DNA of 37,779 bases from Thermoplasmatales archaeon SW_10_69_26 (lineage in GTDB: Archaea; Thermoplasmatota; SW-10-69-26): contig PXUB01000016.1 of assembly GCA_003009755.1 (NCBI GenBank), positions 1 through 37,779 of the forward strand, written 5' to 3'. The notes under the pieces were generated by a model. It ran no database searches and was not told where the DNA came from. It was given only the letters and a program-made list of their open reading frames with translations. Positions within the stretch are counted from its first letter, which is position 1; the number at the start of each line of letters is the position of its first letter. A program made the translations under genes and the position numbers. This document shows positions 1 to 37,779 of this stretch, piece by piece.

Positions 1-1212
1 CGTGCCGCTCTCGTCCTCGTACTGGACGATCTTCTTCGACCGGTGCACGAGGCCCTCGCTGGATTGGACCTTGATCTCGGCGTCGAGGTTCGCGTTCTGG
101 CTGCCCTCCTCGTTGATCCAGGACCGGATCTCAAGCGGGAAGGCGCCGTCGACGCTGAACGAGGCCGAGGAGCCGCCGTTCCAGGCGGTCTCGGCCTCGC
201 AGCCCGTCGACGTGGCCGACGGGACGCAGGTCTCACCCGTTCCGGGCGTGGGCGAGGACCCGTCGGTGACGCGTTCCTCGGAGAGCTCGAGCACGCGGGC
301 GCTGCGTTGCTCTTGCGGGACCGGCGTGTTCGCCTCGACGCTCAGGAAGCCGCCGGTCATCTCGATCGGGTACAGCACGTGTTCGCCGGCCTGATCGACC
401 GGGATGAGCTTGCTCTCGGTCGGGATGGCGATGTCGTCGTACTCGACGAACTCGACGAGCTCGTCGTCGGGCCCGATGACGAGGAAGTCGGTGCGGACGT
501 GCTCGCCGCCGCCGGCCTTGGCCGACTCGACGACGATGCCGGTCGCGTTGTCGGGGACATCGAAGGCGTAGGCTTGCCCGGGCGTGATGACGTCCTTCTC
601 GTAGGAGATGTCGACCTTCACGTGGTAGGGCATCTCCTGCAGGACGCGACCGTTGGCGATCTGGACGCCGACCTCGGTGGCGTCATCGCTCTTGCCGACT
701 GTGTTGATGACCTGCTCCTCCACGCAGATCTTCCACGAGAAGGCGTCGCAGTCGGTCGCGGAGAAGTCGGTGTGCGTGCCGGGGACGTCGGCGAAGATGT
801 CGAGGTCCGCGCTCTCACCGGCGCCGGGGAAGTACCACATCTTGACGCGGATCTCGGCCGCTTGGCCGTCGGGGATCGCGCTGCTGAGGTCGTGGGTCAC
901 GACCTCGGTGTTGTAGTTCGTACCGGAACGGTCGTTGCGGTCCTCGTAAGCTGCAGCGCCGTCGCCGCCGCTCAACGAGCCGTTGAACCACAGCGTGCGG
1001 CTGTCGAGGTCCTCTTGACCCGGGACCGTGAAGTTCTGGAACTGGCCGGAGCTGCGGCTCTCGATCCGTTGCGCCGTCTCCTCGTCCACAGACGAGGTGA
1101 TCGAACTCGTGTTCGTCTCCTGGTCTTCCTCATCGCCGAAGAACCCCAGGCACCCGCTGAGGGGAAGCATGAGGGCCATCAGCAACGCGATCGCGGTCTT
1201 CGTACCGTTCAT
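1..1212 (-). CDS. Secreted lipoprotein of unknown function, 3' end runs off the window
   Basis: Not in the ORF track because no stop falls in the window. Read manually from ATG at 1212: MNGTKTAIALLMALMLPLSGCLGFFGDEEDQ..., with an LSGC lipobox and acidic, beta-rich sequence. GGAGG RBS lies in the end of the upstream gene, whose stop is 1 nt before the ATG. Confidence 0.85.
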   Translation of the reverse strand, partial: MNGTKTAIALLMALMLPLSGCLGFFGDEEDQETNTSSITSSVDEETAQRIESRSSGQFQNFTVPGQEDLDSRTLWFNGSLSGGDGAAAYEDRNDRSGTNYNTEVVTHDLSSAIPDGQAAEIRVKMWYFPGAGESADLDIFADVPGTHTDFSATDCDAFSWKICVEEQVINTVGKSDDATEVGVQIANGRVLQEMPYHVKVDISYEKDVITPGQAYAFDVPDNATGIVVESAKAGGGEHVRTDFLVIGPDDELVEFVEYDDIAIPTESKLIPVDQAGEHVLYPIEMTGGFLSVEANTPVPQEQRSARVLELSEERVTDGSSPTPGTGETCVPSATSTGCEAETAWNGGSSASFSVDGAFPLEIRSWINEEGSQNANLDAEIKVQSSEGLVHRSKKIVQYEDESGT

Positions 1213-1213
1213 A

Positions 1214-2584
1214 CTAGTTCCCTCCTGTCTGCTCCTCGGATCCTTCACGGACCTGCTCGACGAACGATTGGGAGGCGGTCTGCGCACCGCAGACGCCCTC
1301 CTGGACATCGCCGGGGACGAGGCGTTCACCGTCCTGTTCGATGGTGAACTTGGCCTTGCACTCGGCCTCGGCGCTGCCTTGGTAGTTGGAACCTGAGACG
1401 GTGATGGTGTAGTCGCCGGGAGAGGCGTCCTCCTGGCGGTAGTCCCAGATCCACGTGACGTTGACGGGGTCGTAGTGACCGCCGTGGGCGACGCTGAAGT
1501 CGGCGTACCGTTCGAGATGGTCGGGGTTCACCGTTCCCGAGGGCCCCTCGATCTCGATGTCGACGCTCTCCTGGCTGACGTCGTAGCTGCCCCACGGCGT
1601 GTTCATGATGCCGAGGATCGCCATCTTGCCGTTGGCGAAGTTCGGGATCGTTCGCTCGACGGCGAAGGCGTTGTCCACGGGCATCGTGTACGTGGGCGGG
1701 AAGAACTCACCGGACCACCAGCGGAAGCTGTGGACCCCGACCTCGCCAGCCGGGGACTCCGAGTACACGCGGTAGGTGAGGAAGAAGTCGTTGTCGGCGT
1801 CGATCGTGTCCGTCTCCGGCGTGCCCAGGTCGACGTTGAACTCCTGAGCCTTGGGCGCCCCGGGCATGCCGGTCATGGCCGTGTCGGGGCCCCAGGTGCC
1901 CTGCGCGACGATCTCGGCGTCACCGCTCTCGATCGCCTCGCGGACGGGCGGAGCCGACGAGCTCTCGGTTCGCTCGCCGAGGTCGGCCTGGTACAGCGTC
2001 GCTTCGACGACGAAGTTCGGCTGGACACCGACGTCCCAGCCCCAGTACGGGTAGACACAGGGGACGTTGGGCGGGTGTGCGTACGTGCAGCTGGTCCCGT
2101 AGGGCTGGCCTCCGGAGAACCAGCTGTGGTAGTCCACCGTACCGTACACGGTGGCCGTGATCGATCCGGAGGAATCGAGCTTCACGTCCTTGGTCTGGCC
2201 GCGCTCGTTGTGGAGCAGCCCGTAGGCGCCTTCCTGGTCGAACTCGGCGGGCGAACTGACGTCCACGAAGCCGGCCGTCGAGAACAGCGCCAGCCGGTTC
2301 CAGGGGCTGTCCTCGCACGATCCCTGGGACGCGATCTGCGGGTTGGCGTTGCTGGCCCAGGCAGCCTGGGTGCACCATTCGAACGTGCCGAACCCGTAGT
2401 TGTCCTCTCCGATCGGGGCTTCCGTGTTCGACGCCTGCGGCGCCGGCAGCCCGTGACCGAAGACGTGACCGTAGAACGTGACATCGTCGCTGCCGCTGCT
2501 TCCGCCGTCCTGGGCCTGCGCGGCTCCAGTCACAGCGACGAGCGTCAACGCGAGAGCGGTCACGAGTATCGTTTTGCGTATCAT
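1214..2584 (-). CDS. Secreted protein of unknown function (456 aa)
   Basis: Sec signal peptide MIRKTILVTALALTLVAVTGAAQA. Acidic, aromatic- and Pro-rich with several Cys pairs. TATA-like TTAAG about 35 nt upstream. Confidence 0.85.
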   Translation of the reverse strand: MIRKTILVTALALTLVAVTGAAQAQDGGSSGSDDVTFYGHVFGHGLPAPQASNTEAPIGEDNYGFGTFEWCTQAAWASNANPQIASQGSCEDSPWNRLALFSTAGFVDVSSPAEFDQEGAYGLLHNERGQTKDVKLDSSGSITATVYGTVDYHSWFSGGQPYGTSCTYAHPPNVPCVYPYWGWDVGVQPNFVVEATLYQADLGERTESSSAPPVREAIESGDAEIVAQGTWGPDTAMTGMPGAPKAQEFNVDLGTPETDTIDADNDFFLTYRVYSESPAGEVGVHSFRWWSGEFFPPTYTMPVDNAFAVERTIPNFANGKMAILGIMNTPWGSYDVSQESVDIEIEGPSGTVNPDHLERYADFSVAHGGHYDPVNVTWIWDYRQEDASPGDYTITVSGSNYQGSAEAECKAKFTIEQDGERLVPGDVQEGVCGAQTASQSFVEQVREGSEEQTGGN

Positions 2585-2698
2585 TCTCCGTCCCCCGACG
2601 GAAGGTCATCCAGCGAACTCTTAACGTTTGTGGTCCGGCTGTCCACCAGAGCTCGCAACGAAGGCCCCAAGACGGATCGTTGACAAGAAGGCATCGAC

Positions 2699-3604
2699 TC
2701 AGCAGACCTCCGCGGGGGAGAACCCGGCCTCGTGCAGCCCATCCTCGAGGCTCACGGGCTCCGTCCCCAACCCGGCCTTGGAAGAGGTCTTCGGTAGGCC
2801 CTCGCGGGGAGCCAGGCCCACCAGCTCGCCGTCGACGACGCCCGCGCCGTGCTCCTCGGCCTCCTGGCGAACCCGCGAGAGAACGTCGGTCGTGCCGGTC
2901 GCGTGCGCGTCCGTGATGTTCGTGGACACCTGCACGCGGTCGCCTCGCGAGGCCAGCCCGAACGCCAGCGCCTGGACGCCCGGCAGGCCGCCACCGCTGG
3001 CGCGGATCGCGCGGGCGATCGCTTGGCCGACCTCGAGGCTGCGCGTGTCCAACACGACGTTGTAGGCGATCAGCGGGTCGCGCACGCCCACGCAGGCCGC
3101 TCCCATGCGAGGGTGGAGCCTGCCGGGGCCCTGGTCCGGCGCAAGCGGGACCGGGTGGCCCGGCTCGGCCGCCGCGAAGGCCCGGCGGACGTCGGCCAGC
3201 TTGCGGGTGCGGGACCGGCGGGCGAGCTCGGCGTAAGCATAGGTGGGGACCGATCGGCCGGCCAGGCGCCGCATCGCGGTCTCGGCGACCCGGTGGGCTT
3301 CCCGGCGGGGCGCATCGAGCGCCACGAAGGGCACGACGTCGAGCAACCCGACGCGGGGATGGACGCCCTCGTGCCCGGCGAGCGAGGCGTGGGTCTCGAG
3401 CGAGGCCGCCAGCTCGTCGACCACGCCCAGCAGGGGTGCCGGTGCGCCGGCCAGCGTGAGCACCGAGCGCCGGTGGTCGCGGTCGGCGTGCACGTCCAGC
3501 AGCCGGCAGCCGGGGCCTTGGGCTGCTTCGATGTCGGCGAGCACCTGAGCCAACGCGTCGTCCTGGGGGCCCAGGGAGACGTTGGGCACGCACTCCAGCA
3601 GCAC
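2699..3604 (-). CDS. ftcD: Glutamate formiminotransferase (stand-alone FT domain)
   Basis: Motifs LLECVPNVS, D.DHRRSVLT, H.GVHPRVGLLDVVPF, GVRDPLIAYNV, QVSTNI, ELVGLAP. GTG start at 3604 inferred. Divergent from hutI. Confidence 0.88.
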   Translation of the reverse strand: MLLECVPNVSLGPQDDALAQVLADIEAAQGPGCRLLDVHADRDHRRSVLTLAGAPAPLLGVVDELAASLETHASLAGHEGVHPRVGLLDVVPFVALDAPRREAHRVAETAMRRLAGRSVPTYAYAELARRSRTRKLADVRRAFAAAEPGHPVPLAPDQGPGRLHPRMGAACVGVRDPLIAYNVVLDTRSLEVGQAIARAIRASGGGLPGVQALAFGLASRGDRVQVSTNITDAHATGTTDVLSRVRQEAEEHGAGVVDGELVGLAPREGLPKTSSKAGLGTEPVSLEDGLHEAGFSPAEVC

Positions 3605-3679
3605 GTCGAGGGAACCCGTCGGCCCGGTAAGAACGTGGCCCCCGAAACCGTCAACAACGCGAACGGCGGTGGTCCAGCC

Positions 3680-4921
3680 ATGCCCGAGGCCGACCTGCTC
3701 GTCACCGGGCTCGACGAGCTCGCGACCCCGACCCAGGCGGGCCCGATCCGCGGCGAGGCGATGGGGCAGCTCCGTGTCGTCGAGGACGCCGCCCTCGCCA
3801 TCGCCGGGGGGCGGATCCAGCGCGTGGGGTCGGCCGAGGAGCTGGCCGACGTCGACGCCGACCGACGTTGGGAGGCCGAGGGCGGCACGCTCGTTCCTGG
3901 GTTCGTCGACGCGCACACGCATGTCGTGTGGGCCGGGGATCGAGCCCGCGAGCTGGCGATGAAGCTCGAGGGCGCCAGCTACGAGGAGATCCTGGCCGCT
4001 GGCGGCGGCATCCACAGCACGGTGGCCTCGACCCGGGAGGCCAGCGAGGACGAGCTGGTCGGCCAAACGCGGGCACGGTTGGACCGGTGCCTGGCCGCGG
4101 GCACGACGACGATGGAGGCCAAGACCGGCTACGATCTCACCGTGGAGGGCGAGCTGGCGCTGCTCGCCGTGCTGGCCGAGCTGGACGCGACGCATCCGAT
4201 GGACCTCGTCCCGACGCTGATGGGCGCCCACGCGATCCCCGACGACGTCGAGCGGGCGGCCTTCGTCCGCGAGCTGGTCGAGGAGCTGACGCCGCGCGCC
4301 GCCAGGCAGGGCCTGACCGCCTTCTGCGATGTGTTCGTCGACGAGGGCGCGTTCACGGTGGACGAGGGCCGAGCCATCCTCGCGGCCGGGCGCGAGGCCG
4401 GGCTCGAGGTCCGCATCCACGCCGACGAGCTGGCTCGGACCGGCGCCGCCCGCCTGGGCCTGGAGCTCGACGCCGCCAGCATCGACCACTGCAACCGCGT
4501 CACCGCCGAGGACGTCCAAGCGCTTGCCGAGGCCAGCGTCGAGGGGTGGGACGGCGTGGCCACGCTTTGCCCGGTGACGCCGTTCACCAGCGACGTGCCC
4601 TACCCGCCGGCGCGCGACCTCGTGGAGGCCGGCGTCCCGGTGGCCTTGGGTTCGGATCTCAACCCGAACGCCTGGAGCGAGGGGATGTGGTTCACCCTCG
4701 CCTTAGCCGTGCACGAGCTGGGCCTGACGCCGGCCGAGGCCTTGACCGCGGCGACGGCCAACGCCGCCGCCTCCCTGCGACGTTCCGACGTCGGCCGGCT
4801 GGTGGAGGGCTGCGTGGCCGACGCCGTGCTGGTCGACGTCCCCTCGCACGAGCACGTCGGCTACCGCGTCGACGGGCCGCCGATCGAGGCCGTGGTCAAG
4901 GCCGGCGAGCGCGTGGTCTGA
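3680..4921 (+). CDS. hutI: Imidazolonepropionase
   Basis: PGFVDAHTH, GGGIHSTV, GTTTMEAKTGY, FCDVFVDEGAF, HADEL, ALGSDLNP. ATG at 3680. Confidence 0.93.
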   Translation: MPEADLLVTGLDELATPTQAGPIRGEAMGQLRVVEDAALAIAGGRIQRVGSAEELADVDADRRWEAEGGTLVPGFVDAHTHVVWAGDRARELAMKLEGASYEEILAAGGGIHSTVASTREASEDELVGQTRARLDRCLAAGTTTMEAKTGYDLTVEGELALLAVLAELDATHPMDLVPTLMGAHAIPDDVERAAFVRELVEELTPRAARQGLTAFCDVFVDEGAFTVDEGRAILAAGREAGLEVRIHADELARTGAARLGLELDAASIDHCNRVTAEDVQALAEASVEGWDGVATLCPVTPFTSDVPYPPARDLVEAGVPVALGSDLNPNAWSEGMWFTLALAVHELGLTPAEALTAATANAAASLRRSDVGRLVEGCVADAVLVDVPSHEHVGYRVDGPPIEAVVKAGERVV

Positions 4922-5079
4922 CCCTCCCAGGGCCCCGACCCTCTCTCCGTTCACGCTGTGGGATCCGCTGCGTCTGCTGGCCTCCCTGGTCGGGGTCGTC
5001 TCCTCCACGCCCTGCTCTCAGCGGTGCTCCCCGTGGCCGAACGCCACGGGTTTAAGAGGCGAAGGCGGCCTACGCGGAA

Positions 5080-5328
5080 GTGATGGCCGACGACGCCTTC
5101 GTGGACTCCCACAAGTTCCGGCGGCAGGTCTGGCAGGAGCTGGTCTCCGGCGAGTCCGACCCCGAGCGGATCGCCAAGAAGCAGCGCCTCATGCAGCGAG
5201 CCGTCGACAAGGCGCTGGACGACCTCGAGGAGCACGGCCTCGTCGCGGAGAACGACGACGGGTACGAGCTCACGGACGAGGGCGAGGCCTACGAGGCCGA
5301 CCGCCAGGAACGAGAACGGAGCACATGA
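5080..5328 (+). CDS. Small winged-helix protein
   Basis: HTH-wing pattern ...IAKKQRLMQRAVDKALDDLEEHGLV...YELTDEG. ATGA overlap with ribK. TTTAAG about 25 nt upstream. Confidence 0.75.
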   Translation: MMADDAFVDSHKFRRQVWQELVSGESDPERIAKKQRLMQRAVDKALDDLEEHGLVAENDDGYELTDEGEAYEADRQERERST

Positions 5329-6056
5329 CCGAGGCTTCGCAGGACAGGCCACGCCCGGCGCTGCGGGACCTGTTGACCAAGATCGCCGAGGCCGGCGGCA
5401 TCCAGGGGTTCGTCTCGACCTCCTCCAGCGAGGTCGGCGATCGCGTGGACGTCTCCCAGCAGACGGCCTCCCGATGGCTCGTCCAGCTGGACGAGGCCGG
5501 CTACCTCGAGCGACGGTTGGGCTCCAGCGGCCAACAGCTGCGGTTGACCGACGAGGGCGTGTCGGTGCTCGCCGCCGAGCTCGACCGCTTGCGCGCGATC
5601 TTCGGCGAGGCCGACACCGTCCACCTCACCGGCACCGTCGCCCAAGGCGACGGCGAGGGCGCCTACTACATGAGCCAGCCCTTCTACAAGCGAGGCTTCG
5701 AGGAGCTCGTCGGCTTCACGCCGTTCCCGGGGACGCTGAACCTCGAGCTCGACGGCAGCGACCTGGACTCGATGCGGGCCCTGCGCAACCGGGAGGCCTT
5801 GGAGATCCCGCAGGTCAAGACCCCGGAGCGCACCTTCGGCGGCGTGACGGCCTACCCGGCAGAGGTCGGCGACCAACCGGCGGCCGTGATCTTCCCGCAC
5901 CGCACCCGGCACGAACGCGTGCTCGAGGTCATCGCGCCCGAACGGTTGCGCGACGTCCTCGATCTCGCCGACGGCGACGAGCTGACGGTGCGGGTCGAGA
6001 CCCGGCCCGACCGGCGCACCCACAACCCCCGAGAGGACCACGAGGAGACGGGCTGA
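5325..6056 (+). CDS. ribK: CTP-dependent riboflavin kinase with N-terminal wHTH (RbkR-type)
   Basis: N-terminal VSQQTASRWL..LDEAGYLER. Kinase motifs G.V..GDGEGAYY, PFPGTLN, P.RTRH...LEVIAP..LR..L.LADGD. Confidence 0.92.
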   Translation: MTEASQDRPRPALRDLLTKIAEAGGIQGFVSTSSSEVGDRVDVSQQTASRWLVQLDEAGYLERRLGSSGQQLRLTDEGVSVLAAELDRLRAIFGEADTVHLTGTVAQGDGEGAYYMSQPFYKRGFEELVGFTPFPGTLNLELDGSDLDSMRALRNREALEIPQVKTPERTFGGVTAYPAEVGDQPAAVIFPHRTRHERVLEVIAPERLRDVLDLADGDELTVRVETRPDRRTHNPREDHEETG

Positions 6057-6057
6057 G

Positions 6058-6585
6058 GTGGGCGAGGTCACCGTGCTCCGGCTGGGCCACCGCCCGGCCC
6101 ACGATCGACGCATCTCGACGCACCTGTGCTTGACGGCGCGAGCCTTCGGTGCCGACCGCATCGTATTCCCCAGCGTGGACAGCTCGCTCGAGGCCACCGT
6201 GGACGACATCCGGGAACGGTTCGGCGGCGGGTTCAGCCTCGAGGAGGACCCCGAATGGCGACCGTTGATCCGCGAGCACGAGGGGCCCTCGATCCACTTG
6301 ACGATGTACGGCCAGCGCCACACCGACGCGTTGGCGGAGATCGACGCCGGGGACGGCATGCTGGTCATCGTCGGCGCCGAGAAGGTGCCCGCCGACGTCT
6401 ACGATCTGGCGACGCACAACGTCGCGGTCGGCAACCAACCGCACTCCGAGATCGCGGCCCTCTCGACCACGCTTCTCGACGTGTTGGGCCCCGACGAGCT
6501 GTACGCCGAACGAGCGGACGCGGAGATCGTGATCGAACCGAGCGACCGGGGCAAGGACGTTCGAGAGGTCGACCGCGGCGGCTAA
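6058..6585 (+). CDS. trm56: tRNA (cytidine-56-2'-O)-methyltransferase aTrm56
   Basis: VLRLGHRP..DRRISTH..LTARAFGA, HLTMYG, VGAEKVP, VGNQPHSEIAAL. Confidence 0.95.
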   Translation: MGEVTVLRLGHRPAHDRRISTHLCLTARAFGADRIVFPSVDSSLEATVDDIRERFGGGFSLEEDPEWRPLIREHEGPSIHLTMYGQRHTDALAEIDAGDGMLVIVGAEKVPADVYDLATHNVAVGNQPHSEIAALSTTLLDVLGPDELYAERADAEIVIEPSDRGKDVREVDRGG

Positions 6586-6688
6586 GGGCCAGGATGCCCA
6601 GGCGGGCGTTCGTGTACTTCGTCCTTGGGAACTTCGCCATCCCTTTATCCGTCGTCGGCCGGCAGTGGTGCCGTGCGAGGAGCGTCCG

Positions 6689-7189
6689 ATGACCGAGATC
6701 CCCGACGACGTTCGAGAAACGGTGGAGGAGGAGATGGGTGACGAGGGTCTCACGATCCTGGAACACCTCGCGGATCTGGGACCGACGACCGACACAGTGC
6801 TCGCCGAGGAGCTGGACACGAAGACGAGCACGATCCGCCGCAACCTCTACCAACTCTACGAGGAGCGCATCGCGGACTACCGCGAGAACCGCGACGAGGA
6901 GAAAGGCTGGCTGACCTTCGTGTGGTCCTACACCCCCGGCGAGGCCCAGCGCGAGCTCGAGGAGGCTCGCGAGGCCGCCGCCGAGGAGATCCGCGAGGAG
7001 ATCGAGCGCGTGAAGGAGTCCGAGCTGTTCGTCTGCCCCGACGAGCACGTACGGTTGGAGTTCGCCGAGGCGATGGACCTCGAGTTCCACTGTCCCCGCT
7101 GCGGGGTCTCGGTCGAACGCGAGGACACCAGCGAGCGGCTGGCGGACCTCCGCGAGCAGCTCGAAGCGATGGAACAAGGGACGGCCTGA
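6689..7189 (+). CDS. tfe: Transcription factor E (TFE alpha)
   Basis: wHTH with TD..LAEEL.....IRR.LY.L..., RDEEKGWLTF.W, and a zinc ribbon CPDEH...F.EAM...FHCPRCG. Confidence 0.93.
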   Translation: MTEIPDDVRETVEEEMGDEGLTILEHLADLGPTTDTVLAEELDTKTSTIRRNLYQLYEERIADYRENRDEEKGWLTFVWSYTPGEAQRELEEAREAAAEEIREEIERVKESELFVCPDEHVRLEFAEAMDLEFHCPRCGVSVEREDTSERLADLREQLEAMEQGTA

Positions 7190-7224
7190 CCCCACGGTTT
7201 TGTTGACGGAGCCGGTTCGGGTCT

Positions 7225-7758
7225 GTGATGGTCACGCCCGACGAGGCTCTCCAGCTGCTCGACGAGGCCGGGTGTTCGGACGACGTGCAAGAACACGCGG
7301 CCGCGGTGCTGGATCTGGCGATGGCGATGGCGCGACGGACCGCGGTCGACGAGGACGTCGTCGCCGCCGGCGCGCTGCTGCACGACGTGGGACGAGGCTT
7401 CTCCCACGGTCCCGACCACGTGCCGAAGGGCGTGGCGTTCTTGGAGGACGCCGGTGTCGACGATCGGATCGTGGCCTGCGTGGCCCGGCACATGGGTGCG
7501 GGCGTCAGTGACGAGGAAGCCGAGGAGCTCGGCTGGCCAAAGGGGACCTGGACGCCCCAACGGATGGAGGAGAAGATCGTCGCCCACGCCGACAACCTGA
7601 CCGGCGGCACGGACTACCGCGATCTCGACCGCGTGATCGCCGAACTCGAGACCGGCGGTCACGAGGACCTCGTGCCGCGCATGCGGTTGTTGCACGAGGA
7701 GCTGGCCGATGCGCTGCACGAGGAGCCGTCGACGATCGCCCGCCAGTTGAGGACCTAG
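7225..7758 (+). CDS. HD-domain metal-dependent phosphohydrolase (TIGR00295-like)
   Basis: H...V, GALLHDVGR, RHMGAG, EEKIVAHADNL. Typical neighbour of tfe and trm56. Confidence 0.88.
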   Translation: MMVTPDEALQLLDEAGCSDDVQEHAAAVLDLAMAMARRTAVDEDVVAAGALLHDVGRGFSHGPDHVPKGVAFLEDAGVDDRIVACVARHMGAGVSDEEAEELGWPKGTWTPQRMEEKIVAHADNLTGGTDYRDLDRVIAELETGGHEDLVPRMRLLHEELADALHEEPSTIARQLRT

Positions 7759-7856
7759 ACTGCCGGTCTTGGTTTGCTTGGGCTCTCGCGCCGGTCTGGG
7801 CGTTTTCACCGCCTGAGGCCGAGCGAGAGCTTAACCCAAGCACAGCCGGCAGTCTA
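7756..7856. mobile_element. MITE-like element, copy 1 (101 bp)
   Basis: 11-bp terminal inverted repeats TAGACTGCCGG/CCGGCAGTCTA. Both ends match the 16713-17384 element in inverted orientation. Confidence 0.85.
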
Positions 7857-8543
7857 ATGCGTGAACCGCTTCTCGAAGAGGAACGTCAGGTTGCGTAACC
7901 CGTCGTTCCAGGACTCCAGCTTGACCTCGCCGATGCGTTCCCGGTAGGGGATGTCGACCTCGATCGCGCCGACGTCGGGGTGCTGGAAGGCCTCGATCTT
8001 GATCTCCTCGCTCATCGGCATCCCGTCGTCGGTGATCTCGATCCGATCGAGCACGGAGCGGCGGAACACCCACATCCCGCTTTGGCTGTCCTCGAAGGAC
8101 GTGCCGAACAGGACCCGGCAGCTGGTGGACAGGACCCAGTTCCCGAACCGGTGCTTGGGCGTCATGGCCCCGTCCTCGAGGTGGGCCAGCCGGTTGGTGG
8201 TGATGAAGTCCAGATCGTCCTGCTCGAGGCGTTGCACGAGGTCGGTCGCGAGCTCGAAGGGGTAGGTCCCGTCGGCGTCCCCGGTCACGATGACGTCCGC
8301 GTCCGTCTCGGCGAACCCGGTCTTGTAGGCTCGCCCGTACCCCGAGCGGGGCTCGGTGACGACCCGGGCGCCCCACTTGCGAGCGATCTCGGGGGTCCGA
8401 TCGTCGCTGTCACCGTCGACGATGAGGACCTCGACCGTGTAGCCGTGGGCCTCGAGCTCGTCGGCGGGGATCGTGTCGAGGGTCGGCTCGATGGCCTCCT
8501 CCTCGTTCAGGGTCGGGATGACGAAGCCGATGGACCCGCTCAC
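7854..8543 (-). CDS. Family 2 glycosyltransferase (DPM1-like)
   Basis: VIPTLNEE, IVDGDSDDRT, GYGRAY, DADGTY, DSQSGM, Y.ERIGE.KL. Confidence 0.92.
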   Translation of the reverse strand: MSGSIGFVIPTLNEEEAIEPTLDTIPADELEAHGYTVEVLIVDGDSDDRTPEIARKWGARVVTEPRSGYGRAYKTGFAETDADVIVTGDADGTYPFELATDLVQRLEQDDLDFITTNRLAHLEDGAMTPKHRFGNWVLSTSCRVLFGTSFEDSQSGMWVFRRSVLDRIEITDDGMPMSEEIKIEAFQHPDVGAIEVDIPYRERIGEVKLESWNDGLRNLTFLFEKRFTH

Positions 8544-8569
8544 TGCCTTGAAGCAACCCTAGGCCGCCC

Positions 8570-9391
8570 TTAAGCGTTCTCACTAGTGGCATCGTCGGTT
8601 CCGCTCCAGGCGTCCTCGCCGACGTAGGCGCTCATGTAGCCGCCGGCGGCGACCGCGAGCCGCGCCAGACCCCAGAAGTGCATCTGGGTGTCCAGCATCC
8701 GGCGGAAGGAGTACCGTTGCCACAGCCGGCCGCCGTGCTTGAGGGTGAGCTGCTTGCGGCCGTACCCGTTCCAGTAGGCCTGCTGGAAGAAGCTCGTGAA
8801 GCTGTCGCGGGCACGATGGTAGACGATCGCGTCCTCGTCGACGGCGATCGTGTGACCGGCGTCGACGGCGCGCAGGTTCAGGTCGATGTCCTCGGCCGTG
8901 ACGAAGGCGTCGTCGAAGCCGCCGACCGCCTCGAACAGCTCCCGGTCGTACAACAGGTTGCACGAGGGGTAGGTGACGTCGGTCCCGTTGCGTTCGAGCT
9001 CGACGCGTTGAAGCGTCTCGAACGCCCAGTAGCCGATGTCGATCGTCCGGCCGGCGACGATGTCGTTCTCGGCGTAGCCCTCGCGCAGGTGCTCGGCCCA
9101 GAACGGGTTCGCGATGCAGTCGCCGTCGATGAACGCGACCGCGTCGGCGTCGGTCTGTTCGACGGCGAAGTTCCGGCAGGCACCGCGCTGGCCTCGCTTG
9201 CGGTGGAGCTGGAGGTCGCCCCAGTCCTCAGCGTAGTCCTGCAGGGTCTCCCAGGTGCCGTCGGTCGACCCGGCGTCGACGACCACGACCTCGAAGGGCT
9301 CGGCTTGGGCCGCCAGCGAGTCGAGCAGATCGCGGATGTTCTTCTGCTCGTCGAGGACGGTGACGATCGCCGCGATCGAGGCCTCGGCCAC
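8570..9391 (-). CDS. Family 2 glycosyltransferase
   Basis: VVVVDAGSTDGT, RN..V, FIDGDC, GGFD..F.TAED.DL. Start uncertain: GTG 9391 or ATG 9439. Confidence 0.88.
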   Translation of the reverse strand: MAEASIAAIVTVLDEQKNIRDLLDSLAAQAEPFEVVVVDAGSTDGTWETLQDYAEDWGDLQLHRKRGQRGACRNFAVEQTDADAVAFIDGDCIANPFWAEHLREGYAENDIVAGRTIDIGYWAFETLQRVELERNGTDVTYPSCNLLYDRELFEAVGGFDDAFVTAEDIDLNLRAVDAGHTIAVDEDAIVYHRARDSFTSFFQQAYWNGYGRKQLTLKHGGRLWQRYSFRRMLDTQMHFWGLARLAVAAGGYMSAYVGEDAWSGTDDATSENA

Positions 9392-9518
9392 GCTCGGTTC
9401 ACGAGGGCGAGCCCGTCTAAGCGTTCCGGTCTCGGTCATCGGCCGCCGCGGCGACCGTCGCAGCCGGGGCCAAACATTGAAACAGCGTACGCTGGTTGTC
9501 GCCGCGTCGGGTGGCGGT

Positions 9519-9881
9519 ATGGAGCTGAAGGACGTGAAGGGGGTCGGGCGGTCGGCAGCTTCGAAGCTGCGAGCTGCCGGGATCGAGACCGTGGACGAGT
9601 TGGCCGAGCTGGATCTCCGCCGTCGCGACGTGGACGGGCTGTCCTCGCAGAACCTCACGAGCCTTCGCGACAACGCTCAGCGCCTGCTCGAAGCGCGAGA
9701 AGACGGGGGCCTGGAGCTCGTCGAAGGGCTTGGCCCCAGCGCTCGCCGCAAACTGGCGGACGCCGGGGTCGAGACGATCGACGACCTCGCGAACCTGGAT
9801 CTGCGCACCGCGGACGTCGAGGGGCTGTCGACCGATCACGTTCAGAAGCTCAAGCGCAACGCGCGCTACCTGGTGCCCTGA
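9519..9881 (+). CDS. Tandem helix-hairpin-helix protein (two RadA-N/HHH_5-like repeats)
   Basis: Two ~60-aa repeats: VKGVGRSAASKLRAAGIETVDELA and VEGLGPSARRKLADAGVETIDDLA. Confidence 0.85.
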   Translation: MELKDVKGVGRSAASKLRAAGIETVDELAELDLRRRDVDGLSSQNLTSLRDNAQRLLEAREDGGLELVEGLGPSARRKLADAGVETIDDLANLDLRTADVEGLSTDHVQKLKRNARYLVP

Positions 9882-9942
9882 CCACTGGCCATCGTCGTTC
9901 ATCGTCAGGTAGCCTTATCCCGCGATTGCGGGTTGCTCGTGC

Positions 9943-11091
9943 ATGAAGTTCGAGCTCACTCGGGAGCAGGAGCAGATCAAGAAGGCCGCCCACCAGCTCG
10001 CTGAGAAGGAGTTCCCCAAGTACGCGAGGGACGCCGACCAGAGCGAGGAGTGGCCTCGCGATCTGTTCGACACGGTGGCCGATCAGAACTTCATCGCCGT
10101 CACGATCCCGCAGGAGTACGGGGGGCCCGGGCTCGGGAACCTCGAGAACGCGATCATCATGGAGCAGTTCTCCCGGGTGGACGGCGGACTGGGCGTGGCG
10201 ATGGGCGCCACGGCCTTCGGTTCCGAGCTTCTCTACAAGGCCGGCACCGAGGAGCAAAAGGAAACCTGGCTGCCCAAGCTGGCGTCCGGCGACGCCATCA
10301 GCGGGGCCGCGATCAGCGAGGCCAACGCCGGCTCGGACGTCGCCAGCGCCAAGTGCTCGGCCGAGAAGGATGGCGACGAGTGGGTGCTCGACGGCCAGAA
10401 GTACTGGATCACGAACGCCACGATCGCCGACTTCCTCGTCGTGCTCGCCCAGACCGACCCCGAGGCCGAGGACCGCCACGACCGGCACTCCGTGTTCCTG
10501 GTCGAGACGGACCGCGAGGGCGTGTCGTCGAGCAAGATCACCGGCAAGCTCGGCATCCGCGCCTCGCCGACCGCCGAGGTCATCCTCGATAACGTGCGCG
10601 TGCCCGAGGAGAACCTGGTGGGCGAGCGCGGCATGGGCTTCCGCTACGTGATGCGGTTCTTCAACCAGACCCGCATCATGGTCGCCGCCCAAGGCGTCGG
10701 GATCGCCCAAGGCGCCCTGGACCGCTCGATCGCGTACGCCGGTCAGCGCGAGCAGTTCGGCCAAGCGATCGCCAACTTCCAGGCGATCCAGTTCAAGCTC
10801 GCCGAGATGGAGACCCGCATCGAGTCCGCCCGGTTGCTGACCCACAAGGCGGCCTGGCAGGCCGACCACGGCGAACCGGATGCCTCCGCGTCGAGCAAGG
10901 CCAAGTGGTTCGCCGGCGAGACGGCGGTCGACTGCGCCGACGAGGCGGTGCAGATCCACGGCGGCTCGGGGTACGTCGACGAGATGGACGTCGAGCGGTT
11001 CTACCGCGACGCGAAGATCACCGAGATCTACGAGGGCACCAAGGAGATCCACAAGCTCATCATCGCTCGCGACCTCCTCGGCATGACGTAG
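9943..11091 (+). CDS. Acyl-CoA dehydrogenase
   Basis: IPQEYGG.G, SEANAGSD, LDGQKYWITN, KLGIRAS.T, REQFG..I..FQ, QIHGG.GY, IYEGT.EI. Confidence 0.95.
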   Translation: MKFELTREQEQIKKAAHQLAEKEFPKYARDADQSEEWPRDLFDTVADQNFIAVTIPQEYGGPGLGNLENAIIMEQFSRVDGGLGVAMGATAFGSELLYKAGTEEQKETWLPKLASGDAISGAAISEANAGSDVASAKCSAEKDGDEWVLDGQKYWITNATIADFLVVLAQTDPEAEDRHDRHSVFLVETDREGVSSSKITGKLGIRASPTAEVILDNVRVPEENLVGERGMGFRYVMRFFNQTRIMVAAQGVGIAQGALDRSIAYAGQREQFGQAIANFQAIQFKLAEMETRIESARLLTHKAAWQADHGEPDASASSKAKWFAGETAVDCADEAVQIHGGSGYVDEMDVERFYRDAKITEIYEGTKEIHKLIIARDLLGMT

Positions 11092-11097
11092 GCGGGC

Positions 11098-11982
11098 CTA
11101 CTCGGTCGGGGGCAGGGCGCCGCGGTCCACGGCCATCGCCGTCCCGGCCACGACCTGGGTGACCTCGGCCATCGAGGCGTTCGAGACGTGCTCGGGCGTG
11201 TCGTGGGGGGTGTGCCAGGTCCACGGGAACGGCGTGGTGCCGTTGTCGTCGAGGTGGATCAGGTCGATCGCGGGCACCTCGCGTTGGACGAAGGGGACGT
11301 GGTCGTCGGTGATCGTTGGCCCCGACTCGTTGCGGAACGAGGCAGCCTCCAGGCGCTCGGCGACGCCGAAGGTGAGATCGGTGACGGTCCCCGACTCGCT
11401 GTGGCTGTAGCCTTCGCGCTTGATCGATAGCGGATCGTGGCCGGGCATGTCGACGAGGAGGAAGGCGTCGATCGCGGCCAGCTCGTCCTCGGTCATCTGC
11501 TCGGCGGCGTGCGTGGAGCCCTTGATGTAGCCCTCGGCGCCTTGGCCTTGGTCCTCGACGTCGAAGAGGGCGATGTTGACGGTCGCGTTCGTGGCGTTGA
11601 CCTCGCCGATCCCGTCGATCTCGACAGGGAACGTGTTCGTCTCGACGTCGGCGCCGGCTTCCTCGAGCATCGCTACGAGGTCGGGGATCGTGGCCTCGTG
11701 GCTGGCGGTTCCGGGCGTGCGGTAGCGAGGCTCGGTCCCGTTGGTGTAGACCTGCCGTTCGACGAGTTCGCCCAGCCGGGCCGGGTCGGGCGAGGGCACC
11801 GTCTCGGGCGCCGGAACGCGGTCCCAGGCGATCGTGGTCCGGGGGGCGGTGGTGTCGGGCTCCTCGTCGGTCGTGTTCGTCGGCTCCTCGCCGACGGGGG
11901 GCCCCGCCTGTTCGCCGGCGCACCCGGCCCAAGCGCCCACCATGAGCACGCAAGCCAGGACCAAGCACCGCGTATCCGTCAT
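11098..11982 (-). CDS. M28/glutaminyl-cyclase-like lipoprotein, apparently with an in-frame internal deletion
   Basis: Lipobox WAGC. R.PGT..H, LFDVED.G, LLVDMPG, ITDDHVPF, WTWHT..DT are present. The HYD...GAND...LLE metal-binding segment is absent. Confidence 0.75.
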   Translation of the reverse strand: MTDTRCLVLACVLMVGAWAGCAGEQAGPPVGEEPTNTTDEEPDTTAPRTTIAWDRVPAPETVPSPDPARLGELVERQVYTNGTEPRYRTPGTASHEATIPDLVAMLEEAGADVETNTFPVEIDGIGEVNATNATVNIALFDVEDQGQGAEGYIKGSTHAAEQMTEDELAAIDAFLLVDMPGHDPLSIKREGYSHSESGTVTDLTFGVAERLEAASFRNESGPTITDDHVPFVQREVPAIDLIHLDDNGTTPFPWTWHTPHDTPEHVSNASMAEVTQVVAGTAMAVDRGALPPTE

Positions 11983-12129
11983 CCCAGCGGGTAACCGAGA
12001 CCTTGGGTAGGAAACTTCCGGGTTGGGCCAGGTCAGGTTGTTGTCACTGGGACCGTTACACAACCTCCATTAACCGTCCACCTCTTCTTGCCAGTGGGAC
12101 GTGGGTGGTGTGACCTGAGCGGATCCTCG

Positions 12130-12312
12130 ATGCAGACCCCCGAGTATCTGAACGCGTACCTCAACGGGATGCAGTTCGTCCTGCTGGCGATCGAGGGGCG
12201 TATCGACGAGTTCGACGACGAGGAACGCGAGACGTTGCGCGCGTTCCTCGACGAGTACCACGAGATCGCGATGCGGATGCGCGAGCGATCGCGGTTGGGC
12301 GTCAGCCCGTAG
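12130..12312 (+). CDS. Small acidic helical hypothetical protein (60 aa)
   Basis: Host-like codon usage and acidic composition: MQTPEYLNAYLNGMQFVLLAIEGRIDEFDDEE... Confidence 0.65.
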   Translation: MQTPEYLNAYLNGMQFVLLAIEGRIDEFDDEERETLRAFLDEYHEIAMRMRERSRLGVSP

Positions 12313-12916
12313 GTTCGCCGGCGAGTGCTGCGGTCTCGGCGGCGTCCACGCGTTCCACCGTCGGGTCCTGCGGCAGGGTGTCGGGTCCGGCGGCGAGGCT
12401 CGTCGTCAAGGCTCCGGTCTCGCCGGGCTCGATGCCGAGCTTGGCCATGTCGACGACCCCTCGCACCGGCTCCGCTGCTCCGACGCCGGTCACGCGGTCG
12501 GCGAGGTCGGGCGACAGCACGTAGGCGTGGTGTTGGTCGCCGTCGAGATCACCGTAGGTGTACTCGTACACCGTCCAGACGCGGTCGCCGTCCTCGTAGG
12601 CGTACATCGTACCGGTGGGCGTCATCGTGGCCGCGGTGGGAGCCGGCGCCTCGGCGTTGGTCACGTAGATGGCGGCACCGGGCGGGGCCGAGCAGCCGTC
12701 GGCGCCCAGCCACGCCATCGCGTCCTCGACCGGGTCCTCGGTCTGGCACACGACGAAGGCCTGGATGCTGGCGAGGTCGTTGGGCCGGTTCTCGTCGATC
12801 GTGAGCTCGACGTAGGCGGTGTGCCCGGAACTGGCGGTCGTCGTCACGCCGGCGACGGCGGCGCCGGTCGGAGCCAGCAGCAACGCGATAGCCCAAGCTG
12901 TGCGTGCGTCGAGCAT
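12302..12916 (-). CDS. Secreted hypothetical protein
   Basis: Signal peptide MLDARTAWAIALLLAPTGAAVA. Acidic and Thr-rich with one Cys pair. Confidence 0.7.
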   Translation of the reverse strand: MLDARTAWAIALLLAPTGAAVAGVTTTASSGHTAYVELTIDENRPNDLASIQAFVVCQTEDPVEDAMAWLGADGCSAPPGAAIYVTNAEAPAPTAATMTPTGTMYAYEDGDRVWTVYEYTYGDLDGDQHHAYVLSPDLADRVTGVGAAEPVRGVVDMAKLGIEPGETGALTTSLAAGPDTLPQDPTVERVDAAETAALAGEPTG

Positions 12917-13149
12917 CTCGGTCCCCCACGGAGCCGGAACCGCGGTCCGCTCAGCCCCCAAGCCGGGCGGATCCAGGCTGTCGTCACGACAGCCAGGGTT
13001 CCCGTGTAACTCCGCTTCGTGACAACATGATCGAGCGGGTATTTATATCCTCGTCAAACGAAAGAATGGGTGGAGGTGGGAGAGCCAGAGGGAAGACAAG
13101 AAACGGAGGAAGACGGCCCCGGCGAGGGGCCGTGGGGACTCGACCGGGC

Positions 13150-14352
13150 TCAGTAGTACAGCTGGTCCTGCAGCCACTCTCGGGATGGGGTCTCGAGCTG
13201 CTCCTCCTTGGCGCGGCGGACGCGGCGCTCCAGCCGGTCGACGGCCAGTCGGGTGGCGTGGGCCATTCCCCAACCCTCGCCGACGGCGTAGAACTTGCCC
13301 ATGTCGGAGGTCAGGTTCAGCCGGATGTGCCACATGTCCCGCCGGCGGTTGCGGTCCTTGTGCTTCTTGGCGTGGATCTGGATGATCGCCGGCTCCAACC
13401 GGGACTGGTAGCGGCCCAGGAAGGAGCGGATCTCGCCGGGGGCCTCGGTGGACTCGTAGCCCTCGCGGCTCGTGTCCTTGCTGGAGAAGTGGATCACGAC
13501 GTCGGGCGCCTCGCCGCCGTAGAGCGTGATCGGGGACAGCATGTCCCGGCGCGTGATGATGCCGTAGGGGAACTCGCCCTCCTTGGTGATGACCACGCTG
13601 CCGATCTCCTCGCCGTGGATGAGGTCGGCGGCCTCCTCGTACGTCGAGCCGCGAGGCAGGGTGATGACCCCCTCGGTCATGATGCCCTCGAGGGGGACGG
13701 CCATGGGTTTGGATCTCTCACCCGACTTCCACCCCTGTTGATCGTGGCCCTTGAGCGGGGCGATCACGCGACGGATGATGTCGTGGATCGTGACGATGCC
13801 GACCAGACGGCCGTCGTCGACGATCGGGAGGTGGGAGAACCCCTCGCGCTTCATGCGGGAGATCGCCTTGGCGACGCTGTCGTCGGCGTCGGCGGTCTTG
13901 ACATCCTCGGTCATGTGCTGCGAGACGGGGGCATCGCCCAGCTCGCGGTCCCCGGCGGCCTTGATGACGTCCTCGCGCACGATGACGCCCTGGACGCGCA
14001 TGAGGTTGTCCTCTTCCTCGACGACGGCGACGCCGCGGGCGTTCGTGTCGTTGATGGCGCGCGCCACGTCGACGAGGGAGTCCTCGGGGCTCATCGTGGG
14101 GTTGGCGTGCTGGGGGATCACGTCCTCGGCCTGGGTGTTCTCGTAGTCGGCCGGGTGCCGCAGCACGTTCCGTTCCGAGAGGAACCCCTCATACCGGCCC
14201 TTCTCGTCGGTCACGACGACGACCGGCGAGCGCTCGTCGGCGAAGATCGCCAGGACCTTCGACGACGGGGTTTCGGGGCGCACGGACGGGACGTCTGTCC
14301 GCATCACGTCTTGGGCCTTGAGATCGGTGAGGGAATCGCCGGCAGTGGGCAT
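13150..14352 (-). CDS. Four-CBS-domain protein with C-terminal HPF/RaiA-like domain (HibA-like ribosome hibernation factor)
   Basis: Four CBS motifs (e.g. FSHLPIVDDGRLVGIVT, YGIITRRD). The C-terminal ~100 aa has beta-alpha-beta-beta-beta-alpha pattern ending AVGEGWGMAHATRLAVDRLERRV. ATG at 14352. Confidence 0.8.
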   Translation of the reverse strand: MPTAGDSLTDLKAQDVMRTDVPSVRPETPSSKVLAIFADERSPVVVVTDEKGRYEGFLSERNVLRHPADYENTQAEDVIPQHANPTMSPEDSLVDVARAINDTNARGVAVVEEEDNLMRVQGVIVREDVIKAAGDRELGDAPVSQHMTEDVKTADADDSVAKAISRMKREGFSHLPIVDDGRLVGIVTIHDIIRRVIAPLKGHDQQGWKSGERSKPMAVPLEGIMTEGVITLPRGSTYEEAADLIHGEEIGSVVITKEGEFPYGIITRRDMLSPITLYGGEAPDVVIHFSSKDTSREGYESTEAPGEIRSFLGRYQSRLEPAIIQIHAKKHKDRNRRRDMWHIRLNLTSDMGKFYAVGEGWGMAHATRLAVDRLERRVRRAKEEQLETPSREWLQDQLYY

Positions 14353-14462
14353 ACTGGTCGTTGCTCGGTAGGCCGCCGCCCCGGTTTGACTTTTGGTATA
14401 GCGGACCCAGCCGTCCTTTCGAACGCAGAACACATCCTACAGGCTCCGCATGAGGGGGCACG

Positions 14463-15386
14463 ATGTGCCGGTTCGTCGCTTACCACGGGTCACCCATCTC
14501 GCTCGACGAGCTGCTTTACAAGCCCGAGCACAGCATCATCCACCAGAGCACGCACGCCTTCGAGCGCGACGAACCGCTCAACGGGGACGGCTGGGGCGTG
14601 GGGTGGTACACCTTCCAGTACCAACGGGACCCGGCGTTGTACCGCACCGTCCACCCCGCGTGGTCGGACGACAACATGCGGCAGATCTCGCCCGCGGTCC
14701 GCACGCCGGTGTTCCTGTCCCACGTGCGCGCCGCCAGCCCGGGCCTGGCCGTCCAGCAGCTCAACTGCCACCCCTTCCAAGGGGGGCAGGATGGCCGCGA
14801 GGACGAGACCGAGCTGTCCCCGATGGAGCGGGGTCGTCGCCGGCTGCTGTTCATGCACAACGGCAAGATCGGCGGCTACCGCGACATCATCCGCCACCTG
14901 TACCGCAAGCTGCCCGACGATCTGTTCTTCAGCGTGCGCGGTACGACGGACAGCGAGCTGGCCTTCGCCGTGCTCCAGGACTACCTGGGCCAGTACGTCA
15001 TCGACCCCAGCGTCGACGACTTCCAGCGCGCCATGGAGGACATGTTGGGGTACATGAACGGGTTGAAGACCAAGCTGAGCCGCGAGGAGGAGACCACGGA
15101 CGCGAACATGTGCATCACGGACGGCAAGCGGATGCTAGCCACCCGCTATGCGCACCCAGACCCGCAGGACGCGCCCAGCCTGTACGTGGCCACGGCCGAC
15201 CGCTTCTACTGCGATGCCGACGGCGGGTTCGACACGGTGAACCCCGAGGGTCGCGAGTCGGTGCTCGTCGCCAGCGAACGCCTGTTCGAGGACGAGCGCG
15301 TCTGGCAGCGGGTCCCCCTCGACCACGCGGTGCGCGTCCACGTCGACGGCACCGTGTCCATGGAGCCGCTGGACGTCGCCGGCTGA
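14463..15386 (+). CDS. Class II glutamine amidotransferase (EgtC/YafJ/Dug3-like Ntn hydrolase)
   Basis: N-terminal MCRF nucleophile, NGDGWGVGWY, HVRAAS, NCHPF, FMHNG, GTTDSE, VASE. Confidence 0.92.
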   Translation: MCRFVAYHGSPISLDELLYKPEHSIIHQSTHAFERDEPLNGDGWGVGWYTFQYQRDPALYRTVHPAWSDDNMRQISPAVRTPVFLSHVRAASPGLAVQQLNCHPFQGGQDGREDETELSPMERGRRRLLFMHNGKIGGYRDIIRHLYRKLPDDLFFSVRGTTDSELAFAVLQDYLGQYVIDPSVDDFQRAMEDMLGYMNGLKTKLSREEETTDANMCITDGKRMLATRYAHPDPQDAPSLYVATADRFYCDADGGFDTVNPEGRESVLVASERLFEDERVWQRVPLDHAVRVHVDGTVSMEPLDVAG

Positions 15387-15453
15387 CGGATGGCTGCGAG
15401 GGGTCCAAAGCCATCAAGGACGAGCCCGTTTCCACCGCCGAGGCGCCACCGCG

Positions 15454-15924
15454 ATGAAGATCACGAAGACCAGCCTGCTCGAGGCCCCACCGGAGTGGGT
15501 CTGGGACCGCATCCAGGAACCCGCGGCGATGAAGGAGATGTCCAAGCCGCTCGTCTCCCTGGAACCGATCGACCCGCCGCGGTTCCCAGAGGAATGGGTC
15601 GACGGGGAGACCTACGAGGCGCAGGTCGAGCTGCTTGGCCTGATCCCGGTGGCTCGACAGACGATCGCGCCCCGACGCCTCGAGGCCGACGGAACACCGG
15701 GGGAGGCCCTCTACCGGTTCAAGGACGAGGGCTCGGGGACCCTGTTCCCGACGTGGGACCACACGATGACGGTGCGAGAGACCAGCGACGGGGCCTCGGC
15801 CTACACCGACGAGATCGAGGTCGGCGCGGGCGTGTTCACCCCGCTGGTCTATCCGATCGTGAAGTTGCTCGTCGCCCACCGGCACCGGCGCTGGCGCGAG
15901 TTGGCAAGCCAGGAGACGAGCTAG
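15454..15924 (+). CDS. SRPBCC/polyketide-cyclase-like protein
   Basis: I.APPEWVW, W.HTMTV, YTDEIEV, and C-terminal helix HRHRRW. Confidence 0.75.
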   Translation: MKITKTSLLEAPPEWVWDRIQEPAAMKEMSKPLVSLEPIDPPRFPEEWVDGETYEAQVELLGLIPVARQTIAPRRLEADGTPGEALYRFKDEGSGTLFPTWDHTMTVRETSDGASAYTDEIEVGAGVFTPLVYPIVKLLVAHRHRRWRELASQETS

Positions 15925-16200
15925 GGAGACCTCGCGAGGGAGGGCCCCGGGATCGGGACCGTTCGGCCGTCACGCAGGACGGGATCGGCTGGGATCATCC
16001 AGTCTCGTTCGTTGCTGGGCAACGTTCTCCGGCGTCCCGTTCCTGCCCGTCTCTTGGTGGCGGCTGCGAGGTGATGGGTCTTTCGCCAGGAACCGTCGAG
16101 GGAGGGCCGGGTGCCGGCCGACCCGTCATCGGGCCGACGCGAGACCGAGCGATATGCGCAAACCTTAGGAACGCTGTCCCCTACCCCCGGATGTCCTCTC

Positions 16201-16283
16201 GCGGGGGTCGCCAAGCGGTCAACGGCGCGAGGCTTAGGACCTCGTCCCATAGGGGTTCGCAGGTTCGAATCCTGTCCCCCGCA
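16201..16283 (+). tRNA. tRNA-Leu (anticodon TAG)
   Basis: Acceptor stem GCGGGGG/CCCCCGC plus discriminator A. Anticodon arm CGAGG-CTTAGGA-CCTCG, long variable arm, T-loop GTTCGAATC. CCA is not directly encoded (followed by TCCA). Confidence 0.96.
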
Positions 16284-16580
16284 TCCACAACGCCGAGGGG
16301 GACAGGATTCGAACGACGTTTGATCGCGAAGGCCGACACCCGTCGAACGGCCTTCGCGAGAGCCCGTCCGAGCCTGCGAGGACGGGCGAAATCCTGTCCC
16401 CCGCATCCACAACGCCGAGGGGGACAGGATGAGAACCCTGGTTCGATCCTGAAGACCGACGAACACCGCCCGGTCTTCAGGAGAGCCCGAACACACGAAC
16501 CGCACCACGTTCGGGCGAAATCCTATCCCCCGCATCCACAACGCCGAGGGGACAGAATGAGAACCCTGGTTCGATCCTGA
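16263..16580 (+). repeat. tRNA-linked structured repeat array (3 copies of the tRNA 3' end, period 122/129 bp)
   Basis: ~41-bp unit AATCCT(G/A)TCCCCCGCATCCACAACGCCGAGGGG(G)ACAG(G/A)AT at 16268, 16390 and 16519, with hairpin-rich spacers. Confidence 0.9.
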
Positions 16581-16712
16581 CAACCGACGACACTACCCCG
16601 AGCGACCCCCTGTCCCTCCTGCTGCCTCATCCCGCCCCACACCTTTGCCCGGATGGCTCCCTGATGCCCGGCTGACGCGGGAGGATCGGCCTGACCGTCG
16701 GCGGGCGAGCCC

Positions 16713-17384
16713 TAGACTGCCGGCTGTGCTTGGGTTAAGCTCTCGCCGCCCTCAGGCGGTGAAAGCGCGGAGCCGAGACGAAGGTTCGCCCGGATCGAAG
16801 ATCCGGACTCTCGCGAGGATCCGCCCCTGAGGCCGGCCTCGCGTGCAGGCGCCGGTCTGAGGCGGGCAATCTCGTTGTCGCCCTCCGTCGACAACCCACA
16901 GGGGGTTTCCTTCCTCGGGCTCCGCGACCTTGCCTCGCTCATTCGCACGAGCCCTCCGGGCTCGTACTCTCGGCAGACCGTGCCCGGTCTCCCGAGGGTG
17001 CTGACCGTTGGCTCTCAATAGAGGCTGCCTTCTCCCGCTGGTCGAACTGGCGCGATATGAAAACTGCCAACGCCCGAGCTAGAGGAACTGGAACTCAGTC
17101 TCGGAGGGTCCGGGGTCCCGCCAGGTTACGAGTTCTGACGGGAGTCGCATCGGGGGGCAGAGGAGGAAAAGGGCCCTTGTCGTCCGTGACCGGGCGGTCG
17201 AGCTGGTGATCGGCGGCACCGAGCGCCCTCGTCTTTTTCGGTCAACCCGTCTCTCCCGGTTGGCTTGATGGGTTAGATGGACTGGTCACGGTCCGTTGGC
17301 CGCACGAAGCCCGATTGAAAGGCCGCGTTCAGCACCCTCCCGAGACCGGCGCGAGAGCGTAAGCAAAACACGTCCGGCAGTCTA
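16713..17384. mobile_element. Non-autonomous TIR element, copy 2 (672 bp, long form)
   Basis: TIRs TAGACTGCCGG/CCGGCAGTCTA. The first ~50 bp and last ~42 bp match copy 1, and internal blocks match copy 3. No transposase ORF recognised. Confidence 0.8.
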
Positions 17385-17408
17385 GGCTGGACCTCTTCGA
17401 TTGCCTTC

Positions 17409-17885
17409 CTACCCGTCTCCGTCCCCGCCGTCGACGATCTCGGGCTTGCCGAGCGTGGTCTGCTCGAGCTCGTCCTTCTCGACCTCCTCCTTGACGCCCA
17501 CGTCGAGATCCTCGCTCCAGTCCCCCGTCTCCTCGGCAGCGCGCTCGATCAGCTTCTGGCGCTGAGCCGCGCTGTCCTCCTGCCAGCCGGTACCGAGAGC
17601 GATCGCGGCGATGATGTCGGCCTGCAGCTGCCCGAGGTACCGGGAGATGATCACGAACAGGCCGGTGAACACGACCGTGATCCCTGTCGTCGCGCGCGCC
17701 AGCCGTTGGGTGAGCTCGCGGACCCCGGCGAGCGGGGGGAGCACGCTGGCGATCCAGGCAGCTGCCGTCACGATGAACCCGATGTTGAGCAGGAGGATGA
17801 CGAACAGGCGGACGCGGACGGCCAAGCGCAGGCTTTCGGCCCGCTGTTCGAGGACCTCCGAGTAGGGGGAGGCGAAGTCCTGCAT
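17409..17885 (-). CDS. Membrane protein with two TM helices and an acidic tail
   Basis: Hydrophobic segments LFVILLLNIGFIVTAAAWIASVL and TGITVVFTGLFVII. Start uncertain. Confidence 0.7.
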   Translation of the reverse strand: MQDFASPYSEVLEQRAESLRLAVRVRLFVILLLNIGFIVTAAAWIASVLPPLAGVRELTQRLARATTGITVVFTGLFVIISRYLGQLQADIIAAIALGTGWQEDSAAQRQKLIERAAEETGDWSEDLDVGVKEEVEKDELEQTTLGKPEIVDGGDGDG

Positions 17886-18075
17886 GTGGTCATCGATCGC
17901 TTCGACGAGGTGCAAATACCCGGTCTTGGCGTGCCAACCCAGCCGGGAGTGGAACGGGAACATCGCTTGGGGAAGAGGCCCCGCAACCTTCAACCATGGC
18001 CCGGAGGGGGGTCCTGCCGGTTGCGACGACCGCGTCCGTGGGGAAGCGGCCCAGAGCGGGCTGTCTGGTTAAGCA

Positions 18076-18200
18076 GGGGCCGCGAAGGACACGAAGGATC
18101 GCCAAGGCCACGAAGGGCCTGTGACTCGCCGCCGGGCGGCTTTGTCACGGCAGCTGCTCCCAGTTGTGCCCTGGCGTCCCTTCGCGTACTTGGTGGTCCC
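18076..18200. repeat. REPIN-like imperfect long hairpin built of C(A/G)C(G/C)AAG units
   Basis: Four heptamer units on the left arm, complementary units on the right arm, central GTGAC...GTCAC / GCCGCC-GGCGGC hairpin. Confidence 0.7.
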
Positions 18201-18240
18201 CCCCCCGTTTCTTATCCTTACAGCGCGGGCCCAGAGGGCA

Positions 18241-18253
18241 AAACGGTTAAAGG
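18241..18253 (+). promoter_or_regulatory. Putative BRE/TATA promoter of the DRG GTPase gene (leaderless)
   Basis: AAACGGTTAAAG about 30 nt upstream of ATG 18281 in otherwise GC-rich DNA. Similar motifs precede starts at 5080, 8543(-), 16201, 25714 and 31886. Confidence 0.55.
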
Positions 18254-18280
18254 CGCGGCCCTCACGTCTTGGCTGTCCGG

Positions 18281-19399
18281 ATGGGTCACATCGAGGACGA
18301 GATCCGGGAGATCGAACAGGAGATCAGCGAGACCCCCTACAACAAGTCCACCGAGCAGCACATCGGTCGCTTGAAAGCCAAGCTCGCGAAGCTCCGCGAG
18401 AAGCGGGAGAAGCGCGAGCAGTACGCCGGCAGCGGCGGATCGTCCGGGTACGACGTCAAGAAGACCGGGCACGCGAGCGTCGGCCTGGTGGGCTTCCCCA
18501 GCGTCGGGAAGTCCACGCTGTTGAACACGCTCACGAACGCCGAGAGCGAGGTCGGCTCCTACGAGTTCACCACGCTCGAGGTCGTGCCTGGCATGATGGC
18601 CCACAACAACGCCAACATCCAGATCCTGGACCTCCCAGGCCTGATCCACGGCGCCTCCGTCAACCGAGGCCGCGGCAAGGAGGTCATCTCGGTGGCGCGC
18701 AACTGCGATCTCGTCTGCCTCGTCGTGGACCCGTTCAACCCCGACCAGCTCGACGTCATCGTCGACGAGCTGTACGATTCCGGGATCCGCCTCAACGAGA
18801 ACCCGCCCCGCGTGCGGTTGAGCACGAGCCGGCGGCAAGGCGGCCTCGACGTCTCCTTCACCGTCGAGCCCACGCACGTCGACGAGGAGCTGGCCGAGTC
18901 GATCCTCGACGAGTGGGGGTACGTGAACGCCGATCTGGTCATCCGGGAGGACATCACGCACGACCAGCTCGTCGACGCCTTGGCCGGCAACCGGGTCTAC
19001 CAGCCGGCCGTGGTCGCCATCAACAAGATCGATCAGGCCGACCCCGAGCTCGTGAAGCAGCGGATCGGGGAGATCGAAGCCGAGGGCTGGGAGGTCGTCC
19101 CGATCAGCGCCTACGAGGAGCGGAACCTCGAGGCGCTCAAGGACCTCGTCTACCAGGAGCTGGACCTGATCCGGATCTACCTGAAACCGCAAGGTGGCGA
19201 CGCCGACATGGAGGACCCGCTCGTCGTGCGACGCGGGTCCACGGTCGGCGACGTGTGCGACCACCTGCACCGCGAGATGCGGGACCGGTTCCGCTACGCG
19301 CAGGTGTCCGGCGACTCCAGCGAGTTCCCCGACCAGCGGGTCGGCCTCGACCACCAGCTCGCGGACGAGGACATCCTGACGCTGATCACGCGCAAGTAG
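18281..19399 (+). CDS. DRG/Rbg1-family OBG GTPase with TGS domain
   Basis: YNKSTEQHIGRLKAKLA, GFPSVGKST, YEFTTL, DLPG, NKID, and C-terminal TGS (QRVGLDHQLADEDIL). Confidence 0.95.
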   Translation: MGHIEDEIREIEQEISETPYNKSTEQHIGRLKAKLAKLREKREKREQYAGSGGSSGYDVKKTGHASVGLVGFPSVGKSTLLNTLTNAESEVGSYEFTTLEVVPGMMAHNNANIQILDLPGLIHGASVNRGRGKEVISVARNCDLVCLVVDPFNPDQLDVIVDELYDSGIRLNENPPRVRLSTSRRQGGLDVSFTVEPTHVDEELAESILDEWGYVNADLVIREDITHDQLVDALAGNRVYQPAVVAINKIDQADPELVKQRIGEIEAEGWEVVPISAYEERNLEALKDLVYQELDLIRIYLKPQGGDADMEDPLVVRRGSTVGDVCDHLHREMRDRFRYAQVSGDSSEFPDQRVGLDHQLADEDILTLITRK

Positions 19400-19421
19400 C
19401 CGCTGCCGCGAGGACGCGGGT

Positions 19422-19580
19422 TAGCCTGCCGGACGTTATCTGCTCAAGTCTCGCCGTCCTCAGAGGTTCGAAGGCGCGGAGCGGGACCGAAGGCTTGCCC
19501 GACGGGCAAGTCGAGGGATTCCGCGACCTTGACCGCTCACGCCGGCGCGAGATCTTGCGCACATCGAGTCCGGCAGGCTA
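19422..19580. mobile_element. MITE-like element, copy 3 (159 bp)
   Basis: 13-bp TIRs TAGCCTGCCGGAC/GTCCGGCAGGCTA. Internal blocks TCTCGCCG.CCTCAG, GCGCGGAGC, TCCGCGACCTTG and CCGGCGCGAGA are shared with copy 2. Confidence 0.8.
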
Positions 19581-20372
19581 GGGTTCGATCTCGTCGACAC
19601 CGATCGCGTCCAGCCGGTCGGCGAGGTCGTGCTCCTCCGTCGTCGCCTCCGGCTGCAAGACGTATCCCTCGCAGTCCGGGACCGCCTTCACAGCGCGTTG
19701 CAGCGCCTCGTCGTCGACGTCCTGGGCTGCGCCCCAGCTGGGGATGACGTGGCCCGGCCGCAGATCGGTGTCCCGCACGGCGTCGTTGACCTGGGGACAG
19801 TAGTGGCCGCCGCCGACCCACAGCACGTTGCGGCCCTCGTCGGGTTCGGCCGCCAACAGCGCCTCGGCCAGCCAGCGGGCGGCCTGCTCGTCGTGCCACT
19901 CGTCCCGGGTGGAGCCCAGCTCGTAGAACAGCGTCGGCGCCTCGAGGTAGGGGCCGTGATGGGTGGCCTCGTAGGTGACCTCGTACCCGTCGGGGTCGAG
20001 GCCGCGCAGCTCGTCGAGCAGGCCCGCCATCCAGCCCGGTGAAGCCGGCACGAGGCGGCCCTCTTGGCCGCCGTAGGGGGCATCGGCGACATTCCCGATC
20101 GGGTGCACGCTCAGCGTCGGCCGGCCGGATTCGCCTTTGTGCCGGGAGAGGAACACGACGAGCTCGGGCTCGGACAGCGAGGGCGGCAGCCGCTCGTCCA
20201 GGTTCTCGCTGTGCAGATGCATCTCGTCGATCGTGACCAGGCGCAGGTCCTCGTAGGCGAGCACGCGGTGACCGTCGAACAAGCCCTTCTCGTCCCAGTC
20301 GACGAGCTCGCGGAGCTGGTCGGCGATGTTCCCCGACGCCGGATCCTCCGTGGATTCCACCAGGACGCGCAT
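19578..20372 (-). CDS. dtdA: D-aminoacyl-tRNA deacylase (archaeal DTD2 type)
   Basis: S..DPASGNI, FLSRH.GESG.PTLSVHPIGN, EATHHGP, F.ELGS...W, GGGHYCP. Confidence 0.92.
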   Translation of the reverse strand: MRVLVESTEDPASGNIADQLRELVDWDEKGLFDGHRVLAYEDLRLVTIDEMHLHSENLDERLPPSLSEPELVVFLSRHKGESGRPTLSVHPIGNVADAPYGGQEGRLVPASPGWMAGLLDELRGLDPDGYEVTYEATHHGPYLEAPTLFYELGSTRDEWHDEQAARWLAEALLAAEPDEGRNVLWVGGGHYCPQVNDAVRDTDLRPGHVIPSWGAAQDVDDEALQRAVKAVPDCEGYVLQPEATTEEHDLADRLDAIGVDEIEP

Positions 20373-20797
20373 CGAGCCCGACGAGGCCGCTCGCCGGTTT
20401 CAACCTACCGCCCGAAGCGGTCGTTCGCCGAGCGAGGGGCCCCTACCTTGCCATGCCGTCCAGAGCGTTGGCCGTCGGCGGGTCCGGCCGCGATCACCGG
20501 CGTCCTCGTCACCGTTTGCTGCCTCGAACGAGGTAAGGACCGCGCCGCCGAGCTCGCCCCCTAGGCTTGACCTGGGATCGGGCCTGGCCCTCGTGGGGAC
20601 GCCTCGGGGAACCCGCTCGAGCTCGACCGGCGCCTGCCAGATGCCCGGGTGGGGGGAGGGCGCCCAGACGGTGACCGGCGTGGCGCCCAGCGACGATGCG
20701 CTGGCCGACCGCGAACGTTGATCGACCGCGGGCCAGCCGCGGCGGACGGCGCGGAGACCGTCGAGGCCGAGCGGACGTGGGGGCGCTTGTGCCTACC

Positions 20798-21547
20798 TCA
20801 GTGGGGTTGGGGCGCGGCTTGCGCGGCGCCGGGGCCGTGACCGTGGTCGTGTTCTTCCATCTGCTCGCGGGTGACCTCGTCGCGGAACTCGACGCCGTCG
20901 AGCTCGGTGTGCTCGAAGACGTCGTGGCCGAGCCGGTGGCGGGCCATGAACCACTGCGAATCGAAGCTGGCCTCGTCGGGGACGGTCACAATCGCCTCGC
21001 CGTCCTCGACGGTGACCTGGAAGTCCTCGGCCTTGGACACGGCGTAGTCGAGCGCGATGAGAGCCTCCAGCTTCTCCTGATCGCCCTCGATGATCTCGAG
21101 CACCTCGTACTCGTACTCGAGCGTCTTGCCGGCCATCGGGTGGTTGAAGTCCACGCGCACGCGGCTGGCCGTGGTCTGCACGATCTGGCCACGCTGGCCC
21201 TCGATCTCGACCTGGGCACCAGGCTGCAGGTTGATGTCCCGCTTCTCGAGCTCGCTGCGCGGGTACAGACGCACCCGGTTGTCGTCGTGCTTGCCGAACG
21301 CATCGACGGGCGGAACCTCGACCTCGCTCTCCTCGCCGACCTCGGCCTCGAGCAGCGCTTGCTCGAACCCGGGAACGACGCGTTCGCCACCGAGCAGGAT
21401 CGGCATCGGGCGAAGCTCGTCCTCGTCGACGTCCCAGCCCTCCTCCAGGGCCAGGTCTTGGCGGGTCGTGTCGAAGAGTTCGCCGTCGTCGGTCCACGCT
21501 TCGAAGTCCACGAGGACGATGTCGCCCTCCGAGAGGCCGTCAGACAC
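20798..21547 (-). CDS. slyD: Long-type FKBP peptidyl-prolyl isomerase
   Basis: GDIVLVDF, DGELFDTT, VVPGFEQAL, VDFNHPMAGKTL, C-terminal archaeal domain and a short His-rich tail. GTG start approximate. Confidence 0.9.
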   Translation of the reverse strand: MSDGLSEGDIVLVDFEAWTDDGELFDTTRQDLALEEGWDVDEDELRPMPILLGGERVVPGFEQALLEAEVGEESEVEVPPVDAFGKHDDNRVRLYPRSELEKRDINLQPGAQVEIEGQRGQIVQTTASRVRVDFNHPMAGKTLEYEYEVLEIIEGDQEKLEALIALDYAVSKAEDFQVTVEDGEAIVTVPDEASFDSQWFMARHRLGHDVFEHTELDGVEFRDEVTREQMEEHDHGHGPGAAQAAPQPH

Positions 21548-21786
21548 CTTGGGCACCACGCTAGCCAGCAAAGAGGGGGTACAAATGCGTTGGGCGGAAA
21601 CGTTCCGACTCTACGGTCCCCGAGTCGCTGGGGACCTGGCGTCCGGTCGGCGTCGCCGTCGACGGGATCGACGTCGACCCCTGTCACGACGTCGCTGCGC
21701 TCCCGCGCCCACCCTCGATCTCGAGGTGTCTGGATGGAGCGGGGCCAGGGGTAACCCTTTTCGTGGCTACCCGCCTGGGCTCGGTG

Positions 21787-22923
21787 ATGAAACTTAAAGA
21801 GTACCAGGGGCGCGAGCTCTTCCAGGAGGCCGACATCCCGGCGCCCGAGGGCACCGTGGTGTCCTCCCTGGAGGAGTTCGACGAGGTCGCCGACGACCTC
21901 GCCTACCCCGTCGTCGTCAAGGCTCAGGTCCTCGCCGGCGGACGAGGCAAAGCCGGCGGCGTCAAGTTCGCCGACGACGCCGGGGAGGCCCGCGAGCACG
22001 TGGACGACATCCTCGGCATGGAGATCAAGGGCCTCACCGTGGACGAGGTCCTGCTCGTCAAGATGATCGAGATCGAGCACGAGCTGTACGCCAGCGTGCT
22101 CGTCGACCGCTCCCAGCGGCTGCCGATGGTCATGGTCAGCCCGGAGGGCGGCGTCGACATCGAGTCCGTGCCCGACGAGGACATCTACACCGTCAACGTC
22201 AACCCGTTCACCGGCTTCTCGCCGTATCACGCCCGCCAGCTGCTCGCCGGCCTCGACGTCGACCGCGACGTCGAGAAGCAGCTCGCCAGCGTGCTCGGCA
22301 AGATGTTCGAGCTCTTCCAGGACCGCGATGCGGACCTCGTCGAGATCAACCCGCTGGCGATCACGCCAGACGGGGATGTCGTGGCGGCCGACTCGAAGTT
22401 CAAGATCGACGACAGCGCGGACTTCCGGAACCAGGACGTCGAGGCGAGCCAGGAAGACGTGCCCGAGCTCGAGCGCGAGGCCAACGAGAAGGGCATCGCC
22501 TTCGTCGAGCTCGAGGGCGACATCGGTGTCATCGCGAACGGCGCCGGCCTCACGATGGCCACGCTCGACGCGATCGAGCACTACGGCGGCAAGGGCGGCA
22601 CCTTCCTCGATCTCGGCGGCACCGACGACCCCGAGAAGGTGAAGACCTGCTTCGACCTGCTCACACGTGCCGACCCGTCCGTCATCTTCCTCAACCTGTT
22701 CGGCGGCATCACGAAGGCCGACACCGTCGCCGAGGGCGTCGTCCAGGTCCTCGAGGAGGAGGGCCTCGACGTCCCGCTCGTCACCCGCATCCGCGGCGTG
22801 AACGAGGAGCGAGCCCGCGAGATGCTGCGCGACGCCGGCGTCACCGCCACCCAGGATCTCAAGAAGGCCGCGGAGAAGGCCGTCCAACTCGAGACGGAAG
22901 CTTCCAACGGAGGTGCCCGCTGA
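21787..22923 (+). CDS. sucC: Succinyl-CoA synthetase beta subunit
   Basis: MKLKEYQG, VKAQVLAGGRGKAGG, EINPL, NGAGLTMATLD, FLDLGG, NLFGGIT. Confidence 0.95.
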   Translation: MKLKEYQGRELFQEADIPAPEGTVVSSLEEFDEVADDLAYPVVVKAQVLAGGRGKAGGVKFADDAGEAREHVDDILGMEIKGLTVDEVLLVKMIEIEHELYASVLVDRSQRLPMVMVSPEGGVDIESVPDEDIYTVNVNPFTGFSPYHARQLLAGLDVDRDVEKQLASVLGKMFELFQDRDADLVEINPLAITPDGDVVAADSKFKIDDSADFRNQDVEASQEDVPELEREANEKGIAFVELEGDIGVIANGAGLTMATLDAIEHYGGKGGTFLDLGGTDDPEKVKTCFDLLTRADPSVIFLNLFGGITKADTVAEGVVQVLEEEGLDVPLVTRIRGVNEERAREMLRDAGVTATQDLKKAAEKAVQLETEASNGGAR

Positions 22924-23786
22924 TGGGTGCGATCATCGACGACGAGACCAAGGTCATCGTCCAGGGGATCACCGGCCACCAGGGTCGGTTCCACAGCCGA
23001 GCCATGATGGACTTCGGGACGAACGTCGTGGGCGGGGTCACCCCCGGGAAGGGTGGCGAGGAGGTCAACGGCCTCCCCGTGTTCGACACCGTCCAGGACG
23101 CCGTCGACGAGACCGGCGCCGACGCCAGCGTCGTCTTCGTGCCGGCCGCGTTCGCGCGCGATGCCGCGCTTGAGGCCCTCGACGCCGGGATCGAGCTCGT
23201 GAACGTCATCACCGAGCACATCCCGGTCCAGGACGCCATCGACTTCGGCCACTACGCCGACTACGAGGACGCCCGCGTGCTGGGCCCCAACTGCCCCGGC
23301 ATCTGTGCGCCCGGCGACGAGACCAAGCTCGGCATCCTGCCGAACCGGATCTTCTCGCCCGGCAACGTCGGCATCGTGTCCCGCTCCGGGACGCTCACCT
23401 ACGAGATGGTGGGCGCGCTCAGCGAGGCCGGCATCGGGCAATCCACCGTGATCGGGATCGGCGGCGACCAGACACCCGGCACGACGTTCGTGGACGCGCT
23501 CGAATGCTTCGAGCAGGACCCCGACACCGACGAGATCATCCTCGTCGGCGAGATCGGCGGCACCGCCGAGGAGGAGGCCGCCGAGTACATCACCCGGAAC
23601 GTCTCCAAGCCCGTGCACGCCTACATCGCCGGTCGCTCGGCCCCGCAGGGCAAGCAGATGGGCCACGCCGGCGCGATCGTGACCCGCGGCAAGGGCACCG
23701 CCGAGTCCAAGATCGAGGCGTTCGAGAACGCCGGCTGCGAGGTCATGGACTTTCCGACGGACGCCCCCGATTACGTGAAGGGGTGA
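22923..23786 (+). CDS. sucD: Succinyl-CoA synthetase alpha subunit
   Basis: VQGITG, GVTPGKGG, GPNCPG, SRSGTLTYE, MGHAGA (phospho-His). TGATG coupling with sucC. Confidence 0.96.
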   Translation: MGAIIDDETKVIVQGITGHQGRFHSRAMMDFGTNVVGGVTPGKGGEEVNGLPVFDTVQDAVDETGADASVVFVPAAFARDAALEALDAGIELVNVITEHIPVQDAIDFGHYADYEDARVLGPNCPGICAPGDETKLGILPNRIFSPGNVGIVSRSGTLTYEMVGALSEAGIGQSTVIGIGGDQTPGTTFVDALECFEQDPDTDEIILVGEIGGTAEEEAAEYITRNVSKPVHAYIAGRSAPQGKQMGHAGAIVTRGKGTAESKIEAFENAGCEVMDFPTDAPDYVKG

Positions 23787-23870
23787 GGGGCGTCCGTCCT
23801 CTGACGGAGGCCGACCACCGCCACCCGCCTCCGTCATCCCGACGGACGCCCCCGATTACGTGAAGGGGTG
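23754..23870 (+). repeat. 32-bp direct duplication of the sucD 3' end with an intervening inverted copy and hairpin
   Basis: CCGACGGACGCCCCCGATTACGTGAAGGGGTG at 23754-23785 and 23839-23870. Inverted GGGGCGTCCGTC at 23787-23798. 10-bp stem 23802-23811/23827-23836. Confidence 0.9.
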
Positions 23871-24030
23871 TGGGAGCGCCCCTCATCTCGCGAGCATCGA
23901 GCCCGTGCACCGACGCCGGCCGGGCCGGAGGGCTCGGCCGCGTCTTCTCGTTCTCTTCGTCTGCTCGCTTGGCCCAGTCCGGGCTGGGGCCCAAAAGGCC
24001 CGACCGTCATCGTAGCCACGAGGCTCACCG

Positions 24031-24786
24031 ATGCCCGAGACGTGCTCGTTCGAACGGACACACGAGATGGACGGCCAGAACCCGACGCTGATCGAGGGGC
24101 TGCCCGGCATGGGGCTGGTCGCCTCGATCGCCGCCGACCAGGTCCGCCGGAACCTCGACCTGGCCCAGATCGGGCATCTGCGCTCCGGGGGGTTCCCGCC
24201 GATGGCCTCCTTCGAGGACGGGCTCGTCGAGGAGACGATGCGCGTGTACGGCGGCACGGAGCCAGCCGTGTTGACGCTGCACAGCTCGGCGCCCGTGCCC
24301 GAGGAGGCCGTCGGATCGCTGGCCGATTGCGTCCTGAAGGATCTGGCCCACGAGTTCCAGCAGGCGATCTTCCTCGTCGGCGCCCCCGCCCAATCCGAGG
24401 ACCAGCTGGGCCAGGTGCGCGGCATCGGGACGAACCCCGGCCAGCGCGAACGGCTAACGGAGGCCGGCATCGATCTGGCCGAACACACGGGCACGATCGG
24501 GGGCGTGACCGGCGCCCTCCTGCAGGCTTGCTACCGCGCGCAGGTCCCGGCCGTCGCGCTCGTCACGCGCTGCCGACCGAAGATCCCCGACCCCGGAGCC
24601 GCTCGCAGCGTGATCGAGAACGGGCTCGAGCCCCTGGTCGACTTCGATCTGGACACGAGCGACCTCGAGGAGCGCGACGAGGAGATCCAGCGGCGGTTGG
24701 ACGAGGTGGCTCGACAGTACCAGCAGTCGCAAACGACCACGCCGGCAGGCGCCGCCGAAGAGGCCCCCGCCAGCCTGTACCATTGA
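24031..24786 (+). CDS. PAC2-family proteasome assembly chaperone
   Basis: LIEGLPGMGLVASIAA, GGVTGALL, PDPGAA, D.SDLEE...EI. Confidence 0.88.
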   Translation: MPETCSFERTHEMDGQNPTLIEGLPGMGLVASIAADQVRRNLDLAQIGHLRSGGFPPMASFEDGLVEETMRVYGGTEPAVLTLHSSAPVPEEAVGSLADCVLKDLAHEFQQAIFLVGAPAQSEDQLGQVRGIGTNPGQRERLTEAGIDLAEHTGTIGGVTGALLQACYRAQVPAVALVTRCRPKIPDPGAARSVIENGLEPLVDFDLDTSDLEERDEEIQRRLDEVARQYQQSQTTTPAGAAEEAPASLYH

Positions 24787-24793
24787 GGCCCGC

Positions 24794-25606
24794 TCAGGCC
24801 CGCCGCCGGCCGATCCAGGCCGCCAAGCCCAGCGCGGCGAGCAGCCCTGCCCCGGGCGCCGGGATGCCGCTTTTCTCGTCCGTGGTCGATTGCTGCTCGA
24901 GGGCGGTCTCGTTCGTCGCGTTCGCCGACGGTCGGTCGGTCTCGGGCTCACGAACGGCGAAGGCCTCCCCCACGCCGGGCAGCGTCAACGCGGAGGCGGT
25001 CTCGTTGCCACCGACGACCAGGTTGAGGTTGTCCACGGCCAGGTTCGGGGACCCGAACACGGTGACGTCCAGGCCAACGGTATCGCTGGCGTTGTACCCC
25101 GGTTCCTCGGGCTGGGGCACGGTGACCTCCAGCTCCATCGGGTCGCCCGGCGAGCAAACGGCGGGCAAGCTGGCCCCGCCCTCGTCGATCCGGTCCCCGC
25201 TGCGAACCAGCCAGAGGCGCACGTTGTCCAGTGGCTGGTGCATCGCCGTCGGCTGATCGCACCCCACGACGAGGTGCGCGGTCGCCTCGCGGGTCACGTT
25301 GAAGGCTCCCAAGGAGGGCGCGCGGAACAACGTCGGGCAGCCGATGACGGCAGAGGACCGGCTCAGATCCGCCGGGCCGGCTTGCTCGGGCCCCTCCCCG
25401 GGCTCGGCGATGCCGTGCACCTCGACGTCGCCGCAGGGGAGCCCACCCTCGCCGGAGGCCTCGGGCGGGGCGCGGTCGGTCAGCGGGAGCCGGTCGTCGG
25501 TTCGGGGTTGCAGCTGGGCGCCGGCGGCCGAGGCGGCCACGAGCATCACGAGCAAGGCGGCAGTGGTACAGACTCGCACGGACCCGCGAGCCGGCTCGAC
25601 GAGCAA
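24794..25606 (-). CDS. Secreted surface protein with PGF-CTERM-like archaeosortase signal
   Basis: Signal peptide ...TAALLVMLVAASAAGA. C-terminus IPAPGAGLLAALGLAAWIGRRRA (motif, TM, Arg cluster). The true start is probably slightly downstream of 25606. Confidence 0.75.
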   Translation of the reverse strand: MLVEPARGSVRVCTTAALLVMLVAASAAGAQLQPRTDDRLPLTDRAPPEASGEGGLPCGDVEVHGIAEPGEGPEQAGPADLSRSSAVIGCPTLFRAPSLGAFNVTREATAHLVVGCDQPTAMHQPLDNVRLWLVRSGDRIDEGGASLPAVCSPGDPMELEVTVPQPEEPGYNASDTVGLDVTVFGSPNLAVDNLNLVVGGNETASALTLPGVGEAFAVREPETDRPSANATNETALEQQSTTDEKSGIPAPGAGLLAALGLAAWIGRRRA

Positions 25607-25713
25607 GAGCCTTCCGCCGGCCCGCCCGCGAGCCCGAGGACCGTTTTCTCCTCCGCTCGGTAGTTGGTGCTCACAAACGTTTGATACCCTTGTCCCCGTT
25701 GCACCGGTGTCGC

Positions 25714-26928
25714 ATGGCGTTCGAGTTCTCCTTCGCGCCCGAGCACGAGATGTTCCGGCGGACCCTGCGCGGGTTCCTGGACGAGGAAATCCGGCCCCGG
25801 ATCGACGACGAGTTCTACGACTCCGAGGCGTTCCCCTGGGACCTGGTGACGCCGATGGCCGAGCAGGGCCTGTTCGGCGTCACGGTCCCGCCCGAGTACG
25901 GCGGTGCCGGGCTCGGCGAGATCGGGTACGGGATCCTGCTGGAGGAGCTGGCCAAGGTCGACACGGGCCTGTCCACGATCGTGGGCGCCCACACCGGCAT
26001 CTGCCTGGCTCCGATCTACCTCTTCGGCACCGAGGAGCAGAAGGAACGCTACCTGCCGCCGCTTTGCCGGGGCGAGGACATCGGCGCTTTCGCCCTCACG
26101 GAACCCCAAGCGGGCTCGGACGCCGCCAACATCAAGACCCGTGCCGAGCGCGACGGCGACGAGTACGTGCTCGACGGGACCAAGATCTACGTCTCCAACG
26201 GCGACGTGGCGGACACGCTCATGGTGAGCGCCGTCACCGATCCCGCGTTGGGGGCCCGCGGCGGCGTGACCGCGTTCATCGTGGACTCCGACTGGGACGG
26301 GTTCGAGGTGTCCAGCAAGGAGGACAAGATGGGTATCCGCCGGTCGACGACGGCCCAGATCGAGTTCGACGGATGCCGGGTGCCGGAGGAGAACGTGCTC
26401 GGCAACGTCGGCGAGGGCTTCATCGTCGCCTTGACCGCGCTGGACGGCGGACGCGCCACGCTGGCCGCCGGCTCGATCGGAGGCGCCACCGAGGCGCTCA
26501 ACCGCGCCGTCGATTACGCCAACGCCCGCGAGCAGTTCGGCGACCCGATCGCCCACCACCAGGACGTCCAGTTCAAGCTCGCCGAGATGAGCACGGACAT
26601 CACGCAAGCGCGCTACGCCACCTATCACTGCCTCGAGTACGTCGAGGAGTACTACGAGCAGATCGCCGCCGGCGAGGACGTGTCCAAGGCGTTCCGAGAG
26701 AAGGTGTCCCGACGCTCGGCCCAGGTGAAGATCGCCGCCAGCGAGATGGCGGCCGAGGTGACCGAGAAGGCCTGCGACATCATGGGCGCCCGCGGCCTCG
26801 CCGAAGGCTACGGCGTCGAGAAAGGCCTGCGCGATTCCCCGATCGCCGAGATCTACGAGGGCACCAACGAGATCCAACGCATGATCATCGGCCGCGAGGT
26901 CGCCCAAGAGGGGGGATACGCGTGGTGA
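25714..26928 (+). CDS. Acyl-CoA dehydrogenase
   Basis: PPEYGGAG, FALTEPQAGSDA, LDGTKIYVSNG, KMGIR.S.T, REQFG, IYEGTNEIQR. ATG at 25714. Confidence 0.95.
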   Translation: MAFEFSFAPEHEMFRRTLRGFLDEEIRPRIDDEFYDSEAFPWDLVTPMAEQGLFGVTVPPEYGGAGLGEIGYGILLEELAKVDTGLSTIVGAHTGICLAPIYLFGTEEQKERYLPPLCRGEDIGAFALTEPQAGSDAANIKTRAERDGDEYVLDGTKIYVSNGDVADTLMVSAVTDPALGARGGVTAFIVDSDWDGFEVSSKEDKMGIRRSTTAQIEFDGCRVPEENVLGNVGEGFIVALTALDGGRATLAAGSIGGATEALNRAVDYANAREQFGDPIAHHQDVQFKLAEMSTDITQARYATYHCLEYVEEYYEQIAAGEDVSKAFREKVSRRSAQVKIAASEMAAEVTEKACDIMGARGLAEGYGVEKGLRDSPIAEIYEGTNEIQRMIIGREVAQEGGYAW

Positions 26929-27722
26929 ACATCGCCGTCGCGATCAAACACGTCCCCGCCGACGACGACGTGCGGGTCTCGAAGAAGACCGGCCAACCCG
27001 TCGTCGACCTCACCGAGGGCCGCATGAATCCCTTGGGGCGGCGAGCCCTCGAGACCGGGCTCCGCCTGAGCAAGCAGGACCCGGCCAGCGAGGTGACCGC
27101 CGTGTCCCTGGGCCCCGAGGAGGCCGAGCCCACCGTGCGCGAAGCCCTCGCCATGGGCGCCGACCGCGGCGTGCTCGTCGCCGATCCCCTGCTCGAGGAG
27201 TCCACCGGCCTGGCTACGGCCAAGGCCCTGGCCTCGACCGTGCGGTCCCTGGGCGACATCGACGTCGTCATCGCCGGCGCCCGCACCACCGACCGCTTCG
27301 CCGGCCACGTCGGCCCCGCCATGGCCGCCTTGCTCGGCTTCTCGATCGCCACGCACGCCCGCTCGGCCGGGATCGACGGCGAGGACCTCCTCGTCGAGAA
27401 GCAACGCCGTGACGGCACGGCCACCCGCCTGCAGGTGCCCACCCCGTGCCTGGTGTCGGTCGGTCCCCAAAGCCCCGACCCTCGGCACGCGACGACCTGG
27501 GGTGTCCACGCGGCCTTCGCCCAGGATGCCCTCGAACGGTGGTCGATCGCGGACCTGGACGTCTCGCCGGACGAGCTGGGTCCCGGCGCTGCGGCGACCA
27601 CGCAGGAGAACGTGGAACCGGTCGCCGAGAAGGAACGCGAGACCGAGATCTTCGACGGGGAAGCCGAGGATACCGCCGAGAGCTTGCAGCGGCGGCTGAA
27701 CTCGAGGGGGTTGCTACGATGA
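26925..27722 (+). CDS. etfB: Electron transfer flavoprotein beta subunit
   Basis: VNIAVAIKHVP, MNP...ALE, VSLGP, REALAMGADRG. GTGA overlap with the upstream dehydrogenase. Confidence 0.9.
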   Translation: MNIAVAIKHVPADDDVRVSKKTGQPVVDLTEGRMNPLGRRALETGLRLSKQDPASEVTAVSLGPEEAEPTVREALAMGADRGVLVADPLLEESTGLATAKALASTVRSLGDIDVVIAGARTTDRFAGHVGPAMAALLGFSIATHARSAGIDGEDLLVEKQRRDGTATRLQVPTPCLVSVGPQSPDPRHATTWGVHAAFAQDALERWSIADLDVSPDELGPGAAATTQENVEPVAEKERETEIFDGEAEDTAESLQRRLNSRGLLR

Positions 27723-28699
27723 GCGACGACGACTGGCGCGGCGTCATGGTGATCGGCGAGCTCGACGGCGACCAGCTGGCCACGTGCACGCTGGAGCTGT
27801 TGAGCAAGGCGCGCGAGGTCACCGACCGGCTGGGCGGGAGGCTTACGTGCCTTCTCGTCGGCGAGGACGCCGACGCCGCCGGCGAGGAGGCGATCCACCA
27901 CGGCGCCGACCGCGTGCTCGTCGATGGAACCCCCCACGATGGGTTCCAGGCCGGCCCGCTCGTCCAACCCTTGGCTCGCTTGATCGCGGACCGCCGCCCC
28001 GAGATCGTGCTGTTGTCCGCCACCGATCTCGGCCGCGATCTGGCGCCCATGCTGGGGGCCCGCCTCGACACCGGCGTCGCCAACGAGTGCGTGGACGTGG
28101 ACCTCGACGTCAGCGACCGCAAGCTGTTGGCCAAACGCCAGGTGTTCGGCGGCCAACTCGAAGAGACGCTGACGACCCCGCACGCTCGCCCGCAGATCGC
28201 CTCCCTGAAACCCGGGGCCGCACGCGAGGGCTTCCCCGACGAGATGCGGTTCGGGGACACGGAGACGATCGACCTCGACCTGGGCTCGGCACCCTCCATC
28301 GAGGACACGCTCCCCGCCCAAGCGCCGGCCATCGAGACGGCGGACACGCTCGTCGTCGGCGGGCGCGGCGTCTCCACGGAGGCCTGGTCGGCCTTGGAGG
28401 AGCTGGCCGACGAGATCGGCGCCGGCCTCGGCGCCACGCGCGCCGCCGTGCACGGCGGCCGCGCCGACGAGGACCTGCTCGTCGACGCCACCGGCCGCTC
28501 GGCCCAGCCCGAACTGTACCTCGGCTTCGGCGTGTTCGGCGCCTTCGAGCACGTGATGGCCGTCGAGGACGCCGAGTGGCTGGCCGCGATCGTGCGCGAC
28601 GAGGAGGCCCCCATCGTGGATCGAGCCGACTGGGCGCTGGTCACCGATCCCGCCCAGGCCGCGCGCGAGCTGCGTGAGCTCGTCGCCGAGGACCGCTGA
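27719..28699 (+). CDS. etfA: Electron transfer flavoprotein alpha subunit (divergent)
   Basis: GADRV, GRDLAP.LGARL, FGG, VVGGRGV, LA..IGA.LGATRAAV, PELYLGFGV.GA..H. ATGA overlap with etfB. Confidence 0.88.
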   Translation: MSDDDWRGVMVIGELDGDQLATCTLELLSKAREVTDRLGGRLTCLLVGEDADAAGEEAIHHGADRVLVDGTPHDGFQAGPLVQPLARLIADRRPEIVLLSATDLGRDLAPMLGARLDTGVANECVDVDLDVSDRKLLAKRQVFGGQLEETLTTPHARPQIASLKPGAAREGFPDEMRFGDTETIDLDLGSAPSIEDTLPAQAPAIETADTLVVGGRGVSTEAWSALEELADEIGAGLGATRAAVHGGRADEDLLVDATGRSAQPELYLGFGVFGAFEHVMAVEDAEWLAAIVRDEEAPIVDRADWALVTDPAQAARELRELVAEDR

Positions 28700-28714
28700 C
28701 CCGGCTCCTCCCCA

Positions 28715-31219
28715 ATGGACCCACTGGCGCGCTTGGCTCGCGGCTGCACCCGGCATCCGTGGGTGACCGTTCTCGTCCTCGCGGCCGCGACCGTCGGCTT
28801 CGTCGCCGGAGCTCCCGCCCCCGAGCGCGCCGACCTCGACGAAGTGTTCGTCCCCGAGGAGTTGCCCTCACGCCAGGCCGCCGACCGGATCGCGGACACG
28901 TTCGGCGAGACGACGCCCGCCCTCGTCCTCTTCGACGGCCGAGCCCCCACCGATCCCGACGTGTTGCGTGCCCAGGCCCGCCTGGCGGACCAGGTCGCCG
29001 ATCCAACCCCCGTCGAGGCGCGCAGCCTGGCCCACGCCGTGGAGCAAGCCACCGGCCAAGACCCCCGCCAGCTATCCGACGAGGACCTGCAAGCGGCCGC
29101 CGAGGAGGTCACCCGCCGCCCGCAGACCGCCGGCCTGGTCGGCGAGGAGGCCAGCCTGCTCGTGCTCGGGTTCCCGGCCGACGCCGACGAGCGGGCGATC
29201 GTGGACGCGACCCAGGCCGGCCTCGAGGGCATCGACGACGATCTTGCGGGCCTCGAGGTCACCGCCTCCGGCCCAGCTCACCTCACCGTCGACCAACGCG
29301 AGTCCGGCGAGGGCGACCTGCAGGTGCTGATGCCGCTGGCGGGCCTGGTGCTGTTGGTCGTTCTCTACGCGACGTTCCGGCGAGCCTCCGACGTGGGCGT
29401 GTGCCTGGCGACCGTGTTCGCCGCCACCGGGCTCGCCTACGCCGCCTTGCCGTGGCTGGGGGTGCCCTTCTCGCCGCTGTTGTTCAGCGTGGCCCCGCTC
29501 ATCGTCGGGCTCGGCGTCGACTACGTGCTGCACATCGTGTACGCCTACCAAGACGAAGCCGCCACGCAACGCTCGGCGCCGGCCGCGATGGAGCGGGCCG
29601 TCCACCGCGTCGGGCGTCCGGTCGCCTTCACCGTCGTCACGACCTGCATCGGGTTCGGCTCCTTTCTGGCGTCCCCGATCCCGCAGATCCAGCACTGGGG
29701 CGCGTTGATCGGTTCTGGGGCGTTGGCAGCCTTCGTGCTCGGCTTCACCCTCCTGCCGGCCGCGGTGGGGCTGCGCGACCGGGAACAGACCCCCGAGGAC
29801 CGCCGTCCCGGCTGGCCGGGCGTGATCGTCGACAAGCTCGCGGACGGCGTCGGGGCCCGCCCCATCGGCGTACTCGCCGGGTTGGCCATCCTCACGGTCG
29901 CCGCCGGGGCCGGGGTCGCCTCGGTGGACGTGGCCGAGTCGGTCGCGCAGACGGACACGACCACGCCCGCCGAGCGGCGGCTGGACCGGATCGAGGCGAC
30001 CGTCGGCACGCAAGCCAGCGCTCGGGTGCTCGTCGAGGGCGAGGCCGGCGACCTGCGCGAGCCGTTGGACGAGCTCTCGCAAGCGCTGGCCGACCGGCCC
30101 GGCGTCGAGGCCCTCGACAGCCCCACCCAGCGAGCCCGCGCCCAAACGAACGGGTCCCTGCCGGCGGAGGACACCTACCGGGAGCTCGTGGCCGAGGGCC
30201 CGCCCGGGGAGCTCACCGCCGACGGGATCACCGTGATCGAGCTCCGCTACGACGACGGAGACCCGGAGGCCGTGTTCGACGCCATCCGGGACACCCTGGA
30301 GACCAGTCCGCTGGAGGCCCAGCTCACCGGATCGGCGGTGATCCGGGAGGACAGCTCGGGCCTGATCTTGCCCAACCTGGTCCGCTCCACCGGCGTAGCG
30401 TTGGCGCTCGTGGGCGTGACGCTGGCCGCGATCCACCGCTCGTGGCGCTGGACCGCGCTGGCCGCAGCCCCGCTGGGGCTCGTGCTCGTCTGGCAGTTCG
30501 GCGCCATGGGCGCCCTCGGCGTCGACCTGAACCCCGTTACCGGGGTCACGACGGCCATGGTGATCGGGATCGGCGTCGACTACACCATCCACACGACCCA
30601 AGCCACGCGGCGCGCGCTGGCCGAGGGACGATCGGGAGCCCAGGCGGCTCGCGCCGGCCTCGGCGAGGTCGGCCGCCCGGTGTTGGCAGCGACGGTAACG
30701 ACCACCGGCGCCTTCCTGGTGTTGGCCGTCTCGAACAACCCGCAGGTCGCCCAGTTCGGGCGCGTGGCGGCCGTCGTCATCGCCAGCGCGTTCCTCGCCA
30801 GCCTGACGTCGGTGCCTGCGCTCGTCACCCTCTTCGGCCCGGAGACCGACGACGACACGAGCGAGGCCGACGATCCGGCGGCCGAGCCCGAGGCCCGCTG
30901 GCGGTTGCACCGGGTCCAGTGCCCGGCCTGCGGGGCCTCCGGAGCCCTGGCTCGGCCACGGTCCATCGCCGCTGTGGGCGAGGCCACGTGCCGGGCCTGT
31001 GGGGGCGCCGTGCCCGTCGAGGGCGCGGGTCGGCCGGTCCCGTCCGCGCCGGAGGTGGGGCCCTTCCAGCGCTGCCTGCGGTGCCGGGCGCGGTGGAGCA
31101 GCGACGGTCGCGCCGGGACCGGCGTCGAGCTGGAACGGTGCCCACGCTGTGGCGAGGCCGACGATCTGCGGCGCGTGCAGCGGGTCCCCTGGCCGTCGAT
31201 CAGTAGGGGTCGTCGGTGA
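28715..31219 (+). CDS. MMPL/RND-family transporter with C-terminal double zinc ribbon
   Basis: Two MMPL halves with GLGVDYVLH and GIGVDYTIH motifs. The tail carries CPAC, CRAC, CLRC and CPRC. Confidence 0.9.
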   Translation: MDPLARLARGCTRHPWVTVLVLAAATVGFVAGAPAPERADLDEVFVPEELPSRQAADRIADTFGETTPALVLFDGRAPTDPDVLRAQARLADQVADPTPVEARSLAHAVEQATGQDPRQLSDEDLQAAAEEVTRRPQTAGLVGEEASLLVLGFPADADERAIVDATQAGLEGIDDDLAGLEVTASGPAHLTVDQRESGEGDLQVLMPLAGLVLLVVLYATFRRASDVGVCLATVFAATGLAYAALPWLGVPFSPLLFSVAPLIVGLGVDYVLHIVYAYQDEAATQRSAPAAMERAVHRVGRPVAFTVVTTCIGFGSFLASPIPQIQHWGALIGSGALAAFVLGFTLLPAAVGLRDREQTPEDRRPGWPGVIVDKLADGVGARPIGVLAGLAILTVAAGAGVASVDVAESVAQTDTTTPAERRLDRIEATVGTQASARVLVEGEAGDLREPLDELSQALADRPGVEALDSPTQRARAQTNGSLPAEDTYRELVAEGPPGELTADGITVIELRYDDGDPEAVFDAIRDTLETSPLEAQLTGSAVIREDSSGLILPNLVRSTGVALALVGVTLAAIHRSWRWTALAAAPLGLVLVWQFGAMGALGVDLNPVTGVTTAMVIGIGVDYTIHTTQATRRALAEGRSGAQAARAGLGEVGRPVLAATVTTTGAFLVLAVSNNPQVAQFGRVAAVVIASAFLASLTSVPALVTLFGPETDDDTSEADDPAAEPEARWRLHRVQCPACGASGALARPRSIAAVGEATCRACGGAVPVEGAGRPVPSAPEVGPFQRCLRCRARWSSDGRAGTGVELERCPRCGEADDLRRVQRVPWPSISRGRR

Positions 31220-31745
31220 CGAACCCGACGAAGGCGCCCCAGGCACCGAGGATCAGGTGCAGGACGTTCTCGCCCGGCTCCAGGTGCAGCGTCGTGAGGT
31301 TCTCCAGCAGGTCGACGAAGCCCCCGAGGAACCCGGCGACGCCGAGCAGGAGGTAGACGACGCCGATCGCGCCGGCGGTCGGCTTCGAGGCCCCGCTCGT
31401 GCGCAGGCCCGTGAACCCGAACGCGAGCGCGATCGCAGCCAGCGCGACGTGGACGACGTTGTGCGCCCAGTCGAAGACGAGGATGTTCTCCATCGCTTCC
31501 ACGTTCGGCACGTAGGCGTAGTTGCCGCCGATCGCGTTCACGACGAACCCCGCGAGGGCGATCAACGCGAGCAAGACCCCGCTGATCCGCCAGTAGCCCG
31601 AGGGCGTGTCGAGGTCCCAGGCCCCGACCGTGGTCCCCTCGTCGGCGAGCCCCTCGGGGGGTTGCGAGGGCTCCTCCGCGGGTCCGTCTCCACCGTGCCC
31701 CGTTCCCGGGGCCTCGTCCGTGTCCTCCTCCGTTCCGTTGGGCAT
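31200..31745 (-). CDS. DUF4383-like membrane protein
   Basis: Four TM segments with AHNVVH, GVVYLLLGVAGF and ENVLHLILG motifs. ATG at 31745. Confidence 0.75.
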   Translation of the reverse strand: MPNGTEEDTDEAPGTGHGGDGPAEEPSQPPEGLADEGTTVGAWDLDTPSGYWRISGVLLALIALAGFVVNAIGGNYAYVPNVEAMENILVFDWAHNVVHVALAAIALAFGFTGLRTSGASKPTAGAIGVVYLLLGVAGFLGGFVDLLENLTTLHLEPGENVLHLILGAWGAFVGFVTDDPY

Positions 31746-31885
31746 AGTACCACCGACCACAGCGGCTGCCACGGGAAGAACGCTACGCTCTCGCTCGACC
31801 CTCGCTCCGATCGACCTCGTCGGGCCGCCTTGTCCCAGGCCACCACCCGAACCCTCATAACGCTCGAGCCCCAAGCACCGGACAC

Positions 31886-33829
31886 GTGCCACGACCTCCG
31901 TCCACGAACGACGCGGGCCTCAAGGAGCTTCGCGACGAGACCCCGCAGGCCTTCCTTCGCCTGTTGTTCCGCTACGGACGCCGCCATTCGCCGATCCTGG
32001 CCACCGGCGTCTTCACGGGGATCGTGGCTCGCGCCCTCGAGCTGTTGCCGGCCTTCCTGCTCGGCCTCAGCCTCGACACCGTGTTCTACAGCTCGCGTGC
32101 CTTCGCCGTGCCCGGCTGGCCGGCCGCCTGGACCCCCACCGACCCCACCGGTCAACTCGTCCTGCTCGGCAGCTTGATCGGCGTGGCCTACGTGGGATCC
32201 GCCGGGTTGGGCTGGCTGAACGGCTGGGCCTGGAACCGGTTGGCCCAGCACATGCAACACGAGGTCCGCACCGACGCCTACGCCGCCATGCAGGAGCTGG
32301 AGGTCTCCTTCTTCGACGAGCGGCAGACCGGCGAGCTGATGAGCGTGCTCAACAACGACGTCAACCAGCTCGAGCGGTTCCTCAAGCACGGCCTCAACAT
32401 GGGGTTCCGCATCGTCGTCCTCATCGGCGGCATGGCGGCCGTCATGTTCCTGCTCAACTGGCAACTGGCCCTCATCCCGCTGTTGTTCATCCCGGCGCTG
32501 GGCCTGGCCAGCTTCTGGTTCGTCGACCGGATCTACCCCAAGTACCAGGCCGTCCGCTCGGCCGTCGGCGAGCTCAACTCCCGGTTGGAGAACAACCTCG
32601 GCGGCATCGAGGTCGTCAAGGCCTACCGCCGGGAACCCTTCGAGCGCGAACGCGTCGAGGAGGCCAGCGAGGGCTACCGCGACGCGCAGTGGGACGCGAT
32701 CACGACCCGCATCCGATTCTTCCCCGCCCTGCGACTGCTCACGGCCAGCGGTTTCCTCGCCACGTTCTTCGTCGGCGGCCTGTGGGTCGTCGGGTCCGCG
32801 CCAGCGTTCTTCGCCGGCACCCTGACGGCCGGCACGCTCGTCACGTTCCTCCTCTACACGCGCCGGTTCATGTGGCCGATGCGCGAGTTCGGCCGCATCG
32901 TCAACGACCACCAGTACGCCGAGGCCGCCAGCGAACGCATCCTCGGCCTCCTCGACCGCCCGCCCAGCATCCACACGGCCGAGGACGCCATCGAGCTGCA
33001 AGCCGTGGCCGGCCACGTGAGCTACGAGAACGTGTCCTTCGCCTACCGCGGCGCCGACGAGCCGGCGCTGGAGAACATCGACCTGGACATCGATCCCGGC
33101 GCCACCGTCGGCCTCGCCGGCCCCACCGGCGGCGGCAAGACCACGATCACCAAGCTGTTGCTCCGCTTCCACGACCCCGACGAGGGCAGCCTCCGCCTCG
33201 ACGGGGTCGACCTCCGCGAGGCCGACCTGGCCAGCCTGCGCGAACGGGTCAGCCGCGTCCGCCAGGACGCCTACCTGTTCCACGGCACCGTCGCCGAGAA
33301 CGTCGCCTACGGCGCCGCCGACGCCGACCGGGACGACGTGCGTCGAGCCGCCGAGCGCGCCGGCGCCCACGAGTTCGTCGACGAGCTGCCCGAGGGCTAC
33401 GATACCATGGTCGGCGAGCGCGGCGTCAAGCTCTCCGGCGGGCAACGCCAACGCATCGCGCTGGCCCGGGCGCTCGTCTCCGATCCCGACGTCTTGATCC
33501 TCGACGAAGCCACCAGCCACGTCGACAACGAGACGGAAGCGATCATCCAGGAGCGCCTGGCCGAGGTCACCGAACCGATCACGACGATCGTCGTGGCCCA
33601 CCGCCTGTCCACGGTCCGCGACGCCGACCGTATCGTGGTCGTCGACGAGGGCCGCGTGCTCGAGCAGGGGACCCACGACGAGCTGCTCGCCAGCGGCGGG
33701 CTGTACGCCACGCTGTGGAACGTGCAAGCCGGCCAGATCACGAACGGCGACGCGACGGGGACCACCGTCGAGGGCGGCCAAGCCGGCGAGCCGTGGGCCC
33801 AGCCGCCGAAGAAGGATCCCGAGCGGTAG
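31886..33829 (+). CDS. ABC exporter, fused permease + ATPase (MsbA/MdlB-like)
   Basis: FFDERQTGELMS, Walker A GPTGGGKTT, LSGGQRQR, ILDEATS, VAHRLST. Confidence 0.95.
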   Translation: MPRPPSTNDAGLKELRDETPQAFLRLLFRYGRRHSPILATGVFTGIVARALELLPAFLLGLSLDTVFYSSRAFAVPGWPAAWTPTDPTGQLVLLGSLIGVAYVGSAGLGWLNGWAWNRLAQHMQHEVRTDAYAAMQELEVSFFDERQTGELMSVLNNDVNQLERFLKHGLNMGFRIVVLIGGMAAVMFLLNWQLALIPLLFIPALGLASFWFVDRIYPKYQAVRSAVGELNSRLENNLGGIEVVKAYRREPFERERVEEASEGYRDAQWDAITTRIRFFPALRLLTASGFLATFFVGGLWVVGSAPAFFAGTLTAGTLVTFLLYTRRFMWPMREFGRIVNDHQYAEAASERILGLLDRPPSIHTAEDAIELQAVAGHVSYENVSFAYRGADEPALENIDLDIDPGATVGLAGPTGGGKTTITKLLLRFHDPDEGSLRLDGVDLREADLASLRERVSRVRQDAYLFHGTVAENVAYGAADADRDDVRRAAERAGAHEFVDELPEGYDTMVGERGVKLSGGQRQRIALARALVSDPDVLILDEATSHVDNETEAIIQERLAEVTEPITTIVVAHRLSTVRDADRIVVVDEGRVLEQGTHDELLASGGLYATLWNVQAGQITNGDATGTTVEGGQAGEPWAQPPKKDPER

Positions 33830-34175
33830 AAGCCGGCAACCAGCTACCGTCGATCGCGGGGGTCGCGTGTCGGGCAGCCGGCCGCTCACGGGACGCACCG
33901 TGGGCGGCGAGCGAGGGCGGGCGGCGACCGATGGGTCGGACCGAGAGAGCGTGGGGCGACCGCGGCAGGGCTGGGTGCCGAACGCGAGATCTCGATCGGG
34001 CAAGGGCCGGCTGACGGTCGCCAACGATCCGACGAACCCGAGTGAACAGCGATATCGCTGGCCCCGCTTGCTCAGCGGGCTCCCAACCCCCGCCCCCTCC
34101 GCGCCCTGCCTGCCTCTGGCCTCGACTGGGGCGAAAAGACGAGGGCGACCCGCGTGAGCGGCCACCATCGGCCGC

Positions 34176-34477
34176 CGGGCGGGCCCATGCCAGCCTGGCC
34201 AGACCGCCGGCAGGGTCACCCGACGGGGTGATGGGATCGGGCAAAAGCCTGGTCCCGACGTGACGCAAAGGGACCACATGGGTTCCGGAGCCGGGGCTCT
34301 CGGAGCGTTGCGTTCTCGTATCGAACCTCCGCGGTCAGCACCCAGTGCTGAGCGGTCGCTGGCAAGAAGCGCGAAGCAGCGGTACCCTCTGCGGTACCGC
34401 GATGCAGCGGGACGCGGCCAGCGTGACCGGCTCAGGCCACGGTCTCGATGGGAGACCATGAGGGAGCCGCCCGCCCG
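34176..34477. ncRNA. Candidate ~300-nt structured RNA or palindromic element, family unknown
   Basis: 9-bp closing stem 34176-34184/34469-34477 enclosing at least 7 local stems and a possible pseudoknot. Lies in a 650-bp convergent intergenic gap. Confidence 0.45.
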
Positions 34478-34479
34478 AG

Positions 34480-34986
34480 CTACTCCCCGATGGACCAGAT
34501 CTCGTCGCCGACGTGGTGCCAGATCGAGATCGCCTTGCCGCTGGAGGCGTCGACCATCTCGGGTCCGTCGACGAGCGCGTGCCCGATGCCGAGCGGTTGC
34601 TCGTGCTCGATGTCGACGACCCACACGAGATCGCCGTCCTGGATGGCGTCGTCGGCGTCGGTGATGCCGGGGCTCATCACGTCGGCTCCGTTGCGCAGGT
34701 GGGGGACGGCCCCCATGTCGACGGTGACCCGCCCCTCTGCGGGTCGGTGCTGGAGGAGCGCGCGAAGCGTCGGCGTGGCCTCGTCGACGTCGGAACCCTC
34801 GAGCACGACGAGCACGTTGCCCTCGTGCAGCAACAGCTCGTAGGGCCCGGCGCGGGCCTTCTCGACGAGCGCGTCGCCGTCCTCGGGCAGCGGTCGGATG
34901 CCGAGGTGGTCGTCGACGCGTTCGTTGGCCTCGCGGATGTCGTCCCCGCTGATCGGGTGCCGGTTCTTCAGCGTCAGGTCGGCCAT
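34480..34986 (-). CDS. PUA-domain RNA-binding protein (pre-PUA + PUA, MCT-1-like)
   Basis: PTLRAL, VTVDMGAVPHLRNGADVMSPGI, GKAI..WHHVGDEIW. Confidence 0.9.
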   Translation of the reverse strand: MADLTLKNRHPISGDDIREANERVDDHLGIRPLPEDGDALVEKARAGPYELLLHEGNVLVVLEGSDVDEATPTLRALLQHRPAEGRVTVDMGAVPHLRNGADVMSPGITDADDAIQDGDLVWVVDIEHEQPLGIGHALVDGPEMVDASSGKAISIWHHVGDEIWSIGE

Positions 34987-35171
34987 CGCATACGGCGATG
35001 ACGGCTTGCGCCTTAGCTGTGGGGTTGCCCCGTCCGTCGGGTCGAGGTCCCTCGCACGGGCCGGGCAGCGTCCCCGTTCGTCGAGACCGGCTCGACGCGG
35101 GCGTTGGGACGTAGGCTCGGTCGAGGCTTGAGCCTACCGGACGCCCAACATTCATTCTTTCATGCTAGTCT

Positions 35172-36419
35172 TTGTCGCCGGTGAGTGGCTTGACCAAACC
35201 AAGGGTTTCCAGCGGAGTCCTGGGGTTGTTGCTGGTTCTCGGACTGGCGATCGGTACCGCCCCGTTCTCCGCCCAGGCTGGGAGTGGCACAGTGGAGAAA
35301 GACAAGGACACGACGAAAGCTCTCTTCGAGGACGGGATCCCGGACGACATCGAGAGCTGGGCCGAGGACAACGGCGCGACGGTGAACGCGCAGGAAGAGC
35401 GGATCGACTACGTCCGATTCGCCCTCGACTCGGATACGGAAGGGGACGAGTTCCTCGACAAGCTCCGGAACCGGTCCGACGTCACGTGGGCGAACTACGA
35501 TGCTTTCGCCCGGACGACGCTGGTACCGAACGATCCCGCCTGGCCGGTCCAGTACGGACCGAGAATCATCGACGCCCCCGAGGCGTGGAACAAGACGACC
35601 GGCGACGACGCCGTTCGCCTGGCGGTCCTCGACACCGGGGTCGACGGGACGCACCCCGACCTCGACGCCCCCTGCGGTCTCGACCGCGGCAGCGACTCGA
35701 ACGGACACGGAACACACGTCTCGGGGATCGCTGCCGCCGAGATCGACAACGGCGGCCACATCGCTGGCATGGCGCAAATCGATCTGGAGTCGTACCCGGT
35801 CTGCGACAACAACGGCCGCTGTCGGATCAGCGACATCGCCCTGAACATCGTCGAGGCGTCGGCATCCGGCGTCGACGTGATCTCCATGAGCCTCGGCGGG
35901 GACTGCGAGACGGACGACAGCGCGTTCTGCCGAGGCCTCCAGGAGGCCATCGACTTCGCCTGGCAGAACAACGTCGTGGTGGTCGCCGCCTCGGGGAACG
36001 ACGGACGCGAGCGTGACGTCTCCGAACCCGGCTCGATGGATCACGTGGTCGCGGTCGGCTCCGTCGACGCCGACAAGAACCGCTCCTCGTTCTCCAACGG
36101 TGGCTTCGGGCTCGACCTCGTCGCCGCCGGCGAGGACGTCCGGTCGACGGTCCCGAGCACGAGCGGCGTCTGCGGACCCGAGGCCGACCTCATGTGCAAC
36201 CTGACCGGCACCAGCATGGCCACGCCTCACGTCTCCGGGCTCGCGTCCCTCCTGCGGAGCGTCTGTCCGTCGCTGGCCAACGACCGGGTCGTCGACGTCC
36301 TGACGGACAATACCGAGGACCTGGGGGACGGCGGATGGGACCGGCTCTACGGGTACGGGTTACCGAACGCGGACGTGGCGTTGACGGACGCGGAGAGCCG
36401 CTGCGACGGCTCGCTGTAG
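35172..36419 (+). CDS. Secreted S8 subtilase (thermitase/halolysin-like, Cys-rich, no C-terminal extension)
   Basis: Signal peptide and prodomain. Catalytic triad VLDTG, HGTHVSG, GTSMATPHVSG; oxyanion AASGN. Exact start uncertain. Confidence 0.93.
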   Translation: MSPVSGLTKPRVSSGVLGLLLVLGLAIGTAPFSAQAGSGTVEKDKDTTKALFEDGIPDDIESWAEDNGATVNAQEERIDYVRFALDSDTEGDEFLDKLRNRSDVTWANYDAFARTTLVPNDPAWPVQYGPRIIDAPEAWNKTTGDDAVRLAVLDTGVDGTHPDLDAPCGLDRGSDSNGHGTHVSGIAAAEIDNGGHIAGMAQIDLESYPVCDNNGRCRISDIALNIVEASASGVDVISMSLGGDCETDDSAFCRGLQEAIDFAWQNNVVVVAASGNDGRERDVSEPGSMDHVVAVGSVDADKNRSSFSNGGFGLDLVAAGEDVRSTVPSTSGVCGPEADLMCNLTGTSMATPHVSGLASLLRSVCPSLANDRVVDVLTDNTEDLGDGGWDRLYGYGLPNADVALTDAESRCDGSL

Positions 36420-36466
36420 CCCGCGGTGCCAGCGGGGACCGGCCCCGCCGGTCCGCTTCCTCCCGT

Positions 36467-36478
36467 CTTCTTTTTTCC
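36467..36478 (+). terminator. Putative oligo-T archaeal terminator after the S8 gene
   Basis: TCTTCTTTTTTC pyrimidine tract about 50 nt after the stop, preceded by a GGACCGG...CCGGTCC hairpin. Confidence 0.5.
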
Positions 36479-36615
36479 AATCTCGTCGAGCCCCCGACCG
36501 GCGGTGATCCTGCAGCGCCCGGCCGCGGTCCCATCGTCCTCCGGCCGCTCGTCGATCCTGCAGGCTACACGGTCGGATCAAGCGACCCCGGGTAGCCTTG
36601 TTGGGGGGTCGTCGC

Positions 36616-37554
36616 CTATCCGGGCACGGAGGCCGTCAACAGCTCCGAGAGGGAGACGGCCGTGCAGCTCGCGACCGGAACCCCGCACGATCCCTGGCCG
36701 GCCTCGTTCGACGCGTCACCCGTCCCGCTCGCTGCGAGGCAGCCAGCGCCCGGGTCGCCGCAGGAACTCTCGCCGGCCTCGTTCGAGGCGTTCCCCGTGC
36801 CACTAAGGGCCACGCACCCGACACCGAGGTCTCCGCAGGCTTCGTCGCCGGCCTCGTTCGAGGCGTTCCCCGTGCCACTAAGGGCCACGCACCCGGCGAC
36901 GAGGGCTCCGCAGGACGGCGACAGGGACCCCTCGGCGCCGTTCGAGGCGTTCCCCGTGCCACTGAGGGCGAGGCACCCGGCACCCGTGGAGCCGCAGGAT
37001 GCTCCCGTGGATCCACCGGCTCGGTTCGAGGCGTTCCCCGTCCCGCTCGCGGCCACGCAGCCGACACCGGTTCGGCCGCACGACTCGTCGGCGCCCTCGT
37101 TCCGCGCGTGCCCGTCGAGGCTGACGGCCACGCAACCGACACCGAGGCTCCCGCAGGTCACCTGGCCCTCCGAGGCGTCGTTGCTCGCGTTGCAGGTCCC
37201 GCTGACGGCGACGCAGCCAACTCCGACACGCCCACAGCCGACGGAGCCCGCCTCGTTGTCGGCGTCGCCGGTCCCGCTGACGGCCACGCAACCGACCCCC
37301 ACGAAGCCACAACCGCGATCGCCGGCCTCGTTCGAGGCGTTGCCAGTACCGCTCGCGGTCACGCACGCGCTGGGACCAGTGCAGTCCGTGCCTTGAGCGT
37401 CGCCCCGCACGCTGAGACTGGCCACGGTTCCGCACGTGTCGTCCTTGAGGCTCGCCTCCACCGGCTGGCAACCGTCGGCGAGGGCGACGGGAGCGACTCC
37501 CGGGAAGGCGGCGGCGACGAGCAGCACGGTACAGCACACGACGGGTGATTCCAT
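36616..37554 (-). CDS. Secreted Cys/Gly-rich tandem-repeat protein (312 aa, 9 repeats of 25-28 aa)
   Basis: Signal peptide MESPVVCCTVLLVAAAFPGVAPVALA from ATG 37554. Repeat consensus C-(V/L)-A-x-SGTGNASNEAG-x(3-6)-CG-x5. DNA repeats are visible at about 36690-37360. Confidence 0.85.
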   Translation of the reverse strand: MESPVVCCTVLLVAAAFPGVAPVALADGCQPVEASLKDDTCGTVASLSVRGDAQGTDCTGPSACVTASGTGNASNEAGDRGCGFVGVGCVAVSGTGDADNEAGSVGCGRVGVGCVAVSGTCNASNDASEGQVTCGSLGVGCVAVSLDGHARNEGADESCGRTGVGCVAASGTGNASNRAGGSTGASCGSTGAGCLALSGTGNASNGAEGSLSPSCGALVAGCVALSGTGNASNEAGDEACGDLGVGCVALSGTGNASNEAGESSCGDPGAGCLAASGTGDASNEAGQGSCGVPVASCTAVSLSELLTASVPG

Positions 37555-37779
37555 CCGAAACTTCCAGCGATCGAAGGAATCGCGGACGTAAGAACCTGTT
37601 CCCGCCGGGTCGCCGTCCCGTGAGCAATCCACCGAGGTCGTTGACGAACCCAACGGCCCGGAGGAGAACCTCACCACACCCCCGGACCAGCCGACGCGCA
37701 GCTGGCGTCGACACACAAGGCGCGGGGGCCAAGAAGGGTGAAGAACGGGCCCTCGTTGGCAGGAATGGTAGATTCACGT

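Follow-up and report, generated by a model that had tools for sequence, protein, structure and literature searches.

The gene for tRNA-Leu(UAG) in a Thermoplasmata-like MAG is followed by repeated copies of its own 3' end, and the question that this locus raises is whether such repeats act as RNA or belong to repetitive DNA. The original prediction, made from the sequence alone, had offered three readings: tRNA-mimic small RNAs, a switch on tRNA maturation, and a tRNA-targeting non-autonomous element. We analysed a stretch of 37,779 nucleotides (the window), which is contig C14 of this MAG (G000; 2.8 Mb, 69% GC, 95% complete). The proteins encoded in the window include an archaeal-type D-aminoacyl-tRNA deacylase and a DRG-type GTPase; the closest named relatives of the GTPase (79% and 75% identity) come from MAGs labelled Thermoplasmatales/Thermoplasmata archaeon. 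The public runs containing the stretch are halite metagenomes only, and none of them is recorded as RNA.

The array consists of 2.5 units behind tRNA-Leu(UAG), in a region (15924-17409) where no coding-like ORF was found among the GC3-guided ORFs. Its parts are as follows.

16201-16283, + strand: tRNA-Leu(UAG) gene, CCA not encoded (ARAGORN and Rfam)
16268-16283, + strand: repeated segment X, the last 16 nt of tRNA-Leu(UAG), tRNA positions ~58-73 (coordinate check)
16284-16296, + strand: spacer S1, 13 nt, the loop of an 18-bp hairpin in which the 3' part of the tRNA pairs with the inverted arm (sequence, repeat finder)
16297-16405, + strand: unit 1 (repeat finder, folding, covariance model 98.3 bits)
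16297-16314, + strand: unit 1 inverted arm X'ext, perfectly complementary to tRNA positions ~53-70
16309-16323, + strand: unit 1 hairpin C
16324-16359, + strand: unit 1 hairpin A, then a GA linker
16362-16387, + strand: unit 1 hairpin B, then a GA linker
16390-16405, + strand: unit 1 direct copy X
16419-16534, + strand: unit 2 (repeat finder, folding, covariance model 97.2 bits)
16419-16436, + strand: unit 2 inverted arm X'
16433-16444, + strand: unit 2 hairpin C
16447-16482, + strand: unit 2 hairpin A
16485-16516, + strand: unit 2 hairpin B
16519-16534, + strand: unit 2 direct copy X, with one G>A change
16548-~16620, + strand: unit 3, truncated and decayed (repeat finder, coordinate check)

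Of hairpin A, unit 3 keeps the 5' arm alone; it further retains X' minus one base and hairpin C, together with a degenerate X-like stretch at ~16599-16616. Identical copies of S1 are located at 16406-16418 and 16535-16547. The repeat finder and the coordinate check recovered the predicted 18-nt perfect inverted repeat (16263-16280 / 16297-16314), and the tRNA 3' end recurred directly at 16390 (96% over 47 nt) and 16519 (72%) as predicted; the block repeated at these positions is the tRNA end AATCCTGTCCCCCGCA plus 13 nt of trailer. The proposed A stems (16324-16335/16348-16359 and 16447-16458/16471-16482) are both 12/12 complementary, and the four stem positions that differ between them are all compensated. 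The proposed B stems (16362-16369/16380-16387 and 16485-16492/16509-16516) have 8 bp each. Tandem Repeats Finder did not include the array among its reported repeats. About 20 nt upstream of tRNA-Leu(UAG), a 13-nt stretch (16169-16181) is 85% like the repeated tRNA end and complements the inverted arm, perhaps as a remnant, perhaps by chance.

No one contig spans the whole array, which would be expected if it were an assembly artefact. However, overlapping unitigs of run X1 tile tRNA-u1-u2-u3 with 0 differences (none alone spans the entire array), every unit interior is unique, and 10 genomes show this architecture at dozens of loci. Chance is excluded by the fold z-scores and shuffles given below. 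We thus regard artefact or chance as an extremely improbable origin of the array. In contigs of runs X2-X4, 126 nt are missing and 16472 is directly followed by 16599, a one-unit length difference between strains.

Each unit folded alone gives the predicted cloverleaf-type fold, an outer stem with three hairpins. The fold of unit 1 reached −69.2 kcal/mol (z −8.25) and that of unit 2 −57.1 kcal/mol (z −6.64), and in both cases 0/200 shuffles were as good. The reverse strand also folds (z −5.16 for unit 1 and −4.95 for unit 2), and the fold is not strand-specific because the reverse strand is almost as stable. When the tRNA was folded together with its trailer, the 18-bp hairpin was preferred and competed with the cloverleaf. 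The last 2-4 acceptor nucleotides were unpaired in the unit folds, indicating that the outer stem is no true acceptor mimic. Other family units folded singly showed a common four-way junction.

Covariation was evaluated in two alignments. MAFFT followed by RNAalifold gave 21 pairs, with double changes in 16. When 50 units from six genomes were aligned to the covariance model, a procedure that biases the alignment toward the structure, 94.0% of stem cells were paired and 19/21 pairs were doubly changed; 0/500 shuffles reached the observed values, and slid controls paired at 30-45%. The compensatory changes had been taken to imply selection on structure. The pairing is indeed kept, but the step to selection is too strong, because intrastrand template switching can also keep palindromes perfect. 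Conservation of the primary sequence is limited to GGAT-N-GAAC, the feet of hairpins A and B (TCG...CGAGAG...CG...) and GAA-ATCC. Counted in a strand-neutral manner, the stems contain 780 Watson-Crick pairs (~92%), 44 G·T and 28 A·C (p=0.076); there is no clear excess of G·U over A·C, that is, no RNA-strand signature. The + strand was slightly more stable in 28/44 units (p=0.035).

Two kinds of short sequence appear to recur in the hairpin loops: a (C)ACCG motif in the A loops of many units (for example, window 16459-16470), and GAGCGAAGCGAG-like sequences in the B loops across genomes. Hammerhead, hairpin-ribozyme and K-turn readings were rejected, as the required core nucleotides were, by eye, not conserved across units.

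A genome search with a covariance model had been proposed as a check. Model R1, built from 21 units, gave 39 matches at E≤0.01 in the MAG itself, most of them beside tRNAs; BLAST and nhmmer were also used. For 25 of the nhmmer matches, a tRNA lies upstream on the same strand, and 22 of these have an uninterrupted stretch of 11 nt or more, starting in the T loop, in common with the 3' end of that tRNA; the 22 matches cover 17 tRNA genes. The 3' end of the unit fits the adjacent tRNA best in 17/22 full units, with an exact match of 13-19 nt versus at most 12 to any other tRNA call, which bears out the claim that the outer stem and tail follow the cognate tRNA. The five exceptions carry mismatches or are decayed. 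An exact-match test of the inverted arm was weak, the cognate tRNA being strictly better in 7/22 units and worse in 5.

The relation to tRNA genes was also evident without the model. An extra copy of its own last 13 nt lies within 700 nt downstream of 18/51 tRNA calls, an inverted copy of the last 13 nt lies downstream of 4/51, and a copy of the first 13 nt lies upstream of 4/51, whereas wrong-side controls gave 1/51 and 0/51. Perfect hairpins with a stem of at least 10 numbered 322 in the genome, compared with 124 after shuffling. Of the 322, 54 lay no more than 600 nt from a tRNA (39 downstream and 15 upstream) against 7 expected, a 7.7-fold enrichment. First units mostly begin 12-33 nt after the tRNA, a fixed short spacing. 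The array behind tRNA-Arg(UCG) closely resembles that in the window, the nearest relative of unit 1 is a Leu(CAG) unit (80% over 110 nt), and that of unit 2 is a Leu(UAA) unit. The units are mosaics whose closest relatives are at other tRNAs.

Two further kinds of repeat were observed at tRNA genes of G000. Behind the copied ends of tRNA-Gln(UUG), Leu(CAG), Gln(CUG) and Phe there is a second repeat of ~200-230 nt, module X; in the case of Gln(UUG), module X and units alternate with a period of ~340 nt. Other unit types, at Gly(CCC), Gly(UCC), Leu(CAA), Leu(CAG) and Leu(GAG), follow a similar logic with different hairpins. Their inverted copy spans the entire acceptor 3' strand and the discriminator, there is a conserved CTTCTC(C/G)A behind the tRNA, and the direct copy starts at position ~66.

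C42, 19640-19860 and 19990-20200: module X
C47, 53650-53800: module X
C46, 10500-10640, − strand: module X
C19, 72760-72880: module X
C2, 33131-33400: other unit type
C3, 1-290: other unit type
C27, 15300-15537: other unit type
C47, 53377-53530: other unit type

We described the units of the main family in tRNA coordinates. A unit starts with the complement of positions ~70 down to ~50 and a 3-4-nt turn, continues with a direct copy of 53-58 bearing the cognate R57 base and the A-GA-B module, and ends with a direct copy of 59-73 that at times continues into the trailer. In the 'cloverleaf', the 3' third of the tRNA gene pairs with its complement as a perfect hairpin, which a double hairpin interrupts at the 3' border of the T-loop sequence. 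The inverted arm is the Watson-Crick complement of direct arm X and not a copy of the tRNA 5' strand: it reads ACAGG at Leu(UAG) versus GCAGG in the tRNA, and AAGGG at Arg(UCG) versus AGGGG. That it complements the direct arm even at the G·U pairs of these two tRNAs points to templated copying. The inverted arm has uneven edges that extend to positions 66-70, and identity to the tRNA sometimes runs 13-22 nt into the trailer. A primer-binding-site reading was rejected since the inverted arm has no complement of positions 71-76. An origin from mature tRNA was rejected as well, because identity often continues into the genomic trailer and CCA is absent.

A direct-inverted-direct order at both gene ends, an exact complement and ragged inverted-arm edges would also be produced by a purely mutational process. 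Replication stalling or snap-back at highly transcribed tRNA genes would generate direct-inverted-direct triplications, and generic intergenic hairpins would accumulate there, with no element and no function involved. However, the same A-GAGAG-B core and feet are found at 58/59 in different classes with GC from 52 to 69%, covariation is maintained among units of the same genus, and the spacing is non-random. We consider a mere by-product of mutation very unlikely.

Units and their hairpin modules were also detected at places other than tRNA 3' ends. Upstream of tRNA-Ser(UGA) there are three mirror units, matched by the covariance model on the minus strand, with the layout [tRNA 1-23][B and A reversed][24-26][AAA][complement of 26->3]; read on the bottom strand, they have the architecture of the 3' units. 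Decayed tRNA copies next to intact genes also contain the A/B module: in a Leu(UAA) paralog it occurs in the variable arm and the T loop, and in a 5' copy of Val(UAC) in the anticodon loop. Genome G002 has a full-length Val copy, 38 nt before an intact gene, with modules in its D and T loops. A/B-related hairpin modules further occur in non-tRNA intergenic repeats on at least 10 contigs (72-92% identity).

The Leu(UAA) tandem paralog (G000 C29 55142-55440), probably a pseudogene, has promoter-proximal upstream sequence in common with the real gene; its acceptor stem is mispaired, and its anticodon loop would read GGA. Shortly after the array, the window contains two high-copy MITE-like repeats, one nested in the other:

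~16712-16996 and 17337-17386: first MITE-like element
16997-17336: second MITE-like element, ~340 nt, interrupting the first

The region 16712-17386 gave 150 BLAST matches in its own genome, many at contig ends, and its summed contig depth in the halite metagenome runs was 100-5000x compared with ~10x for the flanks. The window also contains tandem repeats at 36683-37365 with a period of 75-84 nt (2-3 copies, 76-94% matches).

Mirror units and dispersed modules bear directly on the possibility that the array is a tRNA-trailer RNA, co-transcribed with the tRNA by read-through from its promoter into the four-way junction. The 9-13-bp outer stem and 3' tail would mimic an acceptor/T-arm minihelix, from which tRNase Z (perhaps also RNase P and the CCA-adding enzyme) would release stable small RNAs; in a variant, pairing of the inverted arm with the tRNA 3' half would switch folding or processing. 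The three modelled helices all covary strongly, and this, like the junction nucleotides conserved across classes and the 12-33 nt spacing of most first units, would suit such an RNA. So would the slight stability advantage of the + strand and the competition of the 18-bp hairpin with the cloverleaf; by eye, there is also no T-run before the first unit and no promoter-like A/T box within units. Nevertheless, the mirror units are antisense and upstream of tRNA 5' ends, and the module is also present in pseudo-tRNA loops and non-tRNA repeats. The excess of G·U over A·C is not significant, the reverse strand folds nearly equally, the last 2-4 nt of the acceptor are unpaired, Rfam gave no match to the array, and two relatives handle the same tRNA without units. 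An RNA of this kind is possible but unlikely, and the tRNA-mimic and maturation-switch readings of the original prediction were not supported, given the mirror units, the modules elsewhere, the reverse-strand folding and the lack of a clear G·U bias.

We examined the distribution of the units in 151 sampled genomes of the phylum. The covariance model (E≤1e-4) detected units in 10 of them, four of which represent other classes (GC 52-64%); in the MAG's own class, 6/21 genomes had units. A tRNA just upstream and a unit ending in its 3' end were found at 20/22 loci of the relatives and at 5/5 in the other classes. Gln-CUG, Leu-UAA, Leu-UAG, Pro-CGG, Glu-CUC, Ser-GCU and Met carry units in several genera or families with similar spacing, and junction nucleotides are conserved across classes of the phylum. 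These recurrent tRNAs and spacings, together with the conserved junctions, are just as compatible with a functional RNA or a protein-binding site passed on by vertical inheritance. In two relatives, tRNA-Leu(UAG) is located beside the same GTPase gene and is unit-free. A motif scan gave 13 matches in viral contigs and 93 in genome contigs, the latter being about the chance number by a rough estimate. Thirty motif loci (all 13 viral and 17 of the 93 genomic) were checked by the model. It confirmed 0/13 viral matches, and the confirmed loci came only from MAGs labelled Thermoplasmatales archaeon, plus one weak Methanobacteriota match (31 bits).

The genome of the MAG also contains larger insertions at tRNA genes. 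Three islands of lower GC (58-62% vs 69%) lie at tRNA-Gly(CCC), Phe and Glu(CUC), each with a tyrosine recombinase adjacent to the tRNA:

C2, 33131-37619: tRNA island
C19, 58992-72370: tRNA island
C1, 107702-122935: tRNA island

The far side of the Gly(CCC) and Phe islands is bounded by a distal copy of the tRNA end, and the Glu(CUC) region has several accreted distal copies and at least two elements, apparently in tandem. Thus, the same tRNA segment does serve as an attachment site in this organism. The Gly(CCC) island ends in a unit plus X, and the Phe and Glu islands have no such unit distally. These three tyrosine recombinases are the only ones found in the genome. One island encodes a tyrosine recombinase, an HTH-N6 methylase and a BamHI-like endonuclease; another observation of gene content, also for one island, is a set of Prim-Pol, methylase, ResIII helicase, HerA and a SIR2-like protein.

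Such islands suggest that tyrosine integrases crossing over in the T loop could have produced the direct copies as attL/attR-type duplications, with the units as leftover arms of integrated elements or as mini-elements mobilised in trans. The inverted arm and the direct copy, when single-stranded, would then rebuild a duplex target, as in CTX phage attP and integron attC. This proposal gains from the repeated segment, which runs from the T loop to or past the 3' end and sometimes 13-22 nt into the trailer, from the islands with their unit-bearing Gly-CCC end, and from the order tRNA-X-S1-X'-C-A-B-X, which would fit single-strand exchange at 58/59 with a folded circle. On the other hand, homologous units occur at no fewer than 17 tRNA genes, whereas one integrase normally means one site; there are just three recombinase genes, all in large islands, and the distal ends of the Phe and Glu islands are unit-free. 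The 5'-end mirror units and the modules in D, anticodon and variable loops misfit T-loop integration, and no viral contig with the unit motif was confirmed by the model. We regard site-specific integration as a doubtful source of the units.

We also searched for enzymes that might act on the units. Cas1 (PF01867), the integrase expected of a casposon- or CRISPR-like system, had 0 matches in G000, with control genomes positive. Y1 HUH transposase (PF01797) gave 0 matches in G000 and was found in 0/5 and 1/4 of the others, that is, in 1/10 unit-bearing genomes, MAGs that are 72-99% complete. With no match to Cas1 and the Y1 transposase found in only one of ten genomes, no enzyme can be assigned to the units. 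This counts against a DNA element: among the enzymes searched, no transposase or other enzyme was tied to the units.

The tRNA-end four-armed hairpin family is previously undescribed. In Rfam 15, searched permissively around the array and at gathering thresholds over the whole window, only the tRNA passed, the next best match scoring 19.8 bits versus 100; the original statement that the cloverleaf form was unrecognised therefore stands, as no Rfam family contains it. A literature search covering the papers proper returned no account of tRNA-cognate units of this kind. We compared the family with the known systems that it resembles. REP doublets of bacteria form hairpins and are mobilised by RAYT Y1 transposases, and the bacterial REPIN is the closest described system. 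PMC3116915 describes compensatory changes in REPINs and a 'clover' alternative fold versus a long hairpin, and its authors propose that target recognition may involve pairing by a tail that complements the 3' end of the element. The units resemble REPINs and REP-BIMEs as short extragenic palindromes with conserved feet motifs and compensated stems that occur as singlets and ordered clusters, and in the competition of a long-hairpin fold with a 'clover' fold. Hairpin palindromes with compensatory changes are present here (94%, 19/21, 0/500). As to dispersal through extragenic space, the 39 model matches lie mostly beside tRNAs, and related modules occur at 10 or more non-tRNA loci. The GTAG/CGTC end tag is absent, the feet here being TCG...CGAGAG...CG...GAA, and no cognate RAYT gene was found, given the sparse Y1 transposase in MAGs of the completeness stated above. 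In contrast to REPINs, the units are archaeal, are bound to tRNA ends and loops, contain target-derived direct and inverted copies, and number tens rather than hundreds.

Tyrosine integrases leave attL/attR duplications of tRNA 3' ends, and CIMEs are cis-mobilisable remnants. The units resemble both in a direct repeat that begins in the T loop and in tandem accretion behind the tRNA, and the islands here use the same sites. Direct repeats of the tRNA 3' part do flank the element; one integrase and one target per family were not found (17 tRNA genes and 3 recombinases in islands). Unlike att duplications and CIMEs, the element is ~95 nt long and gene-free, is associated with at least 17 tRNA species, and has an inverted target copy and 5' mirror forms. 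In integron attC and CTX phage attP(+), folding of a single strand brings two inverted arms together into a duplex copy of a recombination site, topped by a branched variable part. The likeness to these folded sites is speculative, with no cassettes here and no integron integrase or Xer-type context shown. In the E. coli tyrT operon, the last ~19 nt of the tRNA recur in the downstream tandem 178-bp units of rtT at a single locus, whereas the present units have an inverted arm and covarying hairpins and are spread over many tRNAs. Non-canonical archaeal tRNA introns are inserted in the D, anticodon, variable and T loops, which are the same loops that receive the modules here. No bulge-helix-bulge was visible by eye in the unit folds, which are perfect hairpins without 3-nt bulges around a 4-bp helix. 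In contrast to an intron-containing gene, the adjacent functional tRNA is uninterrupted, and the interrupted copies have mispaired acceptor stems.

Taken as a whole, this family of ~110-base four-armed units carrying the end of their own tRNA is most likely repetitive or mobile DNA rather than a tRNA-like RNA. The mirror units, the modules in pseudo-tRNAs and non-tRNA repeats, the lack of a clear G·U excess and the exact-complement inverted arm argue for DNA. The hairpin enrichment on both sides of tRNAs, the mosaic make-up of the units, their patchy distribution, the one-unit difference between strains and the MITE-like repeats in the flank speak for the same reading. More specifically, we propose, with a probability of roughly one half, that the array consists of members of a DNA-level REPIN/MITE-like palindromic repeat family that nests at tRNA-gene ends. 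Of the three readings offered at the outset, the tRNA-targeting non-autonomous element fits best.

The core of such a unit is the double hairpin A-GA-B, in which the feet are conserved (TCG...CGAGAG...CG...GAA) and the stems covary freely. This module occurs at loop positions of tRNA-gene sequence, namely the T loop at 58/59, the D loop at ~20-24, the anticodon loop at 32/33 and the variable region. Since most tRNA genes are apparently single-copy and presumably essential, only arrangements that spare an intact tRNA would persist. The remnant is a terminal fragment of the tRNA gene (50-73 at the 3' end, 1-26 at the 5' end) interrupted by the module and preceded by an exact inverted copy of that fragment. 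Fragment and inverted copy together form the four-way junction, and the outer stem and tail are automatically cognate to the neighbouring tRNA. The module may move as single-stranded DNA into loops of an extruded tRNA-gene strand, and the inverted arm might, as a conjecture, be made and kept perfect by snap-back or template-switch synthesis. Unit subtypes would pile up through repeated events and be lost by unequal exchange between repeated tRNA ends. No recent jump is documented, because units at different tRNAs are never near-identical (at best 80% over 110 nt).

A bolder version, which we think quite unlikely, is that the units are archaeal self-targeting non-autonomous replicators with nucleic-acid-guided, tRNA-directed insertion, their specificity being rewritten from the target at each event. 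The inverted arm would pair with the displaced strand of a transcribed tRNA gene, or rebuild a duplex in a folded single strand, and insertion would then take place at loop positions.

If the DNA reading is true, the family would be an archaeal REPIN-like system specialised in tRNA genes that copies its target in both orientations, and it would raise the question of which enzyme or replication process writes the target copies. Many 'partial tRNA' calls in these halophilic MAGs, and many of their assembly breaks, would be explained as well. Should the RNA reading prove true instead, the units would be a new class of RNA with dozens of structured, tRNA-linked members that have cognate tails. In either case, the family provides a testable system with ~50 aligned units, a covariance model and strand-specific predictions.

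Follow-up and report, generated by a model that had tools for sequence, protein, structure and literature searches.

The window analysed here, a stretch of 37,779 nucleotides of archaeal DNA, contains a gene for a cysteine-rich protein in which a conserved segment alternates nine times with a short C-x6-C segment. Such a layout may be read in two opposite ways. The conserved segments may be spacers in a multi-core peptide precursor, from which the C-x6-C segments would be released as products, or the protein may remain intact, with the conserved segments as the framework of its fold and the C-x6-C segments as disulfide-closed parts of its surface. The first-pass annotation of this DNA left the two possibilities side by side. 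We were consequently interested in establishing which of them agrees with the family to which the protein belongs, with its predicted structure and with its gene neighbourhood. The evidence presented below makes it probable that the protein is a Sec-secreted, intact repeat stack of the beta-solenoid type, with disulfide-pinned coils, from a rare and undescribed family.

The gene and its product

The gene and the parts of its product are the following.

36616..37554, minus strand: whole coding sequence, 312 aa plus stop (translation; GC3 0.85; 37 homologues in frame)
37477..37554, minus strand: residues 1-26, putative Sec-type signal peptide (sequence, homologues, low pLDDT)
37366..37476, minus strand: residues 27-63, N-terminal cap with C29, C41 and C58 (conserved in homologues)
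36667..37365, minus strand: residues 64-296, nine units of 25-28 aa (Tandem Repeats Finder; nine domains by unit HMM; two strands per unit by DSSP)
36619..36666, minus strand: residues 297-312, terminal half unit CTAVS and tail SELLTASVPG (family C-termini)

The interval originally given for the gene, 36616..37554, proved right, and translation places the gene on the minus strand, from an ATG at 37554 to a stop codon at 36616-36618. Strand and frame are supported in three ways, by the GC3 of the frame, by a pN lower than pS among the repeats, and by the 37 database homologues, which were found by a word search. This ATG is preferred to an upstream GTG at 37716 because GC3 is 0.74 in the extension, as against 0.86 in the repeats, and because the homologues begin about 25-30 aa before their first cysteine. 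A scan for sigma-70 promoters and hairpin terminators, of a type ill-suited to archaea, returned 0 sites.

In the product, a signal peptide is followed by a cap that contains cysteines, by nine repeats of 25-28 aa and by a half repeat at the C-terminus. Its N-terminus, MESPVVCCTVLLVAAAFPGVAPVALA, followed by DG after the predicted cut, resembles a signal peptide in its hydrophobic core and in the A-L-A ahead of the cut, and lacks a basic n-region. Homologues show M-R-...hydrophobic...A-x-A at the equivalent place, which agrees with the earlier placing of a signal peptide ahead of the repeats, and AlphaFold2 (AF2) gives residues 1-20 a pLDDT <50. The cap can be recognised as a further, degenerate copy of the unit: it carries the motif VDV...D.CG..A.S..GDA.G.C that the family shares, and adds a tenth loop, C58-x5-C64. 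Residues 31-80 are modelled with a pLDDT of 91-95. When residues 1-63 are compared with the homologues, they carry the family arrangement of an N-terminal signal peptide followed by C..VDV...D.C....A.S..GDA.G.C.

Such repetition is much stronger than chance would produce. In the gene, Tandem Repeats Finder detects periods of 75 and 84 nt, with 76-94% matches and scores of 185-262, and an HMM of the unit finds nine domains in the protein (E 2.3e-58). The units start at residues 64, 89, 114, 141, 166, 194, 222, 247 and 272, and measure, in order, 25, 25, 27, 25, 28, 28, 25, 25 and 25 aa. Each is made of a strand CVAVS, a turn GTGN, a strand ASNEA, a variable linker and an arc CGxxGxG, for which the following unit supplies the closing cysteine. 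The nine units carry the framework GC[VIL]A[VAI]SGTG[ND]A[ST]N, with two cysteines each; unit 4 is degenerate (SLDGHARN), and a Cys replaces a conserved Gly in unit 3 (SGTCNASN). All nine C-x6-C strings quoted in the first-pass annotation are present. The tail SELLTASVPG is related to a frequent C-terminus of the family, ...LLP or ...LP.

A rare family in Thermoplasmatota and scattered bacteria

A search for homologues, which had been proposed as a check, revealed a rare family: exhaustive phmmer gave 59 matches among 1.84 billion representatives. Family loci were gathered with a degenerate DNA pattern for A[VI]SGTG[ND]ASN, and a locus search from the single protein sequence gave 166 pattern matches, 0 of them confirmed. 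The 35 non-redundant genomic sources comprise 24 Thermoplasmatota, 10 bacteria and one doubtful case, a range of Thermoplasmatota and scattered bacteria; the attribution of the gene to an archaeon was correct. A logo of 258 units has, at the framework positions, C in 258, A in 223, S in 248, G in 242, G in 251, A in 249 and N in 234. Judged from these sequences, C[VIL]A[VAI]SGTG[ND]A[ST]N, the segment described as a conserved spacer, is a framework that this rare family has kept across archaea and bacteria.

Wherever a source gives a homologue a name, the name is 'hypothetical protein'. Pfam and NCBIfam return nothing for the protein (0 Pfam families at E <= 0.1), none of the 38 family members scanned matches Pfam, and PDB chains, searched by sequence and by profile, give 0 matches at E <= 10. 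A full-text literature search found no paper with the framework motif, and its only match for cysteine-rich secreted repeats of Thermoplasmatota was on DUF3494 ice-binding proteins. The idea that the protein belongs to no described family thus holds for the libraries searched (Pfam, NCBIfam, PDB sequences and Foldseek). The exoproteome of uncultivated Thermoplasmatota is largely unannotated, and a named domain family would be an addition to it.

The module also occurs within larger proteins. In P0184 the complete module, cap and units, follows an NHL/GSDH-like propeller; in P0034 it follows CARDB, and in P0008 it precedes a trypsin-like domain. It would work alone in the protein of the window, and in relatives attached to, or encoded beside, secreted proteases or propeller enzymes. 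Because of these fusions, and of a neighbourhood association seen in a minority of loci, we infer that it serves as an extracellular binding, adhesion or scaffold module.

Predicted fold and disulfide pairing

Structure prediction, suggested by the first-pass annotation as a way of telling an ordered solenoid from a disordered chain, yielded an ordered all-beta repeat fold in AF2, both for the protein and for a homologue. The model of the protein has a pLDDT of 73.9 and a pTM of 0.64, and in it DSSP assigns 18 strands at regular intervals, two to each unit; pLDDT drops to 49-58 in residues 131-160 and 291-312. An independent AF2 model of the Acidobacteria homologue L047 has the same strand pattern, with a pLDDT of 85.9 and a pTM of 0.81. 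The ESM Atlas gives its own model, with a pTM of 0.73, and structural neighbours that are beta-strand-repeat proteins at TM 0.5-0.59; a search of the Atlas by features gave no usable match. Foldseek against PDB, run twice, and against the viral predicted structures of BFVD returned 0 matches at E <= 1e-3, with a best TM of 0.24-0.37. The weak top matches were all beta-helices or solenoids; right-handed parallel beta-helix (pectate-lyase-like) proteins headed the lists, yet with E 0.65 or worse and TM <= 0.31. Since no Foldseek match is significant, the word solenoid rests on the class of these weak matches and on strand periodicity. The fold of the homologue is confident (pTM 0.81) and has no solved structural neighbour, so that a structure would be informative.

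The cysteines follow a regular pattern. Of 39 full-length homologues, 35 have an even number of them; counted beyond the final complete unit, the number is even in 37 of 38 cases, and the inter-unit and framework cysteines co-occur at 179 of 181 unit junctions. A member of the family would be expected to end on a half unit, which would leave every arc flanked by two cysteines and the total even. The protein studied here has the terminal half unit CTAVS, yet its mature part contains 23 cysteines, an odd number, because of the extra C121 in unit 3. The first cysteine was also considered as a lipobox cysteine, which was judged unlikely because the counts that include it are even.

These features suggest the following anatomy. 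The unit would open with a short strand, C-[VIL]-A-[VAI]-S, followed by a tight turn, G-T-G-[N/D], and by a second strand, A-[S/T]-N-x, with its invariant Asn, and then by the variable linker. A short arc would come next, stapled at its base by a disulfide that links the cysteine of 'CG' to the one opening the following unit; this pair makes up C-x6-C. The pairing we infer comprises 11 disulfides, C29-C41, C58-C64 and the nine C-x6-C pairs, with C121 left over, and the N-terminal cap and the C-terminal half unit would finish the stack. It follows from such an anatomy that the conserved 'spacer' would be the load-bearing framework. The C-x6-C 'cores' would be stapled surface arcs, whose sequence may change freely, as may their length when the family as a whole is considered.

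Together, the ordered AF2 models, the ESM Atlas model, the conservation of the framework, the even cysteine counts and the presence of the module in larger enzymes support the disulfide solenoid of the original proposal. A more ambitious version, which we think rather unlikely, would make the protein the founding example of an undescribed extracellular family: a disulfide-stapled beta-solenoid with a cross-section absent from solved structures, with paralogues expanded in Thermoplasmatota, displaying or binding through the stapled arcs, a Thr/Asn(Asp)/Ser ladder or both, and working with secreted proteases.

Two known systems resemble the predicted stack. The disulfide-braced beta-solenoid antifreeze proteins of insects, of the Tenebrio molitor type, have 12-aa coils with a TCT motif, and share with the predicted stack a small secreted solenoid of short tandem coils, about one disulfide per coil and flat small-polar ladders; here, however, the coils are of 25-28 aa, the motif is C[VIL]A[VAI]SGTG[ND]A[ST]N, and solved solenoids give no match by sequence or by Foldseek. 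Curli CsgA is a two-sheet solenoid stack of strand-turn-strand units of ~20-25 aa whose turn contains G-x-G-N. Short strands around a G-x-G-N-type turn, in units of ~20-25 aa, are the common element; the register of the turn differs, and the cysteines and caps set our protein apart. The Pfam curlin repeat matches neither the protein (E <= 0.1) nor the 38 members (E <= 1).

Loop variation and the display of diversified loops

Cysteine spacing had been described as invariant. This is the case for the nine loops of the protein, all of which are x6, but not in the family, where the Cys-Cys loop of relatives measures 3 to 28 residues. Likewise, the variation reported for the loop residues applies to positions 2-3, which are free, and not to positions 1, 4, 5 and 6, which are largely fixed (G in 9/9 at position 1, G in 7/9 at position 4, V or A at position 5 and G in 8/9 at position 6). 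The linker ahead of the first cysteine, of 3 to 6 residues, is as variable as the loop. Among the repeats of the protein, pN/pS is 0.68/0.61 at loop positions 2-3, which is neutral, and 0.20/0.47 in the framework; nothing points to positive selection at the free positions, where the ratio is about 1.

This last result bears on the possibility that the stack is a scaffold for the display of diversified loops, its stapled arcs acting as a recognition surface and the paralogue sets of Thermoplasmatota as a repertoire of binders or variable surface proteins. Several paralogues are present per MAG (7 ORFs on JBFJVP contigs, 6 on JBFJYU and 5 on JBFIJP), family genes form tandem arrays (L004/5, L011/39, L024 and L052), and paralogue loops differ in length and sequence on a fixed framework, as such a repertoire would. 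A ratio above 1 at the free positions would be in line with it, and the observed one is not above 1; moreover, the loops of one protein are mostly alike in length, as recent duplication predicts (two units of the protein are 94% identical in DNA), and no diversification machinery was seen in the window. We hold it to be quite unlikely. For protein engineering, a compact, rigid scaffold whose stapled loops may vary freely in length could be of use.

Gene neighbourhood and the peptide precursor hypothesis

Next to the repeat gene lies a protease gene, 196 bp away.

35172..36419, plus strand: convergent neighbour, secreted S8 subtilase, 415 aa (PF00082, E 1.2e-47)

The catalytic triad of this neighbour, D154/H179/S348, is invariant in the S8 alignment, and judged by sequence the protease looks active. 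A precursor exported and then cut at its spacers, for example by this enzyme, would free nine disulfide-cyclised C-x6-C octapeptides, and would be an archaeal analogue of PatE or of Kex2-processed repeat proteins. Constant flanks around a variable insert are what a multi-core precursor would show. An examination of the neighbours, another of the checks proposed, found an S8 subtilase adjoining the family gene, within 300 bp, in 5 of the 35 loci (the window, L003, L015, L028 and L064), and no recurrent maturation enzymes. The other 30 loci are without an adjacent S8 gene, and beyond housekeeping genes no other enzyme family recurs in at least three of the 35. A radical SAM gene was found 2.5 kb off in one of 21 loci scanned. 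On the PatA/PatG model TIGR03895, whose cut-off is 421, the S8 enzyme next to the repeat gene reaches 52.8 bits. A complex predicted between its residues 131-415, the catalytic domain, and residues 27-312 of the repeat protein scored 0.04, with the mark at 0.32, and is used neither for nor against any reading. The ABC exporter of the window (31886-33829) was considered as a dedicated exporter and rejected, since ABC-like ORFs occur in 3 of 35 sources only, 3.7-4.4 kb off.

Cyanobactin precursors of the PatE type carry repeated short variable segments between conserved flanks, and a subtilisin-family protease is encoded nearby. Variable segments between conserved flanks and a nearby S8/subtilisin-family gene are found here too; the differences are the Sec signal, the folded model, the caps and the fusions, and the lack of a PatA/PatG-type protease, a heterocyclase or any other recurring maturation gene. 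Kex2-processed repeat proteins have dibasic cleavage sites (KR/RR/KK) between their repeats. An excerpt of PMC7329392 describes these fungal proteins, ustiloxin-type precursors included, as a signal peptide followed by tandem repeats. Our protein has this same layout, and an S8-family protease would process both, but its units are predicted to be structured and have no dibasic sites between them: inspection of the translation found neither dibasic (KR/RR/KK) nor other obvious cleavage sites, and the 312 aa include one K and six R, none adjacent.

The multi-core precursor therefore fared badly, given a spacer that is a fold framework, an unconserved loop length, and the lack of recurrent modifying enzymes and of cleavage sites. 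Furthermore, both AF2 models (the protein and L047) are ordered, the module turns up as one domain of larger proteins, beside trypsin-like, propeller and CARDB partners, freedom in the loop is limited to two of its six positions, which evolve neutrally, and the cap and C-terminal elements are conserved in the family. We regard this reading as very unlikely, and the tempting claim of an archaeal RiPP library has been removed as unsupported.

Polar ladder, coding strand and sequon

A fainter chance still is that the polar ladder formed by the Thr of GTG, the N/D, the S/T and the invariant Asn is a working face for a periodic ligand (Ca2+, ice, mineral or polysaccharide), as in Ca-bound or Thr-ladder solenoids. 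Across phyla these positions are T in 184, N or D in 183, S or T in 202 and N in 234 of the 258 units. The turn GTGN resembles the consensus xGTGNDxuxuGGxuxGxux of a Ca-bound, ice-binding solenoid, region IV of MpAFP from Marinomonas primoryensis, which excerpts of PMC3492233 present as tandem units of ~19-21 aa with a GTGN(D) turn, forming a Ca2+-bound RTX-like beta-solenoid within an extracellular adhesin. In those excerpts, however, only GTGN is common to both, MpAFP being without cysteines, whereas the units studied here are of 25-28 aa and contain them. Against this working face stand also the lack of similarity to any PDB chain at E <= 10, by sequence or profile, and of any RTX or other Pfam match, and the ladder residues may simply form the turn and an internal Asn ladder.

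That the locus is not a gene, its repeat being non-coding or coding on the other strand, can be practically dismissed: the antisense ORF 36662-37396 (plus strand) has a GC3 of 0.84, as high as that of the sense frame, but sense-frame homologues on many independent contigs share the signal peptide, the cap and the invariant cysteines, pN is the lower in the sense frame, and the structure models of sense-frame proteins are confident.

Returning to the intact stapled stack, most of its spacers had been noted to contain an N-A-S sequon, and six of the nine units do. N-glycosylation as a selected feature was rejected and the sequon is probably incidental, as judged from the position concerned, at which 94 of the 258 family units have N and 89 have D, with a similar ratio in bacteria.

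Gene and repeat layout

The minus strand is open without a stop over 36616-37554 and encodes the 312-aa repeat protein P0001, which begins with a hydrophobic, signal-peptide-like stretch ending A-L-A. The reading frame is supported by a GC3 of 0.85 (0.83-0.95 in the genome's confident genes), by non-synonymous divergence between units that is lower than synonymous divergence, and by homologues in the same frame; the antisense ORF has a GC3 of 0.84, as high as that of the sense frame. Translation probably starts at the ATG at 37554, because GC3 is 0.74 in the 54-codon upstream extension, compared with 0.86 in the repeats, and homologues start about 25-30 residues upstream of their first Cys. 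Cutting P0001 at the motif C[VLTI][ATV][VALI]S gave the following parts:

residues 1-63, N-terminal segment
nine units of 25-28 aa each
C-terminus, half unit CTAVS and a 16-aa tail

The translation contains each of the nine C-x6-C strings listed in the first-pass annotation; the N-terminal segment adds a tenth loop, C58-x5-C64. Chance does not explain the repeats, which Tandem Repeats Finder scored at 185-262, at periods of 75 and 84 nt and with 76-94% matches. Recent duplication accounts for part of the regularity, as two adjacent units share 94% identity at the DNA level. Unit 3 reads SGTCNASN, with C121 (window 37192-37194) where SGTG normally has a conserved Gly. Because of this residue the mature protein, after the signal peptide, has an odd count of 23 Cys; C121 may carry a free thiol, link two molecules or be an error in the sequence.

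A family of repeat proteins

Neither Pfam nor NCBIfam has a model that P0001 matches at E <= 0.1, and no PDB chain matches it at E <= 10, by sequence or by profile. Homologues do exist: a word-indexed search yielded 37 (E <= 1e-3), "hypothetical" in every source giving a name, and an exhaustive phmmer search of 1.84 billion representatives gave 59 matches, 35 of them at E <= 1e-10. No Pfam family was common to more than one of 38 aligned members at E <= 1, and a motif-word full-text search did not find the family in published papers. Regular disulfides in a beta-solenoid are not new; the family itself, with this unit, cap and distribution, is absent from Pfam, NCBIfam and the PDB, in agreement with the earlier suggestion that it had not been described.

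Homologues share one plan: a signal peptide, a Cys-containing cap (C..VDV...D.C....A.S..GDA.G.C), units built on the framework GC[VIL]A[VAI]SGTG[ND]A[ST]N, and a final half unit. Cap and units together are called the module, and the Cys-Cys segments between frameworks the arcs.

Framework conservation in the family logo (number of 258 units)
C: 258
A (after C-x): 223
S: 248
first G: 242
T: 184
second G: 251
N or D: N 94, D 89
A (after N/D): 249
S or T: S 140, T 62
final N: 234

The Cys spacing, described at first as invariant, is constant at 6 within P0001. In the family it runs from 3 to 28, and is often uniform inside one protein (14 in five units of homologue P0026, 10 in four of P0011).

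A degenerate DNA pattern for A[VI]SGTG[ND]ASN found 67 stretches in a species-representative genome set (loci L001-L065). The proposed search with an HMM of the repeat, run on all ORFs of these loci, placed family members in 35 non-redundant sources, window included:

Thermoplasmatota, 24 sources
bacteria, 10 sources (Burkholderiales, other Proteobacteria, Acidobacteria, Solirubrobacterales, other Actinomycetes, Acidimicrobiales)
L027, one source, a doubtful single-unit match

The window itself is archaeal, as had been assumed: it carries aTrm56, TFIIE-alpha, an archaeal D-aminoacyl-tRNA deacylase, FKBP26 and PAC2, and the best named relatives of its housekeeping GTPase are in Thermoplasmatota MAGs, at about 61% identity.

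Predicted fold and proposed disulfide pairing

Structure prediction, proposed earlier to separate a solenoid from a disordered chain, gave ordered models. AlphaFold2 modelled P0001 from a 38-sequence alignment with a mean pLDDT of 73.9 and a pTM of 0.64, confidence being low at residues 1-20, 155-160, 291-295 and 308-312. Every unit has two short strands in the same places, CVAVS and ASNEA, with a GTGN turn between them. An independent AlphaFold2 model of an Acidobacteria homologue from L047 (254 aa, 40-sequence alignment; pLDDT 85.9, pTM 0.81) has the same strand pattern. The ESM Atlas contains P0001 letter for letter, with a model of pTM 0.73 whose structural neighbours are beta-strand-repeat proteins at TM 0.5-0.59. 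At E <= 1e-3, neither AlphaFold2 model had a Foldseek match in the PDB, and BFVD likewise yielded none; all the weak top matches were beta-helices or solenoids (polygalacturonases, alginate lyases, tailspikes, pentapeptide-repeat proteins, designed solenoids and PfbA). The cross-section, handedness and disulfides of the fold are inferred features. The GTGN turn recalls the Ca-bound solenoid of MpAFP, and nothing else is alike in the consensus given for it, xGTGNDxuxuGGxuxGxux (PMC3492233).

The Cys count is even in 35 of 39 full-length homologues. An inter-unit Cys and the Cys at the next framework position occur together in 179 of 181 junctions and are both missing in one, and the Cys remaining beyond the last full unit are even in number in 37 of 38 cases. 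Disulfides probably pair across each arc, C-xn-C, which fits the layout of the proteins: their first Cys stands a few residues ahead of any framework Cys, and their last is itself a framework Cys. Pairing across the framework would leave one unpaired Cys at each end of an elongated molecule.

Variation in the loops and the N-A-S motif

The loop residues of P0001 had been described as variable, and this holds only for positions 2-3 of the loop CG-x-x-G-x-G: position 1 is G in all nine units, position 4 in seven and position 6 in eight, and position 5 is V or A.

Divergence among P0001 units
loop positions 2-3: pN 0.68, pS 0.61
whole loop: pN 0.27, pS 0.69
15-codon framework: pN 0.20, pS 0.47

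Positions 2-3 are unconstrained, with no signal of diversifying selection in the comparison of pN with pS among units. The linker preceding the first Cys, 3-6 residues long, is equally variable. Paralogues are numerous within single MAGs (seven ORFs on JBFJVP contigs, six on JBFJYU, five on JBFIJP). In Thermoplasmatota MAGs with 5-7 copies these lie on different contigs, and there are tandem or near-tandem pairs and triplets (L004/L005, L011/L039, L024, L052, L020/L021). A bolder, less likely reading is that the family might be a scaffold displaying loops diversified among paralogues.

The N-A-S sequon reported for most spacers is present in six of the nine units. Across the family, N-x-S/T and D-x-S/T occur 54 and 80 times in 207 units of archaeal loci, and 19 and 22 times in 67 units of bacterial loci, so that the conserved feature is [N/D]-A-[S/T]-N and not a glycosylation sequon; exposed N-A-S sites may still be glycosylated in the archaeon. 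In a second bolder and less likely reading, the conserved polar ladder might bind a periodic ligand.

Domain fusions and gene neighbourhood

Fusions in three homologues support the view that the module is a folded, portable domain: in P0184 (673 aa) a complete module, cap included, follows an NHL/GSDH-like propeller; in P0008 a trypsin-like protease domain follows the module; and in P0034 the module comes after a CARDB region. Other long members, of up to 812 aa, have just additional units and no Pfam domain. Genes near that of P0001 in the window are:

28715-31219, plus strand, MMPL transporter
31886-33829, plus strand, ABC exporter
34480-34986, minus strand, PUA protein
35172-36419, plus strand, S8 subtilase with signal peptide, convergent with the P0001 gene across a 196-bp gap

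All-against-all clustering of 1502 ORFs within 6 kb of family members gave S8 subtilases as the sole neighbour family in at least four of the 35 sources. An S8 HMM placed an S8 at most 300 bp from a member in four: the window (convergent), L003 (same strand, directly upstream, with CARDB), L015 (270 bp downstream, with PKD) and L028 (8 bp upstream). A further S8 lies 5.9 kb from a member in L007, and the same HMM found none in 27 non-family loci (321 kb, some overlapping). One more S8-like protein, divergent and 799 aa long (L064:6056-8455, minus strand; PF00082, E 1.1e-16), emerged from a Pfam scan of 102 neighbouring ORFs in 21 loci; its gene converges on that of a member across 51 bp, as the S8 and P0001 genes do in the window. 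This brings the sources with an adjacent S8 to at least 5 of 35, every one of them Thermoplasmatota; the figure is a lower bound because the HMM missed the L064 protein. The window S8 has an intact triad (D154/H179/S348) and scores 52.8 bits on the PatA/PatG model (cut-off 421) and 170 on the mycosin model (cut-off 279); it is a generic S8.

Secreted beta-propellers (PQQ-like, LVIVD) lie near members at L028:1881-3632, L052:9650-10951 and L036:6988-8628, and with the P0184 fusion these make propellers a second recurring partner class besides proteases. The remaining neighbours are heterogeneous and include housekeeping and toxin-antitoxin proteins and some secreted propeller, PKD and DUF11 proteins. 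Neither the clustering nor the Pfam scan found a recurring set of maturation enzymes, the only radical SAM gene in the 21 loci being 2.5 kb off in L003.

Interpretation

P0001 is most likely secreted intact. The conserved spacer would be the framework of the repeat fold, and the C-x6-C segments short surface arcs stapled at their base. Judging by the domain fusions and neighbours, P0001 may serve as an extracellular module for binding, adhesion or scaffolding that is associated with secreted hydrolases. The proposal that the nine C-x6-C segments are cores of a PatE-like multi-core peptide precursor is very unlikely and fails several tests: the predicted structures are ordered, the module is a domain of larger proteins, loop length varies in the family, P0001 has no cleavage motifs, and maturation genes do not recur near members.

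Other observations

Among 96 non-identical C-termini, 37 end in Pro, which makes up only 3.8% of residues; LP is the ending of 16, and exactly LLP that of 10. The last residues are GGD[LF] in five bacterial members and ...SELLTASVPG in P0001 (window 36619-36648). A sortase-type signal was ruled out for these C-termini, as no transmembrane segment follows; they could be a cap or recognition tail.

A 1197-aa ORF at 31562-35155 (minus strand; GC3 0.66, no Pfam match) is a frame artefact of high G+C, the real genes inside it being those of the ABC exporter and the PUA protein. A scan for hairpin-type terminators found none; a T6 run at 36471-36476, in the S8/P0001 convergent gap about 52 nt past the S8 stop codon, may be an archaeal oligo-T terminator. 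At 2699-4921, a divergent pair encoding a formiminotransferase (FTCD_N/FTCD, minus strand) and an imidazolonepropionase-like amidohydrolase (plus strand) has a link to histidine degradation; the overlap between the listed ORFs comes solely from their extension by high G+C.
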